From an uncultured Pelagibacteraceae bacterium (GTDB lineage Bacteria; Pseudomonadota; Alphaproteobacteria; Pelagibacterales; Pelagibacteraceae): DNA of 64,000 nt. Position 1 is the stretch's first letter, and every line of letters starts with the position of its first letter. A model generated the notes under the pieces. That model searched no databases, was not told where the DNA came from, and saw only the letters and a program-made list of their open reading frames with translations. Positions 1-64,000 of this stretch are shown here, one piece after another. The stretch lies in NCBI GenBank assembly GCA_902629935.1, contig CACOSU010000005.1, forward strand, positions 3,548 to 67,547, in the 5' to 3' direction. The position numbers and the translations under genes are program-made.

Positions 1-432
1 GAAAAAATCAATAAATCTAAAATAAGAGTTGGAAGAGGAATTGGTTCAGGTAAGGGAAAAACATCAGGTAGAGGTGTAAAAGGTCAAAAATCAAGATCTG
101 GAGTAGCCATAAAAAGTTTTGAAGGTGGTCAAATGCCTCTATACAGAAGACTACCAAAAAGAGGTTTTAATCCAATTTCAAAAGAAAGTGTTGCAATTTT
201 AAATCTTGATAAAATTCAATCTCACATAGACAAAAAAAATATTAATCCCAACGAAGTATTAAACTCAGAATTATTAAAAAAACTTAAATTAATAAATAAA
301 AATTCAAAAAAACTTAAAATTTTAGGATCTGGGGAAGTTAAAAATAAAATTAATATTGAAGCTGACTTAGCCTCTAAATCAGCAATAGAAAAACTAGAAA
401 AAATTGGTGGTTCTATACAATTAAAAAAATAG
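1..432 (+). CDS. rplO: 50S ribosomal protein L15 (5' end cut by window edge)
   Basis: Frame 1 is open from nt 1 and reads [34 protein letters not shown], the L15 Gly/basic signature. It sits directly upstream of secY as in spc operons. Confidence 0.93.
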
Positions 433-441
433 TTTGTTTAT

Positions 442-1722
442 ATGAGTGCATCATCATCAACAAATGATTTAAGAAATAGAATAATATTTACCGTTCTAAT
501 TTTAGCCGTATATAGATTTGGAACCTTCGTACCTTTGCCAGGTATAGATCCTGAACAATTGAAAGTAATGATGGAAGGTAATCAAAAAGGTTTACTTGGT
601 ATGTTTAATGTTTTTGCAGGAGGAGCAGTTAGTAGAATGGCTATATTTGCGTTAGGAATAATGCCTTATATTTCATCTGCAATTATAGTTCAACTTTTAA
701 CTGGTGTTTCTGACTATTTTAAAAACTTAAAAGCTCAAGGTGAAATTGGAAGAGCTAAAATTACACAAATTACCAGATACGGAACAGTTTTACTTGCAAC
801 TGTTCAAGGATATGGTTTATCAGTAGGATTAGAATCCTCTGCAGATTTAGTGATAAATCCAGGAACCTTTTTTAAAATTACTACTGTTACAACTATTGTT
901 GCAGGAACTATATTTTTAATGTGGTTAGGGGAACAGATTACCCAAAGAGGTATAGGTAATGGGATATCTTTAATAATTTTTGCAGGGATTGTTGCTGAAA
1001 TACCAAGAGCATTAGTCACTACTTTTGAATTAGGTAGAACAGGAGCTGTTTCAACTTTTATGATTTTGGCAATCTTTGTTTTATTAATCTTAACAATTCT
1101 ATTTGTAGTTTTTATGGAAAGGGCTTTGAGAAAGATTCTTATAAATTATCCTAAAAGACAAATGGGAAATAAAATGTACGGTGGTGAGTCATCTCACCTA
1201 CCTTTAAAAATTAACCAAGCTGGTGTAATACCTGCAATTTTTGCATCTGCACTTTTACTTTTGCCAGTAACATTTTCTAATTTTTCATTTTCTAATAATG
1301 AAACATTTTTAAACTTAAGTTCTTATTTTACACAAGGACAGCCTCTTTATATGTTGTTGTATGCATCAGGAATAATATTTTTTACTTTTTTTTATACCTC
1401 TATTACTTTTAATCCAACAGAAACTGCTGAAAATCTTAGAAAGCATGGAGGTTTTGTACCAGGAATTAGACCAGGAGAAAGTACGGCTATGTATATTGAA
1501 AATATTTCAATGAAATTAACTACTATAGGCGCACTTTATCTAACTTTAGTTTGTTTAATGCCAGAATTTTTGATTGCTAATTATCCAATACCTTTTTATT
1601 TAGGTGGTGCATCTATTCTAATTGTTGTAGTGGTAGCCATTGACACTGTAACTCAAATTCAAACAAGGCTAATGAGCTCTCAATACGAACAATTAATTAA
1701 AAAAACTAAATTTGGTAAGTAA
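442..1722 (+). CDS. secY: preprotein translocase subunit SecY
   Basis: 426 aa polytopic membrane protein with SecY motifs (GIMPYISSAIIVQLL, GEQITQRGIGNGISLIIF). Lies in the rplO-secY-adk context. Confidence 0.97.
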   Translation: MSASSSTNDLRNRIIFTVLILAVYRFGTFVPLPGIDPEQLKVMMEGNQKGLLGMFNVFAGGAVSRMAIFALGIMPYISSAIIVQLLTGVSDYFKNLKAQGEIGRAKITQITRYGTVLLATVQGYGLSVGLESSADLVINPGTFFKITTVTTIVAGTIFLMWLGEQITQRGIGNGISLIIFAGIVAEIPRALVTTFELGRTGAVSTFMILAIFVLLILTILFVVFMERALRKILINYPKRQMGNKMYGGESSHLPLKINQAGVIPAIFASALLLLPVTFSNFSFSNNETFLNLSSYFTQGQPLYMLLYASGIIFFTFFYTSITFNPTETAENLRKHGGFVPGIRPGESTAMYIENISMKLTTIGALYLTLVCLMPEFLIANYPIPFYLGGASILIVVVVAIDTVTQIQTRLMSSQYEQLIKKTKFGK

Positions 1723-2286
1723 GTGAATATAATTTTATTTGGACCACCTGGTGCTGGAAAGGGTACTCAGTCCAAATATTTAGTAAATAAGTTAAATGCT
1801 TTTCAGATTTCAACAGGTGACATTTTAAGAGATGAGATTAAAAAAAATTCAGATATTGGTAAAGCTATAACTAATGATATGAAAAATGGAAAATTTGTAA
1901 GCGATGATATTGTTAATAAACTTATAGAAAAATTAGTATTTGATCCTCGTAAAAAAAATAACTTTATCTTTGATGGATATCCACGATCGTTAAGTCAGGC
2001 TAAAAATTTAGAAGTTTTACTTAAAAATTCAAATCAAAACATAGATTTAATTTTATTTTTAAACGTAGATAAGGAGACAATTCTCAAAAGACTTGAGAAA
2101 AGAAAAATTATAGAAAAAAGATCTGATGACGAATCTGAGACTATAGTTAAAAGGTATGATACATATATGGAAACTACTAAACCAGTTTTAAACTATTACT
2201 CTGCAAATTCAAATTTTAAAGAGATTGATGGAAGTCTAGAAATAGACGAAATAACAGGGAAAATAGACACTTTTATAAATGTTTAA
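1723..2286 (+). CDS. adk: adenylate kinase (short-LID form), GTG start abutting the secY stop
   Basis: P-loop GPPGAGKGTQ at the N-terminus plus ISTGDILR and FDGYPR motifs. Conserved position after secY. Confidence 0.95.
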   Translation: MNIILFGPPGAGKGTQSKYLVNKLNAFQISTGDILRDEIKKNSDIGKAITNDMKNGKFVSDDIVNKLIEKLVFDPRKKNNFIFDGYPRSLSQAKNLEVLLKNSNQNIDLILFLNVDKETILKRLEKRKIIEKRSDDESETIVKRYDTYMETTKPVLNYYSANSNFKEIDGSLEIDEITGKIDTFINV

Positions 2287-2290
2287 GACG

Positions 2291-2318
2291 TTGACTTTGA
2301 CTAATCTTATTATATAAA
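2291..2318 (+). promoter_or_regulatory. candidate sigma70-type promoter for the rpsM-rpsK-rpoA-rplQ operon
   Basis: TTGACT (2291-2296), 16-nt spacer, TATAAA (2313-2318). Located in the 55-bp adk/rpsM spacer, 24 nt upstream of the rpsM ATG. Confidence 0.35.
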
Positions 2319-2341
2319 AGGCACAATTTATCACAAAAATT

Positions 2342-2725
2342 ATGGCTCGTATCGCAGGTATAAACATTCCACAGAATAAGCTTGTTCATATAGGTTTGAC
2401 TTATATTTATGGAATTGGTGATAAATTCTCTCAACAAATTTGTTCCTCTTTGGAAATTCCAAGAGCTAAAAGAGTAAATGAATTAACAGATGAAGAGATT
2501 TTAAAAATTAGAGAATACATCGATCAAAACTTTAAAGTCGAAGGTGATTTAAGAAGAGATTATTCATTAAGTATTAAAAGATTAATCGATTTAGCTTGTT
2601 ATAGAGGAACAAGACATAGAAAAAAATTACCTGTTAGAGGACAAAGGACAAGATGTAACGCAAGGACAAGAAAAGGTAAAGCAATTGCGATTGCAGGAAA
2701 AAAATTAACACCAACTAAAAAATAA
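2342..2725 (+). CDS. rpsM: 30S ribosomal protein S13
   Basis: [10 protein letters not shown]... start and a basic C-terminus typical of S13. Alpha-operon position. Confidence 0.97.
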
Positions 2726-2727
2726 AA

Positions 2728-3177
2728 ATGGCTAAAGCTGATAAAGTTGAAAATAAAGATCAGAAGGTTGAAAAGTCTTCAAAGAAAAGTGTAAAAAGTT
2801 CTTACTCAAAAAAGAAAAAAGTTAAGAAGAATATTTTAAATGGAATTGCTTACGTGCAATCAACATTTAATAATACCATCATTTCTATAGCTGATACAAA
2901 TGGAAATGTAATATCATGGGCATCTTCTGGACAAAAAGGTTTTAAAGGATCAAGAAAGTCTACTCCTTACGCTGCACAGATAGCAGCAGACTCTGCAGCC
3001 TCAAAGGCATTAGAGTACGGAATGAAAACTTTATCTGTTGAAGTAAAAGGACCTGGATCAGGAAGAGAAACAGCTTTAAGAGCATTACAAGCTAGAGGAT
3101 TTAAGATTTTGTCAATTAAAGACACTACACCTATGCCTCACAATGGAACTAGACCACCAAAAAAAAGGAGAGTTTAA
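2728..3177 (+). CDS. rpsK: 30S ribosomal protein S11 with a ~20 aa Lys-rich N-terminal extension
   Basis: Core [22 protein letters not shown] and a C-terminal [18 protein letters not shown] match S11. The N-terminus [23 protein letters not shown] is extra. Confidence 0.96.
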
Positions 3178-4205
3178 TGGAAGTCGAAAACGTTAATGTA
3201 AAAAACTGGAAGTCATTAATAAAGCCGTCAAAATTAGATGTTCAAATAAGCGATGACTTAACAAAAGCTAAGATTGTAGCAGAGCCACTGGAAAAAGGCT
3301 ATGGATTAACTTTAGGTAACTCATTAAGAAGAATTTTATTATCATCAATAAGAGGTGCTGCTGTAACCTCTATTCAAATTGATGGTGTTTTACACGAATT
3401 CACTTCTATTAAAGGTGTTAGAGAGGACGTTACTGATATTGTTTTAAATGTAAAATCTTTAGCATTAAAAAGTAACTCAGAGGGTACAAAAAAATTGATT
3501 TTAGATGCTAAAGGACCAGGAGAAATCAAAGCTTCTGACATATCTTCGATCGCAGATGTTGAGATTTTAAATCCTGATTTAATTATTTGTAATTTAGATG
3601 AAAATACTTCTTTTCATATGGAAATGAATGTTAATACAGGTAAAGGTTATGTTCCTGCTGAATTGAATAAACCTGAAGAGCCACCATTAGGTCTAATAGC
3701 AATAGACTCACTTTATAGTCCAGTTAAAAAAGTTTCATATTCAGTTAGTACAGCTAGAGAAGGTAAGGCATTAGATTATGATAAACTAATTATGGAAGTT
3801 GAAACAAATGGATCGATTTCCGCAGAAGATGCCGTAGCGTATTCAGCTAGAATTTTTCAAGATCAACTAAAAATGTTTATAAATTTTGATGAACCTGTTG
3901 AAGCACCTGTAAAAGAAGTTTCTACTGAACCAGAGTTTAACAAGAATTTATTAAGAAAAGTAGATGAGTTAGAGTTATCTGTGAGATCAATGAACTGTTT
4001 AAAAAATGACAATATTATTTATATTGGTGACTTGGTTCAAAAATCTGAAGGTGAAATGCTTAGAACGCCTAATTTTGGAAGAAAATCGCTTAATGAAATT
4101 AAAGAAGTTTTAACTGGAATGTCTTTGTATTTAGGTATGGAAATTCCTAACTGGCCACCAGATAATATTGCAGAAATGTCTAAAAAGCTGGAGGAAGCAA
4201 TTTAA
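3177..4205 (+). CDS. rpoA: DNA-directed RNA polymerase subunit alpha
   Basis: 342 aa with [23 protein letters not shown]-terminal domain motifs and a C-terminal domain ([12 protein letters not shown]...IGDL). Confidence 0.97.
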
Positions 4206-4648
4206 TGAGACATGGCTTAGCAAATAAAAAGTTAAATAGAACCTCAGAGCATAGAAAAGCTCTTCTAAAGAATATGCTTAATTCTTTAATAAAGTATGAA
4301 CAGATTAAGACGACATTACCAAAAGCTAAATTTCTAAAGCCACAAGCAGATAAGATTATAACATTAGGAAAAAAAGAAACTTTACAGACAACAAAATTAT
4401 TAGTTTCTAAACTTCAAGATATTAAATCTGCTAATAAAGTTAAGAAAACTCTTTCAAAAAGATATGTAAATAGAAAAGGTGGTTATACCAGAATAATCAA
4501 GGCAGGATTTAGATATGGTGACAACGCACCAATGGCAATAATTGAATTTGTTGACAGAGACGTAGAAGCAAAAAGAATTAATAAAAACAAAAAAGATACA
4601 TCTAAAGAATCACCTAAAACAGAAGAAAAAAAACAAGTTACAGCTTAA
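4205..4648 (+). CDS. rplQ: 50S ribosomal protein L17 with a Lys/Glu-rich C-terminal tail
   Basis: [24 protein letters not shown] start is the L17 signature. Follows rpoA. Confidence 0.96.
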
Positions 4649-4658
4649 ATTTTAAATC

Positions 4659-5576
4659 ATGAAAAAATCTTACATCGTTGATACAACGTGTAATGATATG
4701 CGACTAGATAGATGGTTAAGATTAAAAATTGGAAAAATTCCACAGGGTTTAGTTGAGAAATATTTAAGAATAGGAAAAATAAAGCTAAATAAAAAAAAAG
4801 TTAAAAGCTCTTATAAGGTAAAAACAAAAGATGAGATAAATATATTTAATATAACCTTTAAAGATTCAATTCAGCAAAGAAAAATAAAGTTTTTACCATC
4901 AAAAGAAATTATTAAATCAAATGAAGATCAAATTATTGATAACAATGATAATTTTATAGTTTTAAATAAAGCTTCAGGCATATCAGTCCAAGGTGGAACA
5001 AAATCAAAAAAAAATCTTGTAGATATTTTTGCCAAAAGTGAAATATTTGAGGGAACAAAACCTTATTCCGTTCATAGACTAGATAAAGATACTTCAGGAG
5101 TTTTTATAATAGCTAAAAATAGAGAAAGTGCTCAGCTATTAACCTCTTTATTTAGACTAAGAAAGGTTCACAAAACTTATCTAGCGATATGCAAAGGAGA
5201 GATTGGTAAAAATTCAGGCGTATGGGATGATGATTTAATCAGATATGATGGTGATAAAAAAATTATAGAAAAAGCAAAAACAATTTTTAAAGTTATTGCT
5301 AAAAATTCTGAAGCAAGTTTACTAGAATTAAAACCTATTACTGGAAGAAAACATCAGCTAAGAAAACAATTATACGCAATAGGAAATCCTATATTTGGAG
5401 ATACAAAATATAAATTATCAAATTCTAATACAGGGATAAATAAAAATTTAATGTTACATTCATATCAAATAAAATTTAAAATAAATGACGTTAAATACAC
5501 TTATTCAGCATTATTACCTGATTATTTTAAAAAACTTTTAAAATCTAAAAGACTCAGATTTTCAAATTTGAAATAA
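4659..5576 (+). CDS. RluA-family 23S rRNA pseudouridine synthase (RluC/RluD-like) with an N-terminal S4 domain
   Basis: Catalytic [10 protein letters not shown] motif, KHQLR motif and an S4-like RLDRWL N-terminus. Confidence 0.85.
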
Positions 5577-6171
5577 AATTTTTAATTAATTTATCACTTA
5601 GATCTAAATAATTTTGATCTTTGATGCTTTTTAAATTAGTTACTCCTTTATCTGAAATACCACAAGGTATAATTTTTTTATAATTTTCTAAGTCATTATT
5701 TATATTTATTGCAAAACCATGATACGCAATCCATTTTCTAACCCTGATACCTATTGCAGCAATTTTTTTAGTCTCATTATTTGATTTGTGCCATATGCCA
5801 ATATTATCTTTATCTGGAAAAGTTTCTATTTTGTAATATTTTAAAGTTTGAATTATCGTATCTTCAATAATTGTTATAAATTTTCTAATGTCCTTTTTTT
5901 TTCTTAAATCTAAAACAAAATAACAAATTAATTGACCGGGCCCATGGTATGTAATTTTGCCCCCTCTATTTGTTTCTAATATTTTGATAGATTTATCAAT
6001 TATCTCATTTTCTTTATAGGATGTTCCTGCCGTAAAAACTTCATTATGCTCCAAAGTCCAAATTAATTCTTGTTCATTATTTTCAAGCAAATCCTTTAAT
6101 CTTGATTCTAGTATATTAATAGCTTCAAAATAATTTATTGGTTTTATTGACTTTTTGATCTCTATGTTCAT
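5554..6171 (-). CDS. lipB: octanoyltransferase (lipoyl(octanoyl) transferase)
   Basis: [16 protein letters not shown] and KIAAIGIRV...HGFAINI motifs typical of LipB. Confidence 0.9.
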
Positions 6172-6232
6172 TTATAATTTGTATTATCTTTATTATGTAT
6201 TAATAGTGCAAATCTAAATTATAGGTAGATTT

Positions 6233-7606
6233 ATGTCTTTAACTAAAAAAACTAAAGATAAAAAAGTAAATTTTGAATTTAATAAAGAATATATAAGAGT
6301 TGTAACTAGCAAAATAGCTAACAATGACGCTCAATTTATTACCAATTCTTTCAATGAAATGCACCCTGCTGATGCTGCAGATATTATCGAACACCTTAGT
6401 GAGGGAGATAGAGAAAGTTTAATTAAATTAAACAATTTTAATATTGATCCAGAGGTTTTTGTTGAATTAAATGAATCTATCCAATCAGAAATTATTACCT
6501 ATTTATCCTCAGAGTCTATAGTTAGTATCCTAAAGGGTCTTGAGTCAGACGACGCTATTTCTATCTTAGAAAATGTACCTGAAGCAGATAAAAATTCAAT
6601 TCTCAGTTCTCTACCACCTAAAGATCGTTTTGCTTTACTGGAAAGTTTAAGTTATCCAGAAGATACTGCTGCTAGACTTATGCAGCGTGAGTTTACTGCT
6701 ATACCAAGTAATTGGTCTGTAGGTCAAACAATTGACTATTTAAGAGAAAATAAAGATTTACCTGAGGAGTTTTTAGAAATATTTATTGTAAATGAGGATT
6801 TTAAACCAATAGGAACTGTTCCATCATCTAGAGTTTTAACAACACCACGTGATACTAAAATGGCAACAATAATGTCAGAGTCTCAATTATTAATCCCTGT
6901 TGAAATGGACAAAGAGGAAGTTGCCAATTTATTTGAAAATTACAATTTAAATTCAGCCGCTGTTGTAGACAAAAATAATAAATTAGTTGGCATGATTATG
7001 AATGATGATGTCCTAACAGTCTTAAAAGAAGAGGCAGAAGAAGATGCTTTAAGATTAGCAGGAGTAGGAGATGAAGAAATTACAGATGGAATTGTAAAAA
7101 AAACAAAGAGAAGATTTAATTGGCTTTTACTAAATTTGTTTACAGCTTTTTTAGCAACATGGTGTATTAGTTTGTTTGGAGCAACAATTGAACAGATGGT
7201 TGTTCTTGCATTCTTAATGCCAATTGTAGCTTCAATGGGTGGAAATGCTGGAATGCAAACCTTGGCTGTAACAGTTAGAACAATTGCAACAAACGACTTA
7301 ACACAAAATAATTTCTCATCAAATGTATTTAAAGAATTCTCTATTGGTATTTTAAATGGAATTATTTTTGCGGCAATAAGTGCTTTTATTGTTCAAATGT
7401 GGTTTCAAGACAGCATCCTTTCAATGATTATAGCAATATCAATGGTTCTAACAATGATCATCGCTGGATTATTTGGTATATTAGTTCCTTTTACTTTAAA
7501 AAAGATGAATATTGATCCAGCAATTGCATCAAGTGTTTTCGTAACAACAATAACCGACGTTATTGGCTTTGTTTCTTTCTTAGGGGTTGGAGCTTACTTT
7601 CTGTAA
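6233..7606 (+). CDS. mgtE: magnesium transporter MgtE
   Basis: N-terminal MgtE domain, CBS pair and a C-terminal 5-TM domain (ASMGGNAGMQT, ITDVIGF). Confidence 0.92.
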   Translation: MSLTKKTKDKKVNFEFNKEYIRVVTSKIANNDAQFITNSFNEMHPADAADIIEHLSEGDRESLIKLNNFNIDPEVFVELNESIQSEIITYLSSESIVSILKGLESDDAISILENVPEADKNSILSSLPPKDRFALLESLSYPEDTAARLMQREFTAIPSNWSVGQTIDYLRENKDLPEEFLEIFIVNEDFKPIGTVPSSRVLTTPRDTKMATIMSESQLLIPVEMDKEEVANLFENYNLNSAAVVDKNNKLVGMIMNDDVLTVLKEEAEEDALRLAGVGDEEITDGIVKKTKRRFNWLLLNLFTAFLATWCISLFGATIEQMVVLAFLMPIVASMGGNAGMQTLAVTVRTIATNDLTQNNFSSNVFKEFSIGILNGIIFAAISAFIVQMWFQDSILSMIIAISMVLTMIIAGLFGILVPFTLKKMNIDPAIASSVFVTTITDVIGFVSFLGVGAYFL

Positions 7607-7608
7607 AA

Positions 7609-8424
7609 TTAGAGATTATCAATCAATCTAACATTATTTAAATAGTAGGCAACAAACAATCTTGAATTATTTATTGTTTTTGAGATTTCTAGGTTTTTTT
7701 TATTTCTTAACTCCAAGTAATCAATTTTAATTTTATATTTATTTTTTAATTCTTTTTTTTTAATCTCTAAAAAATTTGCAATATTTTTATGGTTTTTAAT
7801 ATTCTTTTTAATATTCTCTAATTTCTTATATATAATTCCTGCTATAACTAAATTTGACTTTTTTAAAAGAAAGTTTCTTGATGATAGTGCTACTTTATTC
7901 TTATCACGAATTGTTTTACAAGAAATAACCTTAGTTTTATATTTTTTTTCCAATAGTTTTTTAACCAAATATAATTGTTGAAAATCTTTTTCTCCCATAA
8001 ATATTTTCTGAGGGTTTACAATTCCAGTTAGTTTATCCATTACATCCAAAACTCCCTCGAAATGACCTTTTCTAAATTTAGCACACAAAATTTTATCTTT
8101 TTTAAGTAGTTTAATTTTAGATTTTTTTTTATCTTTATATATGTCGTTAAATTTTGGGAGATAAACAAAATCAACTTTTTTGTTTTTTTTTAAAATGTTT
8201 AAATCTTTTTGTATGTTTTTTGGATAGGTCATCAAATCTTTTTTATCATTAAATTGTTTTGGATTAATAAAAATACTTACAATTGTTTTTTTACAAATTT
8301 TATTTGATTTATTTATAAGTGATAAATGACCCTTGTGTATTCCACCCATAGTAGGAACAAAACCAAGGTCATTAAATGGCCTTAATGATTCAAATAATGA
8401 GGAATTGTTTAATAAAATTTTCAT
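7609..8424 (-). CDS. panC: pantoate--beta-alanine ligase
   Basis: VPTMGGIHKGHLSLI (HxGH nucleotidyltransferase motif). Start placed at the MKILLNN Met (8424), which gives a typical N-terminal length. The ORF is open to an ATG at 8454. Confidence 0.88.
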   Translation of the reverse strand: MKILLNNSSLFESLRPFNDLGFVPTMGGIHKGHLSLINKSNKICKKTIVSIFINPKQFNDKKDLMTYPKNIQKDLNILKKNKKVDFVYLPKFNDIYKDKKKSKIKLLKKDKILCAKFRKGHFEGVLDVMDKLTGIVNPQKIFMGEKDFQQLYLVKKLLEKKYKTKVISCKTIRDKNKVALSSRNFLLKKSNLVIAGIIYKKLENIKKNIKNHKNIANFLEIKKKELKNKYKIKIDYLELRNKKNLEISKTINNSRLFVAYYLNNVRLIDNL

Positions 8425-8458
8425 TTGTATTAAAATATTTAATAAGTAAAACATTTAA

Positions 8459-9274
8459 ATGATTAAACAAGCAATTATTCCTTTGGCTGGTTTAGGCACT
8501 AGGTTGCTGCCTTTAACTAGTGTTTTTGCTAAAGAGCTCCTACCTATAAATGGTAAGCCTGGAATAGAGTTTATCCTTGATGAATGTATTGATGCCGGAA
8601 TTAAAGAAATAGTATTTATAATATCTACTAAGAAAAAAATGATTAAAAAATACTTTTACAGTGATAATTTTTATAAAAATATTATTAAAAAAAAGAAGGA
8701 TCAAAGAATAATTGATGAGTATAAAAAAATACTTAGATATAAAAAAAAAATAAAATTTGTATATCAAAATATTCCTAAGGGCACTGGTGATGCTGTGCTT
8801 AAAACACAAAAATATATTAAAAATAAATATTTTTTAATGTTACTTCCTGATGATTTAATAATTAAAAAAAATTGTTCAAAAGCGATGATAAGAGTTCATA
8901 AAAAATACAGTGCTTCAGTTATGGCTTCTATGAGGGTGAATAAAGGAACTGTTTCAAGATGGGGTATTTATAAATTGAATAAAAAATTAAATAAAACAGA
9001 TTATGTAATTGATGGTGTTGTAGAAAAACCATCTGTTAAAAATGCACCATCAAATAATGCTGTTATAGGCAGATACATACTACCAAAAACAATTTTTAAG
9101 AAAATTAAATCATTAAAACCGAGTAAAGGAAATGAAATCCATATAACAGATGCTATTCAAGAATTAATTAATGATAAAGAGAAATTTGTAGCACATAATT
9201 TTGAAGGTAAATATCTTGATTGTGGAACAATGAAAGGTTACATCAATTCTTCAAAAGAAATAGGTAAATTATGA
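8459..9274 (+). CDS. galU: UTP--glucose-1-phosphate uridylyltransferase
   Basis: IIPLAGLGTRLLPLTSVFAKELLPI N-terminal signature of GalU-type nucleotidyltransferases. Confidence 0.88.
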   Translation: MIKQAIIPLAGLGTRLLPLTSVFAKELLPINGKPGIEFILDECIDAGIKEIVFIISTKKKMIKKYFYSDNFYKNIIKKKKDQRIIDEYKKILRYKKKIKFVYQNIPKGTGDAVLKTQKYIKNKYFLMLLPDDLIIKKNCSKAMIRVHKKYSASVMASMRVNKGTVSRWGIYKLNKKLNKTDYVIDGVVEKPSVKNAPSNNAVIGRYILPKTIFKKIKSLKPSKGNEIHITDAIQELINDKEKFVAHNFEGKYLDCGTMKGYINSSKEIGKL

Positions 9275-10569
9275 AATTATGTATGATTGGTACTGGTTAT
9301 GTTGGTTTGGTGAGTGGTGTTTGTTTTGCTGACTTAGGTAATGATGTTATATGTGTGGATAAAGATAATAATAAAATCAATAATTTGAAAAAAGGTATCA
9401 TACCTATTTATGAGCCTGGTTTAGAGGAATTAGTTTTAAAAAATTATAAAAATAAAAGACTAAATTTTTCAACAAACTTAAAAGAATCTATAAGAAAATC
9501 CGACATTGTTTTTGTTTGTGTAGGAACTCCTACGAAAAGGAATAGTAATAGTGCAGATCTTAGCCAGGTTTATTCTGTAGCAAAAGAAATTTCTAAATCT
9601 GTAAATAAATTTAAAATTATAATCAATAAATCTACTGTTCCTGTAACAACAGGAGATGAAGTAGAGAAGATTATTTCTAAAAAAGTAAGTAGAAAGTATT
9701 TCTCAGTGGTTTCAAATCCTGAATTTTTAAGGGAAGGAGAGGCAATACGTGATTTTATTTATCCTGATAGAGTTGTTATTGGTTGTAATGATGAAAAATC
9801 AAAAAAAATATTAAAAAACCTATATTCACCATTAATATCCAAAGGTGCGAAGTTCGTATCTACAAATAGAAGGGCTGCAGAATTAATTAAATATGCATCA
9901 AATGCTTTTCTGGCAACAAAAATTACATTTATTAATGAAATAGCAAATTTATGTGAAAAAACTGGGATTAACGTTGAGGATATTTCTATAGGCATAGGTC
10001 TTGATAAAAGAATTGGAAGTAGATTTTTAAGAGCAGGACCAGCTTATGGCGGATCTTGTTTTCCAAAAGATACTAAAGCAATTGTTTCTACAGCAGATAA
10101 ATTTAAAACTAATTTATCTGTAATAAAAAGTGTAATTAAATCCAATGAAATTAGATCAGATATATTACAAAAAAGAGTAAATTTAATGTTGAAAAATAAA
10201 GTTAAGAATAAAAAAATATCTTTTTTAGGAGTAACATTTAAAGCCAACACAGATGATATGAGAGATTCTTCAAGCTTAAAATTAATTCCTTATTTATCAA
10301 GAAAAGGTGCTCAAATTAAATACTATGATCCAACTGGCTTTAAAAAAGAATTTAGTAAGTTAAAAAATGTTGAATTCTCAAAATCTATACAAAATTCTAT
10401 TAAAGGATCTGATTTAATTATAATTCATACTGAATGGAATGATTTCAAATCAATTAATTTTAGAAAATTTTCTAAAAATAAAAATCTCATTATTTATGAT
10501 ATGAGAAATATTTTTTCTCCTGATAAGATTAACAAGATGGGTTTTAAATACTTTGGAATTGGAAGATAG
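9271..10569 (+). CDS. ugd: UDP-glucose 6-dehydrogenase
   Basis: GTGYVGLVSG Rossmann start, NPEFLREGEA and GGSCFPKD catalytic-Cys motif. 4-nt overlap with galU. Confidence 0.92.
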   Translation: MKLCMIGTGYVGLVSGVCFADLGNDVICVDKDNNKINNLKKGIIPIYEPGLEELVLKNYKNKRLNFSTNLKESIRKSDIVFVCVGTPTKRNSNSADLSQVYSVAKEISKSVNKFKIIINKSTVPVTTGDEVEKIISKKVSRKYFSVVSNPEFLREGEAIRDFIYPDRVVIGCNDEKSKKILKNLYSPLISKGAKFVSTNRRAAELIKYASNAFLATKITFINEIANLCEKTGINVEDISIGIGLDKRIGSRFLRAGPAYGGSCFPKDTKAIVSTADKFKTNLSVIKSVIKSNEIRSDILQKRVNLMLKNKVKNKKISFLGVTFKANTDDMRDSSSLKLIPYLSRKGAQIKYYDPTGFKKEFSKLKNVEFSKSIQNSIKGSDLIIIHTEWNDFKSINFRKFSKNKNLIIYDMRNIFSPDKINKMGFKYFGIGR

Positions 10570-10571
10570 TA

Positions 10572-11033
10572 TTAATTTAATTCAAAAATTGCATCAACTT
10601 CAACTGATACACCTAAGGGTAAACTATTAGTACTCACTGCAGCTCTTGTATGCATACCAGCCTCACCAAAAATTAAAGCAATTAAATCAGAAGCTCCATT
10701 TATAACTTTTGGCTGATCAGTAAACTCGTCAGTAGAATTTACAAATCCAGTTAATTTAATACATGATTTTATTTTATTTAAATCTCCATTACATGCACTT
10801 TTAGCTTGTGATACTATACTTAAAGCACATCTTTCGGCAGCCTTATATCCGTCCTCTGTAGATAATTCCTTACCCAACTTACCTTTAATTAATTCTCCTT
10901 TTTCTGAAATTGAAATTTGACCGGAAATGTATAAAAGTTTTCCTGCTATTTTTGTGGCAACATATGAACCAACTGGAGCCTTCGGTTCTGGAAGTTCTAT
11001 TTTGTTTTTTATTATGCTCTCCTCAAAATTCAT
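10572..11033 (-). CDS. RidA/YjgF/UK114-family protein
   Basis: 153 aa with family-typical layout (LLYISGQIS..., C-terminal SVEVDAIFEL). Confidence 0.75.
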   Translation of the reverse strand: MNFEESIIKNKIELPEPKAPVGSYVATKIAGKLLYISGQISISEKGELIKGKLGKELSTEDGYKAAERCALSIVSQAKSACNGDLNKIKSCIKLTGFVNSTDEFTDQPKVINGASDLIALIFGEAGMHTRAAVSTNSLPLGVSVEVDAIFELN

Positions 11034-11245
11034 TTTTCTTTTTTCTTAAACCAATCAGTTAAATATTTTTTTTCCTTAACATTATTAGTATCTAGGCCAA
11101 AACCTGATGTTTTTTTTTTAACTTTTCCACCTAAACATTTTAAATATTCTTTTGACAATTTTTTATAAGAAGAACAATTCTCATTCCCCTGAGAGTAATT
11201 ATTTATAAAAAAGGATAGAATTATTAATAAGAATATTTTTTTCAT
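11030..11245 (-). CDS. small secreted basic protein, function unknown
   Basis: 71 aa with an N-terminal signal-like MKKIFLLIILSFFINNYSQG. It has 4-nt overlaps with both topA and the RidA-family gene, so it fits as a translationally coupled ORF. No recognisable family. Confidence 0.5.
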   Translation of the reverse strand: MKKIFLLIILSFFINNYSQGNENCSSYKKLSKEYLKCLGGKVKKKTSGFGLDTNNVKEKKYLTDWFKKKEK

Positions 11246-13827
11246 TTAGCTCTCTTTTTCTTTTGCTTCTTATTCTTATCGTATTCTCTTCTTTTCTCAA
11301 TAAGAATTAGAGCTTCTTCCATTGTAATTTCAGTAGGGTCTTTTTCCTCGGGTATTGTTGCATTTAAAGACTTGTATTTTATATAAGGTCCATATTGACC
11401 CTTCATTATTCTCACTGGCTTCTTATCTTCAGGGTGTTCACCTAGGTCTTTAATAATTGATGATGACATTCTTCCTGGTTTTGCTTCAGCTATAAGAGTA
11501 ATAGCTCTATTTAATCCTATCGAAAAAAATTCATCAACATTTTCTATCCTTGCCGATTTATTCTCACATTTTATATAAGGACCAAATCTACCTGTATTAA
11601 GGATGATTTCTTTTTGATTCTCTGGATTAATACCTAGTGATTTAGGAAGCGAGCATAAAAATTTAGCTTTTTCTAAATCTATACTTTCTAATTCAATTCC
11701 TTTTGGAATTGATACATTTTTTAATAGTTCATTAACTTCAGTTTTCTTTTTTTTTGTTTTTTTTCTCTTTTTAGGTTTTTCTTCTTCAATATTTTCTTCA
11801 AGTATCTTCTCATATTGTAGATAAGGACCAAATCTTCCGTTTTTGAGAAAAATATCATTTCCATTTTCATGTTTTCCTAAAAATTTTGGCTCTGCAAGTT
11901 GTGACTGAGCTGCTGCTTTAGCTTTTGATAATGGTCTTGTAAATTTACATTCTGGATAATTGGAACACCCTATAAAAGCACCTCCTCTAAAACTATTTTT
12001 TAAACTTAGTGATCCAGTATCACATAACTGGCATTTTCTAACTATTTTACCATCTTTATCAGTATCAAATATTAATGCTCCTAAACTCTCATTTAAAAGA
12101 TCTAAAACCTCTCTAGTTCGTTTTTCTTTAACTTCTGAAACATTGCTATTAAAGTCTTTCCAAAACATTTCAAGCACTTTTAACCAACTTTCTTTACCTG
12201 AGGTAATTTCATCTAATTGATCCTCTAATCCAGCTGTAAAGTTATAATCAACGTATTTCGAAAATAGTTTTTCTAAAAATGCAGAAATTAATTTACCTCG
12301 ATCTGTTGGAAAAAATCTTTTATTAACTATTTCTGCATATCCTCTATTTGCTATTGTCGATATTATGCTTGCATAAGTTGAAGGTCTTCCAATTCCTAAT
12401 TCTTCTAATTTTTTAACCAAACTTGCCTCAGAATAGCGTGGGGGAGGTTGTGTAAAATGTTGTTCATCGATAAGAGCTTCTATATTAATTGGCCCTTTTG
12501 ACATCTCAGGTAAAATTTGCTCATCATCATCTTTGCTTTGGTTTGAATAAACTTTTAAAAATCCATCAAATTTTAAAACCGATCCGCTTGATTTACATAT
12601 TGTTTTATTATCTTCAGATTCTATAGTTATTGTATTTCTATCAAATTTAGCTGTCTCCATTTGTGAGGAAAGAGCTCTTGACCAAATCAAATTATATAAT
12701 TTTTGTTGATCAGAACTTAAATATTTTTTTACTGAATCTGGATTTCTATTGATATCTGTCGGTCTTATTGCTTCATGAGCTTCTTGAGCATTTTTTGCTT
12801 TTTTTCCTGAGTAATTATTTGGATTTTCTGGCAAATATTCGTTTCCATATTCTTTTTTAATAAAATTTCTAAAATCAGAGATTGCATCAGCTGATAAATT
12901 AGTTCCATCTGTTCTCATATAAGTAATTAATCCAACTGTATCTCCTTCAATTTCAATACCTTGATAAAGTTTTTGTGCTATTTGCATTGTTCTTGATGCA
13001 CCAAAACCCAATCTACTAGAAGCAACTTGTTGAAGTGTTGAAGTCGTGAATGGTCCTGAGGGATTTCTACTAACAACCTTTGAGGAAATATCAGTTATGT
13101 TAAATTTTTTTGTCTTTATATTAGTAATTGCTTTTTCAATTTCTTCCTTGTTTTTAAATGAGAATTTTTCAATTTTTTCTCCATTAAGCTGTGAAATACT
13201 TGCTGTAATTTTACTTTTGTTTTTATCCTGAAAATTAATACTTAAAGTCCAAAATTCTTCAGGCTTAAACAATTCAATTTCATGCTCCCTTTCGGTAATC
13301 AATTTCAGTGCAACAGATTGAACTCTACCTGCAGATTTTGAACCAGGTAATTTTGTCCATAGTATTGGTGATATATTAAATCCTACCAAATAATCTAAAG
13401 CTCTTCTAGCCATGTAAGCATCGACTAATAGAGGTTCTATCTGTCTAGGGTTTTCAATACCATGTGTGACAGCCTTTTTGGTTATTTCATTAAATACTAC
13501 ACGTTCAATTTCTTTGTCCTTTAAAAGTTTTTTTTCATCTAAATATTCTTTTACATGCCAAGCTATAGCTTCTCCCTCACGATCTGGGTCAGTTGCAAGA
13601 ATTATTTTTGAAGAGTCTTTTGCAGCATCTGTAATTTCTTTAAGATATTTTTTTGAAAAGCTATCAACCTCCCACTCCATTTTAAAATTTTGATCAGGAT
13701 CAACCGATCCATTTTTCGATGGAAGATCTCTAATATGACCATAACTAGCTAAAACGGTATAGTTATCGCCTAAATACTTATTAATTGTTTTTGCTTTAGC
13801 AGGGCTTTCAACTATGACTAGATTCAT
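11242..13827 (-). CDS. topA: DNA topoisomerase I
   Basis: TOPRIM start MNLVIVESPAKAKTI, catalytic region ITYMRTDG, and C-terminal Cys4 zinc ribbons (CQLCDTG...CSNYPEC) with a Lys-rich insert. Confidence 0.97.
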   Translation of the reverse strand: MNLVIVESPAKAKTINKYLGDNYTVLASYGHIRDLPSKNGSVDPDQNFKMEWEVDSFSKKYLKEITDAAKDSSKIILATDPDREGEAIAWHVKEYLDEKKLLKDKEIERVVFNEITKKAVTHGIENPRQIEPLLVDAYMARRALDYLVGFNISPILWTKLPGSKSAGRVQSVALKLITEREHEIELFKPEEFWTLSINFQDKNKSKITASISQLNGEKIEKFSFKNKEEIEKAITNIKTKKFNITDISSKVVSRNPSGPFTTSTLQQVASSRLGFGASRTMQIAQKLYQGIEIEGDTVGLITYMRTDGTNLSADAISDFRNFIKKEYGNEYLPENPNNYSGKKAKNAQEAHEAIRPTDINRNPDSVKKYLSSDQQKLYNLIWSRALSSQMETAKFDRNTITIESEDNKTICKSSGSVLKFDGFLKVYSNQSKDDDEQILPEMSKGPINIEALIDEQHFTQPPPRYSEASLVKKLEELGIGRPSTYASIISTIANRGYAEIVNKRFFPTDRGKLISAFLEKLFSKYVDYNFTAGLEDQLDEITSGKESWLKVLEMFWKDFNSNVSEVKEKRTREVLDLLNESLGALIFDTDKDGKIVRKCQLCDTGSLSLKNSFRGGAFIGCSNYPECKFTRPLSKAKAAAQSQLAEPKFLGKHENGNDIFLKNGRFGPYLQYEKILEENIEEEKPKKRKKTKKKKTEVNELLKNVSIPKGIELESIDLEKAKFLCSLPKSLGINPENQKEIILNTGRFGPYIKCENKSARIENVDEFFSIGLNRAITLIAEAKPGRMSSSIIKDLGEHPEDKKPVRIMKGQYGPYIKYKSLNATIPEEKDPTEITMEEALILIEKRREYDKNKKQKKKRAK

Positions 13828-13864
13828 AAAATAACAAACTACTCAAAAGAGTTTGATAGTCAAA

Positions 13865-14443
13865 TTAATAAATTTTTGTTTTAGTTTCTTCTTTATTTTT
13901 CAAGCGTTTAATATTTTCTTTGTGGGTAAAAAATATCAAAATAAACATTATTATGTAAAAAAATACGTTTTCTATACCATCCATAATTAAAATATAAACA
14001 GGTATTGAAAGTGATCCTATTAAGGAAGCTAAAGATGAATATTTAGAAATAAAAAAGATTATTAACCAGCAAATACCAAAAACTAAACCAAACATAATAT
14101 TTAAAGAAAAAAGTATTCCAACATATGTGGCTACACCTTTACCACCTTTAAATTTTAACCATATTGGGAACACATGACCTATAAAAGCACATAAAGCTGA
14201 AATATAGATCGCATCAGGGAAATTAATTTTTACGTATAAAACCGGAATTACTGCTTTCAACACATCAAGCATTAGTGTTGAATAACCAATAAGTTTGTTT
14301 CCAGTTCTTAAAGCATTTGTAGCACCAATATTACCAGAACCAATTTCTCTAATATCTTTTTTTAAAAATATTTTAGTTAAAATTAATCCAAAAGGAATTG
14401 ATCCCATTAGGTATGAGGTTATACCTATTATAAAAAGTTCCAT
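13865..14443 (-). CDS. plsY: glycerol-3-phosphate acyltransferase PlsY
   Basis: GSGNIGATNALR motif and a 5-6 TM profile, 192 aa. Confidence 0.92.
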   Translation of the reverse strand: MELFIIGITSYLMGSIPFGLILTKIFLKKDIREIGSGNIGATNALRTGNKLIGYSTLMLDVLKAVIPVLYVKINFPDAIYISALCAFIGHVFPIWLKFKGGKGVATYVGILFSLNIMFGLVFGICWLIIFFISKYSSLASLIGSLSIPVYILIMDGIENVFFYIIMFILIFFTHKENIKRLKNKEETKTKIY

Positions 14444-14445
14444 TT

Positions 14446-15732
14446 TTATATTTTAAATAATTCTATACCTTTTACAAATGTATTGGTTACTTTTCCTTGA
14501 AGTTTCTTATCTTCAATTGAAGTATTTTTAGATTTAGAGATTAAATTTTCTTTCTTTACAATCCATGGTTTATTGATATCTACTATACAAAAATCTGCAT
14601 CATTACCAATTGACAGGTTTCCTTTATTTATATTTAATATTTTTGCAGGGTTAGAGGTTAAAGCTTGAATTATAGTTTCAAGTTTTAAAGATCCATTATG
14701 AAATAATTCTAAACTTAAAGATAACAATGTTTCAATACCAGATGCACCTGTTGCAGCTTGAGCAAAAGTCAACCTTTTAGATTCTTCATCTTCAGGTTTA
14801 TGGTCAGAAACAATTACATCGATTGTTTTATCTTTTAATCCTTGAACTAAGGACTCTCGATCCTCTTCTCTTCTCAGTGGAGGTGATAATTTTAAAAATG
14901 TTCTAAAATCTCCAATATCATTTTCATTTAATGAGAGATTATTTATTGATACACCGCAAGTAAATTTAACATTTTGTTTACGTTCTTTAATTATATCCAC
15001 AGACTTAGATGCCGATAGTTGAGATATATGATAACGACATTTAGTTTTTTCTAACAATGTTAGATCTCTTTCTATTATAATTCTCTCAGCAATATCTGGT
15101 ATGCTTGATAAGCCTAGTTTCGTTGCAATAATACCAGAATTAATCATTCCATTTTTAGCTAAATCGTAATCTTCAGCATGTTGCATTATAAGACATCCCA
15201 AATCTTTAGCAGAATTCATAATTCTAGACATAAGTCTAGTATTTTGAATTGTTTTCACTCCATCAGTAAATGCAATAATTCCTTTTTTAGCTAATAACCC
15301 AAATTCAGTCATATTGGTACCATCAGTGTTTTGAGTTAATGAAGCACAAGGAAAGATATTTATTTTAGACTTATCACGTCCTCTTCTTTTTAAAAAATCT
15401 ACAATTGATACATTATCTATAATTGGATCTGTATTAGGCATGGTTACAACAGAAGTTACTCCACCAGATAATGCAGCATTACTCAAAGTTTTAAAATTTT
15501 CTTTGTATTCATATCCAGGCTCGCCAACAAAAACTCTCATATCTACTATACCAGGAAATATATATTTACCCTTTAAGTCAGTAGGCTTTTCTCTAGTTGG
15601 TAAATTATTTGTATTTACCTTTTTTCCTATAGCCTCTATCTTTCCTTCTTCGCTAATTATTAATCCACCATTTTCGTTTATAGAGTTATGAGGATCTATA
15701 ATATTTGCATTTATAAAGTATTGTTTTTTCAT
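14446..15732 (-). CDS. pyrC: dihydroorotase-like protein (amidohydrolase fold) lacking the N-terminal HxH metal motif; PyrC'/PyrX-like
   Basis: Amidohydrolase layout with HAED and SDHKPE motifs retained. The position of the canonical D-x-H-x-H reads VDMRVFVGEPG. The stop abuts the pyrB stop-proximal end. Confidence 0.8.
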   Translation of the reverse strand: MKKQYFINANIIDPHNSINENGGLIISEEGKIEAIGKKVNTNNLPTREKPTDLKGKYIFPGIVDMRVFVGEPGYEYKENFKTLSNAALSGGVTSVVTMPNTDPIIDNVSIVDFLKRRGRDKSKINIFPCASLTQNTDGTNMTEFGLLAKKGIIAFTDGVKTIQNTRLMSRIMNSAKDLGCLIMQHAEDYDLAKNGMINSGIIATKLGLSSIPDIAERIIIERDLTLLEKTKCRYHISQLSASKSVDIIKERKQNVKFTCGVSINNLSLNENDIGDFRTFLKLSPPLRREEDRESLVQGLKDKTIDVIVSDHKPEDEESKRLTFAQAATGASGIETLLSLSLELFHNGSLKLETIIQALTSNPAKILNINKGNLSIGNDADFCIVDINKPWIVKKENLISKSKNTSIEDKKLQGKVTNTFVKGIELFKI

Positions 15733-16674
15733 TTATTCACAAAATATTTTTAAACATGCCATTCTTACTGCAACACCCAATTCAACTTGTTCCTTAATTA
15801 CGCTTTTGTTTATGTCGTCTGCTAATCTTGTATCAATTTCTATTCCTCTATTCATTGGACCAGGATGCATAATTAGAGCATCTGATTTTGCATGATCAAG
15901 TTTGTCAGGGGTTAATCCATAATATTCATAATACTCTCTATTCGATGAAAGATATGAACTGGTCATCCTTTCATTTTGCAATCTAAGCATCATCACAATA
16001 TCACAATCTTTGAGACCCTTTTTCATATCTGTAAAAGTATTTACACCAAATTTTTCAATTTCTTTTGGCATAAGATTAGATGGAGCAACTATATTAACCT
16101 CAGCTCCTAACATTGTAAGAAGATAAATATTTGATCTAGCTACTCTAGAATGAAGTATGTCTCCACATATGGCGATTTTTAATCCTTGAATTTTCTTTTT
16201 TCTATTTCTAATTGTTAATGCATCTAATAATGCTTGAGTAGGGTGTTCACGTCTACCATCACCAGCATTTAATACAACACAATTAACTTTTTGAGATAAT
16301 AGATTACACGCACCAGAATCTTGATGTCTGATCACAATTATATCAGGATGCATTGCGTTTAAGGTCATTGCTGTATCAATCAAAGTTTCACCTTTCTTTA
16401 TTGCAGAGTTCCCCATATTCATTGACATAACATCTGCACCAAGTCTTTTTCCAGCTAGTTCAAATGAACTTTGAGTTCTAGTTGATGGCTCAAAGAATAA
16501 GTTTATTTGTGTTTTACCTCTTAAAACATCTATTTTTTTATTTTTACTTTGATTTAATTTTATGAAGACTTCCGACTCATCAAGGATATAATTGATATCA
16601 CTAACTGATAAATCTTGTATACCTAACAGATGTTTTTGTGAGATTTTAATAGCTTTATTGATTTTAGTTGCCAT
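15733..16674 (-). CDS. pyrB: aspartate carbamoyltransferase catalytic subunit
   Basis: STRTQSSFE and HPTQALLD motifs. Start placed at MATKINK (16674). A longer ORF to 16713 would add a hydrophobic, non-conserved extension. Confidence 0.93.
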
Positions 16675-16716
16675 TAAAATTAACTCTATAACTATAAAGA
16701 CCTTAAATGGCAAGGA

Positions 16717-17172
16717 TTAATTATTTAAATAATCTATAGCTCCTTGAAGAATAAATGCAGCTGCGTTTTGATCTATGTTTTTTTCACGCTTTGATACATT
16801 AACATCTAACTGACTTGATATATTAAATGCACCTACAGTTGAAAGTCTTTCATCCCAAAGACAAACATCTATGCCTACATTTTGATCTATATTTTTAGAC
16901 ACATCCTTTACCGATTGAGTAGAGGGACCTAATGAACCATCCATATTAATTGGATATCCAATGATAATCCCCTTAATATTATTTTCCTCTATTATTTTTT
17001 TTAATTCGTACATTAGATCTTCATTATTGGTTTTATTGATTGTTTTAAAGGGTGTGGCTATTGACTGTTTTTCGTCACAAATAGATACACCGATTCTTTT
17101 TGAACCAAGATCCAAACCAATCAATCTAGAGGTTTCAGACTGTTTTTTTTTGAATTCTTCAATAGTGATCAT
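16717..17172 (-). CDS. ruvX: YqgF/RuvX putative pre-16S rRNA nuclease (Holliday junction resolvase-like)
   Basis: LIGLDLGSKRIGVS N-terminal RNase H-like motif, 151 aa. Confidence 0.88.
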   Translation of the reverse strand: MITIEEFKKKQSETSRLIGLDLGSKRIGVSICDEKQSIATPFKTINKTNNEDLMYELKKIIEENNIKGIIIGYPINMDGSLGPSTQSVKDVSKNIDQNVGIDVCLWDERLSTVGAFNISSQLDVNVSKREKNIDQNAAAFILQGAIDYLNN

Positions 17173-17222
17173 ATTGTATATTTTAAACTTAAGTGATAGT
17201 TTGCGACATATTTAAATATCAT

Positions 17223-17510
17223 ATGAGCATCGATCTTAAAACAATAAAGCACATATCTAAATTATCAAGGATTTCTGTAGATGAGAAAAAAGCAGAAAAA
17301 CTCGCGGGAGATTTGAATTCAATTTTTGATTTTATTGAAAAACTTAACGAATTAAAAACTGAGAATGTTGAACCTTTAACTTCTGTTGCTGAAACAACTC
17401 TTATATTAAGACCTGATGAAGTAAAAAGTAAAAACCTAAGAGAACAAGTAATAAAAAATTCTCCTAAGGAAAATGAAGATTATTTTGTAGTACCAAAGGT
17501 AATTGAATAA
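17223..17510 (+). CDS. gatC: Asp/Glu-tRNA amidotransferase subunit C
   Basis: Small protein followed by gatA and gatB. IKHISKLSRISVDEKKAEKL is GatC-like. Start placed at MSIDLK. Confidence 0.88.
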   Translation: MSIDLKTIKHISKLSRISVDEKKAEKLAGDLNSIFDFIEKLNELKTENVEPLTSVAETTLILRPDEVKSKNLREQVIKNSPKENEDYFVVPKVIE

Positions 17511-18967
17511 TGTCAGATATAACTAAACAATCATTATCTGATTTGGTAGAAAATATAAAAAGTAAGAAACTTTCTTCAAGTGAAGTTACTAAAGCATTTG
17601 TTGAGCGATCAGAAAAATCAAAAGAACTAAACACATATATAACCGAAGATTATGAAAATGCTTTAGTTAAAGCAAAAAAGTTTGATGAAAAACCTAATTA
17701 TCATCAAAAATTGCCTGGAATTCCAATTGCTGTGAAAGATTTATTTTGTACAAAAGATCTAAGAACTACGGCAGGTAGTAAAATATTAAATAACTTTGTT
17801 CCAACTTATGAGTCAACAGTTACACAAAATATTTGGAATGAAGGAGCTATTCTGATGGGTAAATTAAATTGTGATGAATTTGCAATGGGTTCATCTAATG
17901 AAACTAGTTTTTTTGGTAATGTACAAAATCCAATTGATAAAAACCTAGTTCCAGGAGGATCATCTGGTGGATCGTCTTCTGCTGTATCAGCTCAATTAAC
18001 ACCAATAACTATTGGAACGGATACAGGTGGATCTATAAGACAACCAGCTTCTTTTACAGGAACAGTTGGATTAAAACCTACTTATGGTAGTTGTTCAAGA
18101 TATGGAATCGTGGCTTTTGCATCCTCTTTGGATCAAGCTGGACCAATGGCGCAAAATGTTAAAGATTGTGCATTGTTACAGGAAGTTATTAGTACTTATG
18201 ATGAAAAAGATTCTACATCAATAGACTTTAAAAGGAACGAGTACAGTAAAGAATTAACAAAAAATATTAAAGGTAAAAAAATAGGAATACCTAAAGAATA
18301 TAGAATTGATAATATGCCTAAGGAAATAGAAGATCTTTGGAAAAAAGGTGTTGAATATGCAAAAGATTGCGGTGCTGAGATTATCGATATATCTCTACCG
18401 CATACAAATTATGCGCTACCAACTTATTACATAGTAGCACCCGCAGAGGCTTCATCTAATTTAGCTCGATATGATGGTGTTAAATACGGTTTTAGAGCAG
18501 AAGGTGAAAATCTTATTGATATGTATGAAAAAACCAGATCTGAAGGATTTGGAGCTGAAGTTCAAAGAAGAATTATGATTGGAACTTATGTTTTGTCGTC
18601 AGGTTATTATGATGCTTACTACCTTAAAGCGCAAAAAGTAAGAAAACTTATTAAAAATGATTTTGATGAAGCTTATAAAAAAGTTGATGCAATATTAACT
18701 CCATCAACTCCTAGTTCTGCATTTAAAATCGGTGAAAAAACAAATGATCCAGTTTCGATGTATTTAAATGATATTTTTACCGTTCCAGTAAATTTAGCTG
18801 GTTTGCCTGGAATTTCTATACCTGCAGGGCACGATTCTAAAGGATATCCTTTAGGATTACAGATAATTGGTAAAGCTTTTGATGAACAAAATATTTTAAA
18901 CATTGCATACGCTATGGAAGAAAAAATTAATTTTAAAAACAATATTACTGATTGGTGGCTTAAGTGA
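17510..18967 (+). CDS. gatA: Asp/Glu-tRNA amidotransferase subunit A
   Basis: Amidase signature [11 protein letters not shown]...[13 protein letters not shown]. Confidence 0.96.
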
Positions 18968-20427
18968 GTGAGAATAATAACGAATATCTAATTAATAGAC
19001 ATGATAATCAATATGAAGTTATCATTGGTTTAGAAGTTCATGCACAAGTTACATCGCAGTCGAAATTATTCTCAACATCATCAACCAAATTTGGAGGTGA
19101 ACCAAATACCCAAGTAAGTTTAGTTGATGCAGCATTTCCAGGAATGTTGCCGGTAATAAACGAGTATTGTGTAAAACAAGCTATTAAAACAGGAATTGGT
19201 TTAAAAGCTAAAATTAATAAGAGATCTGTCTTTGATAGAAAAAACTATTTTTATGCTGATTTACCTCAGGGATATCAAATCTCACAATTTAAAGATCCAA
19301 TTGTAGGCGAGGGTAAAGTAATACTTGATATGCCTAATGGTCAAAAAGAGGTAGGTATAGAAAGACTACACTTGGAACAAGATGCGGGAAAAAGTATTCA
19401 TGATTTAGATCCAAAGAATACATTTGTTGATTTAAATAGGTCAGGTGTAGCTTTGATGGAAATTGTTAGTAAACCTGATTTAAGGTCTCCAGATGAGGTT
19501 AATGCATATATTAAGAAACTAAGATCAATAATGAGATATTTAGGAACCTGTGATGGAAACATGCAAGAAGGATCTTTAAGAGCTGATGTAAATGTATCTG
19601 TTAGAAAAAAAGGTTCAAAAGAATTTGGAACCAGATGTGAAATTAAAAATGTTAACTCTATAAAGTTCATGCAGATGGCAATCGAATATGAAGCTAACAG
19701 ACAAGTTGATTTAATTGAGGATGGCCAAACGATTGATCAGGAAACAAGACTTTTTGATACTAAAAAGAATGAGACTAGATCAATGAGATCGAAAGAGGAC
19801 GCTCATGATTATAGATATTTTCCAGATCCGGACTTATTGCCTCTAGAAGTTTCTGATGATTTTATAGAAACTTTAAAGTCAGAAATTCCAGAATTACCTG
19901 ATGAAAAGAAAAAAAGATTTATAGAAAAGTTCAAATTATCACCATACGAAGCTAATATTTTAGTTTCAGATATTGAAACATCAAATTATTTTGAAAATGT
20001 AATTAAGAAATCAGATGTAAAACTAGCAACGAATTGGATAATTGGTGAATTATTTGCAGCTTTAAATGAAAAGAATTTAGAAATTAGTGAAAGTCCAATT
20101 AGTGCAGGCAATCTATCTAAATTAATTAATTTGATTAAAGATGGAACTATATCTGGAAAGATTGCAAAAACTGTATTTGAACAAATGATGAAAGGAGACA
20201 AAGATCCTAAAAAAATTGTAGAGGAAAAGGGCTTAAAACAAGAGAGTGATCCCAAAGCACTAAAGGCACTGATAGATAAAGTTATTGATGATAATAGAGA
20301 GAAAGCTGTTGAATATAAATCAGGCAAAGTAAAATTATTTGGTTTCTTTGTAGGTCAAGTAATGAAGGTTTCTGGTGGAAAAGCAAATCCTCAATTAGTC
20401 AATGAGATTTTAAAGAAAAAACTTTAG
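18964..20427 (+). CDS. gatB: Asp/Glu-tRNA amidotransferase subunit B (GTG start)
   Basis: [25 protein letters not shown] and a C-terminal GatB/YqeY domain. Confidence 0.96.
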
Positions 20428-20432
20428 AATTT

Positions 20433-21083
20433 ATGGGTTCAGACCTAAATATAACTAAAGAACTTCAAGAGTATATTTTGAGTCATGGATTTAACTTACA
20501 TCCAGTGCAAAAAGAAATAATTGATTACAACAGTTCACTTGGTGAAATTAAAAGAATGCAGATATCAATTTCTCAAAGTCAACTCCTGCATTTAATCATA
20601 AAAATTTCAAACATCAAAAAAGTATTAGAGATTGGTACATTTACAGGATTAAGCACATTGTCCATGGCTTTAGCATTATCAGATGATGGTAAAATAATTG
20701 CTTTAGATAAAAATAATGAAACTAATAAAGTTGCAACAAATTTTTTCAAAAAAGCTAATCAAGAACATAAAATTAAAACATTAATTAAACCTGCTTTAGA
20801 AAGTTTGGATGAAATTAAAAATGAAAAGTTTGATTTAGTTTTTATTGATGCTGATAAAACTAATTATATACAATATTATGAACGTTCTTTAAAATTATTG
20901 AATAAAAATGGCTTAATAATAATCGATAATGTTTTGTGGTATGGTGAAGTAGTTAATCAAAATAATACTGACAAATTTACTAAAAATATTAAAGAATTTA
21001 ATAATCATATTTCAAAGGATGAGAGAATAGAAAAATTAATAGTTCCACTTGGTGATGGTATGACTGTTTGTAGAAAATTATAA
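20433..21083 (+). CDS. class I SAM-dependent O-methyltransferase, family 3 (caffeoyl-CoA OMT / YrrM-TrmR-like)
   Basis: VLEIGTFTGLSTL SAM motif, FDLVFIDADKTNY, IIIDNVLWYG and C-terminal PLGDGMTV. Confidence 0.85.
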   Translation: MGSDLNITKELQEYILSHGFNLHPVQKEIIDYNSSLGEIKRMQISISQSQLLHLIIKISNIKKVLEIGTFTGLSTLSMALALSDDGKIIALDKNNETNKVATNFFKKANQEHKIKTLIKPALESLDEIKNEKFDLVFIDADKTNYIQYYERSLKLLNKNGLIIIDNVLWYGEVVNQNNTDKFTKNIKEFNNHISKDERIEKLIVPLGDGMTVCRKL

Positions 21084-21988
21084 TGTTTGAAGTAGTTGGC
21101 TTTTATAAATTTATTAAAATTTCTTATCTGAAGAAAAACCAAAGAGTTTTACTAGAAACTTTAAATAAAAAAAAAGTTAAAGGCATTATAATTATTTCTA
21201 AAGAGGGGGTTAATGGAACTGTTTCAGGAAAATCGAAAGATATTAAATTCATAATTAATAAATTAAAAAAAATACTTAAATTTAAGGATTTTGATAATAG
21301 CAACACCTCTCAGAATTTATTCCAACCTTTTCATAAATCTAAAATAAAAATTAAAAATGAGGTTGTTCCTATGAATTTAAGTTTAAATAGAAGAATAAAA
21401 AAAGGAGATAGCCATGTGGATCCAATTAAATGGAACAAGTTAATTAAAAAAAAAGAAACTATTCTCATAGATGCAAGAAAGCCATTTGAGCATGATGTTG
21501 GCACATTTAAAGGTGCAATTAATCCTGAGATTGATAACTTTAGAGAGTTTCCAAAATATCTTAAAAAATTAAACAAAAATCGCACCATAGCTATGTTTTG
21601 TACTGGCGGTATACGATGTGAAAAAGCATCTGTATATCTAGAGAAAAAAGGTTTTAAAAATATTTATCAGTTAAATGGTGGTATTTTGAATTATCTAAAA
21701 AAAACTAATAAGAAAAAAAGTTTATGGAAAGGTGAGTGCTTTGTTTTTGACAACAGAGTTAGTCTAAAACATGGATTAAAAATAGGAACATACGGAATTT
21801 GTAGTGGTTGTAGAAAACCTCTTTCAACAAAAGAAAAAAAGTCAGAAAAATATGAAGAAGGTGTTTCATGCCCAAAATGTTACTCAACATTAACAAAAAA
21901 TCAAAAATTAAGATTTAGAATGCGGCAAAAACAAATAAATCTTGCTAAAAAAGAGGGAAAAAGACATACCTTCCAAAAAGAGTATTAA
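21083..21988 (+). CDS. trhO: rhodanese-domain tRNA uridine(34) hydroxylase (YceA/TrhO family)
   Basis: UPF0176 N-terminal domain, rhodanese active-site loop CTGGIRCEKAS and a C-terminal Cys cluster. 1-nt overlap with the preceding O-methyltransferase. Confidence 0.85.
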   Translation: MFEVVGFYKFIKISYLKKNQRVLLETLNKKKVKGIIIISKEGVNGTVSGKSKDIKFIINKLKKILKFKDFDNSNTSQNLFQPFHKSKIKIKNEVVPMNLSLNRRIKKGDSHVDPIKWNKLIKKKETILIDARKPFEHDVGTFKGAINPEIDNFREFPKYLKKLNKNRTIAMFCTGGIRCEKASVYLEKKGFKNIYQLNGGILNYLKKTNKKKSLWKGECFVFDNRVSLKHGLKIGTYGICSGCRKPLSTKEKKSEKYEEGVSCPKCYSTLTKNQKLRFRMRQKQINLAKKEGKRHTFQKEY

Positions 21989-22001
21989 TTTTATTTTCAT
22001 T

Positions 22002-23339
22002 ATGGATTTATTGAAAGATGATATTTCAAAATTAGTGAAAAAACTTGCTATACCAGCAAGTGTTGGAACATTATTTCAAACGCTCTATAATATTGTAGAC
22101 ACTTTCTATGCAGGCAAAATATCACCAGAAGCTTTAGCAGCACTAAGTAAATCTTTTCCTTTATATTTTATTATAGTTGCAACCTCGATTGGTGTTACGG
22201 TAGCAGGAACATCTCTTATTGGTAGCAGTATAGGTGAAAAAAATGAAAAAAAAGCGTTAAAATATTTTACTCATGTAATTTTTTTTGGAATAATAATTTC
22301 ACTTTTTATAACTTTCGTCGGCTTATTTTTTTCAGAAAAAGTATTCTATATTATGAATTCATCTAAAGAGGTGACAGATTTGGGTCTTGAATATATGAAT
22401 ATTATATTTCCAGGAACAATTATATTTATACTAGTTGTATCTTTGAATTCTTTTTTACATGCTGAGGGAGATACAGTAACATATAGAAATGTTTTAATCT
22501 TATCCTTTTTATTAAACATAATCTTAAATCCTATCTTAATTTTTGGTTTTTTGTTTATTCCACCACTTGGTGTAGGAGGTATAGGTGTAGCAACATTAAT
22601 TGCTCAGTCTGTTTCATTGTTAATTATTTTAATAAAAATACTCAATAATAAAAGAATTAAACTTATTTCTATTAATTACTTAAAAATTAAATTTTTGCTT
22701 CTTATAGAAATCTTTTTTCAATCAATGCCAATAGCTTTAGCAATTTTTGGATATTCAATTGCTGCAATAATAGTTTTTAGTTTTGTTGGTTTATCAGGTG
22801 AATATGCAGTAGCTGGTTATGGTGCAGCAACAAGAATTGAACAAGTTGTATTACTTCCAATATTAGGAATTAATACAGCAATAATCTCTATAATAGCCCA
22901 AAATATTGGCGCTAAATTTCTTGATAGAGTAGAAAATACTTATTTTGTGTCAATAAAATATGGAATTTTTTTAATGATAATTGCTGGTATATTAGTTTTT
23001 TTATTAGCAGATATTGTCCCAAAATTCTTTTCCACTGATAAAGAGGTTATTTTATACGGATCAATGTATTTAAAAATTTCTGCAATTATATTACCTGCTT
23101 ATCCAATATTTTTCTTATCAAATGGTTTTTTTATGGCCTTAAAGCGATCAGGAAAAGCTATGATTAATAATATAATAAGAAATGTGGTTGTACCTATTTT
23201 ATCGTTTTATATAGCAAAAACTATCAGTGCAGATTTTAAAACTTTTTTTTACATATGGGCTTTGTTTCAATGGGCAATTTCAATTCTACTATTTTTATAT
23301 GTAAAGTATTACATTCATAATAAACTGGTTTATGTCTAA
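22002..23339 (+). CDS. MATE-family efflux transporter
   Basis: 12-TM profile with the N-terminal MATE signature PASVGTLFQTLYNIVDTFYAGK. Start placed at MDLLKDD. The longer ORF from 21942 overlaps trhO. Confidence 0.88.
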   Translation: MDLLKDDISKLVKKLAIPASVGTLFQTLYNIVDTFYAGKISPEALAALSKSFPLYFIIVATSIGVTVAGTSLIGSSIGEKNEKKALKYFTHVIFFGIIISLFITFVGLFFSEKVFYIMNSSKEVTDLGLEYMNIIFPGTIIFILVVSLNSFLHAEGDTVTYRNVLILSFLLNIILNPILIFGFLFIPPLGVGGIGVATLIAQSVSLLIILIKILNNKRIKLISINYLKIKFLLLIEIFFQSMPIALAIFGYSIAAIIVFSFVGLSGEYAVAGYGAATRIEQVVLLPILGINTAIISIIAQNIGAKFLDRVENTYFVSIKYGIFLMIIAGILVFLLADIVPKFFSTDKEVILYGSMYLKISAIILPAYPIFFLSNGFFMALKRSGKAMINNIIRNVVVPILSFYIAKTISADFKTFFYIWALFQWAISILLFLYVKYYIHNKLVYV

Positions 23340-23363
23340 TTTTTATTTATTAAAAAAAATCAA

Positions 23364-23891
23364 ATGTTTTTTACTAAAAAGAAAGCAATAATTTTAATCA
23401 TAATTTGCTCTATTTTTTTTATACTTACGTATAATGATGTTAAGTCTGATGAAATAAAAGAAATTTCTGGGCACGCACTGATTGTGGACGGTGATACAAT
23501 TAAAATTAATTCACAAAAAATAAGACTTTTTGGAATAGATGCACCAGAATTTAAACAAACTTGTAAAAAAACATATTTAACAATTATATTTTTTTCTTTT
23601 ACTAAAGATTATCCCTGCGGAAAAATTTCAACTGAAAAATTAAAAAATAAAATTAATAACAATGTAATAAAATGTAAAATTCTAGATATTGACAGATATA
23701 AAAGATTAATTGGAGAATGTTATAAAAGAAATTTAAACCTAAATTCTTGGTTAGTTTCAAATGGTCATGCTTTAGCATATAGAAAATATTCAAAAAAATA
23801 CGTTCCTAATGAAATTAATGCTAAAAATGAAAAACTAGGTATCTGGAAAGGTAAATTTGAAATGCCATGGGACTATAGAAGAAAAAAATAG
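23364..23891 (+). CDS. secreted staphylococcal-nuclease (SNase/thermonuclease)-like nuclease
   Basis: N-terminal hydrophobic signal/anchor, then DGDTIKI...IRLFGIDAPE...DRYKRLIGEC...GHALAY, the SNase-fold motifs. Confidence 0.8.
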   Translation: MFFTKKKAIILIIICSIFFILTYNDVKSDEIKEISGHALIVDGDTIKINSQKIRLFGIDAPEFKQTCKKTYLTIIFFSFTKDYPCGKISTEKLKNKINNNVIKCKILDIDRYKRLIGECYKRNLNLNSWLVSNGHALAYRKYSKKYVPNEINAKNEKLGIWKGKFEMPWDYRRKK

Positions 23892-23895
23892 GCTA

Positions 23896-24459
23896 CTATA
23901 ATCTAGAGGAACTGTCTTCAATCCAAGAATGAAGGTGTTCGGCAAAAGACCTTCTAACAAATAAATTTACAATATTTTCATCTTTATTATGAAGGATTAC
24001 ATCTATGTGATTTAAAATTGTTTGGGTTGTTGATCCTTTTTTCTCTTTAAATTCATTAAAATTAAAGGGAGACCCTGCTGAAAAAATTTTATAGATATTC
24101 TTGCCTTTAAGCTCTAATTGAACAAATTGATCCGTTACATCTATAACAGCACCTAAATTTGTTTTTGAAATACTATTAAATAAGACTTCATATAGATCGT
24201 ATTTATTAGTGTCTTTACTCGCTAGCTCATTTGAGACTATCATCCATTCATCTGGGCTAAGCCATATAGCTGTTAATTTGTCACTCGTTGATGAAGTATT
24301 TGCCTCTGTAGGTAAAATCATATTAAGATTTTTACCAATATTTGTTAAAAATTCTCTTTTTTTACCTCTTACATTAATTTTTATTACTGGAGAGATTTCT
24401 TTTATAGAAAAACTTTCCTGATTAATTTCATTTTTAATAACTGAATTATAATTAAGCAT
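23896..24459 (-). CDS. soxG: sarcosine oxidase subunit gamma
   Basis: Last gene of a soxB-soxD-soxA-soxG cluster with size and layout typical of SoxG. 8-nt overlap with soxA. Confidence 0.8.
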   Translation of the reverse strand: MLNYNSVIKNEINQESFSIKEISPVIKINVRGKKREFLTNIGKNLNMILPTEANTSSTSDKLTAIWLSPDEWMIVSNELASKDTNKYDLYEVLFNSISKTNLGAVIDVTDQFVQLELKGKNIYKIFSAGSPFNFNEFKEKKGSTTQTILNHIDVILHNKDENIVNLFVRRSFAEHLHSWIEDSSSRL

Positions 24460-27457
24460 TTAACCTTTCATTTTTTTCATCATAAAAAACTGGATTTGCA
24501 ACAGTTACATTAATATTTTTATCTTCCATTGGTACGAAAAGTTTTTTTCCCATCATGTCTTTTCCACCTCTAACAACTGCTAGGGCAATTGATTTATTCA
24601 GGTTTGGACTAAAATAGCTCGAAGTTACATGTCCAAGCATTTCAACAGGATTTTGATTTAACTTTGAAACAATTTGAGCGCCTTCTTCTAAAATTATGTT
24701 TGGATCATCAGTTAACAATCCTACTAATTGTTTTCTATCTTCTCTCATTGTATCTGATCTATATAGTGATCTTTTACCTATGAAATCATATTTCTTCTTG
24801 CTAACAATCCAATCCATTTGAAGATCAATAGGTGTCATGGTTCCGTCTGTATCTTGACCAACAATTATAAAACCTTTTTCTGCTCTCAATAAGTGCATTG
24901 TTTCAGTTCCATAAGGAGTAATATTAAATTCATTCCCTGCCTGCATACATTTTTCCCATAAATCTTTTCCATAACTTGCCTGAACATTTATTTCGTAACT
25001 ATGTTCACCTGTAAAACTAATTCTCATTATTCTACATTGGATATTACCAATATTGGTTTCCTTGAATGACATGTGAGGAAAGTTTTCATCTGATAAATCT
25101 AAATCTGGTATTATTTTTTTAAGTATCTTTTTGCTATTAGGACCACATAAACTTACAGTAGCATAATGATCAGTTACTGATGTTAAGTATACATCAAGTT
25201 CTGGCCATTCTGTTTGTAGATAATCTTCAAGTTTTCCTAAAACATTAGCAGCACCACCTGTTGTTGTGCTCATTATATAATGATTTTCGCCTAATCTAGT
25301 TGTAACACCATCATCATAAACCATACCATCTTCATTTAGCATTAGGCCATATCTACATTTACCTATAGCTAATTTAGACCAAGCATTTGTGTAAACTCTA
25401 TTTAAAAATTCTGAAGCGTCACTTCCTTGAATATCAATTTTACCAAGAGTAGAGGCATCCAATATACCAGCACTCTCTCTCGCTGCCTTACTCTCTCTTT
25501 GTACGGCTTGATGCATTGTCTCTCCATTAATGGGGTAATACCATGCACGCTTCCATTGACCTACATTTTCAAATTCAGCTTTATTTTCAACATGCCAATC
25601 ATTCATTGGTGTTCTTCTAAAAATATCAAAAAATTTTCCTACATTTCGACCAACAATCGTCCCAAATGTCAAAGGTGTGTAAGGAGGTCTGAATGTAGTT
25701 GTTCCCAGTTCTCCCATTTTCACACCAGCTGTATCAGCAATTATTCCTAATGCGTGCATGTTTCCAAGTTTACCCTGGTCAGTTCCCATACCAGTCGTAG
25801 TGTATCTTTTTACATGCTCGATAGATCTAAAACCTTCTCTTAATGCTAGTTTAATATCTTTAGCAGTTGCATCATTTTGATAATCAACAAATGGTTTTGT
25901 TTTACCTAGAGTTTTATCTGAGGGTAATAACCAAATATTTCGTTTCGAGTTTTCCTGATCATTTTCTACTTTAATGTTATCAAAATCAGTTATATTTATA
26001 TTTAACATTTCTTTTATTTTCTTTTTTATGTTATTGAATATTTCATCAAGCTTAAAATCTCCGTTACATGAACCAATACTAATTTGTTCAGATGTATTTT
26101 TGTTTGGTAAGAAAACTTTTTTTTCTTCATCAAATTTAAGTTTACTTCCTGATTGTGTATATAAATGAACAGCAGGTGTCCAGCCACCCGCAACTCCTAA
26201 ACAATCACATGAAATAGAAATTTTATTTCCAGTAACTGAAGTACCATCATTAGATAGCTTCATGATTGAAACACTATTTAGTCTTTTGTAACCAGTTGTA
26301 TCAACAATCGAGTGTGACCAGTAAATTTTAATACCTGCTTCTTTTACTTTTTTAACAATTTTACTTTCAGATTGTTCTCTAATATCAATTATAGCCTCAA
26401 CATTTATACCTTTGTTAAATAATGACAAAGCACCTTCGTATGCACTATCATTATTAGTAAAAAATATATTTTTACTACCACATGCAACTCCAAAAAATTC
26501 ACTGTATTTTTTAACTGCAGATGAAAGCATTATTCCCGGTCTATCATTATTATTAAATATCAAAGGTCTTTCTAATGCACCTGTGGCTAAAATAACTTTC
26601 TTAGCTCTAATTTTAAGAAGTCTTTGTCTTATTTTATTTATTTTATCTTTTGCCTCTAAATGATCTGTTAGATTTTCTCTAGCTAAAAGATAATTATATT
26701 GATGGTAAGCAGCTACACTTGTTCTAGTTTTTATTTCAAGATTTTTGATACTTTTAAGTTCTTCTATCTCTTTTTTTAACCACTCAGAAGGACTTTTATT
26801 ATCAATTTTGTTAAATTCATTATTTTCAAAAATAGTCGAACCACCAAGTTCATTTTTTTCTTCAACTAACAACGTTTTAAAATTATTTTTAGCTGCATTT
26901 TTTGCTGCCATTATTCCCGATATACCTGCGCCCACAACTAATACATCACAGTGAACATTTCGGTGATCATAAATGTCAGGGTCACTTGATGTTGGTGATT
27001 TCCCCAAACCAGCTGAGTGTCGTATGAAAAATTCATATTTCTCCCAGAAACTAGCAGGCCACATAAATGTTTTATAATAAAAACCTGCTGGAAAAAAAGG
27101 GGAGAGAAAATTGTTTATTCCACCAATATCAAATTCAACACTTGGCCAACAATTTTGACTTGATGCCTCCAAACCTTCGTAAATCTCTACTTCAGTTGCT
27201 CTAACATTGGGTTCCGTTCTGTTGGTGCCAGGGTTTATTTGAACTATAGCATTTGGTTCCTCTGAACCTGATGTCATAATTCCTCTTGGTCTATGATATT
27301 TAAAACTTCTTCCAACTAAATGAACATCATTTGCAAGTAATGCTGATGCTAAAGTATCGCCTTTAAATCCATGGTAAATTTTACCATTAAATTTAAAGGA
27401 AATTCTATTAGTTTCATCAATGTACTCGCTGGATTTTACTCTTAAGTTTTTAGTCAT
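24452..27457 (-). CDS. soxA: sarcosine oxidase subunit alpha
   Basis: ~1000 aa with GDTLASALLANDVHLVGRSFKYHRPRG, an NAD/FAD Rossmann motif VLVVGAGISG and a C-terminal GcvT-like folate-binding domain. The ATG at 27457 lies 1 nt after the soxD stop. An alternative GTG lies at 27481. Confidence 0.95.
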   Translation of the reverse strand: MTKNLRVKSSEYIDETNRISFKFNGKIYHGFKGDTLASALLANDVHLVGRSFKYHRPRGIMTSGSEEPNAIVQINPGTNRTEPNVRATEVEIYEGLEASSQNCWPSVEFDIGGINNFLSPFFPAGFYYKTFMWPASFWEKYEFFIRHSAGLGKSPTSSDPDIYDHRNVHCDVLVVGAGISGIMAAKNAAKNNFKTLLVEEKNELGGSTIFENNEFNKIDNKSPSEWLKKEIEELKSIKNLEIKTRTSVAAYHQYNYLLARENLTDHLEAKDKINKIRQRLLKIRAKKVILATGALERPLIFNNNDRPGIMLSSAVKKYSEFFGVACGSKNIFFTNNDSAYEGALSLFNKGINVEAIIDIREQSESKIVKKVKEAGIKIYWSHSIVDTTGYKRLNSVSIMKLSNDGTSVTGNKISISCDCLGVAGGWTPAVHLYTQSGSKLKFDEEKKVFLPNKNTSEQISIGSCNGDFKLDEIFNNIKKKIKEMLNINITDFDNIKVENDQENSKRNIWLLPSDKTLGKTKPFVDYQNDATAKDIKLALREGFRSIEHVKRYTTTGMGTDQGKLGNMHALGIIADTAGVKMGELGTTTFRPPYTPLTFGTIVGRNVGKFFDIFRRTPMNDWHVENKAEFENVGQWKRAWYYPINGETMHQAVQRESKAARESAGILDASTLGKIDIQGSDASEFLNRVYTNAWSKLAIGKCRYGLMLNEDGMVYDDGVTTRLGENHYIMSTTTGGAANVLGKLEDYLQTEWPELDVYLTSVTDHYATVSLCGPNSKKILKKIIPDLDLSDENFPHMSFKETNIGNIQCRIMRISFTGEHSYEINVQASYGKDLWEKCMQAGNEFNITPYGTETMHLLRAEKGFIIVGQDTDGTMTPIDLQMDWIVSKKKYDFIGKRSLYRSDTMREDRKQLVGLLTDDPNIILEEGAQIVSKLNQNPVEMLGHVTSSYFSPNLNKSIALAVVRGGKDMMGKKLFVPMEDKNINVTVANPVFYDEKNERLNA

Positions 27458-27458
27458 T

Positions 27459-27734
27459 TTATTGAGAAGGTGGTTTTTCACCCATTTTATAAATTGCTTT
27501 TATTTCATCGCTAGAAGTATCTCTAACCATATTAAACCATTTACGACAACCATGTGCATGGTTCCATCTTTCAAATTGAACACCTTTAATATTTTTTCTC
27601 ATAAATAAATATTCTGCCCACTCATCATCACTTAATTCTGTTGGTTGCTTAGGTCTCTCGATATGAGCTTCACCGCCAGCCTTAAATTCTTGCTGATCTC
27701 GTTCTCCACAGTATGGACAGTTTATTAAAAACAT
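27459..27734 (-). CDS. soxD: sarcosine oxidase subunit delta
   Basis: 91 aa. [17 protein letters not shown] zinc-ribbon start typical of SoxD. Confidence 0.92.
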   Translation of the reverse strand: MFLINCPYCGERDQQEFKAGGEAHIERPKQPTELSDDEWAEYLFMRKNIKGVQFERWNHAHGCRKWFNMVRDTSSDEIKAIYKMGEKPPSQ

Positions 27735-28987
27735 TAATGAGCAACCGCTGCAGCCCCATGTTCATCAACAAGGTCTCCGCTTACAAATCTATTTAAATTA
27801 AATGCAGCATTAAGTTTGTGTGGTTCATCATTTGCAATAGTATGTGCAAACAAATCTCCAGATCCAGGAGTTGCTTTAAATCCTCCAGTACCCCAACCAC
27901 AATTAAAGTATAATCCTTTAATTGAAGTTTTACTTAAAATTGGACTAGCATCAGGACAAATATCTACTATTCCTCCCCATTGTCTTAACATTCTCATTCT
28001 ACTGAAAATTGGATATAATTCTAAAATAGCATTTAATGTTCCTTCAACTATTTGATGACTACCTTTTTGAGTATAAGAAACATAATCATCTGTTCCAGCA
28101 CCAATGACTAATTCTCCTTTGTCGGATTGACTGACATAAGCATGCACTGCGTTAGACATTACAACTGTATCAATAATTGGTTTTACAGGTTCAGAAACTA
28201 AAGCCTGTAAAGGTTTACTTTCAAGGGGAAGTCTTAGACCAGCCATATTAGCTATCACACTAGAATGACCAGCTGCAACTACACCAACTTTCTTGGTTTT
28301 GATAAATCCTTTTGTTGTTTCTATTCCTTCAACACTATCTCCATTTCTTTTTATTCCTTTAACTTCACAATTTTGAATAATATCAACACCCATTGCATCG
28401 GCTCCTCTAGCATATCCCCAAGCAACTGCATCGTGTCTTGCTGTACCAGCTCTACGTTGCAAAGTTCCTCCTAAAACAGGGTATCTAATATCTGGTGATG
28501 TATTTATAATTGGACAAAATTTTTTAACTTCCTCTGTACTTAAGTAGACTGCGTCAATTCCATTTAGTCTATTAGCATGTGTTCGTCTTTTTAAATCTCT
28601 AACGTCTTGTAAATTATGTGCAAGGTTCATTACACCTCTTTGACTAAACATTACATTATAGTTTAGTTCTTGAGATAAACCTTCCCAAATTTTTAATGCA
28701 TGATCATATAATCCTGCACTGGCGTCCCATAAATAATTTGATCTAATAATTGTAGTATTCCGTCCAGTATTTCCTCCACCAATCCAACCTTTCTCGACTA
28801 CAGCGATATTATTCATATTGTGTTTTTTTGCTAAATAGTAGGCCGTTGCTAATCCGTGGCCACCACCACCAACAATAACTGCATCGTACTCTTTTTTAGG
28901 AGCAGGATCTTTCCACGCTCTTTGCCAATTTTCATGATATGAAAGAGCATTTTTAATTAACGAAAATACTGAATACTTATTTCTCAT
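27734..28987 (-). CDS. soxB: sarcosine oxidase subunit beta
   Basis: FAD motif [19 protein letters not shown], 417 aa, first gene of the sox cluster. Confidence 0.95.
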
Positions 28988-29054
28988 AATAATTGAATAA
29001 TTACTTTATATATATTGAATTTTCAATACAATCGCTTAATACACAATGTCATAC

Positions 29055-29146
29055 GGAAGAGTGGGTGAGAGGCTGAAACCAGTCGTTTGCTAAATGACCG
29101 TGCGAGGAAACTTGTACCGAGGGTTCGAATCCCTCCTCTTCCGCCA
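29055..29146 (+). tRNA. tRNA-Ser (anticodon GCU), class II with long variable arm, CCA encoded
   Basis: Hand-folded. Acceptor GGAAGAG/CUCUUCC. Anticodon stem GUCGU/AUGAC with loop UUGCUAA. 19-nt variable arm. T arm GAGGG-UUCGAAU-CCCUC. Discriminator G then CCA. Close in layout to E. coli tRNA-Ser. Confidence 0.93.
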
Positions 29147-31372
29147 CTAAAACAGAGGCTGATCCTTAAAAAAGTTTTTCATAGGTACAGGTCGTTGTTC
29201 CAAAATATATCTATAAACATTATAATTTTCCATTACACGCTGTACGTAATTTCTTGTTTCTCTAAATTTTATTAATTCAACCCAATCAACATAATCAACT
29301 TGTTTTTTTTGTGGATCTTTATTTATTTTTTTCCAATATTTAACTCTGTTGGGTCCAGCATTATACGCAGCGACTGCAAAAGGGTAGGCACCATCATATT
29401 GTAGAATTAAACCTGCAATATAATGTGAGCCTAAATTAATATTATATTCTGGATCAGTGGTTAATCTTGATTTTGAATAAGGAAGTTTGGCTTGTTTTGA
29501 AACTAATTTTGCTGTGTAGGGCATCAATTGCATTAATCCTTTTGCACCAGCATGACTATTAGCTTCTAAATCAAATTCACTTTCTTGTCTAATTATAGAT
29601 AAGATCAAAGCACTTTCAGGAATTTTCCGTTTATTAATATATTTAGGAGTACTAATTATTGGGTAATTGTATTTATTATGAAATCTTTTTTGATAAGACG
29701 CAATTTTTGAAACCTGAATAGCAAAGTCATATCTATTAATACTTGTAGCTAATTCTGCAGCCAAAACCTCACTACCTTTTGCTATATTATCATTAGCTAA
29801 ATGTCTTAAAATATGTTTTGTATATTTATTTTTCTTTAATTCATCAAGAAGATAAGAAATTTTTACAAGCTCTTTATTAAAAAATTGAATTCTATATTTT
29901 GGATCAATTTCCATATCTTTTTCTAACTCAAATTTTCTATTTGGATTTAATTTTAAAAAAGCTAGCTGACCATAGTAAGTAGTAAGATATTTTGTGGCTT
30001 CTATATACCAATTATTTGATTGCTCTCTTTCGCCTATTTTTTCATATGCCCTTCCAAGCCAATAAGCACCTCTAGATAAACTTATTGGATAACTAACATT
30101 TTCATAAAAATTTTTAAAATGATCTTTAGCAGTTATTGGATCATTTAAAAAACTTAATGCTATCCATCCACTCATCCATTCAGCAGCTGCATAATCAGAT
30201 CCTTCGGTCATTCCATGATTGCTTGAAATTTTATATGAAATTTCATATTTCTTTTTATAAAGCAATGCTCTTGAGATAATTTCTCTTTCCTTCCACCATT
30301 TATCAGGCCTAACTAAATACTCTTTATCATTTCTTATTTTCAATAAGATTTCTGTTGAAGAGTCTACACGTCCTTTTTTTCTTCTCCATTTCAATCGATC
30401 ATAGTTTAACCCAGCATCATTCTTAAATTTTTTAGGAACATTTGCTATAGCTTGATCAACTCCATAACCTTTACTCATTAAAAGGTGTCTAGCGTTATAT
30501 AACAGTTCATATTCTTTTGGCAGATATCTTATTAATCTTTGTAAATTCCAACGATCACCGTTCCAAGCCAAATAATCAGCTCGTTTAATATAATCGTCTG
30601 CATTTAAATATTTTTTATATTTTTTTCTAAAATATTTTAATTCATTTTTAGATAATTCCGCTGTTATCCAACCTTCTTTGATTAGTTTAGCACCTGTGTT
30701 CTTGTCCCCAACTAAAATGTGACTTTCTCCAAGTATCATTTTTCCATACCCACTTAATGGATCTTTTTCTCCAAACCAATTTTTTATTTTTTTAGGAGAA
30801 ACACTTTCTGTTGATAGTTTGTGTTCTGCAAGATATCTAATTCTATCTATTCTCGGATAATCTGAATTATTGTTTAAAAAAACTTGATATTCATAAAAAG
30901 ATGCCTGGTTACCAGACGTTAAAAGATGTCTCCATTGTATAAAATTATAAATTGAGTTATCTTTTGCTTTTTTTGCTATTTTAAGTGCAGATGACCATTT
31001 ATTTTTCTGCATTTCTGAAATAGCTTTTTTTGCTAACCCAAAGTCTTTTTTACTATAATATCTTGAAATCTTAATACTCTTAGCTGTGCTTGTGCCAGCT
31101 ATAGTTGGTTTTTTCCTCGGTATTTTAAAACTTAATTTTTTTTCTTTTAAAACCAACTCTTTTTTAACAATCACTTCTTCGATTTTAATTTCTTTGATTT
31201 TCGTAGGCTTCTTTAATGGCTTAAGGATATTTATAGATATTTTCTTTTGAATTTCTTCTTTACTTAAAACAGGTTTTTTTAAAGGTACAACTGAATTAAT
31301 TTCAGCAAAGAGATTATTTGCAAATATTAATATTGATACGGTGAAACCTAAAAATAATATTTTTTTGAGCAT
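29147..31372 (-). CDS. slt: soluble lytic murein transglycosylase (Slt70-like)
   Basis: Signal peptide, long superhelical N-terminal region and a C-terminal SLT domain (IIRQESEFDLEANSHAGAKGLMQLMP). Confidence 0.9.
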   Translation of the reverse strand: MLKKILFLGFTVSILIFANNLFAEINSVVPLKKPVLSKEEIQKKISINILKPLKKPTKIKEIKIEEVIVKKELVLKEKKLSFKIPRKKPTIAGTSTAKSIKISRYYSKKDFGLAKKAISEMQKNKWSSALKIAKKAKDNSIYNFIQWRHLLTSGNQASFYEYQVFLNNNSDYPRIDRIRYLAEHKLSTESVSPKKIKNWFGEKDPLSGYGKMILGESHILVGDKNTGAKLIKEGWITAELSKNELKYFRKKYKKYLNADDYIKRADYLAWNGDRWNLQRLIRYLPKEYELLYNARHLLMSKGYGVDQAIANVPKKFKNDAGLNYDRLKWRRKKGRVDSSTEILLKIRNDKEYLVRPDKWWKEREIISRALLYKKKYEISYKISSNHGMTEGSDYAAAEWMSGWIALSFLNDPITAKDHFKNFYENVSYPISLSRGAYWLGRAYEKIGEREQSNNWYIEATKYLTTYYGQLAFLKLNPNRKFELEKDMEIDPKYRIQFFNKELVKISYLLDELKKNKYTKHILRHLANDNIAKGSEVLAAELATSINRYDFAIQVSKIASYQKRFHNKYNYPIISTPKYINKRKIPESALILSIIRQESEFDLEANSHAGAKGLMQLMPYTAKLVSKQAKLPYSKSRLTTDPEYNINLGSHYIAGLILQYDGAYPFAVAAYNAGPNRVKYWKKINKDPQKKQVDYVDWVELIKFRETRNYVQRVMENYNVYRYILEQRPVPMKNFFKDQPLF

Positions 31373-31415
31373 AATCTTTTAGTATATGAATCTTTAAACT
31401 ATGTTATAAGTATTT

Positions 31416-32297
31416 ATGTTCAAAGGATCAAATGTTGCTTTAATTACACCATTTAAAAATAATGGTCTAGATGAGGAAGCATATATAAAATTAATCCATT
31501 TCCACATCGATAATGGTACTAATGGACTTGTGCCGGCTGGTACAACAGGTGAATCCCCTACGTTAAATCATGATGAGCATCAAAGAGTAATAGATTTATG
31601 TATAAAAGAAAGTAATGGAAAAATTCCAGTTATTGCTGGTACGGGTTCCAACTCAACTGAGGAGGCTATTTCTTTAACCACACATGCAGAAAAAGCAGGA
31701 GCTAATGGAGCTTTGATAGTTACACCATATTACAATAAACCAACTCAAGAAGGCTTGTATCAACATTATAAAGCAATTAATGATAAGTGCGGTATTCCAA
31801 TTATAATTTATAATATTCCTGGTAGATCAGTTATTGATATGTCAGTGGACACAATGGCTAGACTATATGAATTAAAAAATATAGTTGGTGTTAAAGATGC
31901 AACAGGCGATTTAGATAGAGTTAATCAGACACTTGAAAAAATGGGTAAAGATTTTATTCAATTAACAGGTAATGATGACAATGTTTTTGAATTTAATAAA
32001 CGTGGTGGAGTAGGTACTATTAGTGTAACAGCAAATATTGCACCTAAACTTTGTTCAGATTTTCAAAAATTCTCTAAATCAGATGCTGATAATGAAATAA
32101 AAGAAGCAGAAAGATTAGATAAAATATTACAACCAGTTCATCACGCAATGTTTGTTGAGAGCAATCCTAGTCCTGTAAAATATGCTGCAAAACTTTTAGG
32201 ACTTTGTGATGATAATGTAAGACTACCACTTGTAAAAGTGACAGACACAACAAAAGAAATTGTAAAAAAAGCTCTCCAGTCTGCTAAGTTAATTTAA
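31416..32297 (+). CDS. dapA: 4-hydroxy-tetrahydrodipicolinate synthase
   Basis: ALITPF...[14 protein letters not shown]...IAGTGSNST...YNKP motifs. Confidence 0.96.
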
Positions 32298-32767
32298 TGA
32301 ACAAAAAAACCAATTCTGGTTTGAAAATCATTTGTTTAAATAGAAAAGCTAGTTTTAACTATTTTTTTGAAGATCTATTTGAAGCTGGGGTTGTTTTAAA
32401 AGGATCTGAAATTAAATCTGTAAGAGAAGGCAAGGTTAATATTGCTGAGTCTTATGCTGTTGAAAAGGGAGGTGAAATTGTTTTAATTAATTCACATATA
32501 TCTCCATATAAGCAGGCTAGTTATTCTAATCATAATCCAACCGATGATAGGAAATTACTTCTTAATAAAAAAGAAATAAATAAATTAATTGGAAAAATGC
32601 ATAGAGATGGTTTCACATTAGTTCCAACAAAAATGTATTTTAAAAAAGGAAAGGCTAAAATAGAATTAGCTGTTGCTAAAGGAAAAAAACAATATGATAA
32701 AAGAGCAACAAAAAAAAATAGAGATTGGAACCGTGAAAAGGCAAGATACATTAGAAAATCAAGCTAA
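32297..32767 (+). CDS. smpB: SsrA-binding protein
   Basis: [29 protein letters not shown] signature, 156 aa. Confidence 0.95.
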
Positions 32768-33251
32768 AATAGTATTTTTAGGAATAGGTTCAAATCTAGG
32801 TCAAAGAAAAACGAATATAGAAAAAGCAAAATTTTTGTTGACAGATTGTAAATTAGATTTTCTATCGGTATCTAGTTATTATGAGTCTCCGTCCTGGCCA
32901 GATCCAACAAAACCTAAATTCATAAATATAATTTTAAAATTAAAATGTTATTACAGTCCTCAAGAACTATTAAAAATATGTAAATCTATTGAAACTCAAT
33001 TAGGAAGAAAAAAAGCACAAAAAAACGCTCCTCGTACATGTGATATTGACATAATAGATTTTAATAAATTGGTATTAAGAAAAAATTCTAGAATTAATTT
33101 GCCTCACAAAATGATGCATAAAAGAAACTTTGTATTGTTTCCATTATTTGAAATTCAAAAGAATTGGATCCATCCTGATAAACAAATTGATGTTAAAACC
33201 TTGATTTCTCTACTTCCTGATAGAGACATTAGATCTATTAAACAAATTTAA
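32673..33251 (+). CDS. folK: 2-amino-4-hydroxy-6-hydroxymethyldihydropteridine diphosphokinase (HPPK); start codon uncertain
   Basis: [10 protein letters not shown]...PRTCDIDII...[16 protein letters not shown] motifs. The conserved core begins only at ~32772. In-frame starts are ATG 32673, ATG 32694 and GTG 32733, all inside smpB. Confidence 0.85.
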
Positions 33252-33272
33252 TTTAGTGGTATAATAGTAATT

Positions 33273-35030
33273 ATGCTTAATTCAAATGAACTTATAAATA
33301 AAGTTAAAAATTATAATAAATTTCTAAATCCTGAAAGATTGGATAAAGCATATAATTTTGCTGTTAAAGCACATAAGAGTCAAAAAAGAGCTTCAGGTGA
33401 CCCTTATTCAGTTCACCCAATTGAGGTCGCAAATATTTTAACAGAATTAAAATTAGATAGCGCTACAATTGCAACAGGTCTATTGCATGACACTATTGAA
33501 GATACTTTTGCAACTTATGAAACTATAAAACAAGAATTCGGAGATGAGGTTGCTGATTTAGTTGATGGTGTAACAAAAATTTCTGCATTTGAAAATTCTG
33601 CTGGAGCTAATTCTAAAGTTGAGAATTTTCGAAAATTAATTTTAGCAACATCAAAAGACATCAGAGTTCTGTTAGTCAAAATTGCTGATCGACTACATAA
33701 TATGAGGACCATTAAAGCTATAAAAAAAGAAGATAAAAGAAAAAGAATAGCTCAAGAAACTATGGAAATTTATGCTCCATTAGCTGATAGAATGGGAATG
33801 CACAGAATAAGAGACGAGCTTGAAGATTTATCTTTTGAAATTTTAAATAACGATGCAAGAAAATTAATAAAAAAAAGACTTGATGAAATAAAATTGGATA
33901 GAAAAGATTTATTTGAAGAACAATCTTTTGAGTTAAGTGAAATTTTGAATGATAATGAAATTAATGCCGAGATTCATGGTAGAGAAAAAACTCCTTTTTC
34001 AATTTGGAGAAAAGTTCAAAAAAAAAGAGTTTCACTTGAACAAATAACAGACATTATCGGATTTAGGATAATTTTGAGAACTGTAGACGATTGTTACAAA
34101 ACTCTTGGTATTTTCCATAAAGAATGGAATTGTATACCAGGAAAATTTAAAGATTATATTTCTTCTCCAAAAATTAATGGTTATAAATCTATTCATACTT
34201 CTGTAATTGGTTCAAACAAAAAACCAATAGAAATTCAAATTAGAACTCAAGAAATGCATGAGTTTGCTGAAAGAGGTATTGCATCACATTGGCAGTATAA
34301 ATCTTCTGAAAAATTTAATTCTGTAAGCTGGAAGGAGTATGATTGGTTAAAAGATCTTGTTGAGATTATAGAAAAAAATGAAAATCCCGAAGACTCATAT
34401 GAGTACACAAAACTACAAATGTTTCAGGAAAACGTTTTTTGTTTCACACCAAAGGGATCGGTAATAAAATTACCAAAAGATGCCACAGCTATAGATTTTG
34501 CATACGCTGTTCATACCAAAATTGGTAATTCAGCAGTTGGTTGTGAAATAAATGGAAACAAAAGTGAACTACAATCTATTTTAAGAAATGGTGATCGTGT
34601 GAATATTATCACATCTAAAAATAATTCGCCTTCTCTTCATTGGATACCAACAACTAAAACAGGTAAAGCTAGAGCTGCAATAAGAAGATATTGGCATGAT
34701 AAAGGAGAGCAAAAAGAAGAAAAAACAAAAAAATACAATACTACCTTATGGATGTCATTGCCTGATAAGCCAGGACAATTAGGAGATATAAGCTCACTAA
34801 TTGGAAGTCATAAATTAAATATATCGGGTTTAGAAATGGTTGGTAAAAATCCCAATTATATTAATTTCAAATTTAAATTAATTATTAGAAACCTTAAGAA
34901 TTTTACTAATTTTATTGCAGAGCTAAAACAAAAGAGTATAAAATTTAAGATAATCAGACACGAAGAAAAAAGAAATGCTTTCACACAAAAAATCCTTAAA
35001 TATTTTAAAAAAAAACTAATGCATTATTAG
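33273..35030 (+). CDS. spoT: bifunctional (p)ppGpp synthetase/hydrolase (RSH family), compact 585 aa
   Basis: HD hydrolase motifs (HPIEVA, LLHDTIEDT), synthetase motifs (GYKSIHT, EIQIRTQEMH), TGS domain and a C-terminal ACT-like segment. Confidence 0.93.
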   Translation: MLNSNELINKVKNYNKFLNPERLDKAYNFAVKAHKSQKRASGDPYSVHPIEVANILTELKLDSATIATGLLHDTIEDTFATYETIKQEFGDEVADLVDGVTKISAFENSAGANSKVENFRKLILATSKDIRVLLVKIADRLHNMRTIKAIKKEDKRKRIAQETMEIYAPLADRMGMHRIRDELEDLSFEILNNDARKLIKKRLDEIKLDRKDLFEEQSFELSEILNDNEINAEIHGREKTPFSIWRKVQKKRVSLEQITDIIGFRIILRTVDDCYKTLGIFHKEWNCIPGKFKDYISSPKINGYKSIHTSVIGSNKKPIEIQIRTQEMHEFAERGIASHWQYKSSEKFNSVSWKEYDWLKDLVEIIEKNENPEDSYEYTKLQMFQENVFCFTPKGSVIKLPKDATAIDFAYAVHTKIGNSAVGCEINGNKSELQSILRNGDRVNIITSKNNSPSLHWIPTTKTGKARAAIRRYWHDKGEQKEEKTKKYNTTLWMSLPDKPGQLGDISSLIGSHKLNISGLEMVGKNPNYINFKFKLIIRNLKNFTNFIAELKQKSIKFKIIRHEEKRNAFTQKILKYFKKKLMHY

Positions 35031-35563
35031 AAGGTCACTTTGTTCTATCTTCAGGTCTCCATTCTGCAAAATATATTCAGTGCGCAAAACTTTTAAGTTT
35101 CCCAAATTTAGCCGATAAAATTTGTAAATCTTTATCAAAAAAAATTAAAAAAAAATTTAAAAAAATTGATTTAATACTAGCTCCGGCGATGGGTGGTGTA
35201 ATTATTGGATATGAAATAGGAAAATTACTTAAAAAAGAGACAATTTTTTGTGAAAGGGTAAATGGTAAATTTACCCTCAGACGAGGTTTTAATATTAAAA
35301 AAGGAGCAAGAGTATTAATTATAGAAGATGTTATCACTACAGGAAAATCAAGCTTAGAATGTGTAAAGTTAATTAAAAAATCAAAAGCAAGATTAATCGG
35401 ATATGCATGTATAATTGATCGATCGACAAAACAATCATTAAAAATAAAAACTGGAATTACATCTCATTTAAAAATAAACGTTCCGACTTATAAAGCAAAT
35501 AAATTGCCACTAGAACTTAAGACAACAGCAATAACTACTCCAGGAAGCAGATTTATTAAGTGA
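34975..35563 (+). CDS. pyrE: orotate phosphoribosyltransferase, reading frame interrupted inside an A9 run (35007-35015)
   Basis: The 35009-35563 frame encodes KKTNALLEGHFVLSSGLHS...VLIIEDVITTGKS (PRPP motif) but has no start codon before Met 35189. The frame one nt upstream gives ATG34975-MLSHKKSLNILKK up to the A run. Removing one A joins them as ...SLNILKKTNALLEGHF..., a normal PyrE N-terminus. Confidence 0.8.
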
Positions 35564-36282
35564 AAAGGTTAGGTGTAAATATTGATCATATTGCAACTCT
35601 ACGTAATGCTCGTGGAGAAAAACATCCTGATCCGATAAATGCAGCTAAAAAGGTTATAAGTTATGGAGCTGATTCTGTAACAATTCATTTAAGAGAAGAT
35701 AGAAGACATATAAATGATATTGATGCAAAAAAAATATGTGGTTTAAAAAATGTTCTCGTAAACCTTGAAATTTCTATGAATAAAGAAATTGTTAACAAAG
35801 CAATTAAGATAAAACCAAATTTTATATGTTTAGTTCCAGAAAATAGAAAAGAAATTACTACAGAAGGAGGTTTAAATATAAAAAATAACTATAACAAATT
35901 AAAAAAAATAATTAATAAATTTAAAAAAGCAAATATAAGAACAAGTTTATTCATTAATCCTTCTTCAAATGACATTAGACTTGCAAAGAAATTAAATGCC
36001 GATTGTGTTGAAATACATACTGGAAAATTAGCGAACTTAATTAAATCAAATAAAAATTATTCTAAAGAATTAATCAGAATTAAAAAAAGTACAAAATTAG
36101 GATCAAGTTTAAAAATAGAGGTTCATGCCGGCCATGGTTTGGACTATAAAACTACTAAAATATTAACAAAAATAATAGATATAGAAGAATATAACATTGG
36201 ACATTTTATAATTGGTGAATCTATATTTTATGGTCTTTCAAAAGTGATTAAAAACTTTAAAAAAATTATAAAAAATAAATGA
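35560..36282 (+). CDS. pdxJ: pyridoxine 5'-phosphate synthase (GTG start, GTGA overlap with the pyrE stop)
   Basis: LGVNIDHIATLRNARG...HLREDRRHI...EVHAGHGL motifs. Confidence 0.95.
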   Translation: MKRLGVNIDHIATLRNARGEKHPDPINAAKKVISYGADSVTIHLREDRRHINDIDAKKICGLKNVLVNLEISMNKEIVNKAIKIKPNFICLVPENRKEITTEGGLNIKNNYNKLKKIINKFKKANIRTSLFINPSSNDIRLAKKLNADCVEIHTGKLANLIKSNKNYSKELIRIKKSTKLGSSLKIEVHAGHGLDYKTTKILTKIIDIEEYNIGHFIIGESIFYGLSKVIKNFKKIIKNK

Positions 36283-36665
36283 GAGTACTTGGTATTGGTG
36301 TAGATATTGTTGAAAATAGAAGAATTCAAAAATCTATTAAAAATCCTTTATTTAAAAAAAGAATTTATACACCTAAAGAATTAAAGCAATCTAATATTGT
36401 GATCAATAAAGTAGGTTATTTTTCAAAGCGATTTGCTGCAAAAGAAGCATTTTCTAAAGCCCTTGGCATAGGTTTTCGTATGAATTTAAAATTTAAAGAT
36501 ATAGAAGTTATTAATGATAAAATGGGAAAGCCTTATTATGTTATAAATAAAAAAATTATAAAAATTATTAAAAAGAAATTTAAAATCAAAAGTTTTAAAT
36601 GTTTTTTATCAATTTCAGATGAAAAAAATTATTCAACAGCATTTGCAATTATTCAAATATCATGA
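36279..36665 (+). CDS. acpS: holo-[acyl-carrier-protein] synthase
   Basis: GIGVDIVENRRI start and FAAKEAFSKALG motif. Confidence 0.92.
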   Translation: MRVLGIGVDIVENRRIQKSIKNPLFKKRIYTPKELKQSNIVINKVGYFSKRFAAKEAFSKALGIGFRMNLKFKDIEVINDKMGKPYYVINKKIIKIIKKKFKIKSFKCFLSISDEKNYSTAFAIIQIS

Positions 36666-37399
36666 AATTAGATAAAAATTTCTTTTCAGAAAACATCAAA
36701 ACATTATTTTATGCTCTAATAATTGCGGTAATTATTAGATCCTTTTTGATACAACCTTTTTACATTCCTTCGTCATCTATGGAACCTACTTTATTAGTTG
36801 GAGATCGATTGTTTGTAACTAAATATACCTATGGATATAGCAAACATTCTTTTCCTTTTAGTCCCCCAGTATTAAACAACAGAATTATGTTTAGTAGTCC
36901 TGAAAGAGGTGATGTAATTGTATTTAAAACACCAGCAGATAATCGAACAGATTATATCAAAAGATTGATAGGTTTACCCGGTGATAAAATTCAGTTTATT
37001 GATTCCAATTTATATCTAAATAATTCAGAAATTCTAAAGTCAAGAGTTAATAATAAGTCCATCATTTATTGTGGTGATAAAAATATTGAAGTTTATAGAT
37101 TTGAAGAAAAACTTCCAAATGGAAATAAATTTCATACTGTTTATTTAAAAGATTATACTTATCAAAATTCAGATTTATTTATTGTTCCAAAAGATCATTA
37201 TTTCTTTCTAGGTGATAATAGAGATTGCTCTAAAGATAGTAGATATTTAACAAGTGTTGGTTATGTTCATAAAGATAATTTAGTAGGAAAAGCTCAATTT
37301 ATATTTTTTTCTTCAGACAAAAAAATTGGAAGATTTTTAGAGTTTTGGAAATGGCATAAGTCAATAAGGTTCAATAGAACATTTAATAAAATAAATTAA
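36662..37399 (+). CDS. lepB: signal peptidase I
   Basis: Catalytic SSSMEPTL, KRLIGLPGD and GDNRDCSKDSR boxes. Confidence 0.95.
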   Translation: MKLDKNFFSENIKTLFYALIIAVIIRSFLIQPFYIPSSSMEPTLLVGDRLFVTKYTYGYSKHSFPFSPPVLNNRIMFSSPERGDVIVFKTPADNRTDYIKRLIGLPGDKIQFIDSNLYLNNSEILKSRVNNKSIIYCGDKNIEVYRFEEKLPNGNKFHTVYLKDYTYQNSDLFIVPKDHYFFLGDNRDCSKDSRYLTSVGYVHKDNLVGKAQFIFFSSDKKIGRFLEFWKWHKSIRFNRTFNKIN

Positions 37400-38067
37400 T
37401 GAAAATTAATTATCAGTATTTAGAAAAAAAAATTGATTTAAAGTTTAAAAATAAAAATCTTCTTATCCAAGCCCTTACTCACAAAAGTTATAATCCAAAT
37501 GAAAACAATGAAAAAATAGAATTCTTAGGTGATAGAGTTCTTGGATTGGTTATTGCAAAAAAACTTTTAGAGATTTATCCAGAGGAAAATGAAGGTATAT
37601 TAGATAAAAAATTTGCTTCCTTAGTCAATAAAAAAACTTGTTTAGATATAGCAAAAAAAATAAATTTGGCCACTTACGTAAAAACGTTTAATCCTAATAA
37701 TAAAAAAATCAAAATTGAGGATAAAATTATTTCGGATAGTTGTGAAGCTTTAATTGGCGCTATTTATCTTGATAAAGGTTTTACAACTGTAGAAAAAACA
37801 ATCTTAAACTTGTGGAAAAATCACATTAAAAAAAGTGTAATAACCGAAATTGATGCTAAAACAAAGTTACAGGAATTGACTTTAAAAAATTTTAAAAAAT
37901 TGCCAACCTATAAAGTAATTTCAAATACAGGTCCAAGGCACAAACCGATATTTAAGGTTGGTGTTAAATTACCAAATACAAAATATTTTGTAGCTTCTGG
38001 TAAATCCAAAAAAGAAGCTGAACAAAATGCAGCAATAGAATGTTTAAAAAATACAAATAAAAAATGA
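37399..38067 (+). CDS. rnc: ribonuclease III
   Basis: NEKIEFLGDRVLGL signature and a C-terminal dsRBD (GPRHKPIFKVGV...GKSKKEAEQNAA). Confidence 0.95.
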   Translation: MKINYQYLEKKIDLKFKNKNLLIQALTHKSYNPNENNEKIEFLGDRVLGLVIAKKLLEIYPEENEGILDKKFASLVNKKTCLDIAKKINLATYVKTFNPNNKKIKIEDKIISDSCEALIGAIYLDKGFTTVEKTILNLWKNHIKKSVITEIDAKTKLQELTLKNFKKLPTYKVISNTGPRHKPIFKVGVKLPNTKYFVASGKSKKEAEQNAAIECLKNTNKK

Positions 38068-38744
38068 ATTGGTCTGACGAAGGATTTTTAATTAGCAAAA
38101 CTAGATATAATGAAAATTCATTAATTGCTGAATTGTTTACAAAAGATAGAGGTAAGATATCAGGAATTATATTTGGAGGTACCTCAAAAAAAATTAAAAA
38201 TTATCTTCAGGTTGGTAATAAACTTCATGCTAACTATAACTCCAAAAATGAAAATAGAATTGGTTATTTTAAAATTGAAATTTTAAATGCTTATACCCCA
38301 TTATATTTTGACCATAAACAAAAGCTGTCTTGTATCACGTCAGCTATGAATTTAATTAAATTATTGACGGCGGAATCGCAATCTAATGATAAAGTGTATT
38401 TTATTATTCAAAATTTATTCTTAATTTTAAAAGAAAAAGATTGGTTGAAAAAATATATATTTTGGGAATTGGAGTTGTTTAAAATATTAGGATATGACTT
38501 AGCACTTGAGAATTTAGTCGAAAAAGATTTAGAGGGTAATAAAACTGTTTATTATGCTAACTCTTTAAATGAAAAGAAATATGTACCTAATTTTTTGATT
38601 GAAAAAGATATAGAAGTTTCTGAATTAAGTACTTTATTAAATGGCTTAAAACTAGTGGGTGACTATTTGGATAAGACAATATTAAGACCAAATAATTTAA
38701 ATTATCCAAATAGCAGGATGTTATTTTTAAATACTTTGAAATAA
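38064..38744 (+). CDS. recO: DNA repair protein RecO
   Basis: N-terminal OB-fold segment (DEGFLISKTRYNENSLIAELFTKDRGKISGI), size and position downstream of rnc. Confidence 0.85.
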   Translation: MNWSDEGFLISKTRYNENSLIAELFTKDRGKISGIIFGGTSKKIKNYLQVGNKLHANYNSKNENRIGYFKIEILNAYTPLYFDHKQKLSCITSAMNLIKLLTAESQSNDKVYFIIQNLFLILKEKDWLKKYIFWELELFKILGYDLALENLVEKDLEGNKTVYYANSLNEKKYVPNFLIEKDIEVSELSTLLNGLKLVGDYLDKTILRPNNLNYPNSRMLFLNTLK

Positions 38745-39734
38745 TTATTTAAGTATTTTATCAAGTCTATCAGCGTAATAACTTACTATAGCATTAGCTC
38801 CAGCTCTTTTAAAGGCAACTAAGCTTTCAAATATAGCGTCTTTATTTATTAATTTCTTTGCTATAGCTGTCTCCATTAAACTATATTCTCCAGAAACTTG
38901 ATATGCAAAAACAGGTAATTTGAATTTTTCTTTGATAGACTTTATTATATCTAAGTAAGGCATACCTGGTTTAACCATCACCATATCTGCACCCTCTTTA
39001 ATATCTAATGCAACTTCTCTCAATGCTTCATCAGAATTTCTATAGTCCATCTGGTATGTTTTTTTGTCACCTTTTAATGAACCCTTGGACCCAACGGCGT
39101 CTCTAAAGGGTCCATAAAAGCTTGAGGCATATTTTGCTGCATAAGACAATATTTGTACGTTTTTGAACTTATGTTTATCTAAAGCTTTTCTTATTTTACC
39201 TATTCTACCATCCATCATGTCTGATGGTGCAAGAACATCACAACCCATTTCTGCCTGAAGTAATGACTGATTAATCAAGACTTCAACAGTTTCGTCATTT
39301 AGTATCGTGTTAGACTTGATTATACCGTCATGACCATGTGATGTGTAAGGATCTAAAGCTACATCACACATTATACCAATTTGATTTTTATACTTTTTTT
39401 TGATCTGTTGTATTGCCCTACAAACTAAATTGTTTTCATTAAGTGATTCTGTACCTAATTCATTTTTGTATTTATCTTGGGTTTTTGGAAAAAGTGCAAC
39501 CATTGGTATCCGTTTTTTTATGGCTCTGTCTACAACTTGGCTCAGTCGATTAATCGTGTATCTATAAACACCCGGCATAGATAAAATTTCTTGTCTTTTA
39601 TTAGAGCCCTCAATCAAAAAAATAGGTAATATAAAGTCGTTTGGACTTAACGTATTTTCCTGGATCAGTCTTCTTGACCACGATTCTTTCCTATTTCTTC
39701 TTAATCTCAGGCCAGGGTATTTTCCAATAATCAT
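38745..39734 (-). CDS. hemB: porphobilinogen synthase (Asp-rich, Mg-type metal site)
   Basis: RLRRNR, DVALDPYTSHGHDG (Asp where Zn-type enzymes have Cys) and the active-site Lys region MVKPG. Confidence 0.96.
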   Translation of the reverse strand: MIIGKYPGLRLRRNRKESWSRRLIQENTLSPNDFILPIFLIEGSNKRQEILSMPGVYRYTINRLSQVVDRAIKKRIPMVALFPKTQDKYKNELGTESLNENNLVCRAIQQIKKKYKNQIGIMCDVALDPYTSHGHDGIIKSNTILNDETVEVLINQSLLQAEMGCDVLAPSDMMDGRIGKIRKALDKHKFKNVQILSYAAKYASSFYGPFRDAVGSKGSLKGDKKTYQMDYRNSDEALREVALDIKEGADMVMVKPGMPYLDIIKSIKEKFKLPVFAYQVSGEYSLMETAIAKKLINKDAIFESLVAFKRAGANAIVSYYADRLDKILK

Positions 39735-39753
39735 GTTTTAATTTACTTTTAAA

Positions 39754-39782
39754 TTGCGACAAAAGTAATATACACATATACA
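39754..39782 (+). promoter_or_regulatory. candidate sigma70-type promoter for the 39808 gene (and rpiB-glyA downstream)
   Basis: TTGCGA (39754-39759), 17-nt spacer, TATACA (39777-39782), in the 73-bp divergent spacer. Confidence 0.3.
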
Positions 39783-39807
39783 AAAAAAAGGGTAGAAAAC
39801 AACCAGA

Positions 39808-40446
39808 ATGAGTACAGAAAATTCAAAAGTAATAGATCTAAATATTAAAAAAGAAGATAGAGTTTTAGACTTTAGAGATTTTCAAAAACAAAAGGTTAAA
39901 TTTGATATTTCTAAATTACAGGAAGCATACCATCAAATAGTCAAAATTAAAAAATTTGAAGACGCAGGTGTTACTCACTTTGGAGCAATATCATTGACCC
40001 AAATACCTGGTGATCCAGATTCTATTAAAGGCAACAAAGCTAGAGGTGTGTATTGGACAAAACCTGACAAATCAGGAAATGAGGTTATTAGAGATGAAGC
40101 TTTGGATGAATCAAAGTATTCTGAATTCGTAAAGGATTATGAAAATACTTATTTTAAGGAAGTATACGATATCTTATCATCAAATTATAAACTTGGACGT
40201 ATGAGAATTTTGTTAAAAGAACCAAGATCAACACTGAGTTGGCACAGAGATCCAGAACCGAGATTACATATACCTATTATAACAAACCCTGGTTGTATAA
40301 TGGTAATAGATAATGTAGCTAAACACATGCCTGCTGATGGCTCAGTGTGGGTTACTAATAATACTAAGTATCACAATGCATTCAATGGTGGAGAAGAGAA
40401 TAGAATACATTTAGTTGCATGTGTCTTAGATTATAAATTTAATTAA
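39808..40446 (+). CDS. aspartyl/asparaginyl beta-hydroxylase-family (cupin, 2OG/Fe(II)-type) protein, substrate unknown
   Basis: LSWHRDPEPRLHIPI...KYHNAFNGGEENRIHLV matches the H-x-D...H facial-triad layout and the R-x-H-L tail of the Asp/Asn beta-hydroxylase family. Confidence 0.65.
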   Translation: MSTENSKVIDLNIKKEDRVLDFRDFQKQKVKFDISKLQEAYHQIVKIKKFEDAGVTHFGAISLTQIPGDPDSIKGNKARGVYWTKPDKSGNEVIRDEALDESKYSEFVKDYENTYFKEVYDILSSNYKLGRMRILLKEPRSTLSWHRDPEPRLHIPIITNPGCIMVIDNVAKHMPADGSVWVTNNTKYHNAFNGGEENRIHLVACVLDYKFN

Positions 40447-40447
40447 T

Positions 40448-40873
40448 TTGAAAACTATCTTTATTTCATCTGACCATGCTGGATTTAAATTAAAAGAAAG
40501 CATCAAAAATTATTTAAAAAATAAAAAAATAAAATTTATGGATTTAGGTCCAATGAATGATAGTAAAGTTGATTATCCAGACTATGCACATAAAGTTGCA
40601 AGAAAGGTTAAGGTCAATAAAAATAATATTGGTATTCTGGTGTGTGGATCAGGGACAGGAATGAATATTGCGGCAAATAAGCATAAAAATATTCGCGCAG
40701 CACAATGTTTTAATCTAAAATCAACAAAATTATCAAGATTGCATAATGATGCAAACATCATTACATTAGGCTCTAGATTAATAACCAAAAAGAATGCTTT
40801 GAAGTTTGTAAGTGTTTTTTTAAATACTAAATTTGATGGTGGTAGACACTTAAAAAGGGTAAAAAAAATATAA
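40448..40873 (+). CDS. rpiB: ribose 5-phosphate isomerase B (TTG start)
   Basis: RpiB/LacAB family: [35 protein letters not shown]. Confidence 0.92.
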
Positions 40874-40875
40874 TT

Positions 40876-42183
40876 ATGTCGAGTGAAAAAAATTATTTAA
40901 ATGACAGCTATAAGAGCTTTTTTGAAGATAGTTTATCAATAAAAGATCCTGATCTTTATAAAGCTATTAAAGATGAATTAATCAGACAACAACAGCATAT
41001 AGAACTAATAGCTTCCGAAAATATAGTTTCTCAAGCAGTATTAGAAGCACAAGGTTCAGTTTTAACAAATAAATATGCTGAAGGTTATCCTGGTAAAAGA
41101 TATTATAATGGTTGTGAGCATGTTGATGTTGCTGAAAATCTTGCTATTGAAAGATTAAAAAAATTATTTAATTGTAAATTTGCAAATGCACAACCACATT
41201 CAGGTGCTCAAGCAAATGGTGCAGTATTTTTAGCTTTGTTAAACCCAGGTGATACTTTCATGGGAATGAGTTTAAATTCAGGAGGTCATATAACTCATGG
41301 ATTAAAAATTTCAATGTCTGGTAAATGGTTTAACGCAATAGGTTATGATGTCGATAAAAAATCAGAACTAATTGATTATGATAATGTTGAAAAACTTGCT
41401 TTAGAGCATAAACCTAAACTAATAATAGCGGGTGGAAGTGCTTATTCCAGAGTAATTGACTTCAAAAGATTTAGAGAGATAGCAGATAAAGTTGGTGCAT
41501 ATTTAATGGTTGATATGGCACACTTCTCGGGTCTGGTTGCAGGTAAGGGTTATCCTAATCCTTGTGATTATGCACACGTTGTAACATCAACTACACACAA
41601 AGTATTTAGAAGTGCGAGAGGTGGTATAATTCTAACTAATCACGAAGATCTTGCTAAAAAATTTAATACAGCTGTCTTTCCTGGTTATCAGGGGGGACCT
41701 TTGATGCATATCATTGCTGCTAAAGCTGCTGGATTTTTAGAAGCATTACAACCAGAATTCCAAGATTATATTAAATCTGTTTTAGCAAACGCTAAGATAC
41801 TTGCAGAAACTTTAAAAAATAATGGATTTAAAATTTATTCGGATGGAACGGATACTCATTTGATGTTGGTAGATTTAAGGCCTTATAATGTTAAAGGAAA
41901 TCTTGCGGCTGAAAGTTTATCTAAAGCAAATATTACGTGTAATAAAAATGGTATTCCTTTCGATACAGAAAAACCCATGATTACCTCAGGTATAAGACTA
42001 GGTACGCAAGCAGCTACAACAAGAGGTTTTGGATTAAGTGAATTTAAAACTGTTGGAGAATTAATCACAAAAACCCTAAAAGGATTATCTGAAAATCCTT
42101 CTGATAATAGCAAAATAGAAGAAGAAGTAAAAAATGAAGTTATTTCTTTAACTTCGTCATTTCCGATATATAAGAACCTTTAG
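40876..42183 (+). CDS. glyA: serine hydroxymethyltransferase
   Basis: [22 protein letters not shown] and PLP-Lys region [15 protein letters not shown]. Confidence 0.97.
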
Positions 42184-42186
42184 TAA

Positions 42187-42645
42187 ATGATTTGCTCGAT
42201 ATGTAAAAAAGGGGAGACCTCTGTAGTCGACTCTAGACCAACAGAAGATGGAACAGCTATAAGAAGACGAAGACTTTGTGTTTGCGGAGCTCGTTTTACG
42301 ACTTTTGAAAGAGTTCAATTTAGAGAATTGATGGTAGTTAAAAAAAATGGAAGAAAATCCACGTTTGATAGAGATAAACTATCTAAATCAATTTATATTG
42401 CTTTAAAGAAAAGACCTATAGACACTGAAACAATAGAAAAATTTATAAGCCAAATTTCAAGATCATTAGAGGAACTTGGTCAAAGCGAAATATCTACAAA
42501 TACAATTGGAACTATGGTTATGGAGGGTTTAAAAGATTTAGATCCAGTTGGATATGTGAGATTTGCATCTGTATATAGAAATTTTAGAGAAGAAAAAGAC
42601 TTCGTTCAATTCGTGGACAAGCTAGATGTCTACAAAAAAAGATAA
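42187..42645 (+). CDS. nrdR: transcriptional repressor NrdR
   Basis: Zinc ribbon [16 protein letters not shown]...[16 protein letters not shown] followed by an ATP-cone. Confidence 0.95.
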
Positions 42646-43729
42646 ATTTACATTAAAAGATAAATTTTACATGGAGATAGCCTTGGACTTGGCTAGATCT
42701 CGTCATGGACATACTGGATCTAATCCTTCTGTAGGTTGTGTTATAGTTAAAAATGATAAAATTATTTCAATAGGACAAACTTCTTTTAATGGAAGACCAC
42801 ATGCAGAATTTAATGCAATTAAAAATTGTTATGAAAATTTAAAGGGTTCAAAAATGTATGTTACTTTAGAACCTTGTTGTCATCATGGATTAACACCACC
42901 ATGTACTGACTCAATAATTAAATCAAAAATTTCAGAGGTTATATATTCTGTTACAGATATAGATAAAAGGGTAAGAAATAAAAGTAATAAAATTTTAAAT
43001 TCAAAAAAAATAATTGTTAAAAAAGGGTTGTTAAAAAATAAAATTGAAAATTTTTATTACCCTTATTTTTTTAATAGAACGAAAAAATTACCTTTCGTTA
43101 CTGGGAAAATAGCTATTTCAAAAAATAATATAATTTATAGTAAAATAAAAAAAAAAATCACAAACTCTTTTTCTGATAAATTTACTCATCTTTTAAGATA
43201 CCAAAATGATTGTATAATGATTACACATAAAACTCTTAACAAAGATAATCCAAAATTAAATTGTCGTTTAAAAGGTATGGAAAAATTTTCTCCTAAAAGA
43301 ATTATTTTAGATAATAAATTAAATTCTAAAACTAACAGCTATATAATTGAATCTTCAAATAATAAAAATACTTTAATATTTTATAATAAAGCTGATAAAT
43401 CAAAAATTTTCAAATTTAAAAGAAAAGGCATCATTCTCATTAAATCTAGAATTAATAGAAATAACAGATTTGATATTAAGGTAATTTTAAAAAAACTATA
43501 TAATTTTGGTTGCAGAAATTTACTAATAGAGGGAGGCAATGATTTAACTATTTCCTTGCTCAAAAATAGAATTTTTAATAAATTTTATTTATTTAAAAGC
43601 CCTAAAAAGCTTTCTAAAAGCGTAGAATATACAAAATTTAGCGGTCTAAACACATTAAATCAAAAATATAAAAAAAGGTTTAATTTAAATCTGAATTTGC
43701 GAAAAGACAGAATAACACTATATAGATAG
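42626..43729 (+). CDS. ribD: bifunctional riboflavin biosynthesis deaminase/reductase RibD
   Basis: Deaminase motifs [16 protein letters not shown] and [13 protein letters not shown], plus a C-terminal reductase domain. Confidence 0.92.
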
Positions 43730-43734
43730 AAATT

Positions 43735-44328
43735 ATGTTTAACGGAATAATTTATAATCAAGGTGTTATTACTAAAATTATTAAAAGATCCAAGGGTCTT
43801 AATATTTTTGTTAAAAGCAATCTTAAAGTTTCCAAAAAAAATATTGGTTTGTCAGTTGCTTGTGATGGTGTCTGTTTAACTTTAATCTCATATAAATCAA
43901 AAATTATGGAATTTTACCTGTCTAAGGAAACAATAATTCGTTCAAAATTTAAATTTTTAATTATAAAAGATAAAATAAATTTGGAATTACCTTTAAAATA
44001 TGGGTCAAAAATTTCAGGACATATTTGTCAAGGGCATGTTGATACAGTTGGTAAAGTATTAAGTATTAAACAAATAGATAAATCTTTTATCTTTGACTTT
44101 GAATTACCTAAAAAAGAGAGAAAACACTTGATAGAAAAAGCATCAATTTGTGTAAATGGTATTTCTCTTACTATTTCAAAAGTAACAAAAAAAGGTTTTC
44201 AAATTTGGATTATACCTCATACATATAAGGAAACAAACTTATCAACTTTAAAAAAATTTAGTTTAGTAAACATAGAGATAGATATCTTGTCTAAATACGT
44301 AAGGAATTATTTTAATGAAAAAAAATAA
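43735..44328 (+). CDS. ribE: riboflavin synthase (alpha chain)
   Basis: MFNGII start and duplicated lumazine-binding repeats (GVCLT / NGISLT). Confidence 0.92.
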   Translation: MFNGIIYNQGVITKIIKRSKGLNIFVKSNLKVSKKNIGLSVACDGVCLTLISYKSKIMEFYLSKETIIRSKFKFLIIKDKINLELPLKYGSKISGHICQGHVDTVGKVLSIKQIDKSFIFDFELPKKERKHLIEKASICVNGISLTISKVTKKGFQIWIIPHTYKETNLSTLKKFSLVNIEIDILSKYVRNYFNEKK

Positions 44329-45415
44329 TTTTGCCTCAATAGAGTCAGTAATAAGTATAGCAAAAAAAGGAGGTATGTTTATTTTGGTGGATGATGAAAA
44401 AAGAGAAAACGAGGGAGATTTAGTTTTTTCTACATCAGATACAAATGCAAAAAATATTAACTTTATGGCAAAATATGGAAGAGGTTTAATTTGCTTAGCA
44501 CTTGATACTATTCAGGCAAAAAGATTAAATTTATCCTTAATGTCACCAGTAAATCAATCAAGAAACAAAACAGCTTTCACAATTTCTATTGAAGCGAAAA
44601 AAGGAATAACAACTGGTATATCCGCTAAAGATAGAGCCAGAACAATTAAAATTGCTTCAAAAAAAAATGTAAATAAAAATGAAATTGTTTCTCCTGGCCA
44701 TGTGTTTCCAATTATAGCCAAAGATGGCGGTGTTCTTGTTAGAGCAGGACATACGGAAGCATCTGTCGACATATCTAGATTGGCAAAAAAAAATAACTCA
44801 GCTGTTATTTGTGAAATTATGAATGAAGACGGGACAATGGCTAAAGGTCAAGATTTATTTAATTTTGCAAAAAAACATAAATTAAAAATTGGAAAAATAG
44901 AAGATCTGATTGCATATAGATTAAAAAAAGAAAAACTTATTAAACTAAAAAAGCAAAGTAAGATTGATGTAAAAAATCAAAAATATAATATTAGAATTTA
45001 TGAAAATCTTCTAGATGGTTCTGAGCATTTTGCTTTAATTAAAGGTAAAATAAAAAAAGGTATTACTCCAAGAGTAAGAGTAATTTCGTCTAACGTTGTG
45101 CAAAATTATCTTATAAATCAATCTTTACCAAATTCATTTAATAAGACATTAAATTATTTTAAAAAATATCAAAATTGTGTTTTAGTATTTATTAAAGACT
45201 CAAATTTAAAATCAGTAACCCAAACACTAAAAGATTATAAAAACAAAGATTTTTATAAAAAAGGAAATGACAAGTTAATCAGAAATTATGGTATAGGAGC
45301 GCAAATTATTAAAGACTTAAAAATTAAAAATATGATATTAATCACAAAATCACCAAAAAAAGTTATTGGTCTTGATGGTTATGGTATAAAAATTACAAAA
45401 CAGGAATTAATTTGA
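44315..45415 (+). CDS. ribB: 3,4-dihydroxy-2-butanone-4-phosphate synthase fused to a degenerate GTP cyclohydrolase II-like domain (RibBX-type)
   Basis: The N-terminal half has DHBPS motifs (DDEKRENEGDLVF, VRAGHTEASVD). The C-terminal half aligns in layout to GCH II but reads RVRVISSNVVQNYL where the Zn-binding Cys cluster normally sits. Confidence 0.85.
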   Translation: MKKNNFASIESVISIAKKGGMFILVDDEKRENEGDLVFSTSDTNAKNINFMAKYGRGLICLALDTIQAKRLNLSLMSPVNQSRNKTAFTISIEAKKGITTGISAKDRARTIKIASKKNVNKNEIVSPGHVFPIIAKDGGVLVRAGHTEASVDISRLAKKNNSAVICEIMNEDGTMAKGQDLFNFAKKHKLKIGKIEDLIAYRLKKEKLIKLKKQSKIDVKNQKYNIRIYENLLDGSEHFALIKGKIKKGITPRVRVISSNVVQNYLINQSLPNSFNKTLNYFKKYQNCVLVFIKDSNLKSVTQTLKDYKNKDFYKKGNDKLIRNYGIGAQIIKDLKIKNMILITKSPKKVIGLDGYGIKITKQELI

Positions 45416-45804
45416 TGAAAAAGAAGTATTTAATTGTTACAGCAAATTATTATAAAGATATTACTGATGGCTTAATAAAAAGTGCTTTAAAAATAATTCC
45501 AAAAAAAAATACAATAAAAATTATTAATGTACCTGGTGTTTTTGAAATTCCAGTTACAATCTCAAAAAATATAAAAAAATATGATGGTTTTTTAGCTTTA
45601 GGATGTGTAATTAAAGGTCAGACACCACATTTCGACTTTATTTCTCAAGCAGCAACAGATGCCATAATGAAATTGTCTGTAGATAGTAAAAAACCTATTG
45701 GAAATGGAATAATTACTTGCCTTAATAAGGCTCAAGCAATTACTAGAAGAAAAAAGGGTGCTGAAGCTGCAGAAGCTGTTTTTTCAGTTTTGTCTCAAAA
45801 ATGA
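45412..45804 (+). CDS. ribH: 6,7-dimethyl-8-ribityllumazine synthase (short, 130 aa)
   Basis: VPGVFEIP, LGCVIKGQTPHFDFI and a conserved rib-nusB neighbourhood. Confidence 0.9.
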   Translation: MMKKKYLIVTANYYKDITDGLIKSALKIIPKKNTIKIINVPGVFEIPVTISKNIKKYDGFLALGCVIKGQTPHFDFISQAATDAIMKLSVDSKKPIGNGIITCLNKAQAITRRKKGAEAAEAVFSVLSQK

Positions 45805-46205
45805 GAACTAATTATAATCCAAAAAATAATCCTAGAGTTATAATTATTCAGAAATTATATGGAAAATTTTATAACGAAGATGATGATTTAGATTTTCCAA
45901 AACATAGATTCAAAAAATTTATTAAAGATATTGTTCTAGGAACAATAGAAAGAAATGATCTTATTTTAGATGAACTAAATAATAAATTAGGAGAAGAATT
46001 TGTATTTGAAAAATTAGATAAAGTTTTTCAAACGATTTTAAAAGCAGCAACTTATGAATTTATGTATAAACCAAATTTATCTATAAATATAATCATCAAA
46101 GAGTATTTAAATTCTTCAAATTTTTTCCTTGAATACTCTCAAACCAAATATCTTAATGCGTTATTAGATAATGTTGGAAAAAAATTAAGATCTAACAATG
46201 CATGA
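45801..46205 (+). CDS. nusB: transcription antitermination factor NusB
   Basis: Size, helical profile and the conserved ribH-nusB-thiL order. Confidence 0.82.
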   Translation: MRTNYNPKNNPRVIIIQKLYGKFYNEDDDLDFPKHRFKKFIKDIVLGTIERNDLILDELNNKLGEEFVFEKLDKVFQTILKAATYEFMYKPNLSINIIIKEYLNSSNFFLEYSQTKYLNALLDNVGKKLRSNNA

Positions 46206-47157
46206 ATTTGATCTAATTAAAAATTATTTTTCAAAAATATCTAAAAAAAATAAATCTGCCCTCAATCTAAATGACGATGTATTTTTTGATAAAAAAAAGG
46301 GTATTATTATATCTGTAGATACGTACAATATTAATACACATTTTTTTAATTTTAAATATCCTGATCTAGTAATTAAAAAAATATTAAGATCATCTATTTC
46401 TGATTTGATTTGTAAAGGTGTAAAACCAAAGTTTTACTTCATTTCTGCATCAGGTAATAAAAAAACATTTTCAAAAAATAATTTATATAAAATCTCCAAA
46501 TCACTTAAATCTGAACAAAATAAATTTAATATAGTTTTATGTGGTGGTGACACTACCTTTTCTAATAAACTAAGTTTTACAATTACATCATTGGGATATT
46601 CGAATAAAATAATTTATCGTAATAAAGCTAAATTGAATGATGATATTTATGTTACTGGAAATTTGGGTGATAGTTATTTAGGTCTCAAACTTTTAAGTAA
46701 TAAAATGAATATTAAAAAAAAAGATAAATTATTCTTTATAAATAAATATTATAAACCAGAGTTACCTTTAAATTTGACTAAACATTTATTAAAATTTGCT
46801 AATAGCTCGATTGATATTTCTGATGGGTTAATTGGTGATTTGTCAAAAATGATTAATAGACAAAAATTATCGTTTCATTTATTTGAAAACAAAATACCTG
46901 TTTCAAAAAACTTGAGTGATTTAATCAAAAATCAAAGATTAAATAAAATTAATTTAATTTCTAATGGAGATGATTATCAAATTTTATTCACAGCTAATGT
47001 TAATAAAGCCAGAATCATTAAAAAAACATCTAAAGCAACAGGAATTAAAATAACTAAAATTGGTAAAATTGTAACTGGTAATGATAGATCATTGATATTT
47101 GATGAAAAAGGCAAGCAAATACAGGCTAAATCAAAAGGTTATATTCATCAGTTTTAG
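46198..47157 (+). CDS. thiL: thiamine-monophosphate kinase
   Basis: AIR-synthase-like fold markers (LNDDVFF, GGDTT, DISDGL) and position after nusB. Confidence 0.85.
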
Positions 47158-47234
47158 AAGTTAATCGTTGTCTTTTTTATCTTTTTTTGTATTGTGCGGG
47201 CTTAAAATTTAACAACCAACAACTTAAGGTTAAT

Positions 47235-49340
47235 ATGAGCGGAACAATCGAAACAATATTATTATACACAATTGGAGCTGGTTTATTATCCATCGTTTAT
47301 GGATTTCTAACTGGAAAAAATATTCTTAATTCAAGCGCAGGTAATGCAAAAATGCAAGATATAGCATCAGCTATTCAAATTGGTGCAAAAGCTTATTTAG
47401 CTAGACAATACAAAACTATTGCTATTGTTGGGGCTGTAGTTTTGGTAATTGTAAGCATTGCGTTTAGTCCATTAGTTGGTCTTGGTTATTTAATTGGAGC
47501 TGCCTTATCTGGTATTGCAGGCTATGTTGGAATGTTAGTTTCTGTAGAAGCAAACGTAAGAACAGCCGAAGCATCAAGAAAGGGACTATCAGAGGGACTT
47601 TCTGTTGCATTTAAATCAGGTGCTGTAACTGGAATGTTGGTTGCCGGTTTAGCATTGTTATCAATAGCTGTTTATTATTTTATACTTTTAAAAGCTGGTA
47701 TAAATGAAAGGGAAATTGTTAACGCATTAGTAGCTTTGGGTTTTGGAGCTTCTTTAATATCTATTTTTGCAAGATTAGGAGGTGGAATTTTTACAAAAGG
47801 TGCTGATGTTGGTGCTGATTTAGTTGGAAAAGTAGAGGCTGGAATTCCCGAGGATGATCCAAGAAATCCTGCAGTAATTGCTGATAATGTTGGTGATAAT
47901 GTGGGAGATTGTGCTGGTATGGCTGCTGACTTGTTTGAAACTTATGCGGTTACAATTGTTGCGACAATGGTTTTATCCTCAATTTTCTTTGTTGGAGATT
48001 TAAAAATGATGATTTACCCATTAACAATTGGTGCAGCTTGTCTATTAACTTCTATAGTTGGAACATTTTTTGTTAAACTTGGAAAGAATAAAAATGTAAT
48101 GAATGCTTTATACAAAGGATTTATTGTTTCAGCAGTAGCCTCTTTAATAATTTTATGGCCTGTTACAGATCATGTAATTGGTTTCACAAATGAATACACA
48201 GTAAATGATATAACTTTTAACGGAATGGATTTATATTATTGTGGTGTTATTGGACTCGTAATTACTGGATTATTAATTTGGATAACAGAATACTATACTG
48301 GTACAAGTTATAGACCAGTTAAATCTGTTGCATTATCATCTACAACAGGACATGGTACTAATGTTATTCAAGGATTAGCTGTCTCTATGGAAGCAACAGC
48401 TATTCCTGCATTAATAATTGTTGCTGGTATTCTTGTTACTAATTCAATTGCTGGACTTTTTGGTATAGCTATTGCAGTAACTACAATGCTTGCTTTAGCT
48501 GGCATGGTTGTGGCTTTAGATGCTTATGGTCCTGTTACTGATAATGCTGGTGGTATTGCTGAGATGTCTAATCTCGATAAAAAAGTTAGAAAAACAACAG
48601 ATGCCTTGGATGCTGTTGGTAACACAACAAAAGCTGTGACCAAGGGATATGCAATTGGTTCAGCTGGTTTAGGAGCATTAGTTTTGTTTGCTGCTTACAC
48701 AGAAGATATCAAACATTTTTCAAAAGAAACTGGTTCAGCACTTGAAGGAATTGTTGTTACTTTTGATTTATCAAATCCATATGTAGTTGTTGGCCTTTTA
48801 ATTGGTGGAATGCTTCCTTATTTATTTGGTTCTATGGGTATGCAAGCTGTTGGAAGAGCAGGTGGTGCAGTTGTTGTTGAAGTTAGAAGACAGTTTAAAA
48901 AGTTTCCAGGTATAATGAAAAGAAAGCAAAAACCAGATTATGCTAAGTTGGTAGATTTATTGACTGTTGCAGCAATTAAAGAGATGATAATACCATCATT
49001 ACTTCCAGTTTTATCACCGGTAGTTCTTTATTTTATTATCTTATCAATAGGTGGACAGGTAGCTGCTCTTGCGGCAGTTGGAGCTATGCTGCTAGGAGTA
49101 ATAATTACAGGTTTATTTGTAGCTGTTTCAATGACAGCAGGTGGTGGTGCTTGGGACAATGCAAAAAAATATATAGAAGATGGCAATCATGGAGGAAAAG
49201 GGTCAGAAGCTCATAAAGCAGCAGTTACAGGAGATACTGTTGGTGATCCTTATAAAGATACTGCTGGTCCAGCAGTAAATCCAATGATTAAGATTACTAA
49301 TATTGTTGCTTTACTATTGTTAGCAGTAATTGCTGGTTAA
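47235..49340 (+). CDS. hppA: membrane-bound proton-translocating pyrophosphatase, K+-independent type
   Basis: [33 protein letters not shown] and [11 protein letters not shown] motifs. GNTTKA (Lys rather than Ala) is the published K+-independence marker. ATG 47235 is preferred over upstream TTG 47187. Confidence 0.95.
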
Positions 49341-49804
49341 TTAGATTTTGCTCTTTTTACTCCCCTAGGATCATCTATTTTTTGTCTTAGGGTGTAAAAA
49401 AAATTGTTAATAAATGATTTTCGCGAATAATCAGATTTTGTTTCATTTTTGTCAAATTTAATTTTTTGCATATCATCTTTGTTATAAAAATTTTTTGCAA
49501 TCAGTATTCCTTTTTTATTTATATCAAGTATTAAAACATTATTTTTTATTAAAACTTTCTTTCCTAATTTTGTTAATTTTGATGAACTTGTTTTTCTTTC
49601 AATATAAATATAAACATCGTTATCAAATGAACTTTTAGTCGAGGGAGGGCCAATTGTTTTGATTACATCATTAATATTTGATTTATTAATTTTTAGCTTT
49701 TCTTGTTTTTTTTCAAGATTATGTACACCGTGATGTTGTATCACTTTATTTAATGAGCAGTTTGTTATAAATATACAAATTATTAATAAATATATTATTT
49801 TCAT
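49337..49804 (-). CDS. outer-membrane lipoprotein, BamE (SmpA/OmlA)-like
   Basis: Lipobox FITNC. The SmpA/OmlA-like segment is [19 protein letters not shown]...VYIY. Neighbourhood (Cbp3-like, rpmF, plsX) matches alphaproteobacterial bamE loci. Confidence 0.6.
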
Positions 49805-50270
49805 GAAGACAAATTATATCAATATCTATAATTATTTTATAAAATTATCTACAAATAAAGACCTGTATAAAGATTTTGATCGAGAGGATATTTTTTCTGA
49901 TAGATTAACTTTTTTTCTGCTTCATTTTGCTTTCTTTTTAAAAAATTATAAAAGTCATGAAAACTCATCCATTTTGCAAGAAATTTATGATTTTAATTTT
50001 AGACAATTAGAGCTGAGTATTAGAGAAATAGGATATGGCGATCAATCTATTAATAAAAAAATGAAAGATTATATTAATCTTTTTCACTCTATGGTTTCAG
50101 AGATACATTTTTGGGAAAATTTATCAAATCAAGAAAAATTAAATAAATTTTCGATTTTTTTAAATCATTTGAATAATATTCAATTTTTTCTTGATTATTT
50201 TGAGAATTTTAACCAAATTCTATCAAAAAAAACTTTGAATTCTTTTATAAAAAGTGTAAGTAACCCATAA
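49803..50270 (+). CDS. ubiquinol-cytochrome c chaperone (Cbp3/UQCC1-like) family protein
   Basis: [16 protein letters not shown]...[20 protein letters not shown] resembles the Cbp3-family core. Confidence 0.6.
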
Positions 50271-50272
50271 TT

Positions 50273-50455
50273 ATGGCAGTACCAAAAAGAAAACAAACAC
50301 CTTCCAGAACTGGAATGAGAAGAGCAAAAACTATGAAATTTTCAACAAAAAATATTGTTGAAGATAAAAATTCAGGTGAATATAGACTTTCACATCACCT
50401 TGATCTTAAAACTGGTATGTATAAAGGAAGACAAGTTTTAGATCCAAAAGAATAA
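50273..50455 (+). CDS. rpmF: 50S ribosomal protein L32
   Basis: [18 protein letters not shown] is the L32 signature. Followed by plsX. Confidence 0.95.
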
Positions 50456-50474
50456 TATATAATTATTTATTATA

Positions 50475-51476
50475 ATGTCAGATTTGATAAAAATTGCAGT
50501 TGATGCAATGGGTGGAGATGGTTCGCCAAAAAAAATAATTGATGGAATTATCTTCAATCATAGATCTAATAAAAAGAATTTTTTTAAAATTTTTGGAGAT
50601 AAAAATAAAATAAATCCAATAATTAATGGAAAAATTCCTAAAGAATTTTTTGATATAGTTCACACAGAAAACAAAATAGAAAGCACCGACAGTCCTTTAG
50701 AAGGTGCTAAAAGAGGCAAGAATACCAGTATGTGGCTTGCGATCCAAAGTGTTAAAGATAAAGAAACTGATATAGTAATATCTGCTGGGAATACTGGGGC
50801 TTTGTTAGTTGTATCAAAATTAAATCTAAAAATGATTGAAAATATTGATAAACCTGCTCTGTCTGCATTATGGCCAAATAAAAAAGGAATGAGTGTTGTA
50901 TTAGATTTAGGTGCTAACATAGAGTGCAGTTCTAAAAATTTATTAGATTTTTCAATAATGGGTGCTTCATTATACACTTCACTTTATCCCAATGATAAAC
51001 CAATCGTTGCATTGTTAAATATTGGTTCAGAGGAATTGAAGGGCAACGAGACAATTAAAGAAACCTATCAATTATTAAATGAAAAAAAATCAGATAATTA
51101 TAATTTTGCTGGTTACATTGAAGGAAACCATCTTATGGATGGACAAGTAAATGTAATTGTGTCTGATGGATTTACTGGAAACGTTGCATTGAAAACAGCG
51201 GAAGGGACAGCAAATTTTATCACTAGTGAATTAAAAAGTGCAATGACTGGATCTCTTTTAGGAAAAATTTCATCTTTACTAAATATATCAAATTTTAAAA
51301 AATTTAAAAAAAGATTAGATCCAAGATTATATAATGGAGCTATTTTTTTGGGATTAGACTCTCCAGTTGTTAAAAGTCATGGCGGTACCGATTTTATTGG
51401 TTTTTCAAATTCTTTAGATGTTTGTAATAGAATTGTTAAAGGTAATTTGATACAAAAGATTAAGCAAAATATTTAA
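50475..51476 (+). CDS. plsX: phosphate acyltransferase PlsX
   Basis: IAVDAMGGDGSP start, SAGNTGAL and DGFTGNVALKTAEG motifs. Confidence 0.95.
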   Translation: MSDLIKIAVDAMGGDGSPKKIIDGIIFNHRSNKKNFFKIFGDKNKINPIINGKIPKEFFDIVHTENKIESTDSPLEGAKRGKNTSMWLAIQSVKDKETDIVISAGNTGALLVVSKLNLKMIENIDKPALSALWPNKKGMSVVLDLGANIECSSKNLLDFSIMGASLYTSLYPNDKPIVALLNIGSEELKGNETIKETYQLLNEKKSDNYNFAGYIEGNHLMDGQVNVIVSDGFTGNVALKTAEGTANFITSELKSAMTGSLLGKISSLLNISNFKKFKKRLDPRLYNGAIFLGLDSPVVKSHGGTDFIGFSNSLDVCNRIVKGNLIQKIKQNI

Positions 51477-51477
51477 A

Positions 51478-51777
51478 ATGAGAATAAATTTAACTAAAAG
51501 AGATTTAGTTAATACAGTTTATATGCAACTTGGATTTTCAAAACAAATCTCTGAGAGCCTTATTGAAGAATTATTATTTACGATAGTGAATAATATTAAA
51601 ATTGAAAAAAAATTAAAATTATCTAAATTCGGTACTTTTGTAATCAGACAAAAAAAATCTAGGATTGGAAGAAATCCAAAAACAAAAGTTGCTACTGTAA
51701 TAACAAGTAGAAACGTAGTGTTATTCAAACCTTCAAAAGAATTTAAAGAATTTGTAAATTTAAAGGAAAATGGATAA
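51478..51777 (+). CDS. ihfA: integration host factor subunit alpha (HU/IHF family)
   Basis: 99 aa. FGTFVIRQKKSRIGRNPKTKVATVITSRNVVLFKPSKEFK is the IHF/HU beta-arm. Confidence 0.88.
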   Translation: MRINLTKRDLVNTVYMQLGFSKQISESLIEELLFTIVNNIKIEKKLKLSKFGTFVIRQKKSRIGRNPKTKVATVITSRNVVLFKPSKEFKEFVNLKENG

Positions 51778-52153
51778 AAAAGATAGTGCCTACAAAACAA
51801 TTGGAGAAGTAGCTAAAATTTTAAATCTTAAATCAAATGACAAAGGTGTTTTACCAACACATGTAATTAGATTTTGGGAAACAAAATTTAATCAAATTAA
51901 ACCAAAGATACTAAATTCTAATAGACGTTATTATGATGAAAAAACAATTAATCTTCTTAAAAAAGTTAAATTTTTACTTAAGGATCAAGGCATGACAATA
52001 AATGGTGTAAAAAAAATACTAAATAATGAAGCTTCTTTAAAGCTTGACGAAATTGCAGATAAATCTATAAGGATTGAAAATTTAAAAGTTAAATTATTAA
52101 AAATTTCAAATAAAATAAAAAATTTAAATAATGGCAAAAAAAACACACGTTAA
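51770..52153 (+). CDS. MerR-family transcriptional regulator
   Basis: N-terminal HTH YKTIGEVAKILN...HVIRFWETKF...RRYYDEKTINLLKKVKFLL. Position after ihfA is conserved in alphaproteobacteria. Confidence 0.8.
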   Translation: MDKKDSAYKTIGEVAKILNLKSNDKGVLPTHVIRFWETKFNQIKPKILNSNRRYYDEKTINLLKKVKFLLKDQGMTINGVKKILNNEASLKLDEIADKSIRIENLKVKLLKISNKIKNLNNGKKNTR

Positions 52154-52322
52154 AATTAGAATGGTTCCTGAGGCTAAACCAGATAGTCCTTATTTCTATT
52201 ATGTGAAAAAACCAGCTGGAGGTGAGAAAGCTAAAGTTAAACTTTCTGCTAAAAAATATAATCCAGATACTAGAAAACATGAAATGTTTGTGGAAAAGAA
52301 ACTTCCACCCCACAGTAAGTAG
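52131..52322 (+). CDS. rpmG: 50S ribosomal protein L33
   Basis: 63 aa. MAKKTHVKIRMV...FYYVKK...KKYNPDTRKHEMFVEKKL matches the L33 pattern. 23-nt overlap with the MerR gene. Confidence 0.85.
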   Translation: MAKKTHVKIRMVPEAKPDSPYFYYVKKPAGGEKAKVKLSAKKYNPDTRKHEMFVEKKLPPHSK

Positions 52323-52613
52323 TTATTTTTTCCTAAAATTTCTCTTTTCATAATTAATATAAGACCAAATCATGTTTTTCCATATACGATTAGTAATTTT
52401 AGGGTCAATCTTTAGTTTTTTGGATTTTGAATTAATTTTATGAAGAATAAAATTTATACGTTTTTTATCTACTATTTCTTTTTTAAACTCTTTAAGCTTT
52501 AAAACTTCTTTTACAAGATTTGTTCTATATTTAATCAAAGATAACAACTTATTATCTAGCTTATCTAATTTAGATCTTATTATTTCTAATTTTTTTTTGT
52601 TTTTAGGCGACAT
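52323..52613 (-). CDS. chorismate mutase (AroQ class, monofunctional)
   Basis: 96 aa three-helix pattern. IRSKLDKLDNKLLSLIKYRTNLVKEV is a CM_2-like first helix. Confidence 0.75.
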   Translation of the reverse strand: MSPKNKKKLEIIRSKLDKLDNKLLSLIKYRTNLVKEVLKLKEFKKEIVDKKRINFILHKINSKSKKLKIDPKITNRIWKNMIWSYINYEKRNFRKK

Positions 52614-52656
52614 TTAATTTATTGGTTTAATTAATAATTATTATATTTATTTAATC

Positions 52657-53682
52657 ATGTACAGTCAGAATTATTCTTTAAATTCCCAATTAAAAATATG
52701 GATGATCATTTTATTAGCGATGATCATACTTATTATATTAGTAGGTGGTCTAACTAGATTAACCGACTCTGGTCTTTCCATTACCACTTGGGAACTTTTT
52801 GTTGGTACATTGCCTCCTTTAACAAATGAAAAATGGAAAGAATATTTTGATCTCTATAAAACAATACCTGAATTTAAAGAACAAAATTTTGATATGACTT
52901 TGAATGAATTTAAAATTATTTTTTGGTGGGAATGGGCACATCGTCAATTGGGGAGATTAATTGGTCTTACTGTTCTTTTGCCAATGATCTATTTTACAAT
53001 CAAAAACGGCTTTTGGATATTAAAAGAATATTCAATTATTTTTTTCTTGGTTTGTTTTCAGGGATTTATTGGCTGGTATATGGTTTCAAGTGGTTTAGTT
53101 GATAGAGTTGATGTTAGTCATTATAGATTATCACTACATTTATTTATTGCTTTTATCATTTTATCTTTAGTTTTCTGGAAGTATTTAAAACTATCAGATA
53201 TAAAAATTAATCAAATTAACTTTAAATTAAACTCAATTAAATTCTTTCTTGTACTATTATTTTTACAATTAATTATTGGAGCATTTGTTTCTGGGATGGA
53301 TGCAGGAAAAATATATAATACTTGGCCTTTAATGGGCTCATCATACTTTCCTGATGACAGTATGATCAGTGATTTTTTTAATCTTACAGTATTTGCCGAT
53401 CAATCACTTGTTCAGTTTATTCATAGAAATTTAGCTTATTTAATTGTCATATTATATTTTTATATGCTTTATTCTGTTTTAAAAAATAGAAATGTGAATT
53501 TAAGAGTTCCAATTTTTGTTATTGGAATTAGTTTACTTTTTCAGATTTTTCTAGGAGTTCTTACTATTTTATCTGGAGTAAAAATGCTCTACGCATCTCT
53601 GCACCAGATAAATTCTATTTTAATAATACTTTCAACTTTGTATTTTCTTTATATTGTAAAATATAAAGGACCCAATTATTAG
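52657..53682 (+). CDS. ctaA: heme A synthase (COX15/CtaA)
   Basis: GGLTRLTDSGLSITTWE start, 8-TM profile, conserved His-containing helices (EWAHRQLGR, FIHRNLAY). Confidence 0.92.
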   Translation: MYSQNYSLNSQLKIWMIILLAMIILIILVGGLTRLTDSGLSITTWELFVGTLPPLTNEKWKEYFDLYKTIPEFKEQNFDMTLNEFKIIFWWEWAHRQLGRLIGLTVLLPMIYFTIKNGFWILKEYSIIFFLVCFQGFIGWYMVSSGLVDRVDVSHYRLSLHLFIAFIILSLVFWKYLKLSDIKINQINFKLNSIKFFLVLLFLQLIIGAFVSGMDAGKIYNTWPLMGSSYFPDDSMISDFFNLTVFADQSLVQFIHRNLAYLIVILYFYMLYSVLKNRNVNLRVPIFVIGISLLFQIFLGVLTILSGVKMLYASLHQINSILIILSTLYFLYIVKYKGPNY

Positions 53683-53711
53683 TTTCTATTTTTAGACATT
53701 AAAACCTCAAA

Positions 53712-55040
53712 TTAGCTAACAGCTTTTAAATTACCTTTTGAAGATTTATTTAATGCTTGATCTAGATCCTCAATAATATCATCAATATGTTCAATACCGA
53801 TACAAAGTCTTACATAACTTTGGGTAACACCTGATGCAGCTAGCTCTTTTTCATTTAATTGACTATGAGTTGTACTTGCTGGGTGAATTGCTAAACTTCT
53901 AGCATCACCAATATTAGCAACGTGATAGAACATCTTTAGAGACTCGATAAATTTTTTGCCAGCCTCAATTCCACCTTTAAGCTCAATACCAATCATTGGT
54001 CCATTTCCACCTCTAAGGTATTTTTTTGCTCTATCAGCAATGGGTTTATCGTGTTCTGTAGAATAAATAACTTTTGTAACTTCTTTGTGTTTTTTAAGAA
54101 AATCAACTACATACTCAGCGTTAGCGCAATGTTGTCTCATCCTTAAAGCAACTGTTTCAAGTCCTTGAATTATTGCAAAAGCATTATCTGGAGCCAGAGC
54201 TGATCCTAAGTCTCTCAATAAACAAACTCTTGCTCTAACAGCAAAGGGGACATTAGCACCAGTTAATTCAGGTACAGCTTTTCCCCAAATAACACCTCCA
54301 TAACTTGCATCTGGTTCATTAAATAATGGTTGTCTCCTAGGATCTGCAGTCCAATCAAAATTACCACTATCAACGATACTTCCAGCTACAGCTGTTCCAT
54401 GACCACCTATATATTTTGTGAGTGAATGTATAACTACAGCAGCTCCATGCTCTATTGGTTTACAAATTACGGGTGCTGCAGTGTTATCCATTATTAATGG
54501 TATGTTATATTTTCTTCCAATGTCAGAAACTTCCTTTATTGGAAAGACTCTTAAATATGGATTCGGTAAAGTTTCACCATAAAAAGCTCTAGTTTTGTCA
54601 TCTATTAACTTCTCAAAATTTTCAGGAATACTTGGGTCCGCATATCTTATTTCAATACCAAGCTTACTAAGTGTATGTGTAAATAAAGATACTGTTCCAC
54701 CATAAAGGTCAGTTGAACTAACTATATTATCTCCTGCCTGAGCAACGTTCAATACAGCAAAAGTTGATGCGGTTTGTCCTGATGAAACAGTTAAACATGC
54801 AAGTCCTCCTTCAAGTGCAGCAACTCTTTTTTCCAAAACGTCATTTGTTGGGTTCATAATTCGTGTGTAAATATTCCCAAACTCTTTAAGAGCGAAAAGG
54901 TTAGCTGCGTGCTCTGTATTGTTAAATTGGTATGATGTTGTCCTATAAATTGGAACAGCTACTGCATTCGTAGCTGGATCACTCCTATAGTCACCACCAT
55001 GTATAGCTATAGTTTCAGGGTTGTTTCTTTTTTTAGTCAT
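53712..55040 (-). CDS. metY: O-acetylhomoserine sulfhydrylase (aminocarboxypropyltransferase)
   Basis: Cys/Met-metabolism PLP family with PLP-Lys motif SLTKYIGGHGT. N-terminal PETIAIHGG. Confidence 0.94.
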   Translation of the reverse strand: MTKKRNNPETIAIHGGDYRSDPATNAVAVPIYRTTSYQFNNTEHAANLFALKEFGNIYTRIMNPTNDVLEKRVAALEGGLACLTVSSGQTASTFAVLNVAQAGDNIVSSTDLYGGTVSLFTHTLSKLGIEIRYADPSIPENFEKLIDDKTRAFYGETLPNPYLRVFPIKEVSDIGRKYNIPLIMDNTAAPVICKPIEHGAAVVIHSLTKYIGGHGTAVAGSIVDSGNFDWTADPRRQPLFNEPDASYGGVIWGKAVPELTGANVPFAVRARVCLLRDLGSALAPDNAFAIIQGLETVALRMRQHCANAEYVVDFLKKHKEVTKVIYSTEHDKPIADRAKKYLRGGNGPMIGIELKGGIEAGKKFIESLKMFYHVANIGDARSLAIHPASTTHSQLNEKELAASGVTQSYVRLCIGIEHIDDIIEDLDQALNKSSKGNLKAVS

Positions 55041-55044
55041 ATTA

Positions 55045-55100
55045 CTCCTTTTTTAGTGCTTCAACATTTTGTTAGGCGCACAATACAGTTCAAATGCCTA
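55045..55100 (-). promoter_or_regulatory. candidate SAM-V (SAM-II clan) riboswitch aptamer overlapping the metY Shine-Dalgarno
   Basis: Sense RNA: UAGGCAUUUGAACUGUAUUGUGCGCCUAACAAAAUGUUGAAGCACUAAAAAAGGAG. P1 is UAGGC/GCCUA. Loop GUGC (55081-55078) can pair with 3' GCAC (55059-55056), giving an H-type pseudoknot. A U-rich loop segment faces the A-rich tail that runs into AAGGAG, 4 nt before the AUG. Confidence 0.65.
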
Positions 55101-55125
55101 CCGATTATATAAATTTTAGAAAATT

Positions 55126-55170
55126 TCCTTTTTAGCAGTTATTAGCCCGCAATAGGATCAAATCGGCTCC
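55126..55170 (-). promoter_or_regulatory. second, upstream SAM-II/SAM-V-like aptamer candidate in the metY leader
   Basis: Sense RNA: GGAGCCGAUUUGAUCCUAUUGCGGGCUAAUAACUGCUAAAAAGGA. It has the same element order as the proximal copy: stem AGCC/GGCU, AUUUGA, UAUUG, then GC-UAAAAAGGA tail. Confidence 0.4.
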
Positions 55171-55214
55171 TAATTTTTAGCATATAAGCTATATATTTCA
55201 AGCTAAATATAAAA

Positions 55215-55243
55215 TTGACTTTGTAATTATTAATAGTATTAAT
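55215..55243 (+). promoter_or_regulatory. candidate promoter for rplM-rpsI
   Basis: TTGACT (55215-55220), 17-nt spacer, ATTAAT (55238-55243). It ends only 9 nt before the rplM ATG, implying a very short or absent leader. Confidence 0.25.
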
Positions 55244-55252
55244 CCTCGCACA

Positions 55253-55711
55253 ATGACAAAATTCACTAAAAAGGACCAATTAGATTCATCTTGGTATGAA
55301 ATTGACGCTAAAAATGCTGTAGTAGGTAGACTAGCGACTGTTGTGTCAAATATTATAAGAGGCAAAAATAAAACTACATATACTCCACATATGGATGATG
55401 GTGATTTTGTAGTTGTTAAAAATATTGAACAAGCAAAATTTACTGGAAAAAAATTTCAAGATAAAAAATATTACAGACACACTGGTCACCCTGGAGGAAT
55501 TAAAGTTACTACACCTGAAAAACTCCATGAAAAAAAACCTGGAGAAACTTTAAAAATGGCAGTTAAAAGAATGTTGCCTGGCGGAGTTTTAGGAAGAAAG
55601 CAACTATCAAAATTAAAAATTTATTCAGGAAATGATCACCCACACAGTGCTCAAAATCCTAAAGTTATAGAGTTAGATAAACTTAATAGTAAAAATATAG
55701 CTAGAAACTAA
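55253..55711 (+). CDS. rplM: 50S ribosomal protein L13
   Basis: WYEIDAKNAVVGRLATVVSNIIRGKNK...YYRHTGHPGG signature. Confidence 0.96.
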   Translation: MTKFTKKDQLDSSWYEIDAKNAVVGRLATVVSNIIRGKNKTTYTPHMDDGDFVVVKNIEQAKFTGKKFQDKKYYRHTGHPGGIKVTTPEKLHEKKPGETLKMAVKRMLPGGVLGRKQLSKLKIYSGNDHPHSAQNPKVIELDKLNSKNIARN

Positions 55712-55712
55712 T

Positions 55713-56150
55713 ATGGAAAACACTCAAACAGATTCGAAATCTCCTAAGTTAAAGTTAGACTTTAAGGATAGTAAATACGCAACTGGAAGAAGAAAAACTT
55801 CAATTGCAAAAGTTTGGTTAAAAAAAGGATCTGGTAAAATTTATGTTAATGGTAAATTATTTAGTGATTATTTTGCTGACGAAACTCATAAAATGCAAAT
55901 TACGAGACCTTTTGAAATTATAAATCAAGCTACAGACTACGATGTTAGATGCAGTGTAAAAGGTGGAGGGCCTACAGGTCAAGCAGGTGCTATGGTGCAT
56001 GGTATTTCAAAAGCTTTAGTATTATTTGATGAAAATTTAAAAGCCACCTTAAAAACAGAGAAACTGACTACCAGAGACTCTAGGGCGGTTGAAAGAAAAA
56101 AACCTGGTAGAAGGAAGGCTAGAAGAAGCTTCCAATTCTCTAAAAGATAA
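55713..56150 (+). CDS. rpsI: 30S ribosomal protein S9
   Basis: ATGRRKTSIAKVWL... and C-terminal RDSRAVERKKPGRRKARRSFQFSKR. Confidence 0.96.
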   Translation: MENTQTDSKSPKLKLDFKDSKYATGRRKTSIAKVWLKKGSGKIYVNGKLFSDYFADETHKMQITRPFEIINQATDYDVRCSVKGGGPTGQAGAMVHGISKALVLFDENLKATLKTEKLTTRDSRAVERKKPGRRKARRSFQFSKR

Positions 56151-56183
56151 TTTTTTTTTAATTTTTAACTGTTATAATAAAAA

Positions 56184-57206
56184 ATGCCTAAGCTTAATGC
56201 ATTAGTCGCTGGATCAACGGGATATATTGGTGTTCAATTAATTAAATTATTAGTTAAACACAAGTATATTAATATTAAACATCTTTGTGGTAATTCTTCA
56301 GTAGGTAAAAATATTTCACTATATGAAAAATCACTATCTAAACATAAATTACCAAAAATTGTTAAATTTAATAAGAAACTATTAAAAAATATTCATATTA
56401 TTTTTACAGCACTCCCAAATGGAGAAGCACATGATATATCAAAAAATTTAACTAATAATCAAACACTAATTGATCTCGCTGCTGATTTTAGATTAGAAAA
56501 AGCTTCTGATTATTTAAAGTGGTATAAACAAAAACATCGAGCAACTAATTTAATTAAAAAAAGTATTTATTTACTGCCTGAGATAAATAGAGAAGAGATT
56601 AAAAATTATAATATTATTTCATGCCCAGGATGTTATCCGACATCAATATTGCTACCCCTATTTCCTTTATTTAAGAAAAATTTAATTAAATTTAATAATA
56701 TTATAATTGACTCAAAATCTGGTTATTCTGGTGCTGGGAGAGGAGTTCACAAAAAATATAAAAATAAAAACCTATATGAGTCTTTGAGTGCATACGGAGT
56801 TGGTTTTCATCGTCACAATTCTGAAATAGATCAAATGTTAAGAAAATTTACTAAGAAAAAATTTCAATTTAGTTTTACTCCTCATTTATCACCAATGTTC
56901 AGAGGTATCCTGAGTACAATATATGTCGACTTAGAAAATAATATTTCACAAACAAAAGTGCTAAAAACATTAAATAGTTTTTATAAAAAAGAGAGTTTTA
57001 TAAAAATATTAAAGTCTGACACATTGTTGAGCACCAATGATGTAATAAATACTAATAATTGTTATATCTCTGTGTGCAAATCTAAATATAGTAATAAAAT
57101 AATCATTTTATCTGCTATTGATAATTTAATTAAGGGTGGAGCAGGTCAGGCTGTACAAAATTTAAATAATAAATTTAATCTTCCTGAAAAGACAGGATTA
57201 TTATAA
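56184..57206 (+). CDS. argC: N-acetyl-gamma-glutamyl-phosphate reductase
   Basis: GSTGYIGVQL Rossmann start and catalytic-Cys motif SCPGCYPTS. Confidence 0.92.
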   Translation: MPKLNALVAGSTGYIGVQLIKLLVKHKYINIKHLCGNSSVGKNISLYEKSLSKHKLPKIVKFNKKLLKNIHIIFTALPNGEAHDISKNLTNNQTLIDLAADFRLEKASDYLKWYKQKHRATNLIKKSIYLLPEINREEIKNYNIISCPGCYPTSILLPLFPLFKKNLIKFNNIIIDSKSGYSGAGRGVHKKYKNKNLYESLSAYGVGFHRHNSEIDQMLRKFTKKKFQFSFTPHLSPMFRGILSTIYVDLENNISQTKVLKTLNSFYKKESFIKILKSDTLLSTNDVINTNNCYISVCKSKYSNKIIILSAIDNLIKGGAGQAVQNLNNKFNLPEKTGLL

Positions 57207-57257
57207 AAAAATTTATGATAATTAATCAAAAAAAAGTAAATATCCGGGTATAAGTAA

Positions 57258-58550
57258 ATGAGTAAATTAATAAATATTGCAGTAGTAGGACTTGGTCAAG
57301 TTGGTAATTATTTACTAAATGAACTAAATACAAAAAAGAAGGATATTGAACTTAAAACAGGTAAGAAAATTAAGGTAGTAGCTGTTTCTGCTCGAAATCT
57401 TAATAAAAAAAGAAAATTTAAAGTTAATAAAAAAATATTTTACAAAAATCCTTTAAAAATTTTTAAGAATAATAAAATTGATATATTATTTGAAGCAATA
57501 GGTTTGTCAGATGGTGTCTCTAAAAAAGTTGTAGAAACTGCTTTAAAAAATAAAATCCATGTTATTACACCTAATAAAGCTTTAATCTCAAAACATGGCA
57601 ATGAGTTAGCAAAACTTGCAGAAAAAAATAAAGTTAATTTAGAATTTGAAGCATCAGTTGCTGGTGGTATCCCAATATTAAGATCTATTAAGGAAGGATT
57701 AGCGACTAATAAATTATCGAAAGTTTATGGAATTTTGAACGGTACTTCAAATTACATTTTATCAGAAATGGAAAATTCAAATGAAACTTTTTCAGATGTT
57801 TTAAAAAAAGCACAGATGCTTGGTTATGCTGAACCTGGTAATCCCAAATTAGATCTAAATGGTTTTGATGCATTTGCTAAAGTTAGAATTTTATCTGCTT
57901 TAGCCTTTAGTAGTAAAATTTCAAAACATAAATGTCTAATGGAAGGAATAGAAAAAATTGAATTAAAAGATATTAAAATTTCAAACCAATTAGATTTAAG
58001 AATAAAGCTTCTTGGCATATCTGAGTTAAAAAATAATCAACTTTTTGAAACTGTTCACCCGTGTTTAGTTAGTAAAAAATCTTATATTGGTAATGTTAAT
58101 GGTGTGATGAATGCAGTTATTCTTCAGGGAAAACCTGTTGGTGAAAGTGTACTACAAGGAGAGGGGGCTGGACCTGGACCTACGTCTTCATCATTACTTT
58201 CTGATTTATTATCTATTTTACGTGGAAATATAAAAAAACCTTTTGGTGTTAGTGTTTCGAAGCTTAAATCTTTAAAACCTTATAATGTAAAAAATTATGT
58301 AAATTCTTTATATTTAAGGTTCGAGGTAAAAGATAAACCTGGCGTATTATCTGAAATAACTAATCGTTTAGCTAAATTCAAAATTTCAGTTAAGAGGCTA
58401 ATACAGACACCTGATAAGAAAAACAATAAGGCAACAATTGTTATTATTACTCACAAAACAACTGAAAATAATATTCATAATTGCTTGTCTATTTTTAAAA
58501 AAAATAAAAATATTTTAAAAACACCAACGTTAATAAGATTGCTTGGTTAA
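57258..58550 (+). CDS. hom: homoserine dehydrogenase
   Basis: NAD-binding start VVGLGQVGN, catalytic domain (GILNGTSNYILSEM, GYAEPGNPKLDLNGFDA) and a C-terminal ACT domain. Confidence 0.94.
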   Translation: MSKLINIAVVGLGQVGNYLLNELNTKKKDIELKTGKKIKVVAVSARNLNKKRKFKVNKKIFYKNPLKIFKNNKIDILFEAIGLSDGVSKKVVETALKNKIHVITPNKALISKHGNELAKLAEKNKVNLEFEASVAGGIPILRSIKEGLATNKLSKVYGILNGTSNYILSEMENSNETFSDVLKKAQMLGYAEPGNPKLDLNGFDAFAKVRILSALAFSSKISKHKCLMEGIEKIELKDIKISNQLDLRIKLLGISELKNNQLFETVHPCLVSKKSYIGNVNGVMNAVILQGKPVGESVLQGEGAGPGPTSSSLLSDLLSILRGNIKKPFGVSVSKLKSLKPYNVKNYVNSLYLRFEVKDKPGVLSEITNRLAKFKISVKRLIQTPDKKNNKATIVIITHKTTENNIHNCLSIFKKNKNILKTPTLIRLLG

Positions 58551-59449
58551 TGGAAATTTATTTAAAACTTTTTGAAGTTTTATTTCCAGTCTTCCTAATA
58601 GTTGGACTTGGATATCATTTGGGTAAAAAAAATCCAGATTTTGATACATCATTTATAACAACATATGCTGGTAATTTTGGAACACCAGCTCTTGTTATTT
58701 TTGCTATAACAGCAGGTGGTGTTACTTTTGACGTATTTAAGGAGTATTTTGGTTATTCAATTATTTTATTAAGTCTGTTTGGTGTTGTTGGGATAATATT
58801 TCTAATACTCATGAAAAAAGACTATATTCGAGAATTACCTACTTTTATTTTACCAAATACTGGAAATATGGGTATACCTATATGCTTATTTGCTTATGGT
58901 GAATTAGGTATGGGTATAGCTGCAGCAATATCCTCTTTAATTGTTTTACTGCATTTTACACTTAATATATTTTTAGCAAAACGTGCTTTTGATTTTAAAA
59001 CTATATTAAAAAGTCCATCATTTTATGCAATTTTAATAACTGTGCTCTTTTTATATTTTGAAATACCATTTCCTCAATTTGTATTAAATACTGTAATGCT
59101 TTTAGCTTACGGTATGATTGTAATGATCTTAATGTCTCTTGGTGTAGCTCTTACGCAAATGAAAGTATTTTCTTTTAAAGATGCATTAATAACATCCTTT
59201 GGAAGAGTAATAATTGGACCTATTATTGGATTTGCTGTGATTAAATTTTTTAATTTATCTGGAATACCAGCGGGTGTTTTATTGATACAATCTTGCATGC
59301 CTAGTGCAATCTTATGTTATTTGATTGCTCATATGTACTCTCCCAAAGAAATTGTGGATAATATTTCTAGTACAATTGTAGTGTCTACAATCATGTCATT
59401 ATTTACTATCCCAATTACATTATTCTTTGCTTTAAAATACTTCTATTAA
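58550..59449 (+). CDS. AEC (auxin efflux carrier) family permease
   Basis: 299 aa with ~10 TM helices, duplicated-halves layout and family-like N-terminus. Confidence 0.7.
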   Translation: MEIYLKLFEVLFPVFLIVGLGYHLGKKNPDFDTSFITTYAGNFGTPALVIFAITAGGVTFDVFKEYFGYSIILLSLFGVVGIIFLILMKKDYIRELPTFILPNTGNMGIPICLFAYGELGMGIAAAISSLIVLLHFTLNIFLAKRAFDFKTILKSPSFYAILITVLFLYFEIPFPQFVLNTVMLLAYGMIVMILMSLGVALTQMKVFSFKDALITSFGRVIIGPIIGFAVIKFFNLSGIPAGVLLIQSCMPSAILCYLIAHMYSPKEIVDNISSTIVVSTIMSLFTIPITLFFALKYFY

Positions 59450-59465
59450 GAGATACCTTTCTTTT

Positions 59466-60317
59466 ATGAAGGCTATAATTTTGAATGCATCTGCTTGGAT
59501 GATTGTTCCAGTAATGGATGCATTTGCAAAGTATTTAAGTTCTTCAATGGATGTTCTTCAAATTACATGGGCTAGGTATTTTTTTACTGTAGTTTTTACT
59601 TTGTCGTTAATGATTATCTTTTATCGGAAATCATTAGTATGGACAAAAAAACCAACACTACAATTAATTAGAGGGTTAATTTTTGTTTTCTCAACTTATT
59701 TATTCTTTTATGCAATATCTGAAATATCTCTTCCTAAAGCGCTAACATTAGCTTTTGTCGCTCCAATTTGTGTCACAGCTTTATCTCCATTATTTTTAAA
59801 TGAGAAAGTAGGGGTGAAAAGGTGGACAGCTGTATTGTTAGGATTTATTGGAACAATGATAGTAATAAGACCGGGTTTTATCGAGCTTAATTTTGCTACA
59901 ATGGCCGCTTTAGGTTGTGGTATTTGTTATGGTTTTTATCTTATAATTACTAGGAAATTGAGTAGCTCAGATAATCCACTTTTAACACTTTTGTTATCAG
60001 GTTTGATAGGAACTATAATATTAACCTTATTTGTACCCTCAGTTTGGATTAGTCCTACTTCAAACCAATGGATTTTAATGGCTTTAATCGGCTTTATAGC
60101 CTCTGTAGCACATCTTTTTCTCATATTGTCACTCAAATACGCTGATGCATCTAAATTAGCTCCTTTGGGCTATACAGAGATAATTACAAATATACTTATT
60201 AGTTACTATTTCTTTCATGAATTACCTGATAATTGGACTTATTTAGGTTTATTTATTATCGTTCTTAGTGGTCTATATATTTCTAGAAGAGAGTATTTGC
60301 TAACTCATTCTACTTAA
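59466..60317 (+). CDS. EamA/DMT-superfamily transporter
   Basis: 283 aa, 10-TM profile with two EamA-like repeats. Confidence 0.75.
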   Translation: MKAIILNASAWMIVPVMDAFAKYLSSSMDVLQITWARYFFTVVFTLSLMIIFYRKSLVWTKKPTLQLIRGLIFVFSTYLFFYAISEISLPKALTLAFVAPICVTALSPLFLNEKVGVKRWTAVLLGFIGTMIVIRPGFIELNFATMAALGCGICYGFYLIITRKLSSSDNPLLTLLLSGLIGTIILTLFVPSVWISPTSNQWILMALIGFIASVAHLFLILSLKYADASKLAPLGYTEIITNILISYYFFHELPDNWTYLGLFIIVLSGLYISRREYLLTHST

Positions 60318-60852
60318 TAGTAAACAAATAGTAACTAATATATAAAGTAATACTTTAATATATATTACTAAACTATTGTAATTATTATATTATTTTATTT
60401 TATATAAATTGATAAATTAGTATAATGTCTGTTACTTATTTAGAAAATAAGCAGCTAATAACTATTATTTTAAATATATAAAGGCAAAATTGGGAAAAAT
60501 TTTTTATAAAATTAACAATAGTATTTAAAAGCGTTTAATATCAATGGTTTTTTAAGGTTTATAAGTGAACAAATTCATAATTTATATTTGGATAATTGAG
60601 TAGGGGACTAAAAATTCATAGAATTCCTTTGAAATTTAAGTCTTAAATGAGCCTTGATATCATTAAAAAGTAGAGCAATGCAATTATAGAATATATGTTT
60701 TAAACAGCCATAGAGGGGCTTTATTTTGGTTTATTACGATATATAGTACAACTGAAGGGTGCAAACCACTATTTCCTATTAAATAGGCTTAAATATCTAA
60801 AAATTGTTAATTTTACTGGTGTTTTTGACAATAAAATAGCACTAAAATGCCT

Positions 60853-61122
60853 CTAAATATCAACTTTTTCAGATCTCAATAAACGTAGCTTTGTTTTAAT
60901 TCCACCTCTACCAGAGTATCCACCTAGGCCTCCATCAGATCGAATTACTCTATGACATGGTATTTTGGGTGCAAATGGGTTTTTTCCACAAGCGTTAGCT
61001 ACAGCACGGGATGATTTAGGGCTTTTTATAGCAATAGCTACGTCTTTATATGTTTTTACAGTACCTTTTGGTATAGTTTTAAGGTATTTCCAGACTTTTA
61101 ATTGGAATTTAGTACCTTTCAT
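60853..61122 (-). CDS. ogt: methylated-DNA--protein-cysteine methyltransferase, C-terminal (catalytic) domain only
   Basis: FQLKVWKYLKTIPKGTVKTYKDVA...ACGKNPFAPKIPCHRVIRSDGGLGGY has the PCHR active-site Cys motif. ATG 61122 overlaps the upstream ORF stop as TAATG. The ORF is open to 61149. Confidence 0.88.
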   Translation of the reverse strand: MKGTKFQLKVWKYLKTIPKGTVKTYKDVAIAIKSPKSSRAVANACGKNPFAPKIPCHRVIRSDGGLGGYSGRGGIKTKLRLLRSEKVDI

Positions 61123-61310
61123 TAATAAAAATTTAAAATAATAAAGCAAACTATAAAAAAAATAGCTAAAATAGAGAGATAGATCGTTTCTAAGGTTTTT
61201 CCTGTTTTTTTATACTGAATAAAGCTCAATATAACGAAACCAATCGAAGTGATTAGAAAGTATATTGGTTCAATTACTCCATCTATGCCCATTTTCAAAT
61301 TATATTTCAT
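61122..61310 (-). CDS. small two-TM membrane protein, unknown function
   Basis: 62 aa with two hydrophobic helices. Its stop overlaps the ogt start, which suggests translational coupling. No recognisable family. Confidence 0.45.
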   Translation of the reverse strand: MKYNLKMGIDGVIEPIYFLITSIGFVILSFIQYKKTGKTLETIYLSILAIFFIVCFIILNFY

Positions 61311-61365
61311 CCTTGTTGAGCTCGCAATATCATTAATTGTCCTTAAAGATGATAAATTTTTTTAT

Positions 61366-61394
61366 TTGACATTAAAAAACACTTGATATATTAC
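61366..61394 (+). promoter_or_regulatory. candidate promoter of the recombinase gene
   Basis: Perfect TTGACA (61366-61371). -10-like TATATT/TATTAC follows 15-17 nt downstream, immediately ahead of a 19-bp imperfect palindrome (61398-61416). Confidence 0.3.
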
Positions 61395-61427
61395 TAATGA
61401 TAATTAATTGTTATCAATACTAATTAT

Positions 61428-62381
61428 ATGAATGAGTTGACTACAGATCTAAAATCGCTTCATGAAGCAACATTAAATAATCTTAAAAGCTCTAAAGCAA
61501 ATAATACTTTAAGAGCTTACAAATCAGACTTTAAAGACTTCGGTGCATTTTGTGCTAAGCATGGGTTGAGTTCATTACCAACAGAACCAAAAACAGTTTC
61601 ATTATACCTAACCTATCTTTCAAAAAACTCGAAAATAAGCACATTAAGACGAAGATTGGTATCAATAAGCATGGTACACAAACTAAAAGGGCTTTATTTA
61701 GATACTAAACATCCAATTATTATTGAAAATTTAATGGGTATAAGAAGGGTAAAAGGAAGTATTCAAAAAGGTAAAAAACCCATATTAATCAATCATTTAA
61801 AATCTATAATTAATGTTATAGATGAGCAAAAAATTGAAGATATTAAAAAATTTAGAGATAAATCAATTATCTTAATTGGCTTTGGAGGAGGATTTAGACG
61901 AACAGAGCTTATTTCAATTGATCATGAGGATTTAGAATTTGTACCTGAGGGACTTAAAATCATGATTAAAAGCTCAAAAACCGACCAATTTGGTGAAGGG
62001 ATGGTTAAAGGACTACCCTACTTCAATAATAAAACTTATTGCCCAATTGTTAATCTTAAAAAATATTTAGATATTGCTAAAATTAAATCTGGACCAATTT
62101 TTAGAAGATTTTCAAAAGGTTCATCATTAACAGGTAAAAGATTAACTGACCAATCTGTAGTTTTATTAATGAAAGAATATTTGCAATTAGCAGGTATCGA
62201 AAATAAAAATTTTGCTGGTCATAGTTTAAGGTCAGGTTTTGCAACAGTAGCTGCCGACTCAGGCGCAGATGAGAGAAGTATAATGGCTATGACGGGTCAT
62301 AAATCGACTCAAATGGTAAGAAGATATATTAGAGAAGCAAATATATTTAAAAATAATGCATTAAATAAAATTAAAATATAA
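61428..62381 (+). CDS. tyrosine site-specific recombinase/integrase, Cre-like architecture
   Basis: N-terminal SAM-like domain (TLRAYKSDFKDFGAFCAKHGL...EPKTVSLYLTYL). The catalytic set comprises GGFRRTEL (Arg), AGHSLRSGFAT (His-x-x-Arg) and GHKSTQMVRRYI (His...Tyr). Confidence 0.88.
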   Translation: MNELTTDLKSLHEATLNNLKSSKANNTLRAYKSDFKDFGAFCAKHGLSSLPTEPKTVSLYLTYLSKNSKISTLRRRLVSISMVHKLKGLYLDTKHPIIIENLMGIRRVKGSIQKGKKPILINHLKSIINVIDEQKIEDIKKFRDKSIILIGFGGGFRRTELISIDHEDLEFVPEGLKIMIKSSKTDQFGEGMVKGLPYFNNKTYCPIVNLKKYLDIAKIKSGPIFRRFSKGSSLTGKRLTDQSVVLLMKEYLQLAGIENKNFAGHSLRSGFATVAADSGADERSIMAMTGHKSTQMVRRYIREANIFKNNALNKIKI

Positions 62382-62387
62382 AAAAAA

Positions 62388-63287
62388 TTATATTGATATC
62401 CAAGACTCTGGCCAAAAATCTATATTATTTGAAGGATTAATATCTCTAGGTCTAATACATATTTTATTTTCATTATTAGATAACCAAGCACCCCACCAAC
62501 TAAAAGTAGATGGACCAATAATAAAATATTTACACTGTGTTAATAAATAAAAATCATTCAGGGTTTTATCTTCTAAATTGTTTACATATAAAAATTCATT
62601 AGTTGGAAAATATCTTTCAAGATTTGTAAAATCATTGCTCCATAAAAGAAATTTTGGATTATGTACTTTAGATTTAATAAATTTGATTGATTGATAGATA
62701 TAATCTACAGTTTTAGCAACAAAATCTTGAGATTTATTAATTGAATTTTGCTCGAACTTATTAGTTATTCTTTCAGAGTATCGATTTTGTCTAACACTTA
62801 TAGATACAACATTATGTTTTTTAATAATATCTAAGTATTTATTATTACTCATATTTTTTTTAAATGAGAATTGATTAAAAAGATCATTTCTATAGTCTAG
62901 AAAATATTTTTCTGACTCAAAATTACCATCGATATAAATTTTATCATTAAAATTATCTAATTTAATAGGACTAAATTTTGTTAATTTATTTTTATCTTTT
63001 GATTCAAATAAAAAGGTTTTTTTTTTTTTAAAAAAATCACTTTTAATTTTAATCTTTTTTATTAGGTTTCTGTAATTATTAGAAAATATCCATTTTGAAG
63101 GTGCTATTTTAGATGATATGTTAAAATTATCGAGCATAAATGATCTGATATTATTTTTATAGTATCCACTGTATGGGTCTAAAAATAAATTGAGGTTATA
63201 TTTCTTTGAAATTGCATAAGCATTTGCATACATAAACAGTTGATTACCCAATCCTTCAGAAATCTTTGCAATAATTAATTTCTTCAT
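62388..63287 (-). CDS. glycosyltransferase family 11-like (alpha-1,2-fucosyltransferase fold) with divergent motif I
   Basis: N-terminal GLGNQLFMYANAYA and C-terminal IIGPSTFSWWGAWL are GT11 hallmarks. The HxRRGDY position reads ISVRQNRY. Confidence 0.7.
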   Translation of the reverse strand: MKKLIIAKISEGLGNQLFMYANAYAISKKYNLNLFLDPYSGYYKNNIRSFMLDNFNISSKIAPSKWIFSNNYRNLIKKIKIKSDFFKKKKTFLFESKDKNKLTKFSPIKLDNFNDKIYIDGNFESEKYFLDYRNDLFNQFSFKKNMSNNKYLDIIKKHNVVSISVRQNRYSERITNKFEQNSINKSQDFVAKTVDYIYQSIKFIKSKVHNPKFLLWSNDFTNLERYFPTNEFLYVNNLEDKTLNDFYLLTQCKYFIIGPSTFSWWGAWLSNNENKICIRPRDINPSNNIDFWPESWISI

Positions 63288-63291
63288 TAAA

Positions 63292-64000
63292 TTATATCTT
63301 ATAATAAATAAATTTAAGTTTATTAATTAAGTAATCAATAAACATTTCAAAGTTCATCTTTGGATTATTTAATGGACCATTGTAAGTATTTGAACCATTT
63401 CCTTTTAAATAATATTTTCTAAAATATCTTGGATTAAAACCATATTTAAGAGTAAATGTTTTTGTACCATTATTCAATTTAATCATACCTTTTCGAGAAG
63501 TTATTGAACTAAAATGATATACCTTAAATTTTGAAATAGTTTTAAAAACTCTAACATTTTTATTCCATAACTTCATACAAAAATCTGGATCAGAACCATC
63601 TCCAGGATTAAATTCCTCACTAAATCCATCTACACTATTCCATAAGTCTTTATGAATTAAATGAGGAGCCCAATGTGATCCTTGTAAATCACTAGTAGAA
63701 TCATTTTTACAAAATTCATTGAATTTTGTTTCATTAAAATTTTCAGGGCTTGAACCACAATCAAAATTTATCAAGCCATTATTAATAGATACATTTGTAC
63801 CAGTTAAATAAAATAAATTATTTGGAAATTTTTTTATTTCATTTTCTAAATGTAAATCCCAGTTTTTACAAAAAAACATATCATCATGAGCATAGAGAAT
63901 GTAATTATTATCAGCTAACTTAGCAGCTTTATTTAAAGAGCTACATAAACCAATATTTTTTGAACTGTATGTAAATAATAATTCATTACTTTTAGCAAAA
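63292..64000 (-). CDS. glycosyltransferase (GT2-like), 5' end beyond the window
   Basis: The frame stays open upstream of Met 63879 to the window edge: ...KNIGLCSSLNKAAKLADNNYILYAHDDMFFCKNWD. This is an N-x-G...N...A and acidic DD(D) layout typical of GT-A enzymes. Confidence 0.6.
   Translation of the reverse strand, partial: FAKSNELLFTYSSKNIGLCSSLNKAAKLADNNYILYAHDDMFFCKNWDLHLENEIKKFPNNLFYLTGTNVSINNGLINFDCGSSPENFNETKFNEFCKNDSTSDLQGSHWAPHLIHKDLWNSVDGFSEEFNPGDGSDPDFCMKLWNKNVRVFKTISKFKVYHFSSITSRKGMIKLNNGTKTFTLKYGFNPRYFRKYYLKGNGSNTYNGPLNNPKMNFEMFIDYLINKLKFIYYKI

Follow-up and report, generated by a model that had tools for sequence, protein, structure and literature searches.

Changes of reading frame within bacterial genes have been described in several settings. 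Some are programmed, and the +1 site of prfB and the -1 site of dnaX (A AAA AAG) are well-known examples. Others arise in transcription: bacterial RNA polymerases slip on runs of A or T, where single-nucleotide insertions climb exponentially with run length (PMC5574713), and runs of nine A's or nine T's yield mRNAs with added bases, slippage on A9/T9 runs in dnaX being mentioned in the same work (PMC5009743). Rescue by slippage has been proposed for the poly(A) and poly(T) frameshifts of Blochmannia, and earlier endosymbiont work found about 30% full-length transcripts; certain frameshifts of endosymbionts are shared by several populations or species, and heterogeneous transcripts have been reported (PMC3017870). 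Finally, frame breaks may be introduced by assembly, and in Nanopore assemblies of Pelagibacter an average of 26 homopolymer frameshifts per genome stem from the assembly itself ('Pelagibacter, resolved', a 2026 preprint, bioRxiv 10.64898/2026.04.03.716430). Here we describe a pyrE gene whose frame is broken at a run of nine A's and compare it with these systems. We put at about 0.65 the probability that the ninth A is a technical homopolymer miscount in a draft contig and that the true gene is an ordinary pyrE with eight A's (A8).

The window, that is, the whole stretch of 64,000 nucleotides that we analyzed, has a G+C content of 28.3%. The genes around the break are dapA, smpB, folK, spoT, pyrE, pdxJ, acpS, lepB, rnc, and recO, an order that, like the composition, fits SAR11/Pelagibacter, and all related loci that we found are from Pelagibacter. 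The features discussed below are the following.

14446-15732, minus strand: pyrC, intact.
15733-16713, minus strand: pyrB, intact.
33273-35030, plus strand: spoT/relA-family gene, 585 aa, with the domains HD_4, RelA_SpoT, TGS, and ACT_4.
34975-35563, plus strand: pyrE (orotate phosphoribosyltransferase) as read with A8, 195 codons, interrupted by one extra A.
34975-35019, plus strand: short open reading frame (ORF), MLSHKKSLNILKKN and a stop, encoding the 13 residues of the genuine PyrE N-terminus, cut off in the other frame.
35007-35015, plus strand: A9 homopolymer, at which the frame breaks by +1; in relatives the run is A8 or interrupted.
35009-35188, plus strand: open PyrE body lacking a start (KKTNALLEGHF to LAPA), about 60 conserved residues including ALLEGHF.
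35147-35155, plus strand: second A9 run within pyrE, in frame (KKK) and common to many relatives.
35189-35563, plus strand: ORF of 124 aa corresponding to the C-terminal two-thirds of PyrE, including its PRPP motif VLIIEDVITTGKS; the gene call recorded for the source contig.

A preliminary description of this DNA had placed a frame break inside an A9 run, and the layout that it proposed is the one we find. The run at 35007-35015 has nine A's and the coordinates were exact. The ATG at 34975, which lies inside spoT, opens a frame that encodes the N-terminus and meets a TAA at 35017-35019, and the sequence of this short ORF agrees with the N-terminus of orthologs of 195 aa. One frame over, the PyrE body follows a TAA at 35006-35008 and is open from 35009; no ATG, GTG, or TTG occurs in this frame between 35009 and 35189, and the first canonical start is the ATG at 35189. 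We considered a start at a near-cognate codon and rejected it, as the first one is an ATT (around 35075) and its use would cost the ALLEGHF segment. The 124-aa PyrE (P0122) is the protein recorded for the source, a 78,153-nt contig at NCBI, in which SpoT has 585 aa.

The roughly 70 genes of the window tile it almost without gaps, and pyrE is the only broken one. The hole of 158 nt between the end of spoT and the called pyrE (35031-35188) is the only gap in the window due to a broken gene, in a stretch where the usual spacing is about 4 nt. The remaining gaps hold a tRNA-Ser, rpmF, a SAM-V riboswitch, and a low-coding stretch beside an integrase-like ORF. As had been claimed, pyrB and the pyrC-like gene are intact.

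The expectation that removal of one A would join the two frames was borne out. The product has 195 aa and matches the profile TIGR01367 (pyrE_Therm, an NCBIfam equivalog with a curated cutoff of 150.25 bits) end to end, with 215 bits over profile positions 3-187 of 187, so that by both score and full-length coverage it belongs to this PyrE family. The 124-aa ORF from 35189 obtains 126.8 bits, under the cutoff. The repaired protein has what defines a type I phosphoribosyltransferase, namely a PF00156 domain (residues 43-158), the PRPP motif, and the conserved N-terminal segment. A solved OPRTase (PDB 4paw) aligns to it from residue 13 onward (ALLEGHFVLSSGLHS against ALLEGHFLLSSGFHS in 4paw). 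Since the segment KTNALLEGHFVLSSGLHS also aligns to 4paw, the approximately 70 residues that are absent from the 124-aa ORF fall in a region conserved with the solved enzyme.

We then compared the run length at this junction among relatives, the comparison of A8 with A9 that the preliminary description had suggested. A genome scan gave 80 Pelagibacter loci, and in each of them the whole query of 195 residues is matched without a change of frame, across 585 bases. The run could be read in 79 of them, and all have either TTTT-A8-CT or an interrupted run (AAAAAAGA, AAGAAAAA, AAGAAAGA); none has A9. The exact 28-mer with A9 has no match across the whole metagenome collection, and at least 120 metagenome stretches fit a degenerate pattern allowing A8 or A9, all of them A8 among the matches listed. 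Altogether, A9 is found at the junction in none of the 199 related sequences readable there (79 genome loci and the 120 metagenome matches listed).

Protein lengths tell the same story. We searched 5.8 billion protein clusters, and the listed near-homologs that are full-length have 195 aa and are at most 94% identical to the repaired PyrE. The only length exceptions among those listed are two proteins of 240 and 245 aa (P0002 and P0001), which are the top-scoring matches; they carry an internal duplication and come from chimeric assemblies, and we do not regard them as true variants. Orthologs starting at the equivalent of Met-35189 would have removed the need for any frameshift, but the close homologs are 195 aa long and begin with MLSHKKSLNILKKTNALLEGHF or a close variant. 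Three 124-aa proteins do occur in the same 90% cluster, and none of them counts as evidence for a short PyrE: one is the call from the window itself, one comes from a single Sanger read whose 5' end is junk (L201), and one from a metagenome contig of 530 nt (L202) that is frameshifted at the second A run, where it has A8. The PyrE family needs its N-terminus, and this is encoded in one frame in the relatives. Among full-length metagenome copies, 96 of 99 have an intact pyrE, and the three disruptions are sporadic and non-recurrent. Contig L129 loses the pyrE frame at the second A run, and L103 has an in-frame TGA.

These comparisons reach across species: the closest DNA relatives are about 92-93% identical (92.8% for the nearest), which is under species level, and "private" therefore means private among the sampled species and not among strains of the same one. 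The exact sequences of the repaired PyrE (195 aa) and of the corresponding SpoT (581 aa) are absent from a collection of 15 billion proteins, and an exact look-up found no contigs encoding the window's own SpoT, 124-aa PyrE, PdxJ, or AcpS.

The distribution of the run bears most directly on the idea of a programmed signal, either +1 ribosomal frameshifting or transcriptional slippage, that would tune PyrE output or couple it to the translation of SpoT. The one observation in its favor is that a gene overlap coincides here with a slippery run of A's that is followed, two codons later, by a stop in the 0 frame. The slippery run of lysine codons and the nearby 0-frame stop recall the sites of prfB, dnaX, and the A9 site of Thermus dnaX. 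Unlike the prfB and dnaX sites, however, this one is not conserved, has no Shine-Dalgarno-like or structural stimulator, and belongs to a gene that needs no shift in the relatives, which encode PyrE in a single frame. The frameshift is seen in none of the 199 related sequences read (for metagenomes, the matches listed), and this lack of A9 conservation leads us to reject conserved or programmed frameshifting. The local sequence agrees: re-pairing in the +1 frame is impossible at AAC, the last but one codon of the 0 frame, and there is no Shine-Dalgarno-like motif in the upstream sequence TCCTTAAATATTTT. RNA structure in the 95 nt after the run (-8.1 kcal/mol) is no better than in shuffled sequences (mean -10.1 kcal/mol, z = +0.79). 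Hence, neither of the two hallmarks of a programmed site, conservation among orthologs and a stimulatory element, is found, and we give this explanation next to no weight. Near the run we found neither a terminator nor, on the coding strand, a promoter-like site, and a literature search on Pelagibacter pyrE returned nothing relevant.

Apart from the extra A, the gene is normal, with neither decay nor relaxed constraint. Measured against its 40 closest sequences, the repaired pyrE has a dN/dS of 0.083, and the value among those relatives is 0.071 (5-95% range 0.040-0.121). The private substitutions are 0 synonymous and 1 nonsynonymous (P185A); because alleles are shared across the population, these yield no informative terminal-branch dN/dS. 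A comparison of 5.9 kb with 28 loci of at least 90% identity over at least 3 kb shows no private indel of the window other than the extra A. Only one further indel is consistent, a natural variation between A6 and A7 at the pdxJ stop, 1.2 kb downstream; it is harmless, and some relatives have the same state as the window. The window has 25 A/T runs of at least nine bases, and 24 of them leave the ORFs undisturbed. One of them, the second A9 run of pyrE, is an internal control: this gene tolerates A9 runs.

The state of the gene makes it improbable that the extra A is real and inactivating, in which case pyrE would be a fresh pseudogene and the cell would live on salvaged pyrimidines or be a doomed mutant caught by single-cell or dilution sampling. 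The frame is indeed broken, and the product from Met-35189 would lack the N-terminal residues, including ALLEGHF, that align to 4paw; the in-frame TGA of L103 indicates that null alleles, or errors, turn up sporadically. Yet pyrE carries no further lesion, its constraint is not relaxed, the pyrB and pyrC genes of the window are whole, and the related loci keep pyrE, with sporadic and non-recurrent disruptions in three metagenome contigs.

What is observed, then, is a break located exactly at the run, an A9 that is private, and a gene that is otherwise intact, and the origin of the extra A is most likely technical rather than biological. The locus would be an ordinary, functional Pelagibacter pyrE of 195 codons, whose start overlaps the 3' end of spoT by 44 nt. 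In the genome of the living population, the run at 35007-35015 would lack its ninth A, which would have entered when the DNA was amplified or sequenced or when the 78-kb draft contig was assembled or polished. With A8, PyrE would begin with MLSHKKSLNILKKTNALLEGHF, SpoT would end in KYFKKN, and any recoding would be superfluous.

Several observations point to such a miscount. A9 is private in the genomes and in the metagenome matches listed, the homologs have 195 aa, pyrE shows no decay, the lesion is isolated, pyrB and pyrC are intact, and the source is a single draft contig at NCBI (78,153 nt). This is what defines an artefact of this type: a conserved gene is broken where one assembly alone differs by a single base in the length of a long homopolymer. 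Isolated breaks at A runs of the same gene are also found in other assemblies (L202 and L129).

The likeness to the errors described in draft Pelagibacter assemblies is close. A typical Pelagibacter genome has about 1.3-1.4 Mb, and 26 frameshifts in a genome of this size correspond to roughly 1.3 per 64 kb, or about one per 50 kb; a source that was error-prone or amplified would be expected to leave one such event in the window. As in those assemblies, a single-base indel in a long A run splits a conserved gene into a truncated ORF and an uncalled gap of about 160 nt, with the sequence otherwise perfect. The locus differs in that the window is clean but for one break; the published count (bioRxiv 10.64898/2026.04.03.716430) refers to Nanopore assemblies.

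Other points argue against a miscount. A consensus error at an A9 run would be unusual if the contig came from deep Illumina or Sanger sequencing of an isolate. The relatives are only about 92-93% identical, and homopolymer length varies naturally at the pdxJ stop (A6/A7). Moreover, SAR11 bacteria lack MutS and MutL (PMC12374537), which implies that true homopolymer indels should arise often.

A real, recent, and private insertion, all versions taken together, is therefore plausible, although we regard it as less likely than a miscount. Rather less likely is the specific version in which replication slippage recently turned A8 into A9 in this cell or strain, altering the tail of SpoT and cutting off the first 13 codons of PyrE, with some PyrE still made by chance slippage. 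RNA polymerase slippage might then produce A8 mRNAs, encoding the native PyrE of 195 aa, or A11 mRNAs, encoding 196 aa with an extra Lys, and a +1 slide of tRNA-Lys on AAA-AAA-A might give the same native PyrE. The products computed for each run length are given below.

A8 mRNA: from ATG 34975, native PyrE of 195 aa; from the spoT start, SpoT of 581 aa (ending KYFKKN).
A9 mRNA, as in the DNA: from ATG 34975, 14 aa; from the spoT start, SpoT of 585 aa (ending KKKLMHY).
A10 mRNA: from ATG 34975, 18 aa; from the spoT start, a SpoT-PyrE fusion of 763 aa.
A11 mRNA: from ATG 34975, PyrE of 196 aa (extra Lys); from the spoT start, SpoT of 582 aa.

Predicted peptides of a PyrE with the native start are NILKKTNALLEGHF and NILKKKTNALLEGHF, and one predicted for the SpoT-PyrE fusion is YFKKKTNALLEGHF.

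An insertion with chance rescue has some appeal. An A9 run is within the range of lengths on which bacterial RNA polymerases slip (PMC5574713, PMC5009743), the absence of MutSL in SAR11 would favor new indels, one of which might be caught by sampling a single cell or a dilution culture, the window offers 25 A/T runs of at least nine bases, and pyrE is otherwise intact with its pathway partners pyrB and pyrC present. Against this, the A9 allele is seen nowhere else, and so it is not maintained by selection, and a deleterious allele should be short-lived at a very large effective population size. The events that restore the frame (-1 and +2) are also the rarer ones: among the insertions made in transcription 80% are +1, and deletions at this step are seldom tied to homopolymer runs (PMC5574713), so that frame-restoring transcripts would be a minority. 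The most frequent slippage product would instead be A10, with its fusion of 763 aa. Nor is there a downstream RNA structure that could stimulate chance rescue (z = +0.79, as above). That the A9 is real and that the cell makes enough PyrE through A8 or A11 mRNAs, an A10 SpoT-PyrE fusion, or ribosome sliding seems to us quite doubtful.

The systems to compare in that case are the poly(A) frameshifts of Buchnera and Blochmannia (cited in PMC3017870 and PMC5009743). The resemblance lies in an A run of at least nine bases, in a gene of an essential pathway with no other decay, and in an AT-rich, reduced genome that has lost mismatch repair. Like them, pyrE has an indel in an A/T run of at least nine bases and is otherwise intact under purifying selection. 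However, it does not persist across strains or populations as some of the endosymbiont frameshifts do; it is a singleton, in a comparison whose nearest genomes are of other species, and it is known from DNA alone, whereas heterogeneous transcripts were reported in endosymbionts (PMC3017870). SAR11 bacteria are also free-living with very large populations, in which such alleles should be purged. If rescue did take place, the rescued poly(A) frameshifts of endosymbionts would extend to a free-living, mismatch-repair-deficient, AT-rich bacterium with many A/T runs of at least nine bases. More generally, a real extra A would make the locus a small but useful case of how a homopolymer-rich free-living bacterium of this kind copes with frameshifts in essential genes.

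Of the three readings offered in the preliminary description, the homopolymer error is thus the favored one, slippage is left only as an accidental and non-conserved rescue, and a +1 ribosomal frameshifting site is unsupported. Most probably we are dealing with an artefact; at the very most, an ordinary gene carries a private mutation. The locus does not represent a new kind of system. In practice, the locus is best annotated as pyrE with a suspected homopolymer error and not as a pseudogene, an auxotrophy, or a recoded gene. It would probably be an error to score OPRTase as absent from this genome in a metabolic reconstruction.

The extra A also accounts for the appearance of spoT, which crosses the A9 run in the third frame. 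Its product ends in KYFKKKLMHY in the window and in KYFKKN with A8. The preliminary description had reported an overlap of 56 nt between pyrE and spoT. The overlap is real, and the start of pyrE inside the 3' end of spoT is conserved, but the length of 56 nt is obtained only with A9: in 184 of 186 related loci the two genes overlap by 44 nt and SpoT ends in KYFKKN or a close variant. The longer overlap and the KKKLMHY tail are by-products of the extra A. Since ACT_4, the last recognized domain of SpoT, ends at residue 553, the altered tail lies outside the recognized domains and probably has little effect.

Gene overlaps are a feature of streamlined SAR11 genomes, and four-nucleotide overlaps of the ATGA type are common in the window. 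The placement of the pyrE start in the 3' end of spoT, out of frame, follows this trend and differs in its length, 44 nt against the usual 1-8 nt in this window. This conserved overlap between spoT and pyrE is a minor case of dual coding in a streamlined genome.

The overlap between spoT and pyrE, compared across related Pelagibacter genome and metagenome loci (L001-L200), is a conserved feature of these genomes.

34975-35018: out-of-frame overlap, 44 nt, of the 3' end of spoT and the 5' end of pyrE

The overlap is kept in 184 of the 186 Pelagibacter loci and is far longer than the overlaps typical of the window (1-8 nt). The A run that it contains varies among loci, yet both frames are accommodated in every case, with SpoT reading KKN* or KKD* and PyrE reading LKKT or LRKT.

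A-run length also varies further downstream, as seen in a comparison with 28 close loci.

36269-36282: junction of the pdxJ stop and the acpS start, with an A-run length polymorphism

The window and 3 of the 28 close loci carry ATAAAAAATAAATGA (A6), where the C-terminus of PdxJ is KNK* and the gene overlaps acpS by 4 nt (ATGA). The remaining 25 loci have A7 or AAAAAAG, a PdxJ C-terminus of KK*, and a TAA directly 5' of the acpS ATG. This difference is a natural polymorphism, and genuine variation in A-run length is present in the lineage, at a harmless site.

Within pyrE itself, a second A run is common to many relatives.

35147-35155: second A9 run within pyrE, in frame (KKK); corresponding run in L202 (about 47-54) and in L129

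Two unrelated metagenome contigs, L202 and L129, have a frameshift at this run, and these are either errors or rare alleles. A different lesion is found in the metagenome contig L103 (Ga0129343_1075165), where the conserved Cys codon of pyrE is replaced by an in-frame TGA (YIQ*AK) while the rest of the gene is intact. Three proteins from public metagenome gene calls were set aside as database artefacts: P0001 and P0002, PyrE sequences that are chimeric assemblies since about 45-50 aa are duplicated within them, and P0127, whose N-terminus (MCIRDR) is a translated remnant of a Nextera adapter.

A further overlap was produced by the mechanical call of folK.

32673-32767: start of folK as mechanically called (TTG at 32673), region of overlap with smpB

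This ORF overlaps smpB by 95 nt. It matches the folK profile from residue 34 onwards but not before, and the real start is therefore probably further downstream than this TTG.

Elsewhere in the window, a SAM-V riboswitch lies directly upstream of a 442-aa minus-strand gene (53712-55040).

55042-55108, minus: SAM-V riboswitch (RF01826), 77.6 bits

The lowest coding density of the window is found at 60317-61428, including a gap of 535 nt without any ORF of at least 30 aa; this stretch may be the border of a variable or integrated region.

60853-61149, minus: MGMT-like ORF, 98 aa
between the MGMT-like and the tyrosine-recombinase-like ORFs: hydrophobic ORF, 62 aa
61428-62381, plus: tyrosine-recombinase-like ORF, 317 aa
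63017-63029, beyond that stretch: T13 run (coding strand: A13), within a 299-aa minus-strand ORF (62388-63287)

The T13 run, the longest homopolymer of the window, leaves the 299-aa ORF unbroken.
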